From positions 472,436 to 536,435 of the forward strand of contig SMSO01000031.1 in NCBI GenBank assembly GCA_004764695.1: a stretch of 64,000 bases of DNA, in the 5' to 3' direction. This stretch comes from Schizochytrium sp. TIO01. Lineage: Eukaryota; Protista; Bigyra: Labyrinthulomycetes. The notes under the pieces were generated by a model. The model made no database searches. It was not told the origin of the DNA and saw nothing but the letters and a program-made list of their open reading frames with translations. Position numbers and translations under genes: made by a program. Below are positions 1 through 64,000 of this stretch, one piece after another. The stretch's first letter is position 1. Every line of letters begins with the position of its first letter.

Positions 1-3000
1 ACGAGATTGGGCGCAGATGTAATGTAAACTGTTACTGATTAGACGCCTAGTGCATAAACCATGCATATAAAATAGTATTCCAATTGATATGATCTTGGCT
101 GAGCTCCAGAAAACCGTCGTTCACTATCTATGAGACTGGATAGTTCAATATTGTACTTTAACTTGGCGCCAAGCAGAGTCAATTTCTGGATGATTTGAAG
201 GAGTGCTGCTCGGGGGCTGCTGGGGATAGATCCTAGGTGATGTTGGCTATGTGTTTGTTCATAGCCACATAGTTTCCGCTGCGGGAGAATTATTGCCAAA
301 ATGTCTGGAAAGCAAAGCACATCTCCGATGTTATTTCTGTTGGCCGAATGTTTCTCCATTCAGGTCGGTGAAGTTCGTTGTGATAGAGTGTATGTAAGCA
401 GGGACGTAAAAGAAGGTGCACCTTTTTACGTCCCATTACTAAGTGTGGATCGAGATACTGATGGCTCAAGGAAATCTGATTCATCTTCTTTTTTGTAGGT
501 AGATCTTGTAAGAAAGTAGCCAAGTGAGAAATTAAATTGTTCTTCACTAAAGCAGGGGGGATTTAAAAAAAGATCTAATCGTCTTAATTGTGCACTCACA
601 TACTTTGTATATATATTTAGCCAGTTATAGTCAATCCAAACAAAACAGATCAGTTTTCTTCATTATCATCTATTCCGAGAGAGCATATTATTGCTCTCTA
701 GTATTCTGATCTATCTACCTTTTCAATACCAAATTAAGTTTATACTTTATACACTTTTATATAATATGTCTTAATCAACAAAACATGCAAATATAACAAT
801 AAATATCAAAATTTTATAAAATATAATAATTATTTTAAATTCAAAAAAAATAAAATTAGATTTTATATCAATTTGTATTTAATTATTATATTTTGATAAA
901 TATTTATATTTAAATTTAAAATAACAAGTTTGATTACTTGAGAGCTCATAATATATAAGCAATAAAAAGTACTCTAACTTTCATATCGCAGCTTAGACAA
1001 GTGACGACTTTGATACTCTCATTTCCTTTATACTGACTGAACTAAATTGACTTCGATCCTAGCAATTTTTAAAATATAAAGACTTTTTCACATGCTCCTA
1101 TAGGTTTTAGTGATTCTTCTTTCATACCACTGGTCTCCTACTTAATCATGTTTTCAAAATAACAAAACCAATACTCAACTCTGGATTACGATAAGAGATA
1201 ACCAAAAAATATTGAAGACTATCTCTCACGCTTTGAACCACTTGAATTATCAGCAGGAGAGTATTGTGATGAAAAATCAGCACTAAACTGACACAACATA
1301 TATTTATATTAATAGTACTCAGGAAATAAAATGACATAAATTTCACCTTCCACATGCAGATTTGTGATTTGAATCAGAAACCCATATTTCAAAAGTGATT
1401 GTATTTATAGAGGAAATACTAGGGCAGTAATCTAGTTTGCACAGTTCCCAAAGTCATGATATCACATTGGTAGATATTTATAGGACTAATATAGCCGCGA
1501 GGTGTTCAGTGTGAGGGGAGCAAACGAGTGCTCATTCTTAGAATTTTGAGTGAACAAACTAAGACACGAAGATCTGATGGTAAATAACATCCGCAAAACT
1601 ATGGTAGACGTTGCAGTGGCTTTCTAAGGGTCTGAATAGCTGTTTTCCCGGTATACTGCATATTTATTCACTATTTAAACTCTTGAAGGTTCCAAAACAT
1701 ACTCACCTATAGTGTGGAGCAGAGTCTTGAACTTTTTAATACGCACCTTCCTCTAGGCATTGAGTTGTAATGCCCATATGAAAACTTATTTATGCTTTAA
1801 TAATCAAACAAATATTTCTTTTCTAGACAGCTAAGCGATTTCTTTTGCATTGCGAATTATTCTGGATTTGTCAACCAGGTGGTTCACCAACCAAAGGCTG
1901 CAGAATCAGGAAAGCTCATAAAAGGATTTTTACTAGGCCTTTCCAGCTTGTATGGTTCCTAATTTTAATTTCTTCATTAAATATTTAACAATACTAACTT
2001 TGATTCGTTTGTACCTTGCATTATTATCCTAGCTTTCGAAGAAATAAAAATCTCCTAAGTTTCTTCTGAATATAGTTGCAGTTAGAGATTAAGAGATTGT
2101 ATGGGTGTTGCATTCTTCAATTGGTCAATATGATGACTTTTGCTTACCTTGCATCTCCTTATAAAGACAACATAATTCACTCCCTCATGAGTTAATCAAT
2201 GTGCCATAATCTCAAAGTATAGACATCGTGTGCCCTCTAAGTTCATATTAGCTATCTTGAATAATTAAAACGACCATCTTTGTGAGCTCTGGCTTAAGAG
2301 AAATAAGAAAAAAATGTATCCTATATAGATTAAAGTCTGGTCTCTAGTGATAATATTCATATACTCCCAAAGGTTCTATAGCAGCTACTCCGATTGGTTA
2401 CACTTTCCATGCCTAGATGGCTAATTGAAGAGATCGTTTCATCTAAAAATTTGCTCACAAGTTGATACGTACAAATCTTCAGTTCAGGCGTAGGGGGGAC
2501 TGCCTGAACATAGTATACGCAACATATCATGTTCGGTCCTGTGGCGGCCTCTTTCTAAATCTCAACCACAACTGTAAGAGTGTAAAATATGTGACAACAC
2601 ACAGGAGTTCCAGTACATAATCATTTCACTGCATCACATAGGATGAGGTTTGAGTCTAAGATAGAAACTCCAAGAAATGCTGAGGGAGTTGGCGAGTGGT
2701 CATTATATCACAAATCGAACAACACACATTTTACTTTTTTAATTAATTTTTTTAATAGATGTGAAAAGTGACAACGAGAAAAGAGAAGACATTTTCAAAT
2801 GGATGCACCCTGAACATGATAAATCCCATGTGGTTCAATTCGAGAAACAGCAGCGACAAAAGTAAGAACACAACAGGAAAAACGTAAACAGCTTCGTTAT
2901 CTTTCAAGGTGCATCGCTCGAATTTTCAGGTCTTGTTTACAACAATTTGCACGTCTCGTTAACGCGTGAAATATGGTGATGGGGTTGGTATAAAAAATTC

Positions 3001-3086
3001 TCAACTCAGAAAATAAAGCAGAACTAACACTGAAAAAGCGAGTTCTACTGTTCACTCAATCGAATAGAGGCAACAAATGTCGAAGA

Positions 3087-6000
3087 TTAGATTTTTGGTT
3101 GCCATCCAGACCTATCCACGTCTGCATCCTTGAACTTAGGATCATACTTGTTTTTGAATGAGGGACTTTCAAATCGATGAAAATCTCGAACCTTTGGAGT
3201 AAATGGCGCAGATAGCTCTCCCTTTTGAAGTTGAGCAATGGGAAACTTAGAAAGAAACGGGTGATTTTCAAGTCCAGAGCGTATGAGTTTGACGCGCTTT
3301 GGCTTGCGCGGCTCAAGAAGCCCACAGATGAACTTCCGGCAGTCCTTACTAAATGTCGCGTACTCTGGGAACTTAATGTCGGAAGCATCCTGATGACCAA
3401 GAACAGCTTCATAGCAATCCATTGGAGAACGTCCCTGGAAGGGAGAATTTCCTGCGATAAGTTCAAAAGCAAACACACCAAGAGCCCACCAGTCAACGGC
3501 ACTGTCATGGCCTCGGCCAAGGATGATTTCCGGAGCCATATATTCAGGAGTACCACACACTGTATAAGTCATATTAGTCTTTTTAGCAAGACCAAAGTCT
3601 GCTATTTTAAGATATCCCTCTGAAGTCAAGAAAAAGTTCTCAGGTTTGGCATCACGGTAAACAATTTGACAAGCATGAATCGCTTTAAGGCCAAGATACA
3701 CTGAGACGATGTAAAATTTTGCGTCAGTTTCCGAGAGGCGTGGTTCGCTCCGGTTAACTCTACGCATTGCACCATACATGTCGCCTCCTTGGCAGAGTTC
3801 CATCAAGAAATAAATGTTTTTGCGATCATAAAATGCAGCGTAGAGTGCTACCACAAAACGGCTTCGGCCATGTTCAGCGATTTCGGCCATTGCATGACGC
3901 TCATTTTCAACCATTTCTTCCCATCCATTATCAGTAATAAAGCAGCGCCGAAGTGTCTTAAGAGCCATAAAGGGAGGGAGATAAGTTCGCTCTCCCGTAA
4001 CTGGGTCTGTCATCTCAATGTTAGACCCAGACTTTCCATGAGGTCGCACAAGATGCACACGTCCAAAACTACCCTTTCCAAGTTTTGCAAGTGGCTCAAG
4101 GTTATTAAGCCCAATGTTTGTGCATGGAAGTGGTAGATTCTCCCAAGCAAGATCTCCAGCAGAGGAGGACGAAAGCTCAACATCTTCATTCTCCTCCTCC
4201 GTGTCTTCAGAGTCAAGATCTTCCGAGCGCACAGACGTCGAGCTTGGTAGACGAACTTTACCAGAACTTTTCTTTTGACCAATGTTCAGGTCATAGCCTG
4301 AATCAACCGTGGTTTCCTCCATTGATTCTTGTCGCTTTGCATGTTTCTCCTTAATGGTTTGAAGAGTATGGCCAACATATTCTTCGGCTGATGCAGCACT
4401 TGATTTCACCTTTAAGGATTTCGATGGTGTCTTCATGTCAGGGAAGAGGGTTTGCACTGAATCTGCCCATCTCGCCTTAATGGCTTCACCAAGGGGACCG
4501 ATCAGAGCCTCAAACTCATCCACATCGAGAGTCAGGGTCGTTGTTCTATCTTCCGAGGCCACGAGACGAACATCGGATTTTGTAGCCTTTTCAAGCAAAG
4601 CCCACTCCCCAAAAGATTCACCACGACGCAAAATCGATTTAAGTTCGTTGTCGATAAGCATATCGACTCGGCCAGATCCAACAATTAGAACCTGATCAAG
4701 AGTGTCCCCGCGTTCAACGATAATGTCTCCACGTTTATAAACTTTCTCTGTCATTGCATCTGCAAGGGTAACTAGCTCTTCCTCCGTAAGGTTTTCGCTC
4801 AGCACCTCCATGCTATTCAGGCATTGCATCTTGCGTGCTTGCCTCTTGCGTGCCTGGGCTTTGCGAATCTCGAAGAAGGTCTGCCGATCGATCGCCCACA
4901 AAACACCATCCGTGACCGCACGAACCGTCACAGCTGCAGGCTGCTCATACAACAAAGCAAGCTCACCAAAGAATGTGCGAGGACCCTTTTCGGCAACCAA
5001 CTCAGGCAAACCATTACTGTCAGCATTACGGCGATAGACATGGTAGGAACCCTTTTCAATCACGTAAAAGCTGTCGCCGGTTTCTCCCTGCTTCACAACG
5101 TCGTCCTTAGCTTTCACAGAGACACGGTACATTCGAGAGACCATTTCATGCATCGAGTGTGCATCAAGGTCATCGAAAAGCATGCCAGAAAGGGATATTG
5201 AAGTCTCAATAGTTTCTTTGATGAGTTGTTCAGTGGCTGGTGTCTTGACCTCAATTCGGCCAGTCGTGAAGCCATTGCCGCGCATCAGAGGACGGACAGC
5301 CATTCGAGGGCCAGGGACATTGACTTCTGGGGTGGCTTGGCCAGACTTTGCACCGCGCGGTGTGTTGATGCCACTGAATAGTTTACGAGGAAGCGTTTCA
5401 TCTCCAGCGACAGTGTTGAAGCGACGCTGAGTTCCCTGATCAGCGGGTCCAGATCCTAATTGCGAAGATGTCAGCCCAGGACCTAATATATTGTTGCGAT
5501 CATCCTTGGTATAGGCAAAATCTTTGCTTTTATCATCCTTGGTAGTGACCACTTTGGAAATTGAACGTCGTAAAGAACGCTTTCTTTGGTTTGCGTCTGA
5601 AGACCCATCATCGGTTTTGCCAGCGTCTGCACCCTCAGGTAGACGGGCGGTATGCCTTTGCTTGGGCTTTGACCAAAAACATAGGAACCCTCCACTACTG
5701 CTAACCACCCCAGCATCACGTTGACGTTGAACCTCATCATGGAAGCTGGCTTGGTCGTCATCATCATTGTGTGAATTCTCTGATTCTGCATGAGAGGTTT
5801 CGTGCATCTCCACCGGCTGGACACCCTCGTCGCCCGCTTTGCTGTGACTTCGGTCAAGAGATACATTGAGCCCAGGGGGCGGTGGAACATAAGAAGAGTC
5901 AATAAAGTCGTCTTCATCCTCACCATCTTCTTCATCAGCACTGAAATGCGAGGTATCATGCATGGCCTGATCTCTCTTACGGGTTCTATTCCGGGTGTTT

Positions 6001-6659
6001 CCTCGTTTAATGGTGGTTCCTTCCCTGCGCTCAATCTGCTCACGCAACTTTTTTGCTTTACTCATGAAAAGTTCAGAGTCATGAAGAAAATCTGTTGTCA
6101 TCTTAATTGACTCGCGCTCACGGCGCTTGTCCATGGTACCATCTATGCGTGTACCAAACGCCCCAGTTCCGAGAAGACTTGAGCGTTTAGTTTTCGGAGC
6201 TGCAAGTTTTTGATCTCCATCTCGAAGACGAAGAATAGCGAAAACCCAACGTTTGCAAACATCTTCTGTTGCTGCCCTGAGCATGAGAGAAGGCGAGTTG
6301 TCATTGAAGACAATCTCAAATTTGATGCCTTTATTGCCAACAAAGAGAATTTTTTTGATGTTACTAACGTAAGCAACTTTGCGATCACCTTGGGCCAAGC
6401 GTTCTGCACCTACGAATTCGCGCATATTTGTCCCGTGTTCGTAGTGGCTGAGGGTCCATTGGCCATCTGCGCTTGCGCTGAGAACGAACCAGCATCGCCT
6501 CCACCGCTCGGCTCCGCTGAAGTACTTTTCCTTTTTCTGCAGCCATCCCGAGAGGGTCTCGCCCACTGCGTCATCGCTCCCGTGAAAGTTCTCCACCTCA
6601 ACAGATGCTACTTGCTGAAGGGAGTCTTCGTCCCCCACGGCTGCCTCTGTGTCCGCCAT
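3087..6659 (-). CDS. PH domain + two cyclic-nucleotide-binding domains + AGC-type Ser/Thr kinase (PKG-like)
   Basis: 1190-aa ORF. PH: LSGWLQKK..WRRCWFVL..CKRWVFAI. CNB-A: VVKQGETGDSFYVIEKG..FFGELALL. CNB-B: IVERGDTLD..FGEWALL. Kinase: GKGSFGRV, MALK, YRDAKPEN, DFG, CGTPEYMAPE, DWWALG. Confidence 0.92.
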   Translation of the reverse strand: MADTEAAVGDEDSLQQVASVEVENFHGSDDAVGETLSGWLQKKEKYFSGAERWRRCWFVLSASADGQWTLSHYEHGTNMREFVGAERLAQGDRKVAYVSNIKKILFVGNKGIKFEIVFNDNSPSLMLRAATEDVCKRWVFAILRLRDGDQKLAAPKTKRSSLLGTGAFGTRIDGTMDKRRERESIKMTTDFLHDSELFMSKAKKLREQIERREGTTIKRGNTRNRTRKRDQAMHDTSHFSADEEDGEDEDDFIDSSYVPPPPGLNVSLDRSHSKAGDEGVQPVEMHETSHAESENSHNDDDDQASFHDEVQRQRDAGVVSSSGGFLCFWSKPKQRHTARLPEGADAGKTDDGSSDANQRKRSLRRSISKVVTTKDDKSKDFAYTKDDRNNILGPGLTSSQLGSGPADQGTQRRFNTVAGDETLPRKLFSGINTPRGAKSGQATPEVNVPGPRMAVRPLMRGNGFTTGRIEVKTPATEQLIKETIETSISLSGMLFDDLDAHSMHEMVSRMYRVSVKAKDDVVKQGETGDSFYVIEKGSYHVYRRNADSNGLPELVAEKGPRTFFGELALLYEQPAAVTVRAVTDGVLWAIDRQTFFEIRKAQARKRQARKMQCLNSMEVLSENLTEEELVTLADAMTEKVYKRGDIIVERGDTLDQVLIVGSGRVDMLIDNELKSILRRGESFGEWALLEKATKSDVRLVASEDRTTTLTLDVDEFEALIGPLGEAIKARWADSVQTLFPDMKTPSKSLKVKSSAASAEEYVGHTLQTIKEKHAKRQESMEETTVDSGYDLNIGQKKSSGKVRLPSSTSVRSEDLDSEDTEEENEDVELSSSSAGDLAWENLPLPCTNIGLNNLEPLAKLGKGSFGRVHLVRPHGKSGSNIEMTDPVTGERTYLPPFMALKTLRRCFITDNGWEEMVENERHAMAEIAEHGRSRFVVALYAAFYDRKNIYFLMELCQGGDMYGAMRRVNRSEPRLSETDAKFYIVSVYLGLKAIHACQIVYRDAKPENFFLTSEGYLKIADFGLAKKTNMTYTVCGTPEYMAPEIILGRGHDSAVDWWALGVFAFELIAGNSPFQGRSPMDCYEAVLGHQDASDIKFPEYATFSKDCRKFICGLLEPRKPKRVKLIRSGLENHPFLSKFPIAQLQKGELSAPFTPKVRDFHRFESPSFKNKYDPKFKDADVDRSGWQPKI

Positions 6660-7014
6660 CTCTTCTCCAGCTTGCTAGTCGCGGCTGGCGAGGGCGAGAA
6701 CAAAATAGGCACTTGCTCTGTTGTTCTGCCGCTCTGTTGAAGTAGGCAGTGTCTGCTGCAGTGGTGCTCTGTTTGCACGTGCTGCTCCAACTCTTGAAGT
6801 CTGTGTATTTCTTTTTACTTTCTTTCTTGATCTCTAGTACTACCTATACAATCGTTACTCGATACCTGCTACTCTGGTAGTAGTGGATAGTTTTTAATGT
6901 GCCAGGTATTTTAAAGAAGGTTTTACTTAAAAAGTAAATATATTGAAAAAAACATAACTCTTTCTGTGTGAAGTCTGCCTTCTCTATGTCTTTCCACGTG
7001 TGTGAGTCTTTCTA

Positions 7015-7050
<36 letters not shown>

Positions 7051-7100
7051 AGTCTGTCTGTCTTTTCTTTTCTTTTCTATCAGTCTGTCTGTCTTTCTGT
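7015..7100. repeat. (TCTG)n imperfect microsatellite upstream of the kinase gene
   Basis: Directly visible tctgtctgtc... tract. Confidence 0.85.
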
Positions 7101-7862
7101 CTCGCACCTAGTATTCACTTAGTCATTCTCTTTTCTTTCCCAATGTGGAAGTTGGCACTCATCCATATCTTACGATTAGGGTGCACATGAATTCCATTTT
7201 TTCTTCTTAGCCCCCCCTATATGCACTTAAAATGAGTCCTTTTAGCTTTCCCCTGTGCTATCTATGACGCCTTTCTAGTATCTACACCTCGGCAGAGAGC
7301 TGGAATGGCTTGCCTCAAATCTACACACTCTCACTAGTCAGAGGTAATAAGTTCAAACCATTTAGTTTGGAGAAATATTCAAGCCAAAATAGTCACTCAT
7401 TGCTACCTACCTACCTATTTAGCACCATAGAGTCTATTTTTGCACGTGTCGTAGAATATACCTAGCTAGGTACCTATAGCCACTCCTAGTAGTTCAGGTT
7501 GGCACGTTTCTCTATCATATGACTTCTATCCTTACCTACTCTCTTGTAATCGGTATAGAGAACTACTACTGTCATTCCTTTGTGTTTGGGTAATGAGGTG
7601 ACTCGGATGTTTACTGGACCAGTCCATGTCTGTTCTACCTAGCTAGATCATCAGCTTGGTGCTTGATCAGTCAGGTTTATAAACAATGTCTTTGCTACAC
7701 CCCTACAAGTGAAATTAGACAGATGACATAACAGGTGTGTACGCAACACATACTGCAGATTTCATTTTTCATTTTTCATATTGTTTTTCATTAATAAAAT
7801 TAAATTAAAAAAAGGAAAAAAGAAAAATCAACTATTAAAAGTTGACTCGAACTTGAATGTAC

Positions 7863-7897
<35 letters not shown>

Positions 7898-7899
7898 TT
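7863..7899. repeat. (TTTA)n microsatellite in an AT-rich island
   Basis: Directly visible. Confidence 0.9.
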
Positions 7900-10800
7900 A
7901 TTCAAATACAACATTTTTCAGTTTCTCCTTTTAAATTATAAAATAATAAAATAGCAAAGGTTGAATTAAAGAAGGTAACTTAAAGACAATATTTTGATTG
8001 TGTATAAACGGTGCCAAGTATTGTACTTTTAAAATTTACATTGCTGTAGGCCTAACAACTGAAAAAAAATTGTAAGACAGAAAGAAAGAAGGAAAGGCCA
8101 TCACCGTTAAAGTTTTCTTGCAGTGATTAGAATGAAAAAGAGGTACGGAAACGTTGGCCTCTACTTTGGTCGGGTAAGAATGGAAGCAACAGGCGTAGAG
8201 TTACGAGCGTGGTGACACAAGCATTCATGAGGTGGAATGCCAAAAACTTCCCCAGCAACTCGTAGATACACCCTCGCGAGTCAGAGGCAAGAGATCTAAT
8301 CAATCTTTTGACTTGGGTAGGAACTCAATTCAAAATCACTAATTAGAACAGCTGCCACGCTCACTCTTACTCGCTAGTTGAAATCTTTTAGCAAGTCGGG
8401 TTAAAACTCAAGCCCAAACCCAAACAACTCATTAGCCACGCTGGAAATAAGATGGAATGCGAAGGGCCCGGGTACCAGTCTATCATATGATTCACTGCAG
8501 CATATGCACTACTATTCTCTGTTTTGCTTTCGGACCATCGGAGCGACTGAGGGTAAATACAACAAACAGGGACTCGTGGGTAATTATTCCTAATCGCCGG
8601 AACTGGAATAGTATGCTCGATTGCTAATCAGATCTTCGCTTGCATGGATAGTGTATATTTATTCTTTAGAAAATTACGTTGTCTTGGAGAGAAGGAAGAG
8701 CTGGCATCAAATTGGTTGTGCACTCACATATCAACCTTTTAGCTATTCGTGTTTCCTAAGGTCACCATGTTGTCACTATAGTTCCTCTCTAGAGACAAGT
8801 AGAAGGTTGATATTTAGCCTAACCTCTGACTAGAGGTTCAAGCCATTGAAACAATGGTGGTCGAAGGCTCAAGTTGTAGCAAAGGCTTAGCAGAGCACGG
8901 AACTCCCGTCGTGTAGTGGCGAGGAATCATGGAACACGATCTTCCATGAGTATTTCCTCGATGCTGTTTATCATTGACAGAAGGGAAATCATGGTTGCCT
9001 TAACTTTCAGTAAGAAGCAAACTGAAGAGAGACAATTGCAAAGGAGAAGAAAGAACAGGCTCAAAGGTAGGCTTTGAGTTGAAAAAATAAAATAATAAGA
9101 ACATGGCTTTCAAATGGTTTATATTGCAAAGAGTGCAGTGTGGGGCGCGAAGACAGAATGACTCAGAAGCGAACGAAAGTAGGTACCTAGGTGTACAGAT
9201 AGCTTGTAGGTACGAAGGCAAAAAACATCATCCAGGTATGATGGCCATATGCTGACTTGCAGAAAACTTGAAAGATAAGCAGGCAAGATAAAAACCAATC
9301 TATGAAAAAGGTTAAGGACAGACCTTTTTAGAAGTTCAATAAACTTTCTTCTCTTTTCACTCTTAAACTCCTTCTATAAAGTGTATATAATAAAAAAGCT
9401 TCATCCCTGAGAATTAACATATTTCAACAAAAGAAGTTATCTATGCTAAAGGTTAAGTCGGCTCTTAGGTACCTGACTGCTAAAGTAAATGAAATAGAAA
9501 GCAAGAGCAATTTTTAGAAGAAAGACACTCTTTTGATTCCATTTATTTAGCCAAGGTCCAGAACGATCCTGCTTTCGACTTTATAGTCTGATGCATGCAT
9601 TTGACAAATTTATCCAGATTTACTGTGTCACGACGGACGATGAAGCAGTTCTGAAAAGCTGCGATCTAACAAATCAACAGAGACATCGATGCTGCTATAA
9701 AAAAAAAGGTTTTACTTCTGATAGGTGAAAATGAATCTGAGGAGCCGAGTCCAGCCTACCAGTGATGCGGGTAGGACGCAACAGTAGGGTAGATTTCCCG
9801 ACGCTTGGATAATTACTACCCACGGCCCGACCGAGTGTACACAGAGAGGTGTTGATGCATTGCAACTATCGTTAATGCTTTGTTATTAGGGATCATTGTT
9901 TTTTCTACTCTAGAGGTAAACCAAAACTTGAAAGTGGAAAGTGATCTCCCGCTGGAAACTCTTTCGAAGCCTATATCTCAATGGTTCGTAGCTGGGAAGG
10001 TAGGTACCTACTAGCACTAATTGCTGTTGTAGAATATGACTCGAGTAATTGTTTTCGGCTTGAGCTTTTAACGATTTAAACTCAGCGCCTCTGACTAGGG
10101 AGAGTGCATATAATATACCAGGGATAGATTCCACTAATCTCCGACTTAGTTGGGACTTGGGATCATATGGGCATTACTTTTGTTTTGTTGTATATTCGAT
10201 CTCTTCTTGGTTACACAATCGTTGATGTCTTATGTCCTCCAAACGCCAAATACTTTTCCTCACCTTGGTTTCAATGAATGGGATCAATTTGCGTTGTGCA
10301 GCACAAAACGATCATAATGTTAATATATCTTATGCTCACCTTTATTAATCAAGTGTATCCTCACATGGTATTATTTTTATCTTTGCATAGCAACGTTCTC
10401 ATTCATCAGAGGAGAGGAAAGTTTGCTTCCTTCATAAACCAATCTACTTTGAAGATTCTTATTCTTTGCGTAGGCTCCAGCTAAAGTATCAGCATACTTC
10501 GTCTTTGCTTTAGTTTCTTATTCAGGTACAAAACACTTATAATATCCGACCGTGTAGATATTCGAATAACGTTGGTATCAATGGTGATCTCTCCTGCATG
10601 TTCCTAAGCTTTGACGCCGATTTTATGAGCAAGCAGAGTTGGCCAGTAGTCCAAGTGGGCAATATGGCCTAGCCAGCTCGTTTTCTTTCTTTTCTTTCTT
10701 TCTTTCCCTTTGTACTTACCATTGATACATACTAGGGGTATTATTTTAAACCAAGCAGGTACTAGTAGTATCTATTTAAGAATTAACAGGGCACAGAGAA

Positions 10801-10921
10801 GATCATGATTTCCTCCATGGCAGAAGCCCAGGATATCGCTCAAACAACAACTGTCCAATCTTTACCCCCTATTCTCTCTTGATAGAGGAACAAAGATAAC
10901 ACAATTGTCAGGTGAACACCT

Positions 10922-12631
10922 ATGTTTCGTACAAGCTGGATAACCCCCCTTTTTTCTGAGGGTACCGGTTCGTCGCCTCTGGGGCATTTACATCTCGAAA
11001 GAACTCAGGCTTATAGTGATGCGATTCTCTCAGTCATCGCTACTGTCTTGGCGACTCCTTTGCTTCAGGTCACCGAAGCCTCTCAACGTGAAATCCTCAT
11101 CACAGGTAGAACCTTAAGAAGCGTTCTTACTTCACCTTACAGGCTTCAGGCGATGAGCATATATTACTGCGTTTTTATGTTCGTCACTTTGGTTTGGTTT
11201 TGGCAAGGAGCCAAATTTCATGGTCTCTCCAATTCAGATCATCCAACAATCCTTATCTATGCAAACTATCTTGAGCTGCTTGTTACCAGTCTCTTACCAT
11301 TTGCTGCGTCCTCTGCAGCAAATGCTGATTCCTCCTCTTCGGGAAAAGCTTCTCATATCTTTCCACTTTACGTTAATATTTTCGTTGTCGCATTAACTCA
11401 TCTCTTCTTTCAGGGTCTTGCACTCTATAGCCGCAAGGACAAGAGAAAATTAGCATGGTTGCACATCGAAGAAGGTCTCGCTATAACTACAACTTGTGGT
11501 CTTGCACTCATTTTAGGCATTTGGGAAACCAATCTCGCCTTTCTTATTTATCTTGGGATAGCTCCAATTGTTTTTATCTATCGGAAGCGATTCGCATCAG
11601 TTTCTTCCGCCCGAGAAATGGCGCATAGGTCTTCTATGCAGTCCTCAACCGCGCAAATTGAAAGACGTTTACAAACACAAAATGAAGCTGACGATAGGCA
11701 AGATGTAGTTCATAATATTGTTCTTTCTGCCAACCAAATGGATTGGAGCAGTCTAACAAGAGTTGATGAGCAAAGAGAATGCAATGATACTTATTCATCA
11801 CCTCTACTCAGGGAAGAGGCAAGAAGAAACTACGAGGGGGAAGGTTCACATGAAGCTATCCAGATACACCAGGTATTTAAGAGCCGCCTTGAGGCATTTA
11901 CCGACGGTATTATTGCAATTGCAGCGACCTTAATCGTGCTCGAACTAAAACCAACACCTCCTTGCAAAGACCTCACCAATCCAGAGGATTGCATCTTACA
12001 CTGGCGAGATGGCTGTCGTCCAGCCATGCCGGAGATTCTCAAATTTCAATGTATCTATGATGACACAGAAGCTACAGCACGGGGCCGTTTGCTCATGATA
12101 AGCTATGTCAGTACATTTGTAGTTCTCAATATCCTCCATGCTCAGCATCATGCAATTTTCGACAGTATTACACAGAATGTGAGTGATCTCTACATCCAGA
12201 TGCTGAATGCACACTTTTGTGTGCTTGTAGGAATGCTTCCGTTTGGGTTTACTCTCGTATCTCAGTTCGCAATTCAACCGCTTTCTGAAAGTTATTTCCA
12301 AACGTTTCTTTTTGAAAGAAAAACGAAAATTACTCCAGACCAGGATGCTGCAGCCACAGCCTGCACATTTGCTGGTGTAATTCTCCTGCTAACATCGACT
12401 TGTTTACTAGGGCTCTATATTCGCAGCGTCATGCTCGAACAGAAAACCCCAAGCATTGCAGACATAGTTCGGTTTAGCATTGTGCCATTATTTTGTCTTG
12501 CAGTAGTGATTTCCCTTGCACTTGGTGCCGACGAGGTCATTTTTCTTTGGACGGTTCTTCTTCTTCCTGTAATAGTTATTGTAACTAAACACGTGCGCGA
12601 GGCTATGCCATCATGCCTCTTTCAGCGATGA
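10922..12631 (+). CDS. TMEM175: TMEM175-like endolysosomal K+/H+ channel, two tandem repeats
   Basis: 569 aa, many hydrophobic segments, two TM1 signatures of the RxxxFSD type: RTQAYSDAILSVIATV (nt ~11000) and RLEAFTDGIIAIAATL (nt ~11885). Start codon uncertain. Confidence 0.85.
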   Translation: MFRTSWITPLFSEGTGSSPLGHLHLERTQAYSDAILSVIATVLATPLLQVTEASQREILITGRTLRSVLTSPYRLQAMSIYYCVFMFVTLVWFWQGAKFHGLSNSDHPTILIYANYLELLVTSLLPFAASSAANADSSSSGKASHIFPLYVNIFVVALTHLFFQGLALYSRKDKRKLAWLHIEEGLAITTTCGLALILGIWETNLAFLIYLGIAPIVFIYRKRFASVSSAREMAHRSSMQSSTAQIERRLQTQNEADDRQDVVHNIVLSANQMDWSSLTRVDEQRECNDTYSSPLLREEARRNYEGEGSHEAIQIHQVFKSRLEAFTDGIIAIAATLIVLELKPTPPCKDLTNPEDCILHWRDGCRPAMPEILKFQCIYDDTEATARGRLLMISYVSTFVVLNILHAQHHAIFDSITQNVSDLYIQMLNAHFCVLVGMLPFGFTLVSQFAIQPLSESYFQTFLFERKTKITPDQDAAATACTFAGVILLLTSTCLLGLYIRSVMLEQKTPSIADIVRFSIVPLFCLAVVISLALGADEVIFLWTVLLLPVIVIVTKHVREAMPSCLFQR

Positions 12632-14320
12632 ACGAGGTTGCCACTCGAACATAGGGACAAAAGGCGCAAAACCAGCCCCCCCCTGGGCATCGCGCTCCCG
12701 CAGGTTTGCGAGCAGAGACGTACATTCTTCCCCGCGCTCTTGTGCCAAACTTGCCAAACGCTCAATTTGAAGACGAAGACGAGCTTTGCGCTTGGCTTGA
12801 CCACGCTGCTGTCGTTTGCGCTCGCTTGACCTCAAAAGACGCTCAAGAGCCACAACGTGCCTGGCTACGGTTTCATTAGACAAGTCGAGGCGTTCCACGC
12901 GTTTGCGCCAGTCATCAGCCATAAACAAATGTTCTGCACAGAGAATAGCATTCTCAGGTCTTGTACCAGGGAATCCGTCAAGAGGGGTTTCTGAAAAGTT
13001 GGTTGCGCAGCTATTACACAACAGAACAAAGTCTTTACAAACAAAACACTGCAACCCTTCGCGAGTATCACTCCACGGACATCCGCAAGAAAGACACTTT
13101 GATCGCGGGATGTGCTGCACTTCATCACCTTCTCCAACAATTTTTTGACTAAACCTTTTGTCAAACTGAAAATTAATTCCTTCAAAAAAGCAATCTTGAT
13201 GTTGTTGTCCCAGCTCTTCCTCTTCCTTATCAAAGTTTGCTGATACTACAGAAGGGTCAGCATCTTTCTTACTTTCAGATTTTTCTTTTGAGAGGTTGGA
13301 AAGAGGGTAAGGTGCCGTAGATCCAAGCATCTTCGTTCCGACACCACTGCTCTGGGCAGACTGACTGAAACGCTCAAGGTACGAGTGAATCCCACCGGCG
13401 AGTTGGCTTACTTCCGCGGCGACACCTAATTGGCGCACATACGCACTCGCCTTTTCACAGCGAATCCCGCCTGTACAAAACATGGCAACATGCTTACCTT
13501 TGAGAAGGTCTTCGTTTGCTTCAATCCATGATGGAAATTGCGCAAAGCATCGCAATTTGGGATCTACAGCTTGACGAAAGGTACCCACAGCTGTTTCGTA
13601 ATGGTTTCTGGTGTCAATCACTACAATATTATTGTCAGTTTCTGAGCGGCGAAGTATTTCGTGAAATTCCTCAGGGCTAAGGTGGTTTCCTCCTTTTCCT
13701 CCAAGCGCAGTTGGCTTAGCTGTGCGCATCGGTCCTGTCGAGGTAATTTCTGAGCATTTTCGAACGTGCAGTTCACCATCAAAAGGATCCAAACCAGGTG
13801 CTACTTGACTGGACTTGTACTGAATATTATCAAATTCCGAAGTGGCTTCCATGTATTCTTCATATTTGTTTAAGGAATCCTTTAGGCCATACAGAGTTCC
13901 ATTGATTCCTTCCGGCGCAAGACGAATACGCCCACTCAAACCGAGTGATTTGCAAATTTCTGTCTGCTTTTGTAATACGGTTTCTACATCATCTAGGTTC
14001 ACATATTTGTAGTACAAGATGACTTCGTAATCCCCACTGTGCTCACTCCTTGCGGTTGTCAGTGAAGAACCTTCCCTAGATGCCATTGCATTGCTTCTTA
14101 GGTCAACGTCTGAAGCGTCCTGAGTGGCGTCCTGAGTGGCGTCCTGTGCAGTTGCAAGGTCCGTGAAGTTACCTTGGGTCATGTTGCTTCCTGACTTCAA
14201 TTCTTTTGAAGGTCGAACTACCTCTGCCTCAAGTTTCCTCTTGGACCCACTCGGGCTTGGAGGCGTAGGCTGCATGCACGATTGACTCTGGAATTCCGAC
14301 ACGAGCTCGTTGGACTTCAT
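12611..14320 (-). CDS. TSTD2: Rhodanese-domain protein, TSTD2/TrhO (YceA, UPF0176) family
   Basis: ILYYKYV..GRIRLAPEGINGT N-domain; IDTRNHYETAVGTF; active-site loop FCTGGIRCEKAS; LAGGIHSY; FDKR; Cys-rich Rhodanese_C-like region. Confidence 0.9.
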   Translation of the reverse strand: MKSNELVSEFQSQSCMQPTPPSPSGSKRKLEAEVVRPSKELKSGSNMTQGNFTDLATAQDATQDATQDASDVDLRSNAMASREGSSLTTARSEHSGDYEVILYYKYVNLDDVETVLQKQTEICKSLGLSGRIRLAPEGINGTLYGLKDSLNKYEEYMEATSEFDNIQYKSSQVAPGLDPFDGELHVRKCSEITSTGPMRTAKPTALGGKGGNHLSPEEFHEILRRSETDNNIVVIDTRNHYETAVGTFRQAVDPKLRCFAQFPSWIEANEDLLKGKHVAMFCTGGIRCEKASAYVRQLGVAAEVSQLAGGIHSYLERFSQSAQSSGVGTKMLGSTAPYPLSNLSKEKSESKKDADPSVVSANFDKEEEELGQQHQDCFFEGINFQFDKRFSQKIVGEGDEVQHIPRSKCLSCGCPWSDTREGLQCFVCKDFVLLCNSCATNFSETPLDGFPGTRPENAILCAEHLFMADDWRKRVERLDLSNETVARHVVALERLLRSSERKRQQRGQAKRKARLRLQIERLASLAQERGEECTSLLANLRERDAQGGAGFAPFVPMFEWQPRSSLKEA

Positions 14321-14446
14321 TTCTTTCTTTCTTCTGCTGTGCTTTTTGAATGAGCTTTGAAAATTGTGGCCACCTATCGCTACTACCTACTATCCTATTT
14401 ATTATTCCGGGCACTAGGAAGGGCTTCCATCGACTTGTCCCTTTCA

Positions 14447-14570
<124 letters not shown>

Positions 14571-15054
14571 CCGGGAGAAGCAGAAGAATTAGTAGAAGTA
14601 GAAGAATTAGTAGTAGTAGATGCTTACCTACCTACCTACGTACTCTCACTGGTAGTCGAGGCATAGCTTTAATCTTTGAAAACTCACGCCGCAAGTCAAA
14701 CTAGTAGCTACTACCAGTGCTACTACTCATGCGCGATGAAGAAGAAGACGAAAGAGCAAGAAGAAGAGGAGACTATGAGTAGGAAGATGAGTACCTATCT
14801 ACAGAATGAAGGAAGTCTGAGTCTAGTAAGGTAAACTGGTAGGACTTCACCTAGTACCAATGTTCTTTCGTGAAGGAGTGGCCATGGTGACCATACGCCC
14901 AAACCATCGTGGACATTTATTACAATCTGCATCTTGCCGAAATTTACAAACTATCAGATCAGGCTGCGACGAGACGCAAGGTCTAACACGGTTTCGCAAG
15001 GTGTCGCAAGGTTTCGCTACTTTGGCATAAGGTTGTGAGACTTACACTGCAAGG

Positions 15055-16284
15055 ATGGACCAGGTGGAAGAACTTGTAGGGTTCTTGCGTGCCCCGAGGC
15101 CTGACGTGCGTAAACAGGCAGCAGAAACAGTTCTGTCCCTCACAGGCACCGATGCAGGAGTCGTACTACTGCTTTCGACACACGGCGACGACAAAGATGT
15201 GTTGTCGTTGTTAGCACGGCTGATTGGCGACCAGGAGGCCATTGCACAATACGCGGTGGCAGCTCTCGTGAACATGTCCACAAACGACCGTGCTAACGCA
15301 GCTCTTGTAGAAAAGAAGTTGTTTTGGTCATCTCTTCTTGAAACCCTCAAGGGTCTGCAAGACATCAAAAGCAACTCAGCTGCCGTGCCCCCGATTCTCC
15401 GCAACTGCGTCAAGCTCCTCAACAACGTCACCACATCTGTTGCTGGAGCAAACCGCCTCATCGAGGGTCGTCTTGGTCGTGAGTATGGTGGCCTTGACGT
15501 GAAGCTTCTATTGCGAGCATTTTTGCGCAAGCCTGCAGAGATTCCTGAAGCAGGCCTCGTCTTTACCAATACAACTCGAATTGATGAAGGCCGCGACATT
15601 TTCCTCAAGGAGGATGGTCTCCAGGCCATCAAACAGCTCATCACTCTAGTCACTGCTGAAGATCCTGTTCTCCGCCGCGGAGCTGTCCTTACCCTCCGTA
15701 ATTGCTGCTTTGACACATCGCGCCACGACCTTCTAATGAAATCAACCCACTTGGTGGACACTTTCTTGCAACGTCTTATTGGCCCCGAGGGTATTGAAAG
15801 CCCCGAGGACTTTGCTGACCTCTCTACCCGTTTGCAAGACGTTATCAACACCTCTCACGAGCCTGGCAACGAGCCTCTGGAGCGAGAGACTGAGGATGAT
15901 GTACGCCGAGGCATTGTCGACACCCTTGTGATCCTCTGCACTACACGACCTGGCCGTGAGGGTCTCCGTGAACACAACACTTACGGCGTAGTGAAGGTAT
16001 ACCACCCAACTGAATCTAACGAAGACATTTCGGAGGTGGTTTTCAAACTTGTCGACATGCTTCTTGCCGACGAGGAAGACATTGAGGAGGCTACTGCTAG
16101 TATGGGTGTTGCTGCTGCTGTTGCTCAAAATAGTGGTGTTGAAATTGAGGAGATTCACGACACTGAGGACGGTAAACCCGTTGAGGCAGCCGAAACGAAG
16201 ACAGAGACTGCAAATCTCGAGGAAAATGATGATGCTGATGATGATGATGGAGAAGAGGAAAGCATTCTTCTCGCTGTTGACTAG
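15055..16284 (+). CDS. HGH1: HGH1 (FAM203) armadillo-like eEF2 co-chaperone
   Basis: MDQVEELVGFL..PDVRKQA..LSLTG N-terminus; ALVNMS; RRGAVLTLRNCCFD; ERETEDDVR..LVILCTTRPGREGLR; acidic tail. Confidence 0.88.
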   Translation: MDQVEELVGFLRAPRPDVRKQAAETVLSLTGTDAGVVLLLSTHGDDKDVLSLLARLIGDQEAIAQYAVAALVNMSTNDRANAALVEKKLFWSSLLETLKGLQDIKSNSAAVPPILRNCVKLLNNVTTSVAGANRLIEGRLGREYGGLDVKLLLRAFLRKPAEIPEAGLVFTNTTRIDEGRDIFLKEDGLQAIKQLITLVTAEDPVLRRGAVLTLRNCCFDTSRHDLLMKSTHLVDTFLQRLIGPEGIESPEDFADLSTRLQDVINTSHEPGNEPLERETEDDVRRGIVDTLVILCTTRPGREGLREHNTYGVVKVYHPTESNEDISEVVFKLVDMLLADEEDIEEATASMGVAAAVAQNSGVEIEEIHDTEDGKPVEAAETKTETANLEENDDADDDDGEEESILLAVD

Positions 16285-18625
16285 ACACCAGCTCATGCTT
16301 TTTACAGGTCAATTTCATATGTATTAGCCCCAAACCCAGCCTATTTGAGAAGGGAGCCTAGGTTGACTTTTCTTAGGCAAGCTTGTTCCCCCCATGCATA
16401 CCTGATGGATTTCACAGATTCTCTCGTACGATTTTATTTTTTTCACAACCAAAGTCGGGTGCTATGAAAAGCGAGGCTTCCAATAGCCAACTTGGGAAGC
16501 TGATAGGGAGTCGGTTTCAGGAGAATGAATTCCGAGATACCAACTGAGGCAAATCGAGCTACTTCGCATGAACTTGCTTCAAATATTTTATTTTTGTGCA
16601 TGCTTATGACTCCTACAAGATGGGCTGATTGGCCAACCTAATCGTATTATTGTAAAACCACGAAGATGTCCTGAAGCATAGACTTACTCAATCTACACTA
16701 TTCGTCCTGTTTTCAAATAGAACCATTGTAATAGTCAATGACTCTCTTTTAAAAGCTTAGGTTAATAGTCTCTTTTTAAGTGAAGATATTTTCAAGTTGA
16801 AACATTTTTAAATTTTCAGATTTGTTTGATTTCTCGAGAGTGTTGCAAAGTCCTCGGTCCTGACATCTGATCAATTATGGATGTCGAGATCTTACAGTTA
16901 TCAATTCATGTTCGCAGAAGACATCTAAAATTGTGGGATATCTTATCTCTAGATTTTGGGTGAAGATTTTAAATTTCTTTTGCTATGCAACAGTGCCGTG
17001 CCCCACATTATAAGCCAGATTGGAGCCCTGAAAAACAACCAGGAATCTAATTTTCAGGTGGATAACTTTCATTAAATGAGTACATTTACAAATGAATAGT
17101 TCACAAACGAGCAACTCAACCGCAGAAGATAATGTGTTATACTCGGTATTTATGTACCTAGGTGCTACTCCACCTAGAGGATACAATCCTAAGTCAAAGC
17201 AAAATTGAACGATTGCCTTGCTTTCCGTTTTTGACCCAAGTCAAAAGATTTTTCAATTCAGTACCCCTGACTAGTGAGAGTGATAGATACCTACCATGGA
17301 ATGTTACCAGACTATATATGTGGTACCTACCTACCTAATACAAACTAGTAAAAGGGGAGAATGGGAAAAAACCGCCGCACCATTGACAGGTATATATATA
17401 TAGAGAGAGAGTATGCCTGTAAGTGCTGTTTTTGCCTAAGGTGGAGGAGGGGTATTAGGAAGAGTAGCCCTGACTTTTAGCGAGAGAGGGTCTAAGGTAG
17501 ATCGATAGATAGATAGACAGATGCCATAGTAAGGACGAGAGAGAGCGATAAAGAGAAGGGAGAAAGCGAGAGGTAGGTGGCTAGCTAGGTGCTAGACAGG
17601 CATTGACTAGTCACTCTACTTTACCAGCACTGCTACTAGAATCCACTATTTAGGTCCACTAGGGCTAATCATTGATCATAAAAGACCAACTAGTAGTAGT
17701 CACTAGCCCCCTGAGTAGGAGGAGGTGCAGATGATAGTGGGAGAGGCTGTTAGGCAGGTGTTAGCTACCCTATGTAGAGGTAGATGGGTGGTACGTAGTA
17801 GTTAGCTAGCATAGTGGCATAGTGGTAGTTAGACGAAATACTAAGGTGATGCTCTCAGATGATGGGTCGTGGACGGAGTGCTTAGCTGGTTAGATAGCCA
17901 CTCTTAGACAGAGAAGTAAACAGAAGGAATGAAAGGAGCAAAAGGAGCAACAAGAGGAGCAAGGAGGACCCTCGATCTCAATCTCTCTCTGTGTATCTCT
18001 TGCACGCAGAGTCGAGTGGTGCTCCGCAGGAGGCGTGTAGCCCGGGGGGATCAAATCAGGTGGGCGGCGTCCCTGTCACGCTCTGGCGTGGGCAGAGGCT
18101 GCAGTGCCAAGGGAGAGTGCTGATAACGGCATCCATCATCGTTAGCGAGCCGCCAGCTAACTCTCTATCTATTTAGTTTAGCCAAGAGCGAGCTAGTCTT
18201 CACCTTGCCTCGGCCGAGTTCATCGGCTAGGTTTGTGTTTATCTGTCCATCTGTGCCAAACTGTTTTGCGTTGCTGCGCTCTTATCCTTCGTAGCAGCCT
18301 TTCTATTTGGACTCGTTGGAGAGATTTCATCCAAATCAATCATCTGCTTGTGAAGCAACTAAGCAACATTGGTTCATCAGTATCTATCAAACTGTTTTGA
18401 TTGACAGGTACTGACTCACCTCCACTTCGGGCAGTATCTTCACCTCCTTCATCCCTTACCTTTCTTTAGAAGAAAATCTTTCTACAGGAGAGGAGAACAT
18501 CTTTGACGCTCTTTTGCTTTGAGTAGTGAACATCCGTCTATAGATCTATCCGTGCTTTTGTGCATCTATTCTCAGCTCTGTCGACTTGCCAATACACAAA
18601 ATCGAATCAAATCTGCTTTGTCAAA

Positions 18626-21600
18626 ATGAGCTTTGGTGGATTTAATTCGGGTGGCGGCGGAGGCTTCGGCAACTCTGGCGGTGGCGGTTTCGGTAACTCT
18701 GGAGGCAGTGGTGGATCCCTTTTTGGTGGCGGAAACTCCGGTGGAGGTTTTGGAGCCTCTAACACTGGGGGAGGTTTTGGAGCCTCTAATAACTCTGGAG
18801 GAGGTTTTGGAGCCTCTAATAACTCTGGAGGAGGTTTTGGAGCCTCTAATAACTCTGGAGGTGGCGGCTTTGGCTCGTCAAACTCTGGTAGCAGCTTCGG
18901 CTTTGGCGGAGGTAACAACAATTCAGGAGGCGGCTTTGGCTCCTCGAACACCGGAGGTAGCTTTGGTAGCTCAAACACTGGCGGTGGCTTTGGCAGTTCG
19001 AACACTGGCGGCGGATTTGGGTCTTCAAATACCGGTGGTGGCTTTGGCTCCACCAACACTGGTGGTGGCTTTGGCTCCACCAACACTGGTGGTGGCTTCG
19101 GCTCCAACACTAGTTTTGGCTCTCCTAGTCAGCCAGCAAACAACTCGTTTGGTAGTGGTGGAAGTTTTGGGTCCTCTAATACAGGTGGCGGCTTTGGGTC
19201 TTCCAATGCTGGCGGTGGCTTTGGGTCTACCAATACTGGCGGCGGCTTTGGGTCTACCAATACTGGCGGCGGCTTCGGGTCTAACAATACTGGCGGCGGT
19301 AGTTTGTTTGGTGGTAGCAGTACCTCAAACAACTCTGTATCCTTTGGAGGCTTTAACAGCAGTAGCACTAGTGCTGGTGGATTCGGATCTTCAAACGCTA
19401 CTGGCGGATTCGGAGCCTCTAATTCAGGAGGTGGCTTCAATGCAGGTAGTACAGGTACCACTGTCGAATTCCAGCCCACTGTGGACTCTGCTAGCAGTAG
19501 TAATGAGGTGTTTATGACTATCTTAGCAATGAACCAGTACGCAAATAAATCTGCGGAGCAGCTTCGTTTGGAGGACTACAGCGCTGGCCGCCGACCAGGC
19601 TCAACCCAGGGAAATTCAGGGCAACCTGCAAGTGGAGGGTTTGGCGCCCCTGCCTCTGGAGGCGGCCTCTTCGGTTCTAACAACACAAACGCAAACAGTG
19701 GAGGTTTGTTTGGAGGTGGTGGGAACTCTGGAACATCCTTTGGCGCTAGCAATAACAATGGTGGAGGTGCTCTTTTTGGTTCATCAGGTAACACCAACTC
19801 TTTTGGCACCTCCTCCTCGAGTGGTGGCATGTTTGGTTCAAGCAATACCTCCACTAGTGGCTTTGGGAGTACCAGTACTGGGTTTGGTAGCAACACTCAA
19901 ACAAACTCCGGTGGAGGTCTCTTTGGAGGCGGAAACAACACGAACAGCTCAGGTGGAGGTCTCTTTGGTGGCGGAGGAAATCAAAACACAAACACTGGAG
20001 GAGGTCTTTTCGGTGGCGGCGGAAACACAAACACCGCCGGTGGTTTTGGATCCAATCAACCTCAGAGTGGAGGCCTTTTTGGATCTTCGAATTCCCAAGC
20101 TAGTTCTGGAGGTCTTTTTGGAGGAAATACTGCGAACAATAACACCTTTGGAAACAGTGCAAACAACAGTGGTGGTGGGCTTTTTGGTTCTACGAACAAC
20201 AATCCAAGTGGCGGATTTGGTTCTTCTAATGCTAGCGGTGGTGGCCTTTTTGGTGGATCGAATACTGGCACTGCTGGTCAGACAAACCAGTTTGGTTCTT
20301 CAGGAGGATCTCTGTTTGGTGGTCCTACAGCTACAAATAATACTTCTGGCGGCCTCTTCGGTGGCTCCAACAACAATGCCGGCGGTGGAGGTGGTCTTTT
20401 TGGATCCTCCAACAATACAAGTGCTAGTGGAGGTGGCCTCTTTGGCTCCACGAACACTAACACAAGTGGAGGGGGTCTTTTCGGCTCTAGCACTGCCGCT
20501 CCCAACACAGGTGGTGGCCTTTTTGGTGGGTCAGCTGGCACTTCTGGTGGTGGTGGTCTCTTCGGTTCTTCAAGCGCTGCTCCCGCAAATGGCGGAGGTG
20601 GTCTCTTTGGAGGCTCGGGAGCGTCTACCGGCTTCGGCTCCAGCAATACCACAGGTGGTGGCGGTCTTTTCGGTAGCTCGGGGAACACATCAAATACATT
20701 TGGTTCAGCCAACACGAGTGGTGGAGGCCTTTTTGGCTCAACCACCACTAACAACACAGCAGGTGGTGGCCTCTTCGGGAACTCTGGCACATCGTCCTTC
20801 ATGCAGTCATCACAGCCGCAGCAGCAACCAATGCAAAATCAAATGCAACCCAACAATCAACTTTTGATGCAGCAGCAAATGCTGGCATTAACGCAAGGCG
20901 AACCTTACGCAATGGGTCCGTCGAGTCAAATGGCCCGTCATATCGCACTTGCCAATGAAGCATGGAATCCTGAGCCAAATAGTGAAGACAAGTCTCGGGA
21001 TGTTGATGACGATTCAGACCGCTTGGGTCGTCACTCAGGATCTGTCGTGAAGTCTGACAAGACGAAAACCCCTGGTCGTGGTGTGGGCTCAACACCAATT
21101 GGCAAGGTTCAGATTAGACCTCGTGGTTATGGTCGCACTTATGGTGCTGTTGCTTCTATGGTCGGTTCTGATGCTGCCTCAGCACCGGGTTCTAGCTTGC
21201 GCTCTGCGCGCACTGTTTCAGCTGCAGCTCCATCGACTCCAGGACCCTCCAATGGTAATGTCAAGACTGCCACAGACAAGGCAAAACAAGATAAACCTGG
21301 AAATGGTGTTCTTACGCCTGGTGTCTTTGATTTGAACAAAAGACTATCTATCAAAAAATCAAATCGGAAGAACACCCCTCTAGCTCTGAGTTCTTCACAA
21401 AATGTCCCTGCTATTGAAAATGTTGACAGTGAAGATTCTCATAGTCAATATAGGGGCGGCGCTAGCAGCAGCGATGACGAGAATAAGTCATACGATGATT
21501 CTTTAAAGACTCCTTCCCGTACTGGCGGGGCAAAATCGCACAGCAAGTCTTCATCCACGCCCCTGCATGACGAGGAAGGTGTTTACGATACACCCGATCG

Positions 21601-24600
21601 CCTAGCTCTGTCTGTGGATAAAGGCAATATTCGCTCAAGCACAGTTACTCGAAGCGCTCGTCGTAAGGGCCCATTATCAGAGCATTGCCCGCGCATGAGT
21701 GAAGCCATGATGGATGCAGGTTATACGACTTCACCATCTATGCGTGATCTTATGGGCATGACTGACGAAGAGCTTAAGTCAGTATCCAATTTTCGCATTG
21801 AGCGCGATAAATATGGATCTGTACAATGGGTAGGCAAGGTTGACGTTCGCGATCTTGACATTGATGCAGTTGTAACCATCGAAGAGATGTCTATTGAGGT
21901 ATATCCTGATGAGGACGGCACACCTGAGCGTGGGACAAAGCTGAATCGTCCAGCTATATGTGTGCTCAGTCATGTAGAGATTCCGAACGACTTTGAAGGA
22001 GCCAAGGAAGACTTTGCACAGTGGGTCAAGGAGACGTACCAACCCCTACTTAAGGACACTACCTTTATTAGCTATGATGTCGAAACTTCTGATTGGTGTT
22101 TCAAGGTGGAACACTTCACTCGCTATGCATTTAACACGGATGCATCTACTCCGTACCCACGCTCGGCGCGCGGAAGACGTGCGCGTGAGGTATCTCGCGA
22201 GGAACCTCTTACTCCTGGTCTGCATGGCAGAGACGATGAGATGGACCGATTGGAGGTGGATGATGATCGCGGCTCTATGGGTGAGTTTTCCTCTCCTGAG
22301 GATTTGAATGGTGGTACAACTGGCAGCAATACTTACGATGATAGGTTTAACGTCGATGCGGGACATGATGAATTTCGGCATCAACAGCCAGGACACCAGG
22401 CTCACATGCTTAATGCGTTACCGGCAGGTTTGCAGAACGTCCCTCCTCTGCGAGGTTTTAGATTCAATCAAGCTCGTCCCTTGGCCAACCAGGAATTGGG
22501 CAGAGACCCCTTTGGAGCTATTGGCCATGGTGATGATGATGATGATGATGACGTGGATATTGAGGGTGCTGGACTTTACTCCGTTTCATCAATTAGACCA
22601 GAACCCATTTTATTCAACGAACTGAATGAATTACCAATTGAGGATGGACCAACGTTTGCGATTTTTAGGGATGCAGGTGGAGATGGAAGACTGTTGCAAG
22701 GGGGATTAGGGGAATTAAATAGAACGCAGAGGCCCCCTATCCGAAAGTTGCATCGGCCGTTCCGTGCGAGTTGGGGTGCCAATGGGAGACTTGTTTTTGC
22801 TAAGGGTTCTCGGGTACAGTTGATGAAGGTGAATGTGGATGATCCTACACCTAGCGATGGCGAGCGTATTCGTATTGTTATGGACGCCTGCAAGATGCAT
22901 GTAGCAAATACAAGGGCCATTCAAAACGAGGAAGATGACGATATGAGACGTGTAGAGCATTCTGCAAATTGTGTACTTGCCACAGCGGTTGATAACCTTC
23001 TGGGGCACGCGCAGCCTTCTCCAAGCTTCGGTGCCAGCAGTACAGAAGTAGAAGTGAAGGTTTGGTCTTTGATTAAGAACTCCTGGTTTGTTGGAGGACC
23101 TTGTGTTCCCGACCCAAGCATTGCCGAGTCAGTCGAGATGACCTGGGAGTCATGGTATGAAGCCCTTCCTCGTCGCAGTGAAACTGCTGTTTGCAACCAG
23201 AGGCGTATTAGGGATGAGTGGCTTGATAGTCATGATACATGGCTTAAAGAACATCTGACAAACGAAGCTCCTGAGTATCTTGGCGACGTGGCTGGTGCTT
23301 TGAGTTTGAAGTGCATTGAGCAGGCCAGCGACCTGGCTATAGAAAGGGGAGACTTTCGTCTTGCAACGCTCATTAGTCAAGCTGCAGGAGATTGTAAGGT
23401 TCGTGATCTGTTGCGCAGACAGCTTGAGCTATGGACTGAAAATGGTGCAATCTCTCACATTGACGATGAACTTGTGAATATATACCAAATGCTGGCCGGT
23501 AATGTTCAGGAGGAGCAGCGCAAGAAACCTTGGCTACGCGCTCTTGCCCTGAACTCATGGTATGCGCATGACCCCCTTGCTAACCTTGCTCAAGGCATGG
23601 GAACCTATCAGTCTGCCTTTATGGCTGGATATGCTCCTTCTCCACGCCCAACTTGGTACAGCCAGAAGCATGACTGTACCAATTGTTTTGATACTGTGTA
23701 TCAAGTCCTTCAATTAGCTTGCAGTCCAAACACTCATCCAATGGCTGATGTTCTGAACCCACGCGGCTACTCTGGAAACATGCTTACATATGGAATGTCG
23801 TGGACTTTGTGGCACATTTTGAAAAGTTTTGGAGTTTTTGGAGGAATGCTTTCTTCCCTGCAAGAGCACCAGCTTGGAATGAACTATATCCTTGAGCTTG
23901 AAGCTAAGGGTTCTTGGACTTGGGCTGTTGCAGTTGCCATGTTTCTTCCTGAACCTGCAAAACGTGAAGAAGCAGCACGCGCTTTACTCGATAGGCATTT
24001 TTCTGCATCATCGGAAACAAGCATCTTTTTTCAAGAGTTAGGCATTCCACAAACCTGGATAGCCTACAGCGCTGCATTTCGCCAGGGTTACTCTGCGAAT
24101 ATCGGCGTTGATGCTTTTGAAAGCCGTTGCGCCGAGGCGGAGAGTTATGGCCTGGCTGGTGATCTTGCGCGGCGTTGCCAGGTAATTGATGAACACTTGG
24201 CTACTCCTGCAATCCTTAACGGTAATACTTCTCTTCTTTATAGAATGCTGAGGCCCGATGAGGAATATATTCAACATACTGCTGTGACAACGCGTGCAAG
24301 GTGGGCTTGCCGATGCTTGGTTTATCTTGAGTATGCTTGTCTTCGTGAAAGGTTGAGGAACATTGAGGAGGACGACATTTTTGACTTCAGGGACAGCTGT
24401 CGCAAATTACAGATGGACTTGATCGCGCTGCAAAGTAACCGTACAATCGCGTTGCACTCCGCCCTTGCTGCGGAGATTGGCACGTGGTTACAGTTAAGAG
24501 CTACTGAAATTCTCCGGAGTACAGGTACAGATCACTCCACAGATCCACGCGATTATGAAGCTCCTCTATTGGTGCCTGCTCATGAGACGGTTTTGCGTAC

Positions 24601-24643
24601 TGCTGTTGCTCGCCTCACTGTTTCTTTTATCGAATCATTTTAA
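18626..24643 (+). CDS. NUP98: Nucleoporin Nup98-Nup96 precursor
   Basis: ATG at 18626 (MSFGGF). GFG/GLFG repeats; GLEBS (GTTVEFQP..ILAMNQYANKSAEQLRLEDY); autoproteolytic domain (YTTSPS..VSNFRIERDKYGSVQW..FKVEHFT); Nup96 part (FRASWGANG, GDFRLATLISQ, W..ALAL..WY). Confidence 0.96.
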   Translation: MSFGGFNSGGGGGFGNSGGGGFGNSGGSGGSLFGGGNSGGGFGASNTGGGFGASNNSGGGFGASNNSGGGFGASNNSGGGGFGSSNSGSSFGFGGGNNNSGGGFGSSNTGGSFGSSNTGGGFGSSNTGGGFGSSNTGGGFGSTNTGGGFGSTNTGGGFGSNTSFGSPSQPANNSFGSGGSFGSSNTGGGFGSSNAGGGFGSTNTGGGFGSTNTGGGFGSNNTGGGSLFGGSSTSNNSVSFGGFNSSSTSAGGFGSSNATGGFGASNSGGGFNAGSTGTTVEFQPTVDSASSSNEVFMTILAMNQYANKSAEQLRLEDYSAGRRPGSTQGNSGQPASGGFGAPASGGGLFGSNNTNANSGGLFGGGGNSGTSFGASNNNGGGALFGSSGNTNSFGTSSSSGGMFGSSNTSTSGFGSTSTGFGSNTQTNSGGGLFGGGNNTNSSGGGLFGGGGNQNTNTGGGLFGGGGNTNTAGGFGSNQPQSGGLFGSSNSQASSGGLFGGNTANNNTFGNSANNSGGGLFGSTNNNPSGGFGSSNASGGGLFGGSNTGTAGQTNQFGSSGGSLFGGPTATNNTSGGLFGGSNNNAGGGGGLFGSSNNTSASGGGLFGSTNTNTSGGGLFGSSTAAPNTGGGLFGGSAGTSGGGGLFGSSSAAPANGGGGLFGGSGASTGFGSSNTTGGGGLFGSSGNTSNTFGSANTSGGGLFGSTTTNNTAGGGLFGNSGTSSFMQSSQPQQQPMQNQMQPNNQLLMQQQMLALTQGEPYAMGPSSQMARHIALANEAWNPEPNSEDKSRDVDDDSDRLGRHSGSVVKSDKTKTPGRGVGSTPIGKVQIRPRGYGRTYGAVASMVGSDAASAPGSSLRSARTVSAAAPSTPGPSNGNVKTATDKAKQDKPGNGVLTPGVFDLNKRLSIKKSNRKNTPLALSSSQNVPAIENVDSEDSHSQYRGGASSSDDENKSYDDSLKTPSRTGGAKSHSKSSSTPLHDEEGVYDTPDRLALSVDKGNIRSSTVTRSARRKGPLSEHCPRMSEAMMDAGYTTSPSMRDLMGMTDEELKSVSNFRIERDKYGSVQWVGKVDVRDLDIDAVVTIEEMSIEVYPDEDGTPERGTKLNRPAICVLSHVEIPNDFEGAKEDFAQWVKETYQPLLKDTTFISYDVETSDWCFKVEHFTRYAFNTDASTPYPRSARGRRAREVSREEPLTPGLHGRDDEMDRLEVDDDRGSMGEFSSPEDLNGGTTGSNTYDDRFNVDAGHDEFRHQQPGHQAHMLNALPAGLQNVPPLRGFRFNQARPLANQELGRDPFGAIGHGDDDDDDDVDIEGAGLYSVSSIRPEPILFNELNELPIEDGPTFAIFRDAGGDGRLLQGGLGELNRTQRPPIRKLHRPFRASWGANGRLVFAKGSRVQLMKVNVDDPTPSDGERIRIVMDACKMHVANTRAIQNEEDDDMRRVEHSANCVLATAVDNLLGHAQPSPSFGASSTEVEVKVWSLIKNSWFVGGPCVPDPSIAESVEMTWESWYEALPRRSETAVCNQRRIRDEWLDSHDTWLKEHLTNEAPEYLGDVAGALSLKCIEQASDLAIERGDFRLATLISQAAGDCKVRDLLRRQLELWTENGAISHIDDELVNIYQMLAGNVQEEQRKKPWLRALALNSWYAHDPLANLAQGMGTYQSAFMAGYAPSPRPTWYSQKHDCTNCFDTVYQVLQLACSPNTHPMADVLNPRGYSGNMLTYGMSWTLWHILKSFGVFGGMLSSLQEHQLGMNYILELEAKGSWTWAVAVAMFLPEPAKREEAARALLDRHFSASSETSIFFQELGIPQTWIAYSAAFRQGYSANIGVDAFESRCAEAESYGLAGDLARRCQVIDEHLATPAILNGNTSLLYRMLRPDEEYIQHTAVTTRARWACRCLVYLEYACLRERLRNIEEDDIFDFRDSCRKLQMDLIALQSNRTIALHSALAAEIGTWLQLRATEILRSTGTDHSTDPRDYEAPLLVPAHETVLRTAVARLTVSFIESF
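18635..20780 (+). repeat. Coding FG-repeat region of Nup98 (GGGFG repeats before GLEBS, mostly GGGLFG after)
   Basis: Near-tandem 27-30 nt units, e.g. ggaggttttggagcctctaataactct. Confidence 0.9.
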
Positions 24644-26375
24644 ATATCCTGTTTCCTCGTGCACTTTATATGCTCACTAAAAACAATAACCGGTTTCTGT
24701 GCATATCCGTGCAACACCTTCCCTCACTCTTCACCCTTCCCTTTCTTTGCTAGCTTTTAAAAAACTTAAAACAAATTTATCATTTGCAGCTATTGAGCAT
24801 TCTATCACCGCCTCCAACTAGATGTGTTCTAGTGCACCTGTTTCCAGTCTCTAAATAGTAGTAATGCAAAACGTGAGTAGATGTTTTGATGGGTGAATCC
24901 TGACTACTCTTATTTCTCTCCACTTTTACGGAGCCTGAATGTAATATATTGCTGCACTCGAGCTGGTCATATGCGCGAGGAGCACACTGTTATTATCCAA
25001 AGTCTTTTGATGAGCGCTGGCAAACAATCAAAGTATCTTACTAGTTGACAGCTTCTGCAGCATCAGTGCTACCATTTTTGAGTTCTTCTAGTCTTTTCTT
25101 GATATTAGATGATGAGCGGTAGCTTCTAGAAGCCCATACTTTGTACTTAGATCGGTTAAAGTCAGGCTACATGTCGTTCTGAGGTCCACGGCAATTATTT
25201 TAATTCTTATAGAATGTAGAATTTTACGCAGAATTTGGGACTGCAGACTGTACGAGTATATTTTGCTTGGAAACTCAATTCAATCTACCTATATACCATT
25301 TCATCAAGTCTGAGCTCGTTGAATCTGAAGAATGTTAGCATCAAACAATATGAAACATGTCGCGATGGAAGGAAGGGCAAAGATGAAGAAAGTGCCGTAG
25401 TTCTTATTTCCTTTGAAGAAACCAAGGAGACGATAAAATACCCTCATTCTGGCAAAATCAGTCAAGGTGGTGCACCTAAATAGTGCTCGCGCGAAGTAAA
25501 ACGAAAATTTTTGTACTACCACGGTATCCTACATTCTCTGTACTTTAACACGGAATAGGCCCTACACTGTTTATTGTACCTACCTACCATCTCCAACTAA
25601 GTACTGATAGTCTACATTTATTTACCTACTAGGGTTTGAAAGAAAGAAAGAAAGAAAGAAGAATTGACTGCTGATGAGTGGGAAGGAGTGAAACAATGAA
25701 GAAATCAACGGGTGTTTAGCAGTGTTTGCAATATAATCGAGAAATCAACTCAAGAGAGAGAGCTCAAGTTGATCGAGAGAGGCACCAAAGGCTCTCGCGT
25801 TTAATGCTATATAATTGACTCATGCGGTTTGGGATCAGGCAGTCTGGGGCGAACAGACAAATGATTCAAACAAGCAAACAAAGACGCACGCAAACAAACA
25901 AACAGACACACAGACAAACAGCTTTAATCGAACAACCATTCACAAAACAAAACAAAGCAAAAAGAAAGAAGTAAAAAGAAATTCAATTTTGAAACAGACA
26001 AAATAAAAGAAATAAAAAGAACAACGATGATGGATTCTCAGAGAGACCCTGAAGCAAGCAACTTAGGTAGGTACTCCTATGTTGACGGTACGTAAGTAGC
26101 TAAGTAAAGCAGAAGCTGAGTTCATAGGTTAGGTTAAGTATGATGATGCGTAGCAGTACTAGCGTAGTACGTAGCCAGCACTAGGCATTCCTATTTAGAG
26201 AGGAGCTGTGCCTAATACTAGCTATATAGGTAGGCACTATTTGAACAGTAGGGAGGTAGAAGAAAGAAAAGAAAAAGAAAGAAAGCAAGAATGACAAGGC
26301 AGGGTAAGGCAAGGCAAGGCGAGGCAAGAAGAAGCAACAAGTGACGAGAGCGACAGCAAAACGAGAGAGCGCGCC

Positions 26376-29300
26376 ATGGACGCGGACGTTTTGCGCTCAC
26401 AGCTGAGGAAGTCTCTGGGGTCTTCCAAAAGGTTTCAAGGAGTGGCTCTTCGTCACGACGACGAGTCCAGCGAAGATGATGACGACAAGCACGGAGACGA
26501 AACCAGTAGCGTAGAGAGCAGCGCTGAAGACGAAGACGAAGACGAAGAGGAAGGCGAGGAAGAGGAAGAGGAAGAGGAAGACGACGATGAAGATGACGAC
26601 GATGAGAATGAAGATGACGATGACGAAGATGATGAAGTGTCAGATACGTCAGACTCGCAAAAGAGCTCCCGTGGACCAACTGCATCATCGCCATCGTCAT
26701 TATCATCGGCCTCAGCATCAGGTAAGATGATGGGTATGACGTCAAAATCGAACTCATCAGACTCACTAGGAGCCCAAATCAAGTCTCTGGGCAATGCTAA
26801 ACGTACTTCTGCGTCTCATGGGGCTCGAAGAGATCATGAGATGCTCCGAGAAACGGATGATGATGATGAGAATTCGGACGGCAGTTCTGACGAAGAGCAC
26901 ATGGGAGCCACAACCACATCGGAGAAACACGCGCTCAGAAGTCTAGCAAATGGCGCAGGCGAAGGTTCCGAAGATAGTACAGCTGCAGAGGGAAACAATA
27001 TGAGTCATGCCTCAGTTCTAGACGCCTGGTCGAGGCAGATTGAAGAAACTATGGGCCATCGCGCTACGCCTAAACCTCGGCGCCGAAACCGCATGACAAG
27101 CGATGACTTTGAAGACGACCTTGACGACGACGAAGACGAGTCTGCCTTCAATGTACAATACTCTAAAGCACATGCCTTGCCAGCCAGCGCTAGTGAGCGT
27201 CCACCAACAGCTGAAGGTCAAGAAGGTGCTGACGAATTTATTCCTGGTGCACAATCTCGAGAGGATCTTGAAAACCTGGGTAAAACATTCATTCGTGTGA
27301 AAGCTGAAACCGGGGTGTGGCTTGACCGCGTACTTGGGACTTCAATGTTTGAAACTGGAAGTAATATTGATGCTACTGACACAGGAACTCTGTACCAAGT
27401 CCTTAAATCTGGCGTTGTTCTCTGTCGCATAGCAAATGCCATTCTCCCTGGGTGCATTACATCCTTTACAAGTGATTTCTCAAAGGAAACGCCATACATG
27501 CAGCCACTTAGCGAACGGGAAAATATAAAAAAATTCATTCGGGCCTGTCACGACGCAATGAGCATTCCTGATTCGCTGCTTTTTGATGTTGGAGACCTGC
27601 ACAACATGCAAAATATCCCAAAGGTAATTCTATCTTTGCGTGCTGTTGCTGAGTATGCTCGAAAATTCCTTCATTCTGCTCCTGAAGTACATTGGCGGAA
27701 ACTTGATGATGTTCCTTTAATGCACGATGAAGACGCTGTGCTCATGGCATCTTCGGAAATGTCGAAGATGGATAGCGCGACGGTACACCACATGTACGCG
27801 GTGGATTCTGCAGCGAAGGATTCACCAGTTAAAAGCAATCGTTCCCCAGAAGAACAGAACTTTGAAGACCGCAAGCGAAATATCCAGAAAAACCTTGTTT
27901 TATCAACCCTCACACTCCAGCAGCAAGCACAGTCGCAATATATGCAACGTCCTCATTCGGCGCGGTCTGGCGGCTCTTACTCACCCGCATCCTCTTCAAC
28001 GTCGCGGCCAACACCTGTATCAGCGTCAAACCTTGCAGATGAGCACGATCAGCGTGCCGGAGTGGAGACAGCGTCACTAGGTGATGCAAATAACCTTCAC
28101 GTAGGTGAGCAGTCCGTTGAGAGCTGGTTAGCCTCCCTGGGCCTATCCATATACTTTGGTGCGTTCGTTGAAGATGGCTGGGATGAGCTATCAACAGTGG
28201 CTCTCATGCATGCTAGTGATTTAAGGGATGTTGGAGTTCGGAAGAAGGGCCATGTTCGTAAGCTGGAGAGGGCTATTAAACAACTTAAAGGTGGCCTTAG
28301 TGCAACTTCGGGGCGAGAATCTCCAATGTCCGGAAGCATGCGTAGCTCTCGGGCTGGATTTCGCAGCCCGCCAGCTTCCCCAGAGCGCACAAGCCGAATT
28401 CCTAAGTCCCCTCGTGGGGGGTTTGCTACTCAACTCAATCTTGGTGCGATGCGGGGTCACAGCCTGCATTCTATGGATCGGCAAGAGCTCTATAACAAGG
28501 ACAAGACTTGGGCAGAGTGTCGAACTCGAGCAAATGTAACACAGGACTTAGACGATGCGAAGGCGATATGGAAAGATTTGCACGACATTAGAGCCGACAT
28601 GGAGCGACATGAAAGGTCGTTGGCGCGTCCTGAAGAAGCTAAACGCTCCATGCGGCACCTCCTTACTTTAACCGAAGACCTGGTGCGCTCTCTTATGCCC
28701 TTTGACGCACCAATTGTAATCGACATAGGCTGGGACTCGATAAAATGTGGCTATGTTTTTAGCAAGACTCCTGTCCTTCTCCCATCGATTGTAGGCAAGT
28801 TTGAGCATGCACAAAACAGCATGGTCCGCACGACGCAGTCATCTACAATGTCAGTGGGGCGTGATGTGTTCGATGAGTGCGGCAAGTCTCTCCAGGCGGG
28901 TGGGTCTCGCTCGAGCAGCTATACAGGTGACCAGGGAAGCTTCGTTGTACGTCATGCTATTCATCGGGGTATTGATTCAATTGTTGACCCTCAGGTTGTA
29001 GAATGGGATGACATGGAAAAAATTCTTCAGCACATGTACAGGGACATCCTGCAGACCAAGGCCGAACATCATCCTGTTTTAATTATTGAGCCTTGCCGAA
29101 GGTGGGGGTCAGCTGAACGAAATCGATTGATGGAGATTCTTACAAACATATTCAAAGTTCCGGCAGTATACTTTACACCCGCAGCTCCGCTGGTTGCGTA
29201 CAAGGCTTCTCAGAAAAGTTGCGTTGTACTAGATATGGGCGAATCGCGATCAACGGCTAGCGTTGTCTTCAATAACAGGTTAGTGAAGAATGCAGTTGTT

Positions 29301-30770
29301 CACTCACCAATTGGTGGTTTGCAGCTTACAGAATTGATGATGCAATCCCTCACCCAGGATGGATACGACTTTAAGTCGGTGTTCGAAGCCCAGAACCCAG
29401 CTCGCTTTTCGTCAACACGACACTTTATGGAACAAGAGATGGCCCGCGAGATAAAGGACCGCGTTTGCGTTATATCGAATGGTTACGAAGAGTACTGTGT
29501 TACTGCGGAGAACCTGCCTGATATTCTTGGAGCTTATCTTCCACGCGTCACCCGGGGCGCGCCTTACCTCAATGTTAGTGAGGCCCGTGTGCAGGTTCCC
29601 GAGGCTCTCTTCTCTCCTGATTTGGTTCGACGTGATCAGTTTTATAATGGCGGTAGTCTTCAACACATTATAAAGGCCGCTTTGGACCTCTGTACCGAGT
29701 CAATTGTGGCTGCTGCCTCAGAAACTGTGCTCATTTGCGGAGGCACGGGCAACCTTCGAGGTCTTGCTGGTCGCTTGCAGAAGGAGCTAAATGAAATGTT
29801 TGCACATGAATCTCGAAAACCTCCACAAGTAATCCTCGCTACGGAGGATGATCTCACTGACAGTGTTGAAAACCCCATTTTCACAGCCTGGCAGGGTGGC
29901 TGCATGCTAGCGTTGCAGCACGATTTTCAGATGCGGTGGATTGCGCGTGAGGCTTTTCTAGAACAAGGCGATGAGGTGTTTACAAAATCCTCCATTGCAG
30001 AGGGCACTGGCCCATTCCCGTTGTATAGTCCTGACACAGCTTTATATAAGGCAAATAGAGCAGTGCACTCAATGCGGGAGTTACTATCAGTTTTGGGGAA
30101 AGGGTCAGCATCCTCAAGTCAACCTCAAGAAGGGTCCTCACTCTACGATGGACATCATCAACCACGAGGTGAGGATCTTCGAGGAAGGCAGCAGAACTAT
30201 CAAGACCAGCAGCAACAACCAAAGATTGATATGCACCAGGTGCAATCTCATCAGTCTCAAGGACGATCAATGGCGCATCGGGCCAAATCTCCTATGAGTA
30301 GCTCACGTATCAAGTCTCCACGCTCTGTTCGCTCGCCACATACAGGCTTAACTGTCGATTCTAGAGTTAACACGAAATACGATGATGAGAGTTACAGTGA
30401 ATATCTCTCGCCCCGTTCGTTGAAGAGCATGATTCAAGACGTGGCCGTTTATCTGGAGCAGCATAAATGTTCTGAAGGCCTTGTCCTTGATGTAAAAATG
30501 CATCTTTTTGAGCAGTATTCTCGCGTTCCACCTCGCAGGCGTCTTTCCGTTGAAGATATTTTACTTTCGTTGCCAAAAGAATTGAGGGACCGCCTTGCAA
30601 AGTTTGTTTCCATGAGCAATCTCGAAGTTGAACAACAGGGGCGGCGGTCACCCATGAGTTCTCGCAATGGTATCATCAGCAATCTTCTTCATGCCAATAG
30701 TGGTGGGGAAAGCGATGACTTCGATGATGACGATGACGACGGCGAGGAGTACTTTGCTATGGCAATTTAA
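26376..30770 (+). CDS. Multidomain actin-fold protein: acidic N-terminus, calponin-homology (CH), SAM, actin-related domain, C-terminal helical module
   Basis: 1464 aa. CH: VWLDRVLG..LKSGVVLCRIANAI..ENIKKFIRAC..LFDVGDL..IPKVILSL. SAM: VESWLASLGLSIYFGAFVEDGWD..DLRDVGVRKKGHVRKL. Actin: PIVIDIG..PSIVG..WDDMEKI..HPVLIIEP..FKVPA..VLDMG..IGGLQLT..AREIKD..PEALFSP..CGGTG..RLQKEL..AWQGG..WI. Confidence 0.88.
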   Translation: MDADVLRSQLRKSLGSSKRFQGVALRHDDESSEDDDDKHGDETSSVESSAEDEDEDEEEGEEEEEEEEDDDEDDDDENEDDDDEDDEVSDTSDSQKSSRGPTASSPSSLSSASASGKMMGMTSKSNSSDSLGAQIKSLGNAKRTSASHGARRDHEMLRETDDDDENSDGSSDEEHMGATTTSEKHALRSLANGAGEGSEDSTAAEGNNMSHASVLDAWSRQIEETMGHRATPKPRRRNRMTSDDFEDDLDDDEDESAFNVQYSKAHALPASASERPPTAEGQEGADEFIPGAQSREDLENLGKTFIRVKAETGVWLDRVLGTSMFETGSNIDATDTGTLYQVLKSGVVLCRIANAILPGCITSFTSDFSKETPYMQPLSERENIKKFIRACHDAMSIPDSLLFDVGDLHNMQNIPKVILSLRAVAEYARKFLHSAPEVHWRKLDDVPLMHDEDAVLMASSEMSKMDSATVHHMYAVDSAAKDSPVKSNRSPEEQNFEDRKRNIQKNLVLSTLTLQQQAQSQYMQRPHSARSGGSYSPASSSTSRPTPVSASNLADEHDQRAGVETASLGDANNLHVGEQSVESWLASLGLSIYFGAFVEDGWDELSTVALMHASDLRDVGVRKKGHVRKLERAIKQLKGGLSATSGRESPMSGSMRSSRAGFRSPPASPERTSRIPKSPRGGFATQLNLGAMRGHSLHSMDRQELYNKDKTWAECRTRANVTQDLDDAKAIWKDLHDIRADMERHERSLARPEEAKRSMRHLLTLTEDLVRSLMPFDAPIVIDIGWDSIKCGYVFSKTPVLLPSIVGKFEHAQNSMVRTTQSSTMSVGRDVFDECGKSLQAGGSRSSSYTGDQGSFVVRHAIHRGIDSIVDPQVVEWDDMEKILQHMYRDILQTKAEHHPVLIIEPCRRWGSAERNRLMEILTNIFKVPAVYFTPAAPLVAYKASQKSCVVLDMGESRSTASVVFNNRLVKNAVVHSPIGGLQLTELMMQSLTQDGYDFKSVFEAQNPARFSSTRHFMEQEMAREIKDRVCVISNGYEEYCVTAENLPDILGAYLPRVTRGAPYLNVSEARVQVPEALFSPDLVRRDQFYNGGSLQHIIKAALDLCTESIVAAASETVLICGGTGNLRGLAGRLQKELNEMFAHESRKPPQVILATEDDLTDSVENPIFTAWQGGCMLALQHDFQMRWIAREAFLEQGDEVFTKSSIAEGTGPFPLYSPDTALYKANRAVHSMRELLSVLGKGSASSSQPQEGSSLYDGHHQPRGEDLRGRQQNYQDQQQQPKIDMHQVQSHQSQGRSMAHRAKSPMSSSRIKSPRSVRSPHTGLTVDSRVNTKYDDESYSEYLSPRSLKSMIQDVAVYLEQHKCSEGLVLDVKMHLFEQYSRVPPRRRLSVEDILLSLPKELRDRLAKFVSMSNLEVEQQGRRSPMSSRNGIISNLLHANSGGESDDFDDDDDDGEEYFAMAI

Positions 30771-31564
30771 TCACTTTCTACGTGGGTGTTTGTGAAAGGC
30801 TCCGCAATAATTCATCTCTCATTTTCATAGTTTTCAGTATTCATACCATGGCATAATCAAATCAAAGAGAGATAGAGGTCATTTTTAGGATTGAAACTCT
30901 TAACACGTTATTGTATTCGTGAGTAAACCGACTAGGATAAACTTTATCTTTGCTTTACTAAAAAATAAAAAGGATATTTAAATCCTACTATTGACTACCT
31001 GCTTGGTTTCAATAATTGTTGATGGTTGAGAAAAGTGACATCTCATGCAGGTAAGTCTGGCAATGAACAAACCTCCTAGGAGTTGAATTAATATTGCAGA
31101 ATGTACAAAGTTGCAGAGGTTGGAGCTCTTCACACAGTACTTGTTGCGCTTGATGTCGTTTGGTAGGTAGACACCTTAATGGGGTCTAGATTTGCAAAAG
31201 AATGTTTTTGGTGATACATTAGGTACCTTGTGACTCTCATCGTTACAGATAGTATTAAATTAATTTGGGCACCACCTCCTTACTTTACAAATATTAGCTG
31301 ACCTACCAACTAACTAAGTACCTAGCCTAGCCTCGTAGTAGTATTCTTTCGAGGTAGGATAGCTAGCTACGATTGCAAAGACTTCTAACTTGAAGCAAAA
31401 GAAGAAGGACCGGCGCTGGTAGTTACCTCCTTACGCACCTACTACTTGATGGTAGGTAGTCCAGCTAGTGAGAGTAGGCACAGAAGAAGGAGGAGGAGGA
31501 GACTCGAAGAAAGAAAGATGCAAAACCAAGCATCTCTTAAGAGATCTAGTCGTACTCTCATTGG

Positions 31565-31609
<45 letters not shown>

Positions 31610-31714
31610 GTAGATAGATAGATAGAGACAGAGGGAAGAGGACGTGTTTTAGAGAGGATAAGGGTGGTAGGTAGGTAGGTAGGTAGGTAGGTAGGTAAGT
31701 AAGTAAGTAAGTAA
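31565..31714. repeat. Compound (GATA)n-(GGTA)n-(AGTA)n microsatellite upstream of HIS6
   Basis: Directly visible. Confidence 0.92.
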
Positions 31715-31783
31715 GAAGAAACTTTGCAAGCAAGCAAACAAACTCACAAGGCAAAGGCAAAGGCAAGTAGAAAGCAAGAAAAG

Positions 31784-32701
31784 ATGAAGTTTCGTCCTTG
31801 CATCGACCTCCACGAAGGCTGCGTGAAGCAGATTGTGGGTGGCACTCTCACCGACGACGCCGACCAAGCGCCTGAGACCAACTTCACTACAGACCGCTCT
31901 GCCGGTCAGTTTGCAGAGCTCTACAGGGATGACTTTCTCAGGGGCGGCCATGTGATCATGCTGGGCAAAGGTAACGAAGAGCCTGCTTTGGAGGCCCTTC
32001 GTGCCTACCCTGGCGGTCTTCAAGTTGGAGGAGGCATCACTCCAGAGAACGCCTCGAAGTATCTTGAAGCAGGGGCCTCACACGTTATCGTGACTTCCTA
32101 TGTTTTTCGGGATGGATCCATTGACTTTGAAAGGCTCAAGCAACTTGAAGATGCTGTGGGAAAAGAGCGTCTGGTGTTAGATTTGAGCTGCAGGAGGCGC
32201 GGAAGCGAGTCTTCTCCCAAGTACTATGTAGTCACGGACCGCTGGCAAAAGTTTACAGACTTTGAGATTTCTGCGGAAAACATCGCGCTGCTTGCGGAGC
32301 ACTGCGACGAATTCCTTGTGCATGGCGTAGATGTGGAGGGCAAACGCGTTGGTATCATCGGCGAACTCGTAGATATGCTTGGCCAGTGGTCACCCATCCC
32401 TGTGACGTACGCAGGTGGTGCTCGCAGTTTTGAAGATCTTGAACTCGTCAAGCTCCTCGGCAGAGGACGCGTGGACCTCACCATTGGCAGTGCTCTGGAT
32501 ATTTTTGGAGGTTCTCTTTCCTACGACTCTGTAGTCAAGTGGCACTATGCAAACAAGCACGGTGATGAGGAGAACCTTGCCGATATTACTGATGCTAAGG
32601 AACGTATGCTCTGCATGGCCGCTCGTGCCGCATTGGAGGCTGATCGTGCTGCCAATTCTGCAAACATTTCTTTCCGCAATATCCTGAGAATGACCATGTA
32701 A
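31784..32701 (+). CDS. HIS6: Phosphoribosylformimino-5-aminoimidazole carboxamide ribotide isomerase (eukaryotic HIS6/HISN3 type)
   Basis: ATG at 31784: MKFRPCIDLHEGCVKQIVGG; GGHVIMLG; GLQVGGGI; GASHVIVTSYVF; LVLDLSCR; EFLVHGVDVEG; PVTYAGG; DLTIGSALDIFGG. Confidence 0.95.
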   Translation: MKFRPCIDLHEGCVKQIVGGTLTDDADQAPETNFTTDRSAGQFAELYRDDFLRGGHVIMLGKGNEEPALEALRAYPGGLQVGGGITPENASKYLEAGASHVIVTSYVFRDGSIDFERLKQLEDAVGKERLVLDLSCRRRGSESSPKYYVVTDRWQKFTDFEISAENIALLAEHCDEFLVHGVDVEGKRVGIIGELVDMLGQWSPIPVTYAGGARSFEDLELVKLLGRGRVDLTIGSALDIFGGSLSYDSVVKWHYANKHGDEENLADITDAKERMLCMAARAALEADRAANSANISFRNILRMTM

Positions 32702-33179
32702 GATGAAGATAGCATGGTAGAGACCCTTTCACATTTCATTTACCATAAATTATCTTTGCCTTTTGAAAAAATTTAAAAAATACATTTAACAAAGGTATGC
32801 TTTTGACCTTGTAGTAGAACTGCCTCGAGATAGTTTGATCTTAAATCAATACCAGTACAGGATAGGCGATCAACGCACACCTAAGTTTATGACGAGATCA
32901 TGGTTAGCTATCTGGCCTTATTGTGTGTATAAGTTTGTTTCTAAATATTTGAAAGGAAACCCATCATCAAATCAGAAGAAGAAGATGAATGAATAAAACG
33001 ATGATATGAACAAGAGGATGAAAAACGCAAAAAATGACGAAAGCATAACTTTTTTGTTTTTGAAAAGGTTGTTTGACCTGAATTATTTTGCTTCAAGACG
33101 GAATATGGGATACATCGGCACAGACTCATATAACCAAATTCTTGTCGGAGCTATTGTTGCTGATACAATATTAACATCT

Positions 33180-35132
33180 TTAAAGAATGCATTGCTTGCC
33201 AATGTGCCCAATTTCAACTTCACTGAGCGGGGTTACATGAGTTTCCGTGGAAAGTGGGCGAGTCATCATAGCAGTCACTACAAACTCCTCCGGTTTCAAG
33301 CGGCCAGAAAGAATATTATTGACAGTTCGGAAAATAGGCAAATGAAGGTTGCACTCTTCAGTAAAAGCGACGGCCACCTTGGCAGTCGGGACACCCTCTA
33401 CGGTGGTAGACGAGAGAATATCTTCAAGAGATTCACCCTTAACAAGGCGAATGCCACATGAGCGGTTGCGACTAAGATCACCAAATGCAGTGAGCATCAA
33501 ATCACCGATTCCAGATAGGCCAGCAATTGTCTCCGGCTTACCGCCCATCGCAATGGCCAGAGATGTAAGCTCGGCACTAGAGCGGGTGACGTATGCAGAC
33601 ATGGTATTGATGCCAAAGCCAAGGCCTTCAATAAGTCCAGCACCAATGGCCAAGGGATTCTTGAGAGCTCCACCCAATTCGACGCCAACGGTATCTTGGG
33701 AAGTATAAATGCGGAAAGATGTTGATGACATCAATCGTTGGATCTTAACGGCGTCTGCGAGTTGCTTTGAAGCAACTACGACCGAAGTGGGCTGCTCGGC
33801 CATAATTTCTTTTGCAAAGGAAGGCCCAGAAAGAACCGCAAACGGTTGTGGGCGACCGAACGCATCAAGCATGGCTTTGGATAACAGACTTTTACTTGCC
33901 AAATGTAAACCCTTCGCAGTAGAGCAGTAAATCACATTAGGAGGGATGCGGTCGCGGTTCTCCAAGATCCAATCCGGGGAGCGCTGTGCGGGAAGGGCGT
34001 GAATAATAAGCTCGGTGCCAGCAAGAGCTTCATCAAGGTCAACGGTAGCAGAAACATTGCTGGGCAACTCAAGCCCAGGGAGGTAGTGGTCGTTGCGACG
34101 AGTCAATTTAATTTCGCGGGCGACCTCTCGCCGGCGTACGTAAATTACAACATTGTGGCCGTTGCGAGCAGCAGCAGCAGCCATGGCAGTACCATAAGCG
34201 CCTCCACCAATGACAGTAATCTTTACGGACTTTTGCGTAGTGTTTGGCCCAAGGTTGAGTTGTTGCCAGATCTGTGTCGTGAGCTGGTCACGGGAATCAT
34301 GTGTAAGGCCAGAAACAGTAAAGTCTGCCGGATCAGCATGTGAGCTAGACTTGAAATGACCACGAAGCATGCGCTCATGTGCAGTTGTAGCTCCCTTGTG
34401 TTTTCCCTTGCGCCAGTTCTGGTATTGGGCTCGGTAAACGCTAAGGACATCAGCAAAGGCATCTACGTCATCATTGCGACGGTATCTGTCGATTTCGGCA
34501 TCGCGAGCAAGGACAGCTTTGGCGGTCTCAACGAAGCTTCGGGGTTTTCGCTCGATCTCTGTTGAGCTCTCAGCAACACGCTGCTTGGGCTCACTGTAAT
34601 ACGACATGAGCGTGGTATTTCCGGCATGGTGTTTTTGTTGCGCTTGAGCCGAAGATGCTCCTTGAGATTCGCCCTGAGCATCTTTCGGTGGTTCTTCACT
34701 GCTAGCACGGCTCTCATCGACGACTGAGGCGACCTGAGCAGCATCAGTTGTAGAACTCAGAGCCTGAGCTGAGGCCAATGGTGGAGGAGTGCTTGCAGTG
34801 CTGCTGCCACCGTACTGACGTCCTGGGCGTTTGTAAACTCGTCTTTGTGGCGTTGTGCGGCGTTCATCCTCATCGATGCCACTAGAGTCATCTTGCTGCA
34901 GCGGAAATGCCCGTGCAGGGTAGGCAGACACTTGCTGTTCTTTGGCAAGCTGTTGAGAGAGTTTTGCGATATGGAAAGCAAGAGCAGCTGTATCTTCTTG
35001 CGTAAAGGCCCGCCCGTGTCGGTTTTCCCTTGCTCTTTGTGTCATTAGAACGCTGGTAAGCATACCCAGAGAGGCCCCTGCGGTTAGAAAGGCCATGGCC
35101 AAAAGCACGGTTTTCCCTCCATCATCTGTCAT
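33180..35132 (-). CDS. gpsA: NAD(P)-dependent glycerol-3-phosphate dehydrogenase (GpsA-like) with ~300-aa N-terminal extension and putative signal anchor
   Basis: VIGGGAYGTA Rossmann motif; STAKG; LSGPSFAKE; GVELGGALKN; GLSGIGDLMLT..SRNR; EGVPT. Confidence 0.93.
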   Translation of the reverse strand: MTDDGGKTVLLAMAFLTAGASLGMLTSVLMTQRARENRHGRAFTQEDTAALAFHIAKLSQQLAKEQQVSAYPARAFPLQQDDSSGIDEDERRTTPQRRVYKRPGRQYGGSSTASTPPPLASAQALSSTTDAAQVASVVDESRASSEEPPKDAQGESQGASSAQAQQKHHAGNTTLMSYYSEPKQRVAESSTEIERKPRSFVETAKAVLARDAEIDRYRRNDDVDAFADVLSVYRAQYQNWRKGKHKGATTAHERMLRGHFKSSSHADPADFTVSGLTHDSRDQLTTQIWQQLNLGPNTTQKSVKITVIGGGAYGTAMAAAAARNGHNVVIYVRRREVAREIKLTRRNDHYLPGLELPSNVSATVDLDEALAGTELIIHALPAQRSPDWILENRDRIPPNVIYCSTAKGLHLASKSLLSKAMLDAFGRPQPFAVLSGPSFAKEIMAEQPTSVVVASKQLADAVKIQRLMSSTSFRIYTSQDTVGVELGGALKNPLAIGAGLIEGLGFGINTMSAYVTRSSAELTSLAIAMGGKPETIAGLSGIGDLMLTAFGDLSRNRSCGIRLVKGESLEDILSSTTVEGVPTAKVAVAFTEECNLHLPIFRTVNNILSGRLKPEEFVVTAMMTRPLSTETHVTPLSEVEIGHIGKQCIL

Positions 35133-35557
35133 GATATCGCGCTGTTCCAGCTAATTAGTTTCAACGCAACAGTAATAGCGAGCGAAGGCTGTAGCTGTTA
35201 GTTTCAGGTTTGTTGCTGATAGTTTATAAGTGCTTGGCCTTGCGTGAGGCTACAATTGTCTAGATTCGAATGACAGTATGATCTGAGAAATCGAAATTTG
35301 TTCTGCTTCGGTTTTCACTTACTACGCAAGTTATATCTGCTGAAGGCTCAAAAGCCTGATGATACTTTGACGCTGTGCTAAACCCTGAGGGCACTGACAA
35401 TCCTTTGAGTCGCCTCCGCTCCAGAGACGCGAGTGAGTCACTCCGTTTTGTCTCTTGGGGCAGGCCAGGTAGACAAGTAAGCGATTTAAGTTGCCTGAAT
35501 CGCTGAGTGATTCTCGAGTGAGCGAGCAACAGCAAGCAAAAGCAAGTAAAAAAGCAA

Positions 35558-35675
<118 letters not shown>

Positions 35676-36491
35676 TAGCTAGCTGGCTAGCCAGACCTGG
35701 AAAAGGTATGTTCTAGTCTTCACCTACAAGGCCAAGCGACCTTGCTTGTCTCTATTCAGGTCTGATGGGCCAAGGCACCCGAGTTGGCTAAGCAAACTTC
35801 TTGGGCTTTCCTTGGCCGCCCTTAACTCTTTTGTCATATTTTTATAATATAAGAAATAAAAATAAAAATAAGAATAAAAGAAAAAACCATCATCAAAATT
35901 CAAATAATAATTCAAACCAGGAAAAGCTTGAAAGTTTCTTGGGTTGGCTACTACCCCATAGTCAAAACTATGTAGCAGGTGCTACCTGAAAGGATTCTCT
36001 TCCTTTCAGGGTCAATTTTTGCGTACCTACCACTTCGACACAAATCTCTTTTTTTATTAAAACTCAAGCCAAAACAATATGGTGAGGTTCTGTCGTAGAA
36101 AGGACATACATTCGTTCCTACATAGCTGTCTAGCTATAGTTGGCTAGGTACTGCTAGTAAGTAGCGACCTCTCTCTCTCTCGTGGGTACGTAGGTAGCTC
36201 CTACCGCATCTTAGAGACCTTACTCGCTTGAGAGGTCTTTGCTTGAAAGGCTTCCTTTCTCTCGGTATTACGTAGTAGCTGTCCAAAACTACAGCATGAT
36301 TTCGTATGAGGTAGACTACTACTTCGAAGCCAAATGAAGCAGATCGAAAAGTGGAGAACCAGGCGAGCTAGGAAGGTATGCCCATCGCTGCATTGCGAGC
36401 AGACTTCTTCGTGGGAGGAGCCAGTGTGAGCTAGTTCTGCCACTATGAGCTAGTTCTGAGCAAGCCGCGCCATGAGATGGTATCGATCGAT

Positions 36492-36688
36492 CTATCTATT
36501 TATCTATTTATTTATCTATTTATTTATCTATTTATTTATCTATTTATTTATCTATTTATTTATCTATTTATTTATCTATTTATTTATCTATTTATTTATC
36601 TATTTATTTATCTATTTATTTATCTATTTATTTATCTATTTATTTATCTATTTATTTATCTATTTATTTATCTATTTATTTATCTATC
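36492..36688. repeat. 12-bp unit minisatellite (TTTATTTATCTA)n, ~16 units
   Basis: Directly visible, highly regular. Confidence 0.95.
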
Positions 36689-37086
36689 TAACTGTCTATC
36701 AACACTTGTTTATGCGCGCACACACGTATGAACGAGCGAGCGCATAGCTGACGTAGGCGTCTGCCTAAGAGTGCCTACTGCCTGCTACTGGAGTAGTTAG
36801 GTAAGGAGGGAGCAATGCAATGCCACGAGACCTACTTACGAGGGCCCCTACCCTCCTAGGTAGGGAGGTCTTACTGTCTTCGTGAGGCTCTTTTCCGAGT
36901 TTTTAGTCTTCGTCTGAGGATGGAAACATTTGTTTGTCGAACCGAGAGAAAGGAACGTAAGAGAGAAAGAGAGAGAGAGAGAGCGAAGCAGCAGAAGGGC
37001 CAAATTCTGCAATGCGGAGAGAACGAGCAGGTTGCGGCCCAACACTGATTGAAGGCTCAACCAATCGGCCAACTGACCAATGAGGT

Positions 37087-37140
37087 CACGCAGGCAAGGC
37101 GTCTCATGCAGGCAAGGCGTCTCATGCAGGCAAGCAAGCA
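37087..37140. repeat. 18-bp tandem repeat (catgcaggcaaggcgtct), ~2.5 copies, just downstream of two CCAAT motifs
   Basis: Directly visible; CCAAT at ~37061 and ~37077. Confidence 0.7.
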
Positions 37141-37244
37141 AGTATCTTGTCCTGCCTTCTATTCTATCCTCATCAGAAAGAGACTGTTCCACCATTCACT
37201 GCGTTACTAAGTGACTAAAGCTCAGGCGCACTTCAACGAGGGAC

Positions 37245-37326
37245 TGACTGATCGGTTGATTAATTGATTGATCGATGGATCGATTAATTGACTGATTAAC
37301 AGAGTGAGTCAGTGATCGATTGGTAC

Positions 37327-37364
<38 letters not shown>

Positions 37365-37400
37365 CGATTGGTACATTGATTGATTGATTGATTGATTGAT
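37245..37400. repeat. (TTGA)n microsatellite with GTAC interruptions
   Basis: Directly visible. Confidence 0.85.
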
Positions 37401-40400
37401 GTGGATGGAGCAAAGCGTCCCATTTGAGGCTGGCTATCAATTGAACCTGAGGGAACGTGCTGCTAGGCAGGTCTTATTATAGGCAGACACAGGGAAAGTT
37501 GGTTTTGCTTCGTAATTGTAGGTGCCCAAAGCAGGCACCTCTAGAGAGGTAGGCAGTAGTAGGTTGACAGGTGACAAGGCTGCAAAAGAAATGAGTTTGG
37601 AGAGCTCCATCTCCGAGACTCATTGTTTTAGTTTGATAAATAGCAGAGCTTGATTCAATTATTTGCTGTTGAGTTCCTTGGTAAAGTTTCCACTGTTGAT
37701 GCAGTAGCAACTTGTGGGGTGAAAGCTGTTTCAGTGTCTCGAAGGGCCGAGAAAGTCCAAGGCTCAGATCCATTGACTTGGCAGGAAACGCAAGATCCCC
37801 AGGTAATGCAGTGTCAGTGAAGCGTAATATCGAAAGTATTGATTTTATTTATTATCATAATAAATTAAAAGAAAAGCTTTAAGACAAAAAACTCTTTTTT
37901 TAAATTAAAATGATACAGGCCACTTACTTCGTAGATGGCAAATTGCACCTGATGGTGATGGCGACTCGGAGGATACAATTATCTCCTCCTCGCGCGGTTC
38001 TTGAGTTTCCGCCCAGTTACGAGGGCAAACCCACTTGAAGAACTAACTGGGCATGCGTGTTATTAATCAGACCTCCTTAGAAGCCAGAAGCTTTATGCAA
38101 GTGCTTTCTCTTACTGCTACGCCACCGGTGAAGATCCAAGCAAACGCCAAAAACGCGTTCTGCCCCCTAGTTTAGTAAAGCTTTCGATTAGCAACCGAAA
38201 GCCCAAAGGTTCAAATGCAAGCTCGATCCCCTCATAAGTTAGCTAGCTAGCACTCTCACTATCTGCCGTTGGGGAGAACTCAAGAAGGCACAGCGTATGT
38301 GTGTATGTATGTATGTATGCTCATACGGTCCCAGGATGACAAGCAATCCAAGTCCAAGAGCTCAGGATGAGCAAGCATTTCGAAACAACATGAAGGAAGA
38401 GCGAGAGTGCTGGGACCACAGATGGATGGCGATAAGACTCCTTGGAGGGAGGCAGCTCGTCAAGTTTCGCGAAACTAGGGAAAGAACATCCACTCGAGAA
38501 GACCAAGCAAGCTTCATGAAGTGTCGCGAGAACTCGAAGGGGTGTAAGGTTGTCAAAGCAGCAAGCAAGTTGATAGCCTGCTACTACAGTCCGTCGGAAG
38601 CCATCACGGCGGAGTCAACCTGCAGAGTTGGCAAATTCGTTGAGCGAGAAACTCTTTCGGGCCAAGTTTGGAGGGCTAGGGAGAAAGGACTTTCCTGATT
38701 AAAGTTCGAGTGACTAGACTTCGAGTAGCTAAGCACCCTCGAGCCTATCTTTTCCTCAAAGTCAACCAGTTATTCGGGAGGGATGTGGACATCCGCAAAC
38801 ACAACTTAAGCATTCACGCTGATTACGCTCGTGAGGATGGGTCTCGCCGAAATAAATACGACTGTCAGAAACTAAGTAAAGCTTCATTCTCTCCACGATC
38901 AGAGGTTAGTTAGTAGGTAGTTTGATATTTGGGGCTCTCAAATATGGTCAATCTCGTATTTCTAATTTGCAAAGTTGTGACAAGTTTATTGACTGCAGTT
39001 GCATGACCATCGAATACACGGGGAGATTTAGTATTGCTTCGCATGGAACGGCAAGTAAATGAAATCTCTTTTTCGTGACTTCTTGTCAATGTGCACCTTT
39101 ATGACTTCACTTTTGATCTGATACTGTCATGAAAGGTATAGTATTGAAAGTAAATAAATGAATAAATAAATAAATAATAAATAATTAAATCCTGAAGATT
39201 CGAATGTTTTTGCTTGTTTAGTCACCTGGCATACTTTACGACACTCCTAGTTTCCAAAGCCCATTAAGATGTCTTAAATTTATTGTCGCATTTGAGTGTT
39301 GCTTCTCATAGAACTTGGAGGCTGGCAGTATTAATGCGAAATCTCCTTCTGCTTAAGTTTTTACCTTTCTAGATTAGCAGTATTCGATGGATTCCAAGAA
39401 ACTGAACTTTCCTTTTTTTTTTTTTTCTTTCTTTCTTTCTTTGTTTTAAAGCTTCTAATAGTAGTAGTAGATGGATGAATGATATAAAAGTATTGGAAAG
39501 AAAGACTTAATATTTCAATCGCATCCTTCGATTGCGTAGTCGAGAAAGAAATCCTTTTCATTGATGACGTCGAGATGGTAGTACCTAAGCAGTTGCATAC
39601 TACTACCTACTATATGTGTGTACCCATCTCTACAGACGCTCTAGTTCTATCCACAACCTGGGCGCTCGTAAACACATAGATAGACAGGTATTAGGAAATA
39701 TTAGCTTTCTTGAGAAGCAACATGATGATGACTCCAATCAATGATTTCTTGTCAGGACTTACCAGCACGCGGAAATTGATCAAATATCAGAGATACAGCA
39801 CATCAGAAGCTTCTGCGCCTGCAAGCTCGTAGGAGGAGGCGCAGAAAAACAAACAAAGCAAACAAACAAAAAGCACGTTGCCCACACCAATGAAACCAAC
39901 TATGACACTAGCACTCCACAGTATACCAGGTTATTCCTGCAGTAGACACATTATTTTGGACCCATGATTTATCGAATCAAGGCGAGAATCGAAGCTTAAT
40001 AAAAACTCGACCTTCTTCGAACGGGTATTAAATTGTTTGGTCGCAGAGTGTTTCTACGGATGTTTTTTCAGAGTTTATACCCTTATCAAAATCATACTTT
40101 GTCATCCAAGCTGCATCGTGCCCTTAAAATGCCTAAAAGTCACTCTAGATAGGTACTCTACCAATAATTTTACTCAGGAGAAAACTTAAATATTTCACAA
40201 TTGAAGTATGCTATGCATATTTAGGCCAGAGCAGACAGTAGGTAGTCCGGTGAATGTTAACAAACGCAAGCAGGCTTTCTGATCTCCAACGATGCTATGA
40301 ACCAACACACTCGCGCTCCTGCCCTATTATTTGACCTGGTAGGACTGAATTATGTTACTAACCGAGCTGACTTGTTCGATGTGGTTTCGCATCGAATCTA

Positions 40401-42584
40401 AGTACGAGTGAGCCTTGTGCAGACCTGCCAGTTTCTGGAGAGTCGACCTTGTGGAGTTGCTGTAGAAGCATGTCAAGGCCAAAATAGAACACATCTAAAT
40501 AGATCCCAATGTTACTTCACGTTTTCTGGGAGTAAAATGTACGAACATATCCTTATTCAATGATGCAAACTTGATGTGAGTCTTACTATCTGGAAATAAA
40601 GCTAAACTTGCAGCCTTTCTGTTTCATACAAATTGCTCTCTCAAGGCTAAAAGACATGCATGACAACCTTTGTTTTATTACCCAGAAATACGCCTACGCA
40701 TTTTATTCTTACCCGCAAGAACACCGATACTACCTCGGTGGAGCAATCAGATGTTTAATTTCGCCACCTCGCGATCCTACTTATCACAATATAGGCATAC
40801 AACGAAGACAGAACATAGAATATGATCGAAATTTGAAGATCAAAAGATCAAAACCATAGTCAGAAATTGTAAGAAAGAACTCTTCAACTGCTGGAACCCT
40901 CCCAATCCAGCTCTTCTATTTTCCATAGTGCATAGTGCGGTCCTTCTGTCGGTAGAACACACCTAGACGTGGCATGACACGGGTTCTTTTGGGGAGATAC
41001 TTGTCGGAGGTTGCTGTATTACATTGTATCAACATTTTGTACAAGAAGCAAGAAGAACCGGGAGCACACGAAGGGCTTCAGGTATTTTGATATTTGCCAA
41101 AACCCATGCAATCTGGGTTCCTTTTCTAGAACTCAAAGGGTGGTCGGAGTTTTCTTTAATGGGAGACACCTCTTGCTGAAATGCCCCGTAAGACATGTTC
41201 AATTTGTTCATGTAGATAGGAGGAACTATTGGTGAACTGTGCAGTTATTTGCTACCAGGGTTTCCTAGTGAATGTTTGTTGTCTCACTGAAGTATCACCT
41301 GCAATGAAAATATAATTCGAGCTTTTTAAAGTGAAGAAGTTGAGGGCTCCGATACTCGAACTTAAACGTGAAACTAAACCGCAGGTAGCATCCATGTGTT
41401 AAGAGAAATATTACCTTTTGCATGAGAGCGTTGCTGTGGTCTAAATCAATGTGTGTGCGAAGGTTGCATTCAGAAGGATTCTTTCGAACCATGAACTCAT
41501 GATGGGTGATATGTTTTGACTCGGCAGTGTTTTAAAGCAAGCAAGCAAGCAAGCAAGCGAAAGAATTGATTGATTAGAGAAGTCTCTGACTAGTGGGGGT
41601 GTATCCTGGAGATGCATGTATATTTCTTCTAGTAGATCGAAAGTACTCGGGTACGTACGTAGGTAGGTAGAATATAAGGTGCTTCATTGGTGATGGTGGT
41701 AAAAGGTCCAGCGCCATACACTGAAGCGGGGCTTCATGGCAGATAAGTATAGATAGTGTAGAATGGCACGTGCATATAGGAGTTACATAAGCCGAGACTA
41801 GAAGCCCGCTGTGTCATGATGGCTGCTTATTACTATTTAAGTGGTGAACTTCGGATATGCATACAGTTTCCACAAAATGACGCATACTACCTCTAGAGGT
41901 AGTGCGGCACTGGTTGGAGCAAACTTCCTCTGCACTAAGACCAATCTCTCGTCCAATAAGCGAAAAATTAGATCCACCCGACGAAGGGGGGGGGGTGGGG
42001 CGGGGCTAGCTTCTTGGTTGCTCAAGCAGCCACCTAGTCTGTCCTCGATTCAGATATTTGTCTAGTATCTGGTAGGTTGAATGAAGTATGTAGGTACGTA
42101 CTATGGAGGTATGGAAGGTGACACTTTAGAAATGGAAGGGCAGCACTCCTAATACATACTAGATTATGATATACGTGTACTATGTATCTACTACTGTTAG
42201 TAGTAGAACCAGGGACCAGACCTCCATGACCGATTGGTCGATGACACTCATTATCACTGGAGGCCGCACCAGATTCATGCTACATAGAGCGATATAAAAT
42301 GTGATGGAGTGAATTAGCTATCAAAGAATCACGATCGCTCGATTGCTTCATAGATCCTATGAAGATTAAAAAATGGTTTGAAGTACCCTACCTAGGCTCC
42401 TCTATAATGTCGAGCATTTTTTCTGTGCAATCATTGGTCTGGTTGGGTAGGTAGGTACCCTAGCTATCTATAAAAACATGTATTGTACGTAGTACGGTAC
42501 TAGCATCAGAATTAAGGAATCACGATTACCGAAGTCTGTCACTTGTTGTTCACAAAATGCCATCGACAAGTTCGCTTGGCAGCA

Positions 42585-43964
42585 ATGCGAAGACTCATCG
42601 CGGCAACCTTGCGGCGCCAAGGCACCGGGGATCTGGACAGTGAAGATCACGAGCTCACCAGTAGGGAAAGTAGAGTCGAGGTTAGTGGAGAAGATGTTGC
42701 GCAGGAGGAACTGGAAACAGGCCCAGCTCATAGTAAGGGGTCCCACGAAAGGAAAAAACCAATTGTAGTCTTGAAGCAGATCATAAGAAGACCTTCGAGT
42801 GTACGACGACGGAGCCAGAGGTCTTCATCAAAGGGGAGTCAAGGTTGCAGGGAAATTGCCCAGCAGTTACTGCAAGAAGACGACGATGAAACTGAGTTTG
42901 AGGGAGTTAGAAGCTCTCGTCGTTTGAGCAGTCAGTCTAACCAAGACATGATTGCCACAGAATCAAGACTCGATGCAGTGTTTGGTAACAGCTTGCAACG
43001 AGAGGAGGCAGGGCATTCCAAGATGCCTCGTCGAAGCAGGGCGAGATGCACCAGTTCGAGGAGAAATTTACAGTCTGCGAAGTTTGTTTCTTTGCCCTCG
43101 GATCACGAGCCGCCGCGGCTCTTGCAAACTGCTGGACTTCTGCAGCTCATCAACTTCCACGATCGAATGCGGGAAGTTGCAGGTGAAGACTCCTTCGATA
43201 AATACTTGGACTACCTTGCACAAGCCCGAACTCAGGGCGAACTTCGCAAAAATGTCTACCTCCTTCTCCGCAATCATGTGGAGCTCTTGGAGGACTTCGA
43301 GGCTTGTCTCGGTAACCCTTCACCTAGCTACCGGGGCCACTCCCCAAAGGGCAGCTTCTCACACTCCAGCGGGGAGGACCATTTCAGTGGAGATGACTTG
43401 GGTGCCAGCCTTTCTCTGCTTCAGTATAATACAGCTTCTGCAATGGAAGGTTTAGAACAGCTCGCACATGTCGGCGGGATTAGCACTCCACTGAGCTCGG
43501 TTCTTACACCTGGTATGGGGCTAGGTAGCGATACCGGGAGCCAGACTGATCGTGAAGCTGAAGATCAGTTTCCTGATGGGGATGATTTTGATGACGATCT
43601 TTCTCAAGGTCGTGCTAGGGGAACTCGGTATACTATGAGAACTCAGATGACGTATATGTCGCAATGTGCTGAAGATGTAATGGAGCTCGAAGATTTGCTA
43701 GCAGAATTTCGGGAGGCTCTTGTAGACGAAGTTGATGCGTATGCTGATATGCTGGATATTCTAGACGACCTTCAAACGGGTAGGATCTCTCGTGAGCTAT
43801 GTCTTCAAGCCATTGAAGAGCGCCTAGAGGGTGTTCATGACGAAATGTTGCCCGAAGTTACCCCTCTTGTTGATGCTGTTTTACGACACCAAGTTGAGGT
43901 GCTTGAGGAACTCTCAGTTTACGAAGACACAGATGACGTCCCACCCCCACCCCCTCCACCTTGA
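42585..43964 (+). CDS. Hypothetical protein with two degenerate PAH-like (paired amphipathic helix) segments and a poly-Pro C-terminus
   Basis: ~460-aa ORF; FDKYLDYL..VYLLLRNHVELLEDFEACL and YADMLDILDDLQTGRISRELCLQAIEERL resemble PAH helices. The true start may be the out-of-frame ATG at ~42557. Confidence 0.6.
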   Translation: MRRLIAATLRRQGTGDLDSEDHELTSRESRVEVSGEDVAQEELETGPAHSKGSHERKKPIVVLKQIIRRPSSVRRRSQRSSSKGSQGCREIAQQLLQEDDDETEFEGVRSSRRLSSQSNQDMIATESRLDAVFGNSLQREEAGHSKMPRRSRARCTSSRRNLQSAKFVSLPSDHEPPRLLQTAGLLQLINFHDRMREVAGEDSFDKYLDYLAQARTQGELRKNVYLLLRNHVELLEDFEACLGNPSPSYRGHSPKGSFSHSSGEDHFSGDDLGASLSLLQYNTASAMEGLEQLAHVGGISTPLSSVLTPGMGLGSDTGSQTDREAEDQFPDGDDFDDDLSQGRARGTRYTMRTQMTYMSQCAEDVMELEDLLAEFREALVDEVDAYADMLDILDDLQTGRISRELCLQAIEERLEGVHDEMLPEVTPLVDAVLRHQVEVLEELSVYEDTDDVPPPPPPP

Positions 43965-44604
43965 GTTTCTTGATGTGTTTTTTATGCGAAGTTCATAAAA
44001 GCGATCTACTTTAAGCAGGGGGTTGTTTCCTCGGACTTGCAAATTATCATGAGCATGAGCATAGCGAGATAATTATGAGCCTCCTATGCCCTTACATTTG
44101 TCTATCTGACTTTGCAGGAACAGGAATTGTATCAAATGATAAATTTTCTTGTGCAGCACATGGGTTCTAAAAGGTTTGTTCTCTCCATGCGCATCTTAAT
44201 GTTTCTTTTGTTTTGTATTTTTTTAATTTTCTATGTTATGTTGTGGATATTTGTGCACTCGATATTGAGAGGAATTGTATACTTTGTCCAAATAATATGG
44301 GCTCAGTATAAAAATAAAGAAAGCTCGTTTTCGTCTTAAATGTTTTTCAAACTGTTACTGGTAGAGATACCTAGGTAGTTATTAGTCTCTGAGCTGGTAG
44401 TAATAGAAGTTTTATGGAGAGGCATACATACATACATTTCTCTACCTTAGTATGGGTAGTTAATGTATATGGTAGAAGAGAAACTCCCGTTCCGTGGTTT
44501 GTGAAAGCGTCAAAAACCAATTTAATTCTCCTTCACTTCTTTCACAAACGTTCTCGCCTTGAAGGCATTCGCTGTTCTGTTGCTAGGTCCAAGACCAAAC
44601 AAAC

Positions 44605-46776
44605 ATGACATCGTCCTCAGAGCCTGGTCCACTATGTACGCAAGAGCTGCACACCAAGAAAAGTAGGGCCGAAGAAATCAGCAAGACTAGCGACAGCAGT
44701 GCCAAGGATTCCGGAGAGACCGACTCAGACCCGAGGGGCTCAGATTTTGCGCACCTCTTCGTTTTTGCAAATGAAAAGGCAGGGAATGACAAAGGTGGAT
44801 AAAGATCGCGTGAACCAAGTTGTCTTTGAAATGAGCAAGGGGTCTGAACACTTCAGGGAGGCACAACGGCGAGATGAGAGAACCCAAATTGAAGTGCGGA
44901 AACTTCGTGAAAAACTAAGCCGAATGCTCGAGTCAGACCTTGCACCTGTACGCTATCGCGTAGATGAGCGTGTTGGAAAGCTTTTACAAGAAAGAGATTT
45001 AACTCGCATTTACTGTGTTGTAGACATGGACTGCTTTTTTGCGGCTGTAGAAATGAGGGACGATCCGAGTCTCGCCCGGAAACCGATGGCTGTCGGAGGC
45101 ATGTCAATGATCTCAACCACAAACTATCTCGCACGAGAGTATGGTGTTCGCTCTGCAATGCCTGGATTCATTGCTAAGAAGCTCTGCCCAGACCTCGTAT
45201 TTGTTAAGAGCAACTTTGACAAATATCGGCAAGCCTCCGCTGAAGTTCGTGAAGTATTCAAAGAATACGACCCGGACCACCATGCAGGTAGCCTTGACGA
45301 GGCCTACATGGACATCACAGATTATGTAGATGATCGTCTATCTGAAACTGACAAGAGAGACCAAGCTAAACGTATGGAGTATGCAGCGAAGGTTGTGCAT
45401 GAAATGAGACAGAAAGTTGCAGATCGTACTAAGCTCACTTGTTCTGCTGGAATTGCGTGTACAACAATGCTTGCTAAAATTGGATCAGACAGAAATAAAC
45501 CCAATGGACAATGTGTGATCCCTTGGGAACCTAAGAAAATGCTTGATTTTGTTCGAGAACTAGCTATTCGCAAGGTACCTGGTATAGGCAAGGTCACAGA
45601 AAAGAAACTCAAGGACGCCTTGGATATTAATTCGGTGCAAGATCTATGGGAGAAGAGATATCTATGCGCATATTTACTATCAAAAATTCAAGCAGATTAT
45701 TTGTTAAGGGTAACTCTTTGCTGTACAGAGTCGTCCTCACGTCGTGATGAGCCTCGAGGTCGTCAATCCATGGGGATGGAGCGAACCTTCAGTGTAGGCA
45801 CCAGCAGCCCACAAGAACTTTTCGATACATGCCAAGATATTTGTGGAAAGTTGGCGAATCGATGTGTAGAGAAAAAAATCTATGGTTATTGTGTGACTTT
45901 GAAAATTAAAAAGAGCTCCTTTGAAGTATTTACTCGACAAAAAATGCTTCCAAATGCGGTGCCGCGCTTGGCTGATGGTTCAGACCTCTTTCCACACGCT
46001 CATGAGCTTCTCTCAAAAGAGATGCCATGTAAATTACGGCTTATGGGGATTAAGATCTCAAAACTGAGTGCAGCTGGTCCACAAAGTTGCTCCACCAATC
46101 AGGTAGCAACGAAAACGTTGCAAGGCTCAATAATGCAGTCTTTTCAAGCAGCTAAGGAAAGACACAGTCGACCAGATTCACCTTCTGCAAACTCTGCAAC
46201 ACCTATGCAGTGCCCTCTTTGCGAGCAAACACTTGATGGTCTCTCTCCACTTGAAGCTAACAAGCACGCGGAGGACTGCCTTACTGGGTGCAGTTATAGG
46301 AGCAATGAACCAACTTTCGAAAGTGTCACATCAAACAAAGGGCAACCGAAAATAACCACAGTACTGAAAAATGCGTCTAAAAAGAGAGAATATGAAGAGG
46401 CGTCTCAACAAGGGCACGGCAAAAAACGACTCCTCTTGAATCGAAGAAAAAACGATCTAATTCCGCAAAGCTTCAAAGCTTTTGGAAAGCCAATTTGGGA
46501 ACCCAAAGAGATCGTAGTCAGCATTACCCTAATGCATCTTCACGTGCTCATACAGATGCTGATGCGGTTATTGTAATTCAGGCAGATGATAACAACTGCA
46601 CTGAGAGCACTAAAGATAACGAGATCGAAGAAGTTGACGAGATCGAAATTGTCGAGCCACACGCAGGTTGCCCAGACCGCCAAGGACCTCGCTGCCCGGC
46701 TTGTGGAAAACTTTTTGATGTATCCTGTTCTAACAACGAGGTAAATCAGCATCTGGACGCTTGTCTCATGAAATGA
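44605..46776 (+). CDS. POLK: DNA polymerase kappa (DinB/Y-family), split by two frameshifts in this sequence
   Basis: N-clasp FVFANEKAG|MTKVDKDRVNQVVFEMSKGS joined across a shift at ~44782-44785; VDMDCFFAAVE; STTNYLAREYGVRSAMP; SLDEAYMD; UBZ CPLC..NKHAEDCL; second shift at ~46395-46455 into a frame with KLQSFW and terminal UBZ CPACGK..VNQHLDACL. Confidence 0.92.
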
Positions 46777-47098
46777 TGTGTAAATTGCAATATCTATATG
46801 TCTCATACGTATTTAACTGATACCATCTCTCTGCTTGTTACTAGCAGAGCGCCAGATGACGAGAGAAGGCCATGGGAATACATAACACTCAAGTTCCTCG
46901 CATAATAAACCATTCGTGGGTTTGGTTAACATTGAGTTGTTACTTTTGGGGTAACAGATTCTCATAAAGTAGTTTATTAAAAGCCATTTCAGCATAAAAC
47001 TCGCATGGCTTTGGTTTTTTCGACCATTCCTAAACAGTCACAATATCTAGTAATTTGAATTACAGAACTTTCTGGCATGAGCCTTTGAATCCGTCTCT

Positions 47099-47653
47099 TC
47101 AGAGCAACTGCAGGCGTCCCGACTTTCCCTTGGCCCGTCCGCGTTTGCTCGGACCCGCAGATGGAGCACTACGTTCAGAGTAGGCCACGCCTCGCTGGCG
47201 TGCCTTATCTTTACGAGCGCGTGCTTTCTTCGAGAGATTCTTCTGGTTCCCAGCTTTGCCAGCTTTGCCGCCGGACGACTTGATCGCTGCTCCACTAAGA
47301 GAATATTTCGTATCTCCAAGATCACCAGCGCGCTCTTGTGTTGAGTGCACTCTGAGAGCAAACTGGTCAATTACAGAAAGACCTTTTCCGAAGTTTTCTC
47401 GGGAGGTGCTCACGCCTTCATTGTCTTCGAGAAGGCTTTTAGGCCGCACAGGAACTGAGTCGAGGGCGTCGAACAATGAGGATGCCATGCCGTCAAATTT
47501 ACGGGCATCTTTGAGTCGTTGCAGTTCCTCAACACGCTGTTCAGCCGCAGACTTCACCGGAGCTTTCAATGCAGGGCTCCCACCACTTGCTTTTGAGTCT
47601 GTCGCAGAGGTCCTAGCGAGTCCACGACTCAGTTCGTCGAGAGCGGATTCCAT
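47099..47653 (-). CDS. Small protein with a basic C-terminus, function unknown (weak resemblance to small ribosome-biogenesis factors)
   Basis: ATG at 47653 (MESALDELSRG), 184 aa; K/R-rich LSKKARARKDKARQRGVAYSER. Confidence 0.6.
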   Translation of the reverse strand: MESALDELSRGLARTSATDSKASGGSPALKAPVKSAAEQRVEELQRLKDARKFDGMASSLFDALDSVPVRPKSLLEDNEGVSTSRENFGKGLSVIDQFALRVHSTQERAGDLGDTKYSLSGAAIKSSGGKAGKAGNQKNLSKKARARKDKARQRGVAYSERSAPSAGPSKRGRAKGKSGRLQLL

Positions 47654-48724
47654 GATCGACGAAGAATAGCCAACTAACTCTCCGCCAACCCTTCTGTGGC
47701 TCAAAAGCGTACTTGCTTTTTGATACAAGTACCAGTGATGTAGAATTGGATGCTGCCGCCGCAATGATCACACAAAGGACTGGCTGGTGAATGATTGATT
47801 GACCGACTGAATATGTGCTTATCGCCAAGGTGTTTAATTGTTTCGCTCCGCCACGAACCACTCAGCTTGTGTCTTTTCCTTATTCTTTCTTGTTTATAAT
47901 CATAGAGTTTCATCTATACCCCCGTTACTAGTAGAAAGGTATTGGTCCTATTAGTAGATACCTACAGTGGGCAAAGGACTGGGTTCTCTGAAACAGATAT
48001 ATTTATTAGAAAATAAAAATTAAATGCGTGAGACCAAAGTCAATGATTGTTCCTGAAAGATGCGCATATTCTTATTCTTAAACAGGATGCCATAATTTTA
48101 CTGTAAAGCGCTGCCGATATCTTTGAATTCACTACAGAAGTCCTCTTCCCATTCTCCAGGTATGAGATGATAGACCAAACAACTCTGGCTCAAACTTTCC
48201 GCTCTTAATTTTGGCCCAACATCGCTGTTACAGTTTTTTGTCTTCTTACCACGAGTACTATGATCAAACAGAGAATTTAATTGATCAAGTCAACTGTGCA
48301 AATTGTAGAATAACAACAGTTTGGAAACGTGCTTTTGATGATATCAAAAGCAACGAGGTCGCTGATTAGCAAGTTAGAAAATCAAACACGACGGTATCAC
48401 ACCTCGCTGCATGGCAAGTACGCTACATTGCCTTTGCGAAGCAAGTCGAGACCTATTCCTTAAATGAGCTACAACTTTCAAAAGGTCAATAATGCAGCTC
48501 CTCGGTTTAAGAATATTTCAAGCTGTAATAGACATATATATCAAAAGCAGTTTTTGATTTACCGATTTATGAAATTCACATTTGCAGGCAAAAAGATGGT
48601 AGAGCATTACACCTGAATAAAATTGTTGAAGAAGGAAGGTAAATGGCACAAAAAATGATCATAAGAACAAAGTAGTGTATAGTATCTATAAAACCACAAT
48701 TTAATGACAGCACAATAGGAGTGT

Positions 48725-49468
48725 CTACGCAAGGGGTTCAAGAGACCTCGCATCAGGTGGCGAGCCAAGGGCTCGAAAATCCGCATAACTTGATGATCCA
48801 TGACCCCCACCAAGAGATTTATCAAGCTTTTCTCTAGATTGTCGCTGGTATTCAGAATCTAACGAAGGGATCAATCCGGATCTTGAGCGATCACCCATTT
48901 GTTTACCCCCGGAGGCTGTTCGTCCACCACCCGAACCACTTCGTTGGTTTTTACGTTTACTCTTTTTATTGTTATTGTTGTTACTGCTGCTGCTGCTGCT
49001 ACCTCCATGCACGGGATACTCGCAGATGTTTTTGACATATTGCTCTTGCAATTTTCGTTCTTCTTCCCACTGCGCATGATTGTAGTAAGGCTGTCTCTCC
49101 TGAATACGTCTCAAGATTTTCTGATTTTCTTCAGTAATTCGCTGCAATTCTTTTTTGCGGAAGGTTTTGTTAAGGCTCTTCACTTTGCTTGCTGCTTCAC
49201 TCTTATTGTCAAGGGCCTTTTGTGACATTATGTAAGACATTTTCTCTAGTAAGAGTTTGTTCTCACGTTCAATTTTGAGAAATCGCTCCTCCATTTGCGC
49301 TTCCCTCTTCTTGTTATTTGTCAAGTGTGAGGGCTTCTTCGGTGGTTTGTTGTCAATAGCCGGGCGCATTGTCTTCAAGCGCTCCCGATGCGCCTTTTGG
49401 CGCTGTTCGATTTGTTTCGCATATAGAAATTTATTAGAACACGGGTTCGCAGCGCGTCCTCGAAACAT
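48725..49468 (-). CDS. CFAP97/Hemingway (KIAA1430) domain ciliary protein
   Basis: HRERLKTMRPAIDNKPP; KIERENKLLLEKM; KSLNKTFRKKELQRITEENQKILRRI..PYYNHAQWEEE. ATG at 49468. Confidence 0.85.
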   Translation of the reverse strand: MFRGRAANPCSNKFLYAKQIEQRQKAHRERLKTMRPAIDNKPPKKPSHLTNNKKREAQMEERFLKIERENKLLLEKMSYIMSQKALDNKSEAASKVKSLNKTFRKKELQRITEENQKILRRIQERQPYYNHAQWEEERKLQEQYVKNICEYPVHGGSSSSSSNNNNNKKSKRKNQRSGSGGGRTASGGKQMGDRSRSGLIPSLDSEYQRQSREKLDKSLGGGHGSSSYADFRALGSPPDARSLEPLA

Positions 49469-51267
49469 GATGATGAACCTTACTTCGTTAAGTCTACGAC
49501 TGGGTTTCCCAACTCGTTTTTTACGTGACAAAGTTTGGGTGTTAAGCTGGGCAGACTTAGACTAAATAAAGTCCCTGCCAGCTCCTGATTCTGCACCGCT
49601 CTGCCTTGCACTCTCCTCAATGACAATACGTGATTTCGAATGTGTAGGGGTATGCCTTGAATAAAGACACGGGGCAGCAGCTGCGCTGTGCGGTGCCTCG
49701 TAATTACCTTGAACGAGGCGCCAAGCTCTAATGTTTTGACGCGAATAATTGCAAGGGTGTCTGGTTCAAGCTTGCGCTTTCCCTCGCAGCCAGCGTTGTG
49801 TTGTAAATTTACAGTAGCAGCCTGACTTATCTACAGAGCTAGCGTCCACTCAGAACGTTTATGTTCTTATCAACTGTACTTCGATTCTCTTTTCTGAATA
49901 TTTTAAAGCTTGATTTTCTTATTTGGAGTTCTCGTTTCTACCCTTCACTATTGGTATATATATATATATATATAAATATGCATATATATATATTGTTTGT
50001 GCTCTTTTTATAAATCTTTGAAGTGGCGACCAAAATCAAACATAATAGAGCAAAACAGACTATGTAATAGACCTGAAGAATAATAGGAAAAAATCGATTT
50101 TGTTCGAACTTTTACCAGCTTCTGCCTTTGTTAATTCTCTTCATCCTTGTCTTTTCGGATGAGAGGTCATTCCTTTATAAATTGCAGAGACGAGAGGGTG
50201 TGTACTAGTATGTCGCTTAACGGATCTTTTCTTGGTAAAGGATAACTTAGCCTACTACTAGTAGTTTTTTTGTTTTTTTTCCTTAGTACGGAAGAAATGA
50301 AAATATGTACCTGTCACGTGAGTATTTCAACGCCTACGAATTAACAGCTAGTTTGAGCCAGAACACATGGAAAGGTTAAAAAGAACTTTGTATGTGTGCA
50401 CTACAAATTTCAATTTCCAGTTAAGCAAGCGCGAACGCCTGCAACAGCTTTATTTTTAGAGTTAAATAACTTCAAAGTTTGCTTTTTTTCTTTTTTGCTT
50501 TTTTAAAATTGTTTTTTCTTTCTTTCTTCTTCTTCTTAAAAATACAATAATAATAATAATAATCAATAATGAATTTTACTTAAACAATAATAATAAGGAA
50601 CTTTTAATTTTCTAATAAAGAAAGTATCATGATATGATATGCCTGACACTAAAAAACAAACAAACAAACAAACAAAAACAACAACTAGATTGCAAGATCT
50701 TTGGGTATTCTGAAAAGCAAGAAGGGTTGTGTGAGGCGGGGGATATTGTACCCTTATTTTAGTTAGCACAACAGAACGCCAAAAATTATGTTTTAAATCA
50801 TAGGAGCTACCACTGATCGAACGATTTGTACACAAGTCTTGTAATGACAGAGAAACAGTAGCACTTTAAAGCAGTCGTGTGGTCACTATCATTATGTGTG
50901 CAAATATGCTTGCATCTGCACGAAAGAGTCAAATTCGAGCAAGTTAAGCAAAGGAAAAATGATAAATCTTTAATGTAATAAATGTATGAAACATCTTTTA
51001 AAAGCACCGGCTACCTTACCTGGTAGACCTACTAAACTGAATGAATGATACAAAGTTCCCTGGGCAGATAGATATTTACTCACTGATTTAATAGATGATT
51101 TGTTTATTTTTTTTAAAGAAAAAAAAGCGCAGAGAACTCTAAAAAAGTAGAAGCTTTATGTATGAAGAAAATAGACTAGACAACTAGACAAACTATATAA
51201 GAATTCAAAATTGAGAAACAAAGGTTTCTTGACGATTAGGTGCCAGAAAAGGAATTTCAAGATGCAA

Positions 51268-52437
51268 TTAAATCACAGGTTTTGCTGTATTTTGGAAAGA
51301 CTTCTTAAACAGGAAACCATCATTCGCAAACAAACATCGGTAAGCAATGTTCCGTGCAGTGCGTTCCAGCAAAGTTTCCGAGGTTCGAAACCAACCAATG
51401 TACTTTGAAGCATTAATAATTTGCGAAGTCACAGGCTCGCGAATTTTGTAGTAGCGTGCCAAAGCAGCATCAATATTGTCAGGGTCCTCAGCAAGAAGGC
51501 GGGCGAGACAAGTAGCATCTTGAATAGCCTGATTAGCTCCCTGTCCCATAAATGGGGTAGCAGCATGAGCAGCGTCACCCATTAGAACCACTCGGTCGTT
51601 AACCCAATTCACTGCTTTTGGAGGTGTGTGGTAGAGCCCAAAATGCATGGCACGTGATGCATAACGAGTGATTTCACTTGTAGATTCATGAATATGATCG
51701 GTGGCTGCCCAATCACTGTCACAAGGTGGCTTTTTAGCTCTGTAAGCATAACCAAGAGTCCACTCACGTTTACTTCCGCAAGCAAAAGCTGTTTGGCACG
51801 TCCCTTTCCCAATTGTTTCGGTAATTGATCCCTCCTCAAAGCGCCCGTCACCATATTGCTTAATATGTGAATCAGGGATGACGCAGTAATACATGGAAAG
51901 TCCAGAGTATTGACGTTCCCATGTTTTGTCGAACAGTTCGCATTTCACTTGGCTTTTGATGCCGTCAGCTCCAATCAAAAGATCAAACGGTATGCTCTCC
52001 TTTTGGGTGTGGACGATTCGTGCATCTTGGTCTACCTTGACAACACGCTTGCCGCACTCGACGGTCCCCTTTGGCAAAGTATGGTACAAAAGCATTTGCA
52101 ATTCATCGCGCATGAACTGGGCCATACTTGGTGGGTCGCCCACAAGATCTGTTGCAGAGACTGAGCGAAAGACAGTTCCGTCATCAAACAGCGTGCGGAA
52201 CCGCAATGGAGTGACGCCAATCTTGTCGATCTTGTCAGCAAGGACTGGGATGTTGCGTAAACATTGAAGCCCACCAGATAACGTAAAGCCTGCTCCCAGT
52301 TTGGGGCGCAGAACTGGCACCGCCTCAAGAACTCGAACATGTACTCTATCTCCCATGCGGTGGAGAAGCTCATGCGCCATGGCAAGCCCACCGGTGCCTG
52401 CTCCGGCCACGACAACTCGAAGTGGTTTCGACGACAT
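51268..52437 (-). CDS. Group A FAD-dependent monooxygenase (salicylate hydroxylase/zeaxanthin epoxidase-like)
   Basis: VVVAGAGTGGL; LLIGADGIKSQV (DG motif); VVLMGDAAHAATPFMGQGANQAIQD (GD motif). ATG at 52437. Confidence 0.9.
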   Translation of the reverse strand: MSSKPLRVVVAGAGTGGLAMAHELLHRMGDRVHVRVLEAVPVLRPKLGAGFTLSGGLQCLRNIPVLADKIDKIGVTPLRFRTLFDDGTVFRSVSATDLVGDPPSMAQFMRDELQMLLYHTLPKGTVECGKRVVKVDQDARIVHTQKESIPFDLLIGADGIKSQVKCELFDKTWERQYSGLSMYYCVIPDSHIKQYGDGRFEEGSITETIGKGTCQTAFACGSKREWTLGYAYRAKKPPCDSDWAATDHIHESTSEITRYASRAMHFGLYHTPPKAVNWVNDRVVLMGDAAHAATPFMGQGANQAIQDATCLARLLAEDPDNIDAALARYYKIREPVTSQIINASKYIGWFRTSETLLERTARNIAYRCLFANDGFLFKKSFQNTAKPVI

Positions 52438-53738
52438 GATCAATATCTGATTATTGCCTGTTGTTTCCCTTTGCACAGTCACCGCAAGAAGCCTCTTTGA
52501 CCCAGAGGTGGAAGACGCAACAGTGTCACGAGAGACGCGGTGACGCCGCCACCACCACCTGAGATGGTGACGACGATGAGTGCAGTGTTCTCCTGAGCCT
52601 CTTCACCCTTGCGTGCCGTCGTCGGCGTTTGCGGCTTTGCAGTCGCGTGCGCAGCCACAAAGTTTAATTGTTTATGTATTCAAAAGCTTTCTTTCTTTAT
52701 TTGTTTCATTTCTTCCCTTGATTGATCGATTGTATTTACATTTAATTTTTCTTTCAAAGCTAGATACCCTACCTACTAGGTACCTCCTACTACCTACCTA
52801 CCACCTGCCTACTATCGATAGTTAGCATACTCATACTCACTCCTATCCGACTTAGTCCTCTGACAGGGGTAAACAAAAACTCTAATGGCAAAGTCCCTCG
52901 TATCGACTATACGTACTCTAGTAGGCACTACTCAGAGGTATAGGACCAGCCAGTCTGATAATTAATGCCTGCGCACACACAGTTACCGATCAAGAGCTCC
53001 TTCAGTCTTGAGACTGAGTGTTTTAAGAAGATGCTTGAACGAGCTCCTTCCCATCTTCAAAGCTGCTCTCAACTTGAAGTCGCGGCCCCTGCTTTGAGAG
53101 TGAGGTCATCCATTTGCACCATGTTTTACTACTCCATAAAATCCCGAAGAACGAGCGCTTGGAGGACTACCTTGATCGAAGAAGACCTCACGGTTCATTC
53201 GAGGGCCTTTATCGCCGTCTCAGCTCTCCATGGGAAATTTCACGCCAAACGTATCAAAATCGAAGTGCTCATTCCATAGTCGATGAACAACTCCATTTCT
53301 GCTTCTGCGCAACACCAGAGGCGAAGACAAATAAATAAATCCCTTCTGCTCGGAGAAGAGGCGAACAGGCGTCAGTGACTTCGATGACTGGAACTGGACG
53401 AAAACAAGGACACCATCAGTAACGTGAGACACTCGCAGGTGCAGGGGTCCTCGACTTACCTCCTCGCGTGCGAGATCTCCTCCGTTAACTCAATCCTTTT
53501 GAACTCGGAGTCAGCACAAGCCCAAGCAGAGCCTTCCTTCGCCTTCGATTGATTGATAGACCCGAAGTCATCACCACATTTAGGCTCACGCATCATCACA
53601 GGAATCTCTACTCTACTACTGCTAGCTAGTGGCAATTATAACGATGATGATGAGGAGGATGATAGTACTCAAATAGTGATAGCCAGTCTCAGTCTAAGAG
53701 TCACAGAGATCTTTTTAAGCAAGTCAAATTATTAAAAG

Positions 53739-53760
53739 CAATCAATACATCAATCAGTAC

Positions 53761-53792
<32 letters not shown>

Positions 53793-53870
53793 GTACATCA
53801 ATCAGTACATCAATCAGTACATCAATCAGTACATCAATCAGTACATCAATCAATCAATCAATCAATCAAT
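53739..53870. repeat. (TCAA)n microsatellite with TCAGTACA interruptions
   Basis: Directly visible; opposite-strand counterpart of the 37245-37400 tract type. Confidence 0.88.
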
Positions 53871-56440
53871 CAGCAGCAGTGTTCGAGAGATGAGGTCCTC
53901 TTGAGAGAACAAAACAAAAACAAAGGGTGTGTGTTGAGTGGGAGTGATGAGTGAGTGAGTGAGTGAGTGAGTGTGCTTGAAGCACAGAATAGATAGATAC
54001 CGTGGCGAGCAATGCAGATCAGTGCTTGACGCGGCGAGTAAGTTTCCAGACCCGCTTGCGTTCTTTCTCCGCCTAAGCGTTGAGTCTGTATTCGATCTCT
54101 GATTAAGCACTGCAAATTCAGTAGAGGTACATATCCTCAACCTCTCAGCATTCGACACAGAGACAGACCCGAGTCACTTTTCTTTTCTTTCCCGTTGGTT
54201 CTATTCTGCAAACTCTGCCGCATGGAAAGACGAAACGACATCTGGGTTTTACTGCAAGGCAAGGCTCTTCATTCTTCCACCAGGTAGTGAAAAGCAAGCA
54301 AGCAAGCAGCGGTAGCTAGCTAGTATGAATCGAGAGCTGGAGGCAGTGGTTCTGGCGGAGACATGACGGAGAGATTGCGCTGCGTTGACTACTACTGCTG
54401 CCGAGATCCAAATTTGCGGAATTCAGTTCTAGTTGACCACTGTTGTCGTCAACACAACTTCGAAAGAGAAGAGGTAGATTAAGGTTTTTGTTTGTTTCTC
54501 TGTTTCTTTAGACTACTGCTAGTGGTTATCACTATCACCTCTAGAGTAATGGAAGGATGAATAAAATAAAATAAAGTAACAAATATGCAAATATGAGGGA
54601 CTTTTTTTCTTTTTTTTTTTTCAAATTTAAATAACAATGATAAATTAATAATAATAAAATAACTCTTTAGAAATAAAATATTGCTTTTCAAATTTCCTAG
54701 CGCATTGATGTGGACTACCTACTACTAACAGGAGTGTACAAAATCCCTTGACTAAAGTTGTACCTGCTAGTAGTACTAGGATCCAAATTTGCAAGAAATG
54801 ACTGCTAGGTGTAATCTACCTAACTCTACTTGTAGCGGGTGCATTCTTCATCTTTACAATTTTAATTACTATGTACATACAGCAACAAAGAAGCACACGA
54901 CATATATAACTGTGCATCCCAGTAGAACTTTAAAAAGGTATATGATCTAGTTGTTCTCTAGCTAGATGTGGTGGAATCAATACGTTATATTTAGAGAAGG
55001 GTCTCGCTGTTGTGTTTTTATGTTTTATGTTTGTTTGTTTGCTTACTTGCTTGCTTGCTTTTTTTTTCCTTTTTTTTTTTGAATTTAGATACTACGTACC
55101 TGCTTCTTCGTTATTTTCCCTTGCGATTTTAAAGAAAATAGAGAAATAGCTTATAAAAGGCTGCAGATTCCATAACGGGACCTTTTGCCGTGCTTATTTG
55201 TCAGCTGTATGCGTATTCGCCCCCAGAAAGTATGTGATCCAAACCCAATTCTGAAACCCCTCTCTTGACTGTCTGTTATTATCGATCAATCGATAAATTC
55301 GGAGTTGTGTGTCATATTGAAGTCCTTCAAGTAACCAAAGCTGTTTGAGTTCTGTAACAGCAATGGTTTGTACCAGCATTATATCTTTCATCTGAAGACA
55401 ATTCTAGTTTGGACTGTTTAATTAACTGAAGAAGTCAGATAAGTTCTGCGTATGAAGAAAAACGAAAGAGAAAAGGTTGAGGTGGCGATCTTCAGTACTT
55501 TCTATATCTCTTTTCAGGGAGTTTCTTGTTATAGTTAAACATATTTGCTGTACTCATTCTATTCTGCAAGCACTTGTTTGAATTTAACAAAGTAGAGCCG
55601 GTTCATAAAATCTGGTTGAAAGAAAATAAAGATAATAATAAACATTGCCGGACTGTAGCACATACGCGCTGTTTTTGTTACCAGTTTTTTCCTTTTAAAT
55701 ATTCTATGCAAATAGAATATCCAAGGAAGCATTTCAGAATCAAATTATATGTTTCTCTCAAAGTACAAAGTAAACCAAATTAAGTTTTTAACATCAATAT
55801 ATGTGTATTTGTTAATCTTGCGATTATTATAAACCAAAACACGTGTACGAGAGCTGATTGAAAGGTCGCCCCTCTAATACTTATTTTCATCTCTTGTCAG
55901 AGAGAATCTTCAGATTCATTTCTCCAGCTAGATCCTATCTCTTCGTCACCTTTTTCTTGCATAATATCTATCGTCATACGATTGTTTTCAACACTCGGCA
56001 AACCATTCTACTTTATGCACTAGTTGGAGAACTGAAGTGCTCGTACTGATGTGCTGTCTTACTAGTGACTTATGTATCCATATTGACCAACATATTGACC
56101 AACATGTTGACTGTCATGTCACTTTTAGCGCATGCTTCTGGAGTATTACTCAGCGATGGAGGCAACCCAACTGCTCTGGACGCTAACTATATTCGAAAGA
56201 TTCTGCTATAATAAATTATTGTAAAGGCAGGCACCTAGGTGCCTATGTGACCCTATCACTCTCACGACTTATAGGCTATTATCAGCTGTGATGTGTAGTA
56301 CTCAGTTTTTTAATAGTATCTTTTTGCTTTGCGAGTAAAAATATGCGACCCTCTTTATTCAATGTTATTAGTAATGAGGGAGAGAAAGAAAATGTAAAAC
56401 CAAATTCCCTTCACAACCTTAAAATATATCGTGCTTCGGC

Positions 56441-58544
56441 ATGAGCTCTGCGCTATCCGCGTGGTGGGCTGTGGCGCAGCTTTACTGGCTGGAGACCACG
56501 CCTGCCAAGCCTACAGTAGAAGGATCAAGACAAGAAAGTAAAAGCAAACAAGCAGACTCTGAGTTAAATAACACCAAGGGCATTTCTCCTGGGTCCGCCC
56601 TCACTCACCATGACCGGACTTCGGCGTCTTTGGCAACTATAACAGCACCAAGCCAACCGACTGTGCGACCTCGTGCGAGTGCATGGCTGCGCCTTGCCGC
56701 TGTGTTGCTGTTGCAAGTGTTACGAGGCAAAACTGGAACTCTTGTAGCCGCTTCGACGCGACAGGTCCTTGCAGCCGCAGGAACCGCAAAAGTTGAAAAC
56801 GGCACTCTTACAGAAGCTGTTGCTCCTTCTTTTTCTCTCTCCACTAGATGCAGTGTACAAATATGTTCTCAGAGGGCTTCGTGTGGACTGGTCAAACAAT
56901 TTGACAAATCGTTTATTGCGCGATTACGTAGAATTAGCCTGTGCTCGACTATCTAAGCCAGCAATATCTTCCTCGTCTTCTTCTCTGTTGCCGTCTGACG
57001 CGAGGCAGGATGATATTGACCCCAACATTGACCAACATGTAGCCGAAGGTGTAGAAAAATTTGTCGACCTAAGTCTGGACCTCTTCCTCGAATCTGTTCA
57101 AGCAGGAATTCATTTGTACTTTTTCACCGGTATGCTGGCCGAATTTTCGCCATATCTAGCCAGCACTACTAAACGTCTCGCCCTTCTGGGAACTGTAGCA
57201 ACCCTGACAATTGGACGGCGCTTGCCCGAACTTTATCGTAACGAACGAGAGGCTGTTAATGATTTCCGCTACGCTCTTACAAGAGGTCTCGAAAATGCAG
57301 AGTCGATCGCGTTTTACGACGGCGCAGCCCAAGAAGTGGAAACCTTGCGTATTCGAAACGATATCAAGCAGGAATGCGGATGGGTTCGCAAAGCACAACG
57401 CGACTTTGTGCAAACTTTCTCTAGCACCTATCGCAAGATTGCAGGTCTCGTTCCATTTTATATGCTTGCTGTTTCTACACTGCCCGGGGAGCACCATCAG
57501 AGTAACGACAGTAGTGTTATCAGCGCTCTTGCTGAGCCCCATGGTCACAGTCACGCCTCAACTCACGGCCACAGCCATGACCACAGTCATAGTCACAGCC
57601 ATGGCGGACCTGCTACTGCTGAAGATGAGGGAGTTACTAGTGAGGCATCCAAACAGCTTGCAATTGTGATGCAGGCCGCTGATGCTTTCGACGAGGTTTT
57701 GTTTCATTTGATGATACTTGCCGAAAATATCAACGACTTTTCCCGTTTAAAGGCTGTTTCTGAACAACTGAGTGACATGCTGCAGTTTATTGAAGATCAG
57801 GATAACTCTCAAAATACCACTGGCAGCAGCGTATCTGAGATCTCCCTGGCCGAGGTTTCTCCACCTGCACATGCATCTGACGGGAAAACGAGCGTGTGGC
57901 TTGTGTTAGATAACCTAACAATCCGCTTCAACCATCGCGTTCTTATACAATCACTAAGCTTGTCTCTAACAAATCACCATTGCCTCCTTATTACTGGAGG
58001 TAGCGGATTTGGTAAGACTACCCTCCTGCGCTGCATCCAGGGTTTAGTTAAGCATGGGGAAGGACATATCATTCGCCCAAGCAAAGATGACATTTTGTTT
58101 ATTCCTCAACAGCCGTACATGCCACTGGGTACATTGCGAGAACAACTATTTTATCCTCTGCCAAGAGATCAAGTCCCTCTGGACCGAGACCTTGAAGCAA
58201 GACGTCTACTTCATGTGGTTGGTTTAGGCTACCTAGAGCAGCGTTATACTCTTGGGCTTGACACCGTTTCAAGGTGGGCTGATGAGCTTTCTGTAGGTGA
58301 GCAGCAACGCATCGCCTTTTGTCGGATTGCACTAAACAAACCCCGGTTCGTATTTTTGGACGAAGCCACTTCAGCACTCGATGCTGCTGCTGAAGAGAAA
58401 GTTCATGCTCTTTTGGCATCGTCTTGTGAAGCCTACGTTAGTGTTGGCCATCGTGCCACCCTCGAGAGATTTCATTCTCATAAATTACATTTGCATGGTT
58501 CGGGGGCTTGGGAAATGACAGAACTTTTCTCGCATAAAGACTAG
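56441..58544 (+). CDS. ABCD/YddA-type ABC half transporter (TMD-NBD) with a His-rich insertion; one frameshift near 56748-56800
   Basis: Frame 1: AWWAVAQLYW..AWLRLAAVLLL (TM1). Frame 2: LRVDW..LT; EAA-like FRYALTRGLENAESIAFYDG; Walker A GGSGFGKT; FIPQQPYMPLGTLREQL; signature LSVGEQQR; Walker B FLDEATSALD; SVGH. Confidence 0.88.
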
Positions 58545-58946
58545 TAACTTAGGAAGAAGTTTTCTGCTCCTTTTTATTCTGAACAGTCCACGTATTTCTC
58601 TCTTTCGTTTTCCCGCTGCTTGAATGCATTTTCACCTCTCCTCTCTACACGGTTTTCAAAATAAGACATTTGAATTGAAGAGAATTTAAGTATAGGGCGC
58701 ATATTTGAAGTCAACTTGAATTGTGCCAATCCCTGTCATAATCGAACCAGGCGGCCAGAGAAAGTACGCATGTTACCCTACTGCAACATGTATTGCATGT
58801 GAACAATATTGTTTCTAAGTGTCTTGTTGTCCTGGTATATTGTTCGAAGGAGTTCTTTTTATCTTTCCAGGCGTATTGACGTGAAACGCTAGAATGTCTT
58901 GTTTCGATCACCATGTGGTAACCAAAGCAACGCACGCTTCCAATCT

Positions 58947-59273
58947 TCAGGTTTCCGACTTGAAATTCAACAGCAAAGCATAATGCTCGCAGCAGCATGC
59001 TGTGCTGTGTTGTGTTTTTTTCTTCGTTAGAAGAGAGGAATGAAAATGGTTTTTGTTTTCTGTGAAGAGCACGACGGGCCTGATGCCGAATCGTTTTTCG
59101 AGGCCGATGAGCGCCATGTGGTCACCCCAGTAGGCGTTGGTTCTGATTCTGTCGCGCAGGACCTGCAGATCCACTAGGTTTCTCGCCCATCTTGCTGCGT
59201 CTGGGTCTCCCTCTGCGACGGCTTGGTAGAACTCGAGGTTTTCCTGTTTTGCGCTGGCTGCGACGACTGCCAT
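58947..59273 (-). pseudogene. Fragment of an OTU-like cysteine protease (C-terminal half; no catalytic-Cys motif)
   Basis: VVAAS..EFY..LRDRIRTNAYWGDHMALIGLEKRFGIRPVVL..EHYALL matches the OTU WG(D/G)-helix and HY motifs; no DGxC motif seen upstream. Confidence 0.6.
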
Positions 59274-59627
59274 CTTCTCTGGTTCTGTCTTTTATTTTCG
59301 TTTTACTCCAAGAAAATAAAGTGGCTTGGGTACGCTGCATACAGCTATTTTCTTTTAATTTTAATTTTAAAATGTAAAAGCTTTTTTCGGCGGCACGCCC
59401 TCATTGTTTGTAATTCGTGTCCAAACTGACAAACTGGCTACCTACTACACAATTCCAAACTAACAGTTCCTCGTATCAAACCAGAATTCCTTACTTACTT
59501 AGTTTGGAAAACAAAATGTATAGAAGTGATAAACATAACAAGATTGATTTTAGTTATTTGTTGATTAACTATTTTAAATTTCAGATGTCGCCGTTCTGTC
59601 AAGGAATCTAAACAGTCTGTTGAAGTG

Positions 59628-61575
59628 TCACACGTCCTTATTCATTTCATCCTTAGATGCATCTATTTTCGACATACCAAAGTCAATAATACGAACTTCA
59701 CCCACATGATTCAGTACAAAATTTCTCAGTGCGATATCCCTATGAGCTACGTTCAGAGAATGCACTGCATCAAGGGCAGCACGAGCTTTGGCCATCGTTT
59801 CAACAGTAATCTCCTCCATCGGTAAATCATCAAGACACCTACCTTCAAAGGTAAGTGCGATAATGAAGTCATTAAACATATGAGAACCACCATACAGATA
59901 GAACGGGACAAAGGTTCCCCAGATGGGACGCAAAACCTCGTACACATCCATCTCATTTTGAGAGACTTGAAACCCAAGAGCAGCATTCTTAGCTTCGGCC
60001 TCCTCCTTACTAAGATATTCACCCCTAACAGGTTTTTGCGAATTTAGAACCTTGACGATAGTATCAACTCCATTCGTCGTCACTCGCATCATGCCACCAA
60101 ACTGGCCATGTGAAGACCGGTAAATAGTGTCATGAACGCCTCCGTAGTACTCGAACTGATCTTGAGGGAAAGGCAGCATTTCACGGAGTTTTCGAAAAGC
60201 TTCGATGCTCCTACGAAACCCTCTCTGAGAATGAACCTCCGTTTCCTTACTATTGGAACCATCTAATGTATCAGAAACACCATCCTCACAATCTTCCTTT
60301 CCACCTTTTCTACTGTTACCATTACGGTTAGATCCCCCCTTCTTCGATTTTGATTTTGATGGAAGTGTTTGAGTCCGACGAATCAAGACCATAGAATTGT
60401 GCTAGTTCATTGTACACGTCCAACCAAGATTGAAGCATTTAATCTGAAGGAATCTCCCCTGTTTCGAGAAGCATGTCCTTCGATAATTGCAGCCGACAAC
60501 CTTTGTCCAGCACGGTTTCGAGAAGACATGCATAGGCATACCGCGTGCTATTTTCGGGCCCGACTCCGTCAAACTTAAAACACCTTGAGATATGCAACCT
60601 GTTATTCTCGTCGAGTTTCAGAAACCAAGTATGTGTCCAAAGTGCTTAGTACGCCATACATAGTCATCGTACGAATTATGTAAACATAAATCTGTATAAT
60701 CGTATAGCGATACTGTTCAGTGCGGTTTTTGCGGGTATCTCGTTCTGCATGATCCCAATAATCGATCAAATTTTCATAGGGCATTTTCAGCTTAGTTTTA
60801 TCGTAGTTCACCTTCTTGACCCAATCTTTTTGTCAGAGCTCAATCTCAGCTTCAGAGTCCTTAGGAGGTTTGCAGTTGTCTTCATCCTCGTTTATCTCTT
60901 TTGTTTTTTTAATGTGTCTAGTTCTTCAAACTGCTCGGCGAGAAAAGGAAATGTGCGTGGGTTCTTGTGTTCGTGGGGCAGCAGTGGATATTCATCTAGA
61001 GCGTTAGGACAACCAAACACTTCAGACACTTGGATAGGGCTTGATTTTTTAACAATAATTGTCCACAAAGCATCGACGCGAAAAAAAGGTTCACGATACT
61101 CTAGGGAACAATTCAGTGTTTGCCTAGGATCATCATCTATAAACTGGCCACTGTAAGCTATTGCAAAGTTTGTTGCGAACGTCTAATTGATGAGCTTTCC
61201 AAGGATCGTGTAGTATGAACTTGTTGAGTTTTAAACGTTATTTCTTTCACCAAGACTTGGAGGTCTTCAGACACTAGTTTGGTTGCTAGTCCAACTTCTT
61301 CGTCAAAAGTACTCCATGGGACAAGCTCTCCAGGTGTCATAGAAATTTTAGATTGTGCGCCTACCCTGGCAGCAGGCTTCCCATTTGGTGCGCGGGATCG
61401 AAGTTGACTTTCCGACATACTATATCCCTCTGCGCCCTGACTTTTCATAGAGGAGCGCAGAGATGATAACGCGTTTAGGTAGGTTGATGATGCCACCCCA
61501 TCGTCCAATATAGGATTATCCAATAGAGCATCAACTATTTTGACATCCTTATTGTCTTGCCGTCTGTCTGGCCAT
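59628..61575 (-). pseudogene. Crinkler-related PD-(D/E)xK nuclease-like + protein kinase gene, pseudogenised
   Basis: Joined across frames by hand: ELVPWSTF..; RVDALW..LPHEHKNP; IIQIYVYI..YGVLST/TWFLK..LHISR; kinase GQFGG..IVKV..NEMDVYEVL..VP..VHSLNVAHRDIALRNFV..IIDFG. In-frame stops at 60833-60835 (TGA) and 60439-60441 (TAA) plus about 5 frameshifts. Confidence 0.8.
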
Positions 61576-63464
61576 CACAAAATTATTACATTTCAACATT
61601 TCTCTCAATTAAGGACCAACTCCAGACGGAGATTGGCGTTTGCAAGAAATATCCCTCACAAATATTTAAAGCTCAGTGGATAGACTGTAGACACAGAAAA
61701 TGAGTTGTGGGGGAAACTAGAAATTAATGCAATTTAGAGAACAGGGATGTGAAGCAGTGTGGTCAAGGGGGAGCAATTGCATCTATTGGAGAGAGATACC
61801 ACACATCAACACTTGCCAAAAAAACTTTGTTTTCAATCATTCAGCTTCCCTCCTACCTCTTTCTTATTATGCTTATCCACTCTTGATGGACAATCCAAAG
61901 CAGCGTACTGTCTAGCCAGTTATGTGTTTTTGTTATTTGTTTTTTAAAATCATGGCCGCGTGCTTGAAAGAACCTACCTAATAGACTTGCAAGCTGTGGC
62001 GTCATCTCGAAATGGTACCTATGAGAGCCGTGGCTCAGTCTTTTGTTAGAAGCCAGCGCAACTAGAACTAAAATATTACATCTCTTGAAATTGTGCGCTA
62101 TTTCTGCCTTTTCAATTTTACAAACCTTCATACCGCTTGGTGTGGAATAAACGTGGTTTTCACTAAACACCTTAAACATTTTGCATGTAGCATGCGCGAG
62201 TCACTGCACGACCACCATCATTAATTCATGCTATCATAATTTCGCTTAATATCGTGAGCGTTGGCAATCTCATGATATAAAGTAATGCCTTCGGACTGGG
62301 TAATGGCGTACTACAGCTATAGGCAACCTGGTGCACTCCCAGTACTAGTGCGATTTATGATTTAGCTTGGGCTTTTCTTTTGCCCAGGTTGGAAAACATT
62401 GTTCGGTGGGTATCGATAGATACCATTTTGTACATTTAATTTTTAATTTGTTTTTAATTTTAAAATAATAACTTCCAGTTGCGAGTCAAGTTGAAAGAAA
62501 AAAAATGATTGTTTATTTTTTATGTCTGGCAAGTGGGCACTGAATGAATACCTTTACCCAATGAAAAGGAAGCTTTATCCGGCGGCACAAATTGATCTAA
62601 GTAGCGTGCTTCAAGTTTACACGTAACAAGTTATTCAAGGTTGCAGGCAATGCTGGTTTCTTCTTCTTTGAGCTCTGTTGCAAGCAAGCCCTTGGAGGCA
62701 GAAGGAACTTGAGGACTGCCAAATTTCGTACCTGAGCACTCCTAACAAGTCAGATAGTACCTTCTACCTGCACGTGCCAGTGTCGCTTGTGAGGAGATGG
62801 CAGAATAAGTAGTTCAAAATAGCCTCAGCACGTTTCCAGTCTCGATAGTTGTGCCTTCCTTTTTTGCGATTCCGTTGATCACCAAAATTGCCACAATGGT
62901 CATGGAAGTTTATCTCACTCCGAGTCGGCAGAAGTATAGATGGTTCAGAAGAAGCGCCTACCTACCTAGGCATGCATTTCTTTGCGAAAGCTCGACACGG
63001 ATTTTCTGCTATGCTTTGTTCATATGAAAAGAACTTCGAGCTCGCCGCCGCCGCCGCTGCTTCGGGTTTTCGATTGGTCCTCTCGATTGCTAAACTCCGC
63101 GTCTCTTCCGAGTCCGAAATCGACTGTTGCAGAAGCATAAGTCTTTCACCCGATTGACGCTGGACAGTCTCTTTGCAAGAGTTGAGCCATTGGATCATGA
63201 ACTGGTGAGCCATTCGATGGCTCCATAGTTACGCGGAGACTTGGCTCGTTGCACGTGGGCTCTCTGGCAAAGTATCACGCTGGCTGCTCTTCCAGAGCTG
63301 CGACGGCCCAGAGGCGTTTTCGAGCTCCGGCCTGATTGCTCTAGCCGGTTTGCAGCGAGCAGGCAGACGTTGGCTTTGCTGCGCTGGACGCTCGCCAGCC
63401 AGAGCTGCCAATAGCGCGGCCTTTGCAGCAGCAGCATTCATTCCCAGTGATTTACCCTCGCGGC

Positions 63465-63509
63465 ATTGATGCTTGCTCATTGATGCTTGCTCATTGATGC
63501 TTGCTCATA
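63465..63509. repeat. 14-bp tandem repeat (cattgatgcttgct) x3
   Basis: Directly visible. Confidence 0.85.
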
Positions 63510-63825
63510 GGTAGCCAATGCTTGCAAGTCTGGAGGAGTGAACACGCATGCATCATTGTGATTTGGCAACGAGTTGGTCCTTGCTGTTCGAGTTGCTGTT
63601 CGAGCAAGAGAGAGCGTGCATAAATTGATAGATAGATCAATGATTGATGGATAGATCAAAGATTGATGGATAGATAGATCACCTGCCTTCGGGTCTCCGC
63701 TAGCTACTTGACGACTGACTTTGGAGAGATTGAGATGCGACTGACTGACTCATCGATCGCCTATAATTACACTTCCTTCCTCTTCGATGAAAGACACGCA
63801 GACAAACAAGCAGCAAAGAGATCGC

Positions 63826-63970
63826 AAACAAACAAACAAACAAGCGAACGAACGAACGAACAAACAAACAAACAAACAAGCAGACAAGCAGACAAGCAGA
63901 CAAGCAAACAGACTGACTGACAGACTGACTGAGAGACTGACTGAGAGACTGACTGAGAGAGAGAGAGAGA
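63826..63970. repeat. Mosaic (CAAA)/(GAAC)/(GACT)/(GA) microsatellite
   Basis: Directly visible. Confidence 0.85.
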
Positions 63971-64000
63971 AAGGAGCTCTCTCAGAGTCAGTTGGTGAGT

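Follow-up and report, generated by a model that had tools for sequence, protein, structure and literature searches.

Can an actin fold that shares one polypeptide with a CH domain and a SAM domain still behave as an actin, and what would a protein built in this way do? The question is raised by a gene within a 64,000-nucleotide stretch of the genome of Schizochytrium sp. TIO01 (the window), which a preliminary description had put forward as encoding a self-polymerising cytoskeletal component. We examined the gene and its transcripts, the domains and their relatives, and the residues on which actin's nucleotide chemistry and filament contacts depend.

The gene and its transcripts

The gene lies at 26376..30770 on the + strand, stop codon included. 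From the ORF listing and its translation, it is an intron-free frame of 1464 amino acids that starts with ATG and contains no internal stop codons, just as first described. The ATG is supported as the start because it opens a motif, MDADxLRxQxRKxL (residues 1-20; 26376..26435, + strand), that is invariant in five orthologues at M1, D2, A3, D4, L6, R7, Q9, R11, K12, and L14. The genome holds a single copy; all other matches to the protein are weak (23-27 bits).

In each of four runs from four studies, whose RNA nature is a program's guess, a single unspliced and joint-free contig covers the ORF. These contigs start between 26355 and 26381 and end between 30883 and 30932 or beyond; the intergenic DNA upstream (25350-26350) is uncovered, except that one run has a single low-depth piece of 155 nt there. 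A protein of the same architecture from Mucochytrium derives from a complete MMETSP transcript. The check for a single transcript that had been suggested thus yields one unspliced message carrying all the domains. Among 24 between-strain differences within the ORF, 15 are synonymous and 9 non-synonymous, where random expectation is 23% synonymous; this excess shows that purifying selection acts on the coding frame. As far as the data allow, they refute the idea that the gene is an assembly-made fusion of neighbouring genes or a decaying pseudogene, to which we give almost no credence: the one hint in its favour is that a Hondaea database entry is named just "Actin", which could reflect careless modelling, and against it stand 1464 codons in one open frame, a domain order that about seven lineages share, together with conservation at both ends of the protein, the contigs of four independent runs and the Mucochytrium transcript, and the synonymous excess.

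Domains and conserved regions of the protein

When the whole protein was scanned with Pfam hmmscan, CH, SAM, and Actin families all scored above their gathering thresholds, recovering the CH, SAM, and complete actin-like domains where they had originally been placed. The CH domain (27249..27659, + strand) is single; the PF00307 match spans residues 329-428 (27360-27659) with 33.4 bits (cut-off 26). In the orthologue alignment, conserved columns 292-316 precede this match and the first helix of the domain probably begins near residue 292. Its closest solved relatives, at E 8e-8 to 2e-2, are from proteins with one CH domain: ARHGEF7/6 (PIX), Vav, Rng2/IQGAP, calponin, and transgelin. With the Pfam score, this places it among single-CH (type-3) domains. 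Like those proteins, ours has one CH domain and not an alpha-actinin-type tandem pair; unlike ours, they have neither an actin fold nor such a SAM arrangement. Because the similarity is modest (best E 8e-8), a binding partner cannot be transferred from them. Type-3 CH domains also differ in F-actin binding, with those of Vav, PIX, and calponin playing other roles, and association with actin is for that reason a lead and not a result.

The SAM domain (28107..28289, + strand; residues 578-638) scores 46.9 bits with SAM_1 (PF00536) against a cut-off of 23 and also passes with SAM_2 (PF07647; 31.9 bits). Among solved structures it is most similar to the SAM domains of Caskin-1/2 (E 1e-15, 60 bits), followed by those of SHIP2, ANKS1A/B, Eph receptors, Shank, DGK-delta, and tankyrase. 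Several of these are scaffolds: the SAM domains of Caskin, Shank, tankyrase, and DGK-delta self-assemble head to tail, and SHIP2-EphA2 and ANKS1A pair with other SAM domains. Unlike Caskin, our protein has one SAM domain and no tandem. The third domain, a divergent actin fold (28710..29984, + strand; residues 779-1203), matches PF00022 from position 6 to 406 of the 410 in the profile, with 196.7 bits (cut-off 27) and E 6.4e-58. Orthologues score 107-165 bits and PDB actins match the domain at E 4e-31. This near-full-length match and the framework of the nucleotide cleft make it a member of the actin family.

Outside these domains, the N-terminal motif is followed by an acidic, Ser/Thr-rich region of low complexity, defined by composition and tandem-repeat analysis (26457..27245, + strand; about residues 28-290). 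Asp and Glu make up 75% of residues 28-90. A GAA/GAC repeat within the region (26526-26632) differs in length among strains, and in all four runs the contig has 6 nt fewer in this region. One chance-level row (E 5) aside, Pfam at E<=10 gave no family here. Within this disordered N-terminal region is a short motif, SHASVLDAWSRQIE (27006..27044, + strand; residues 211-223), in which H211, S213, V214, A217, W218, I222, and E223 are invariant. A further motif, DEDAVLMASxEMSKMDxxTVHxMYA, follows the CH domain (27732..27797, + strand; residues 453-474) with invariant columns from D453 to Y474; a Pfam scan of it likewise returned no family.

The actin fold is flanked by helical segments. The segment adjoining it upstream (28479..28688, + strand; residues 702-771) includes NVTxDLDDAKAIW and has invariant columns from 705 to 776; a model that is otherwise poor places helices at fragment positions 2-18, 25-44, 46-50, and 53-71, with pLDDT of 59-81. 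Downstream is an extension, GPFPLxSPDTALYKANRAV and then a helix (30009..30098, + strand; residues 1212-1241), invariant from G1212 to V1230, with the helix predicted at fragment positions 519-541 (pLDDT 69-80). Further on, AlphaFold2 predicts a small C-terminal domain of five helices (30408..30617, + strand; residues 1345-1414), with block-mean pLDDT of 87-95 over fragment residues 11-80. This domain has neither a Pfam family nor an Atlas match at or above 0.9, and it occurs just once in the genome; a Foldseek search of the PDB reached a best E of only 0.55, and the best VIA-align Z of 6.3 is confined to a helical hairpin.

At the C-terminus, a conserved acidic stretch leads to an aromatic residue and a final AMAI (30708..30767, + strand), with D1454, D1455, A1461, and M1462 invariant and the ending (W/F/Y)AMAI found in five of the six full-length members. 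Nucleation-promoting factors of the WASP family have a WH2 motif, a central region, and an acidic region, and carry a tryptophan close to the C-terminus; the conserved tail here, first acidic and then aromatic, resembles their ends. This is resemblance only: the aromatic residue is W in some members and F or Y in others, and what comes after it is the hydrophobic AMAI, not acidic residues. Moreover, WH2 is absent from Pfam scans of the whole protein and of the C-terminal 261 residues. With no WH2, just an acidic-aromatic tail, and a W that is not invariant, we rejected membership of the WASP family.

Distribution of the architecture and descent of the actin domain

A search of 1.84 billion representative proteins found the CH, SAM, and Actin architecture in about seven lineages. 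Just seven of the representatives reached E<=1e-30, among them one 236-aa CH fragment and one tandem actin without CH or SAM; the next below are generic actins at about 100 bits. Proteins sharing the architecture are P0002 (Hondaea, 64% identity), P0003, P0004/P0152 (Mucochytrium), P0005, P0006, and P0155. The named carriers, Hondaea fermentalgiana (where the protein goes by the database name "Actin") and Mucochytrium quahogii, are thraustochytrids, which fits the initial guess, made from the letters alone, that the host is a labyrinthulomycete. The family appears confined to labyrinthulomycetes. Our literature search found no paper on this architecture; the design is rare and undescribed.

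That actins and ARPs are normally stand-alone, as had been assumed, holds only roughly: other fusions are filactin (PMC2441452) and, in chordates, a CRAL_TRIO-actin family. Filactin resembles our protein in being a long chain of several domains whose actin-family domain sits near the C-terminal half. Its actin domain is nearly identical to conventional actin (PMC2441452), unlike the domain here, which is 27% identical to actin with its catalytic residues replaced, and the N-terminal domains are unrelated. Given the low identity and an approximately unbiased (AU) test that rejects a clade with actin (p 0.003), we rejected a filactin-type fusion. The CRAL_TRIO-actin fusions, which are uncharacterised, appeared among our search matches from fishes, sharks, and amphioxus. 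These too are long chains (1.3-1.8 kaa) with the actin domain C-terminal; they differ in having a near-canonical actin (Pfam 378-416 bits versus 197 here) and a Sec14-like N-terminal domain. Apart from the actin fold, they have no relation to our family.

The genome's other actin-family genes include five actins, Arp1, Arp2, Arp3, and an Arp4-like gene, and we ran the recommended phylogeny against these. The family's actin domains form a single clade (support 100/100) whose stem measures 1.21 changes per site. The AU test rejects a clade uniting the family with conventional actin (p 0.003), nor does the family share a supported branch with the genome's own Arp1, Arp2, Arp3, or Arp4-like gene. 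Five unlabelled paralogues (L008, L009, L014, L015, and L017) show no supported grouping with it either, in a tree whose ARPs come from one genome and which holds no named Arp5-Arp11 references. In pairwise comparisons, the domain scores 104 bits with conventional actin, 90 with Arp1, and at most 49 with other paralogues. The tree indicates that the actin domain descends separately from the genome's own actin; as we read it, its status as an orphan ARP rests on a thin reference set.

The actin fold and the role of the protein

Compared with the genome's own actin, to which the domain is 27% identical, the motifs of the nucleotide site are altered: DIGWDS replaces DNGSGM, A936 replaces Q137, and DMGESRST replaces DSGDGVTH. 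The residue corresponding to actin position 14 is W in seven of seven members; among 53 other actin-like proteins it is S or T in 49 and W in none. Further replacements found in all seven members are G15 to D/N/S, Q137 to A/G, D157 to E, G158 to S, V159 to R, and H161 to T. The framework residues D11, G13, K18, D154, and G156 are kept in all seven, and G301-G302 in six of six, the truncated P0006 being without them. The sequence suggests that nucleotide binding may be lost, but an altered nucleotide site is possible because D11, K18, D154, G156, and the GG pair are kept.

The surfaces used in filaments are altered as well. Inserts follow actin residues 60, 75, 203, 272, and 332; the one in subdomain 2 is variable and of low complexity, and more lie in subdomains 3 and 4. 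Over approximate residue sets based on published F-actin models, the barbed face is 19% and the pointed face 16% identical to actin, versus 26% for the whole fold. The corresponding values for the genome's Arp1 are 64% and 51%, and neither it nor the genome's Arp2 falls below its average on these faces. Thus, by this comparison, conservation on the filament-contact faces falls below that of the fold as a whole. The predicted structure for the actin region, built from a seven-sequence alignment, is poor (mean pLDDT 53). In its catalytic and gamma-phosphate residues, in its identity and filament contacts, and in its place in the tree, the domain differs from conventional actins; it has probably lost actin's ATP hydrolysis and filament-forming features.

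This pattern is that of ATPase-degenerate ARPs such as yeast Arp7 and Arp9 and dynactin Arp10/11, which work within larger complexes: a fold matching the Actin profile at about 25% identity, inserts in surface loops, and replaced residues at the nucleotide site. Presumably the likeness extends to use as a binding module and not as a polymer subunit. Unlike classical ARPs, which stand alone or carry only inserts and extensions, this one is part of a 1464-aa chain that also has CH and SAM domains, conserved termini, and a novel domain toward the C-terminus.

On balance we lean, with a little more confidence than doubt, toward an orphan ARP set in a multi-domain scaffold that serves as a multivalent organiser or anchor of an actin-based structure. 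The chain runs from the N-terminal motif and acidic disordered region through the type-3 CH domain, the Caskin/Eph-like SAM domain, and the helix-flanked actin fold to the helical domain and acidic-aromatic tail. The actin fold would serve as a rigid protein-binding module, no longer a polymerising ATPase; the SAM domain would make the protein dimeric or polymeric; and the CH domain and conserved termini could dock the assembly on F-actin or on regulators of cortical actin. On this reading an organiser or anchor is likelier than a filament subunit.

We think it unlikely that the fold is still actin-like enough to polymerise by itself or to join filaments, with SAM-clustered copies acting as a nucleator, cap, or anchor, for example in the bothrosome or ectoplasmic net. 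Some observations do point that way: conventional actin and Arp1 outscore the other paralogues, the nucleotide-site framework is retained, the Caskin/Eph type of SAM domain, which self-associates, could gather several actin folds, and the genome encodes Arp2 and Arp3 while the protein ends in an acidic-aromatic tail. The ectoplasmic net has an actin skeleton (PMC12221091), and the group that possesses this structure is the one to which the family appears limited. Against self-polymerisation through the actin fold, the part of the preliminary description that finds no support, are the replacement of catalytic and gamma-phosphate residues across all members, the inserts in subdomains 2, 3, and 4, and the two filament faces, whose identity falls below the fold's average, unlike those of the genome's Arp1 and Arp2. 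Pfam found neither WH2 nor another actin-monomer motif. The protein is also missing from 18 published net and bothrosome candidates, which counts for little because that screen dropped proteins with homologues outside the group.

Less probable still, and to our minds a poor prospect, is a subunit of chromatin remodellers or other nuclear complexes, like Arp4 to Arp9, to which CH and SAM were added in this lineage. Degenerate ATPase sites are typical of some nuclear ARPs, Arp7 and Arp9 among them, and the tree weakly (81/81, not starred) puts the family on the same side as the Arp4-like gene and two divergent ARPs, but this grouping is unsupported and gathers the longest branches. Similarly, a basic patch, KPRRRNR (residues 242-248), could speak for a nuclear protein, but it is not kept in P0003, P0004, or P0005. 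Pfam scans of the protein found no HSA-type partner or nuclear domain, and CH domains of the PIX/Vav/IQGAP/calponin type are typical of cortical and signalling proteins.

A single open reading frame with CH, SAM and actin-like domains

As the preliminary description had claimed, one frame of 1464 codons occupies window positions 26376..30770 on the + strand, beginning with an ATG and containing no internal stops. Pfam recovers the CH, SAM and actin-like domains where that description had placed them, all on the + strand and all above the gathering score: CH at residues 329-428 (27360-27659; 33.4 bits, cut-off 26), SAM_1 at residues 578-638 (28107-28289; 46.9 bits, cut-off 23, with SAM_2 passing too), and Actin at residues 779-1203 (28710-29984; 196.7 bits, E 6.4e-58), which covers profile positions 6-406 of 410. 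Conserved helices lie on either side of the actin fold (residues 702-771 and 1212-1241, + strand) in a five-member alignment and in the model, and residues 1345-1414 (+ strand) are predicted to form a C-terminal helical domain, a five-helix fold with block-mean pLDDT of 87-95.

Asp and Glu make up 75% of residues 28-90, and the remaining linkers are acidic or rich in Ser, Thr and Gln; four linker or flank segments have no Pfam match at E<=10. Within the acidic stretch lies a GAA/GAC (Glu/Asp) tandem repeat (window 26526-26632) that is 6 nt shorter than the window in contigs of all four sequencing runs and shorter too in P0001, the protein of a near-identical strain; its length is therefore polymorphic between strains. 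Both ends of the protein are kept among five aligned members, the N-terminus as MDADxLRxQxRKxL and the C-terminus as an acidic run, an aromatic residue, and AMAI. Such conservation settles the choice of start codon and speaks against an artefactual fusion.

The full-length relatives among the database proteins (P0001, P0002, P0003, P0004 and P0005) keep all three domains in identical order. Identity to the CH-SAM-actin protein is 64% for P0002 from Hondaea fermentalgiana, 51% for P0003, 45% for P0004, and 39% for P0005. The Mucochytrium quahogii protein (P0004/P0152) derives from a complete MMETSP transcript. CH, SAM and Actin are also present in P0155 (1551 aa) and in P0006, whose model is truncated at 887 aa. 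The public names, all automatic, convey nothing of this architecture: P0002 is called "Actin", P0004/P0152 "SAM domain-containing protein", and P0155 "actin-related protein". When we searched residues 300-1210 exhaustively with HMMER against 1.84 billion representative proteins, only seven proteins scored at E<=1e-30: members of the family, a single CH fragment, and a single tandem actin that has neither CH nor SAM. Next in the ranking, at about 100 bits, come ordinary actins. The family appears to be confined to labyrinthulomycetes.

The gene is present in a single copy in the 64-Mb genome. Contigs from four runs in four studies each span the ORF as one piece with no joints, extending from 26355-26381 to 30883-30932, with one contig continuing further; this is consistent with a single transcript, a check that the preliminary description had proposed. 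Upstream, the 1 kb of intergenic DNA is bare apart from a 155-nt piece of low depth in one run. This pattern is the one expected of transcript assemblies, the run type 'RNA' being itself a guess. Among the 24 strain differences inside the ORF, 15 are synonymous and 9 non-synonymous, where 23% synonymous would be expected at random. Taken with the conserved ends and the complete Mucochytrium transcript, the single contigs and the synonymous excess lead us to reject a gene-fusion artefact, the probability of which we put at next to nil. Upstream of the gene lies an ORF of 2027 aa (window 18560-24643, + strand), which ends 1.7 kb short of it.

Conserved, expressed and lineage-restricted, the protein brings together CH and SAM domains, an actin fold with degenerate ATPase residues, a new helical domain, and conserved terminal motifs. 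The closest solved relatives of its single CH domain are those of PIX, Vav, Rng2/IQGAP, calponin and transgelin. Some CH domains of the PIX/Vav/IQGAP/calponin class bind F-actin; the rest have regulatory roles or different partners. The SAM domain is nearest to the SAM of Caskin-1/2 (E 1e-15), followed by SHIP2, ANKS, Eph, Shank, DGK-delta and tankyrase, a set in which many members self-associate or pair with other SAMs. Searches of the C-terminal domain against solved structures returned nothing convincing (Foldseek best E 0.55; VIA-align best Z 6.3); VIA-align matches to the C-linker hairpin of CNG/HCN/KAT1 recur over about 44 residues, at Z 5-6, which falls below the level that is meaningful for helical models. 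The same domain has no Pfam family, no ESM Atlas match at 0.9 or above, and no second copy in the genome. We also considered a WASP-type WCA region and rejected it, WH2 being absent from the Pfam scans.

Descent and nucleotide site of the actin fold

The source genome separately encodes five actin genes, Arp1, Arp2, Arp3, an Arp4-like gene, and several unnamed actin-like genes. The five conventional actin genes (loci L001-L005, on contigs C36, C31, C30 twice, and C8) have identical 376-aa products, and their coding sequences differ by just 5-11 bases, all synonymous. The actin-like domain of the CH-SAM-actin protein is 27% identical to this actin, 25% to Arp1, and 21% to Arp2; among solved structures it is closest to conventional actins (E 4e-31). 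In a maximum-likelihood tree of the actin and ARP genes of this one genome with seven family members, a set with long branches, the family is monophyletic with 100/100 support, sits on a stem of 1.21 changes per site, and has no supported sister. An AU test rejects the grouping of the family and conventional actin in one clade (p 0.003), and with it a recent, filactin-like derivative of conventional actin. Filactin is a true actin that carries an extension (PMC2441452); the tree and the AU test place the actin fold studied here in a separate ARP lineage, as judged from sequence with the ARPs of one genome and long branches.

Actin-related proteins are an ancient and well-catalogued family. To our knowledge, it seldom gains new classes with new partner domains, and those that do arise usually point to cytoskeletal machinery specific to a lineage. 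We found no description in the literature of this architecture or of ARPs in labyrinthulomycetes; the ARP is known as a kind, and we likewise found no paper describing the orphan clade or the C-terminal domain.

Actin grips the gamma-phosphate through S14 and the amides of the loops, and the water used in hydrolysis is set in place by Q137 and H161. Ungapped motif alignment shows that the first phosphate loop, DNGSGM in actin, is D(I/L)GW(D/N/S)(S/T) in the family; that Q137 is replaced by Ala, or by Gly in one member; and that the second phosphate loop, DSGDGVTH in actin, reads D(M/L/I/V)GESR(S/V)T. Position 14 is Trp in all seven family members, and in none of 53 other actin-like proteins, 49 of which have Ser or Thr there. 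The replacements D157→E, G158→S, V159→R and H161→T are likewise invariant in the family. Members of the family retain the framework residues D11, G13, K18, D154, G156, and G301-G302. The replacement of S14, Q137, H161 and their neighbours argues for the loss of actin-type hydrolysis, and the nucleotide cleft is probably altered or empty. The family offers a natural case of an actin fold that lacks the ATPase residues yet keeps the scaffold, which informs how ARPs become pure binding modules.

Subdomain 2 carries a variable, low-complexity insert, and further inserts follow actin residues 75, 203, 272 and 332. With approximate residue sets for the faces, based on F-actin models, the barbed face is 19% and the pointed face 16% identical to actin, against an average of 26%; with the same approximate sets, Arp1 of this genome reaches 64% and 51%. 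The sequence gives no sign that the contacts of the actin polymer have been preserved. An AlphaFold2 model of the actin region from a seven-sequence alignment has a mean pLDDT of 53, too low to support a fold search or inspection of the cleft.

A putative organiser or anchor of actin-based structures

We lean towards the reading that this orphan ARP organises or anchors an actin-based structure. The actin fold would serve as a binding module and not as a polymer subunit; the SAM domain is predicted to make the protein multivalent; and the CH domain and the termini would link it to F-actin or regulators, so that the outcome would be an organiser or anchor. The preliminary description had proposed a self-polymerising component that could act as a filament nucleator, cap or anchor. 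The tendency of related SAM domains to self-associate is compatible with this proposal and the divergent barbed and pointed faces are not what it would predict; we consider the nucleator, cap or self-polymer model unlikely. We regard a nuclear-ARP role as very unlikely. What probability these readings leave falls to other, unnamed roles.

The ectoplasmic net and its bothrosome are the defining structure of labyrinthulomycetes; the net has an actin skeleton, and no molecular parts of the structure are known beyond actin (PMC12221091). A link of the CH-SAM-actin protein to the net would fit the taxonomic range of the family and this actin skeleton (PMC12221091). The supplements of that study hold no entry attributable to the protein (PMC12221091). 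Nor is it among the study's 18 candidates; this absence means little, because the screen left out proteins with homologues outside the group. Given a net without known parts beyond actin, a conserved, expressed, single-copy gene in which an actin fold is coupled to CH and SAM is a concrete candidate. Aurantiochytrium is genetically tractable, and the gene could be tagged and knocked out there.

A bolder idea, which we think quite unlikely, is that the protein represents a new class of actin organiser for the net: a SAM-clustered pseudo-actin platform might seed, cap or anchor real filaments at the bothrosome, with the CH domain holding the filament and the acidic-aromatic tail recruiting the Arp2/3 complex. 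If true, this would be a nucleation factor with its own 'first subunit' inside the same chain.

Other unusual actin-fold proteins

Three further loci of the source genome (G000) match the Actin profile. L008 (G000:C24:1672710-1673906) encodes 402 aa with a Pfam Actin score of 288 bits, and no PDB chain matches it under 1e-72 (nor at 1e-90). For the 339-aa exon of L009 (L009/L020, G000:C3:645351-646960), no PDB chain falls under 1e-38; the Actin profile match of this locus is split into two pieces, probably by an intron. At L015/L016/L019 (G000:C33:352955-354958), an open frame of 843 aa matches the Actin profile partially in three places; the genome therefore holds several unusual actin-fold proteins.

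The HMMER matches include a separate family of uncharacterised chordate proteins of 1.3-1.8 kaa (P0029, P0035, P0050, P0077, P0089 and P0110), from shark, reedfish, bowfin, paddlefish, teleosts and amphioxus. They combine an N-terminal CRAL/TRIO (Sec14-like) domain with a near-canonical C-terminal actin (Pfam Actin 378-416 bits), and we know of no description of this family. In another match, P0049 (1181 aa), an RVT_1 reverse-transcriptase domain is followed directly by a near-canonical actin domain; this protein might reflect read-through of a retroelement or a faulty gene model.
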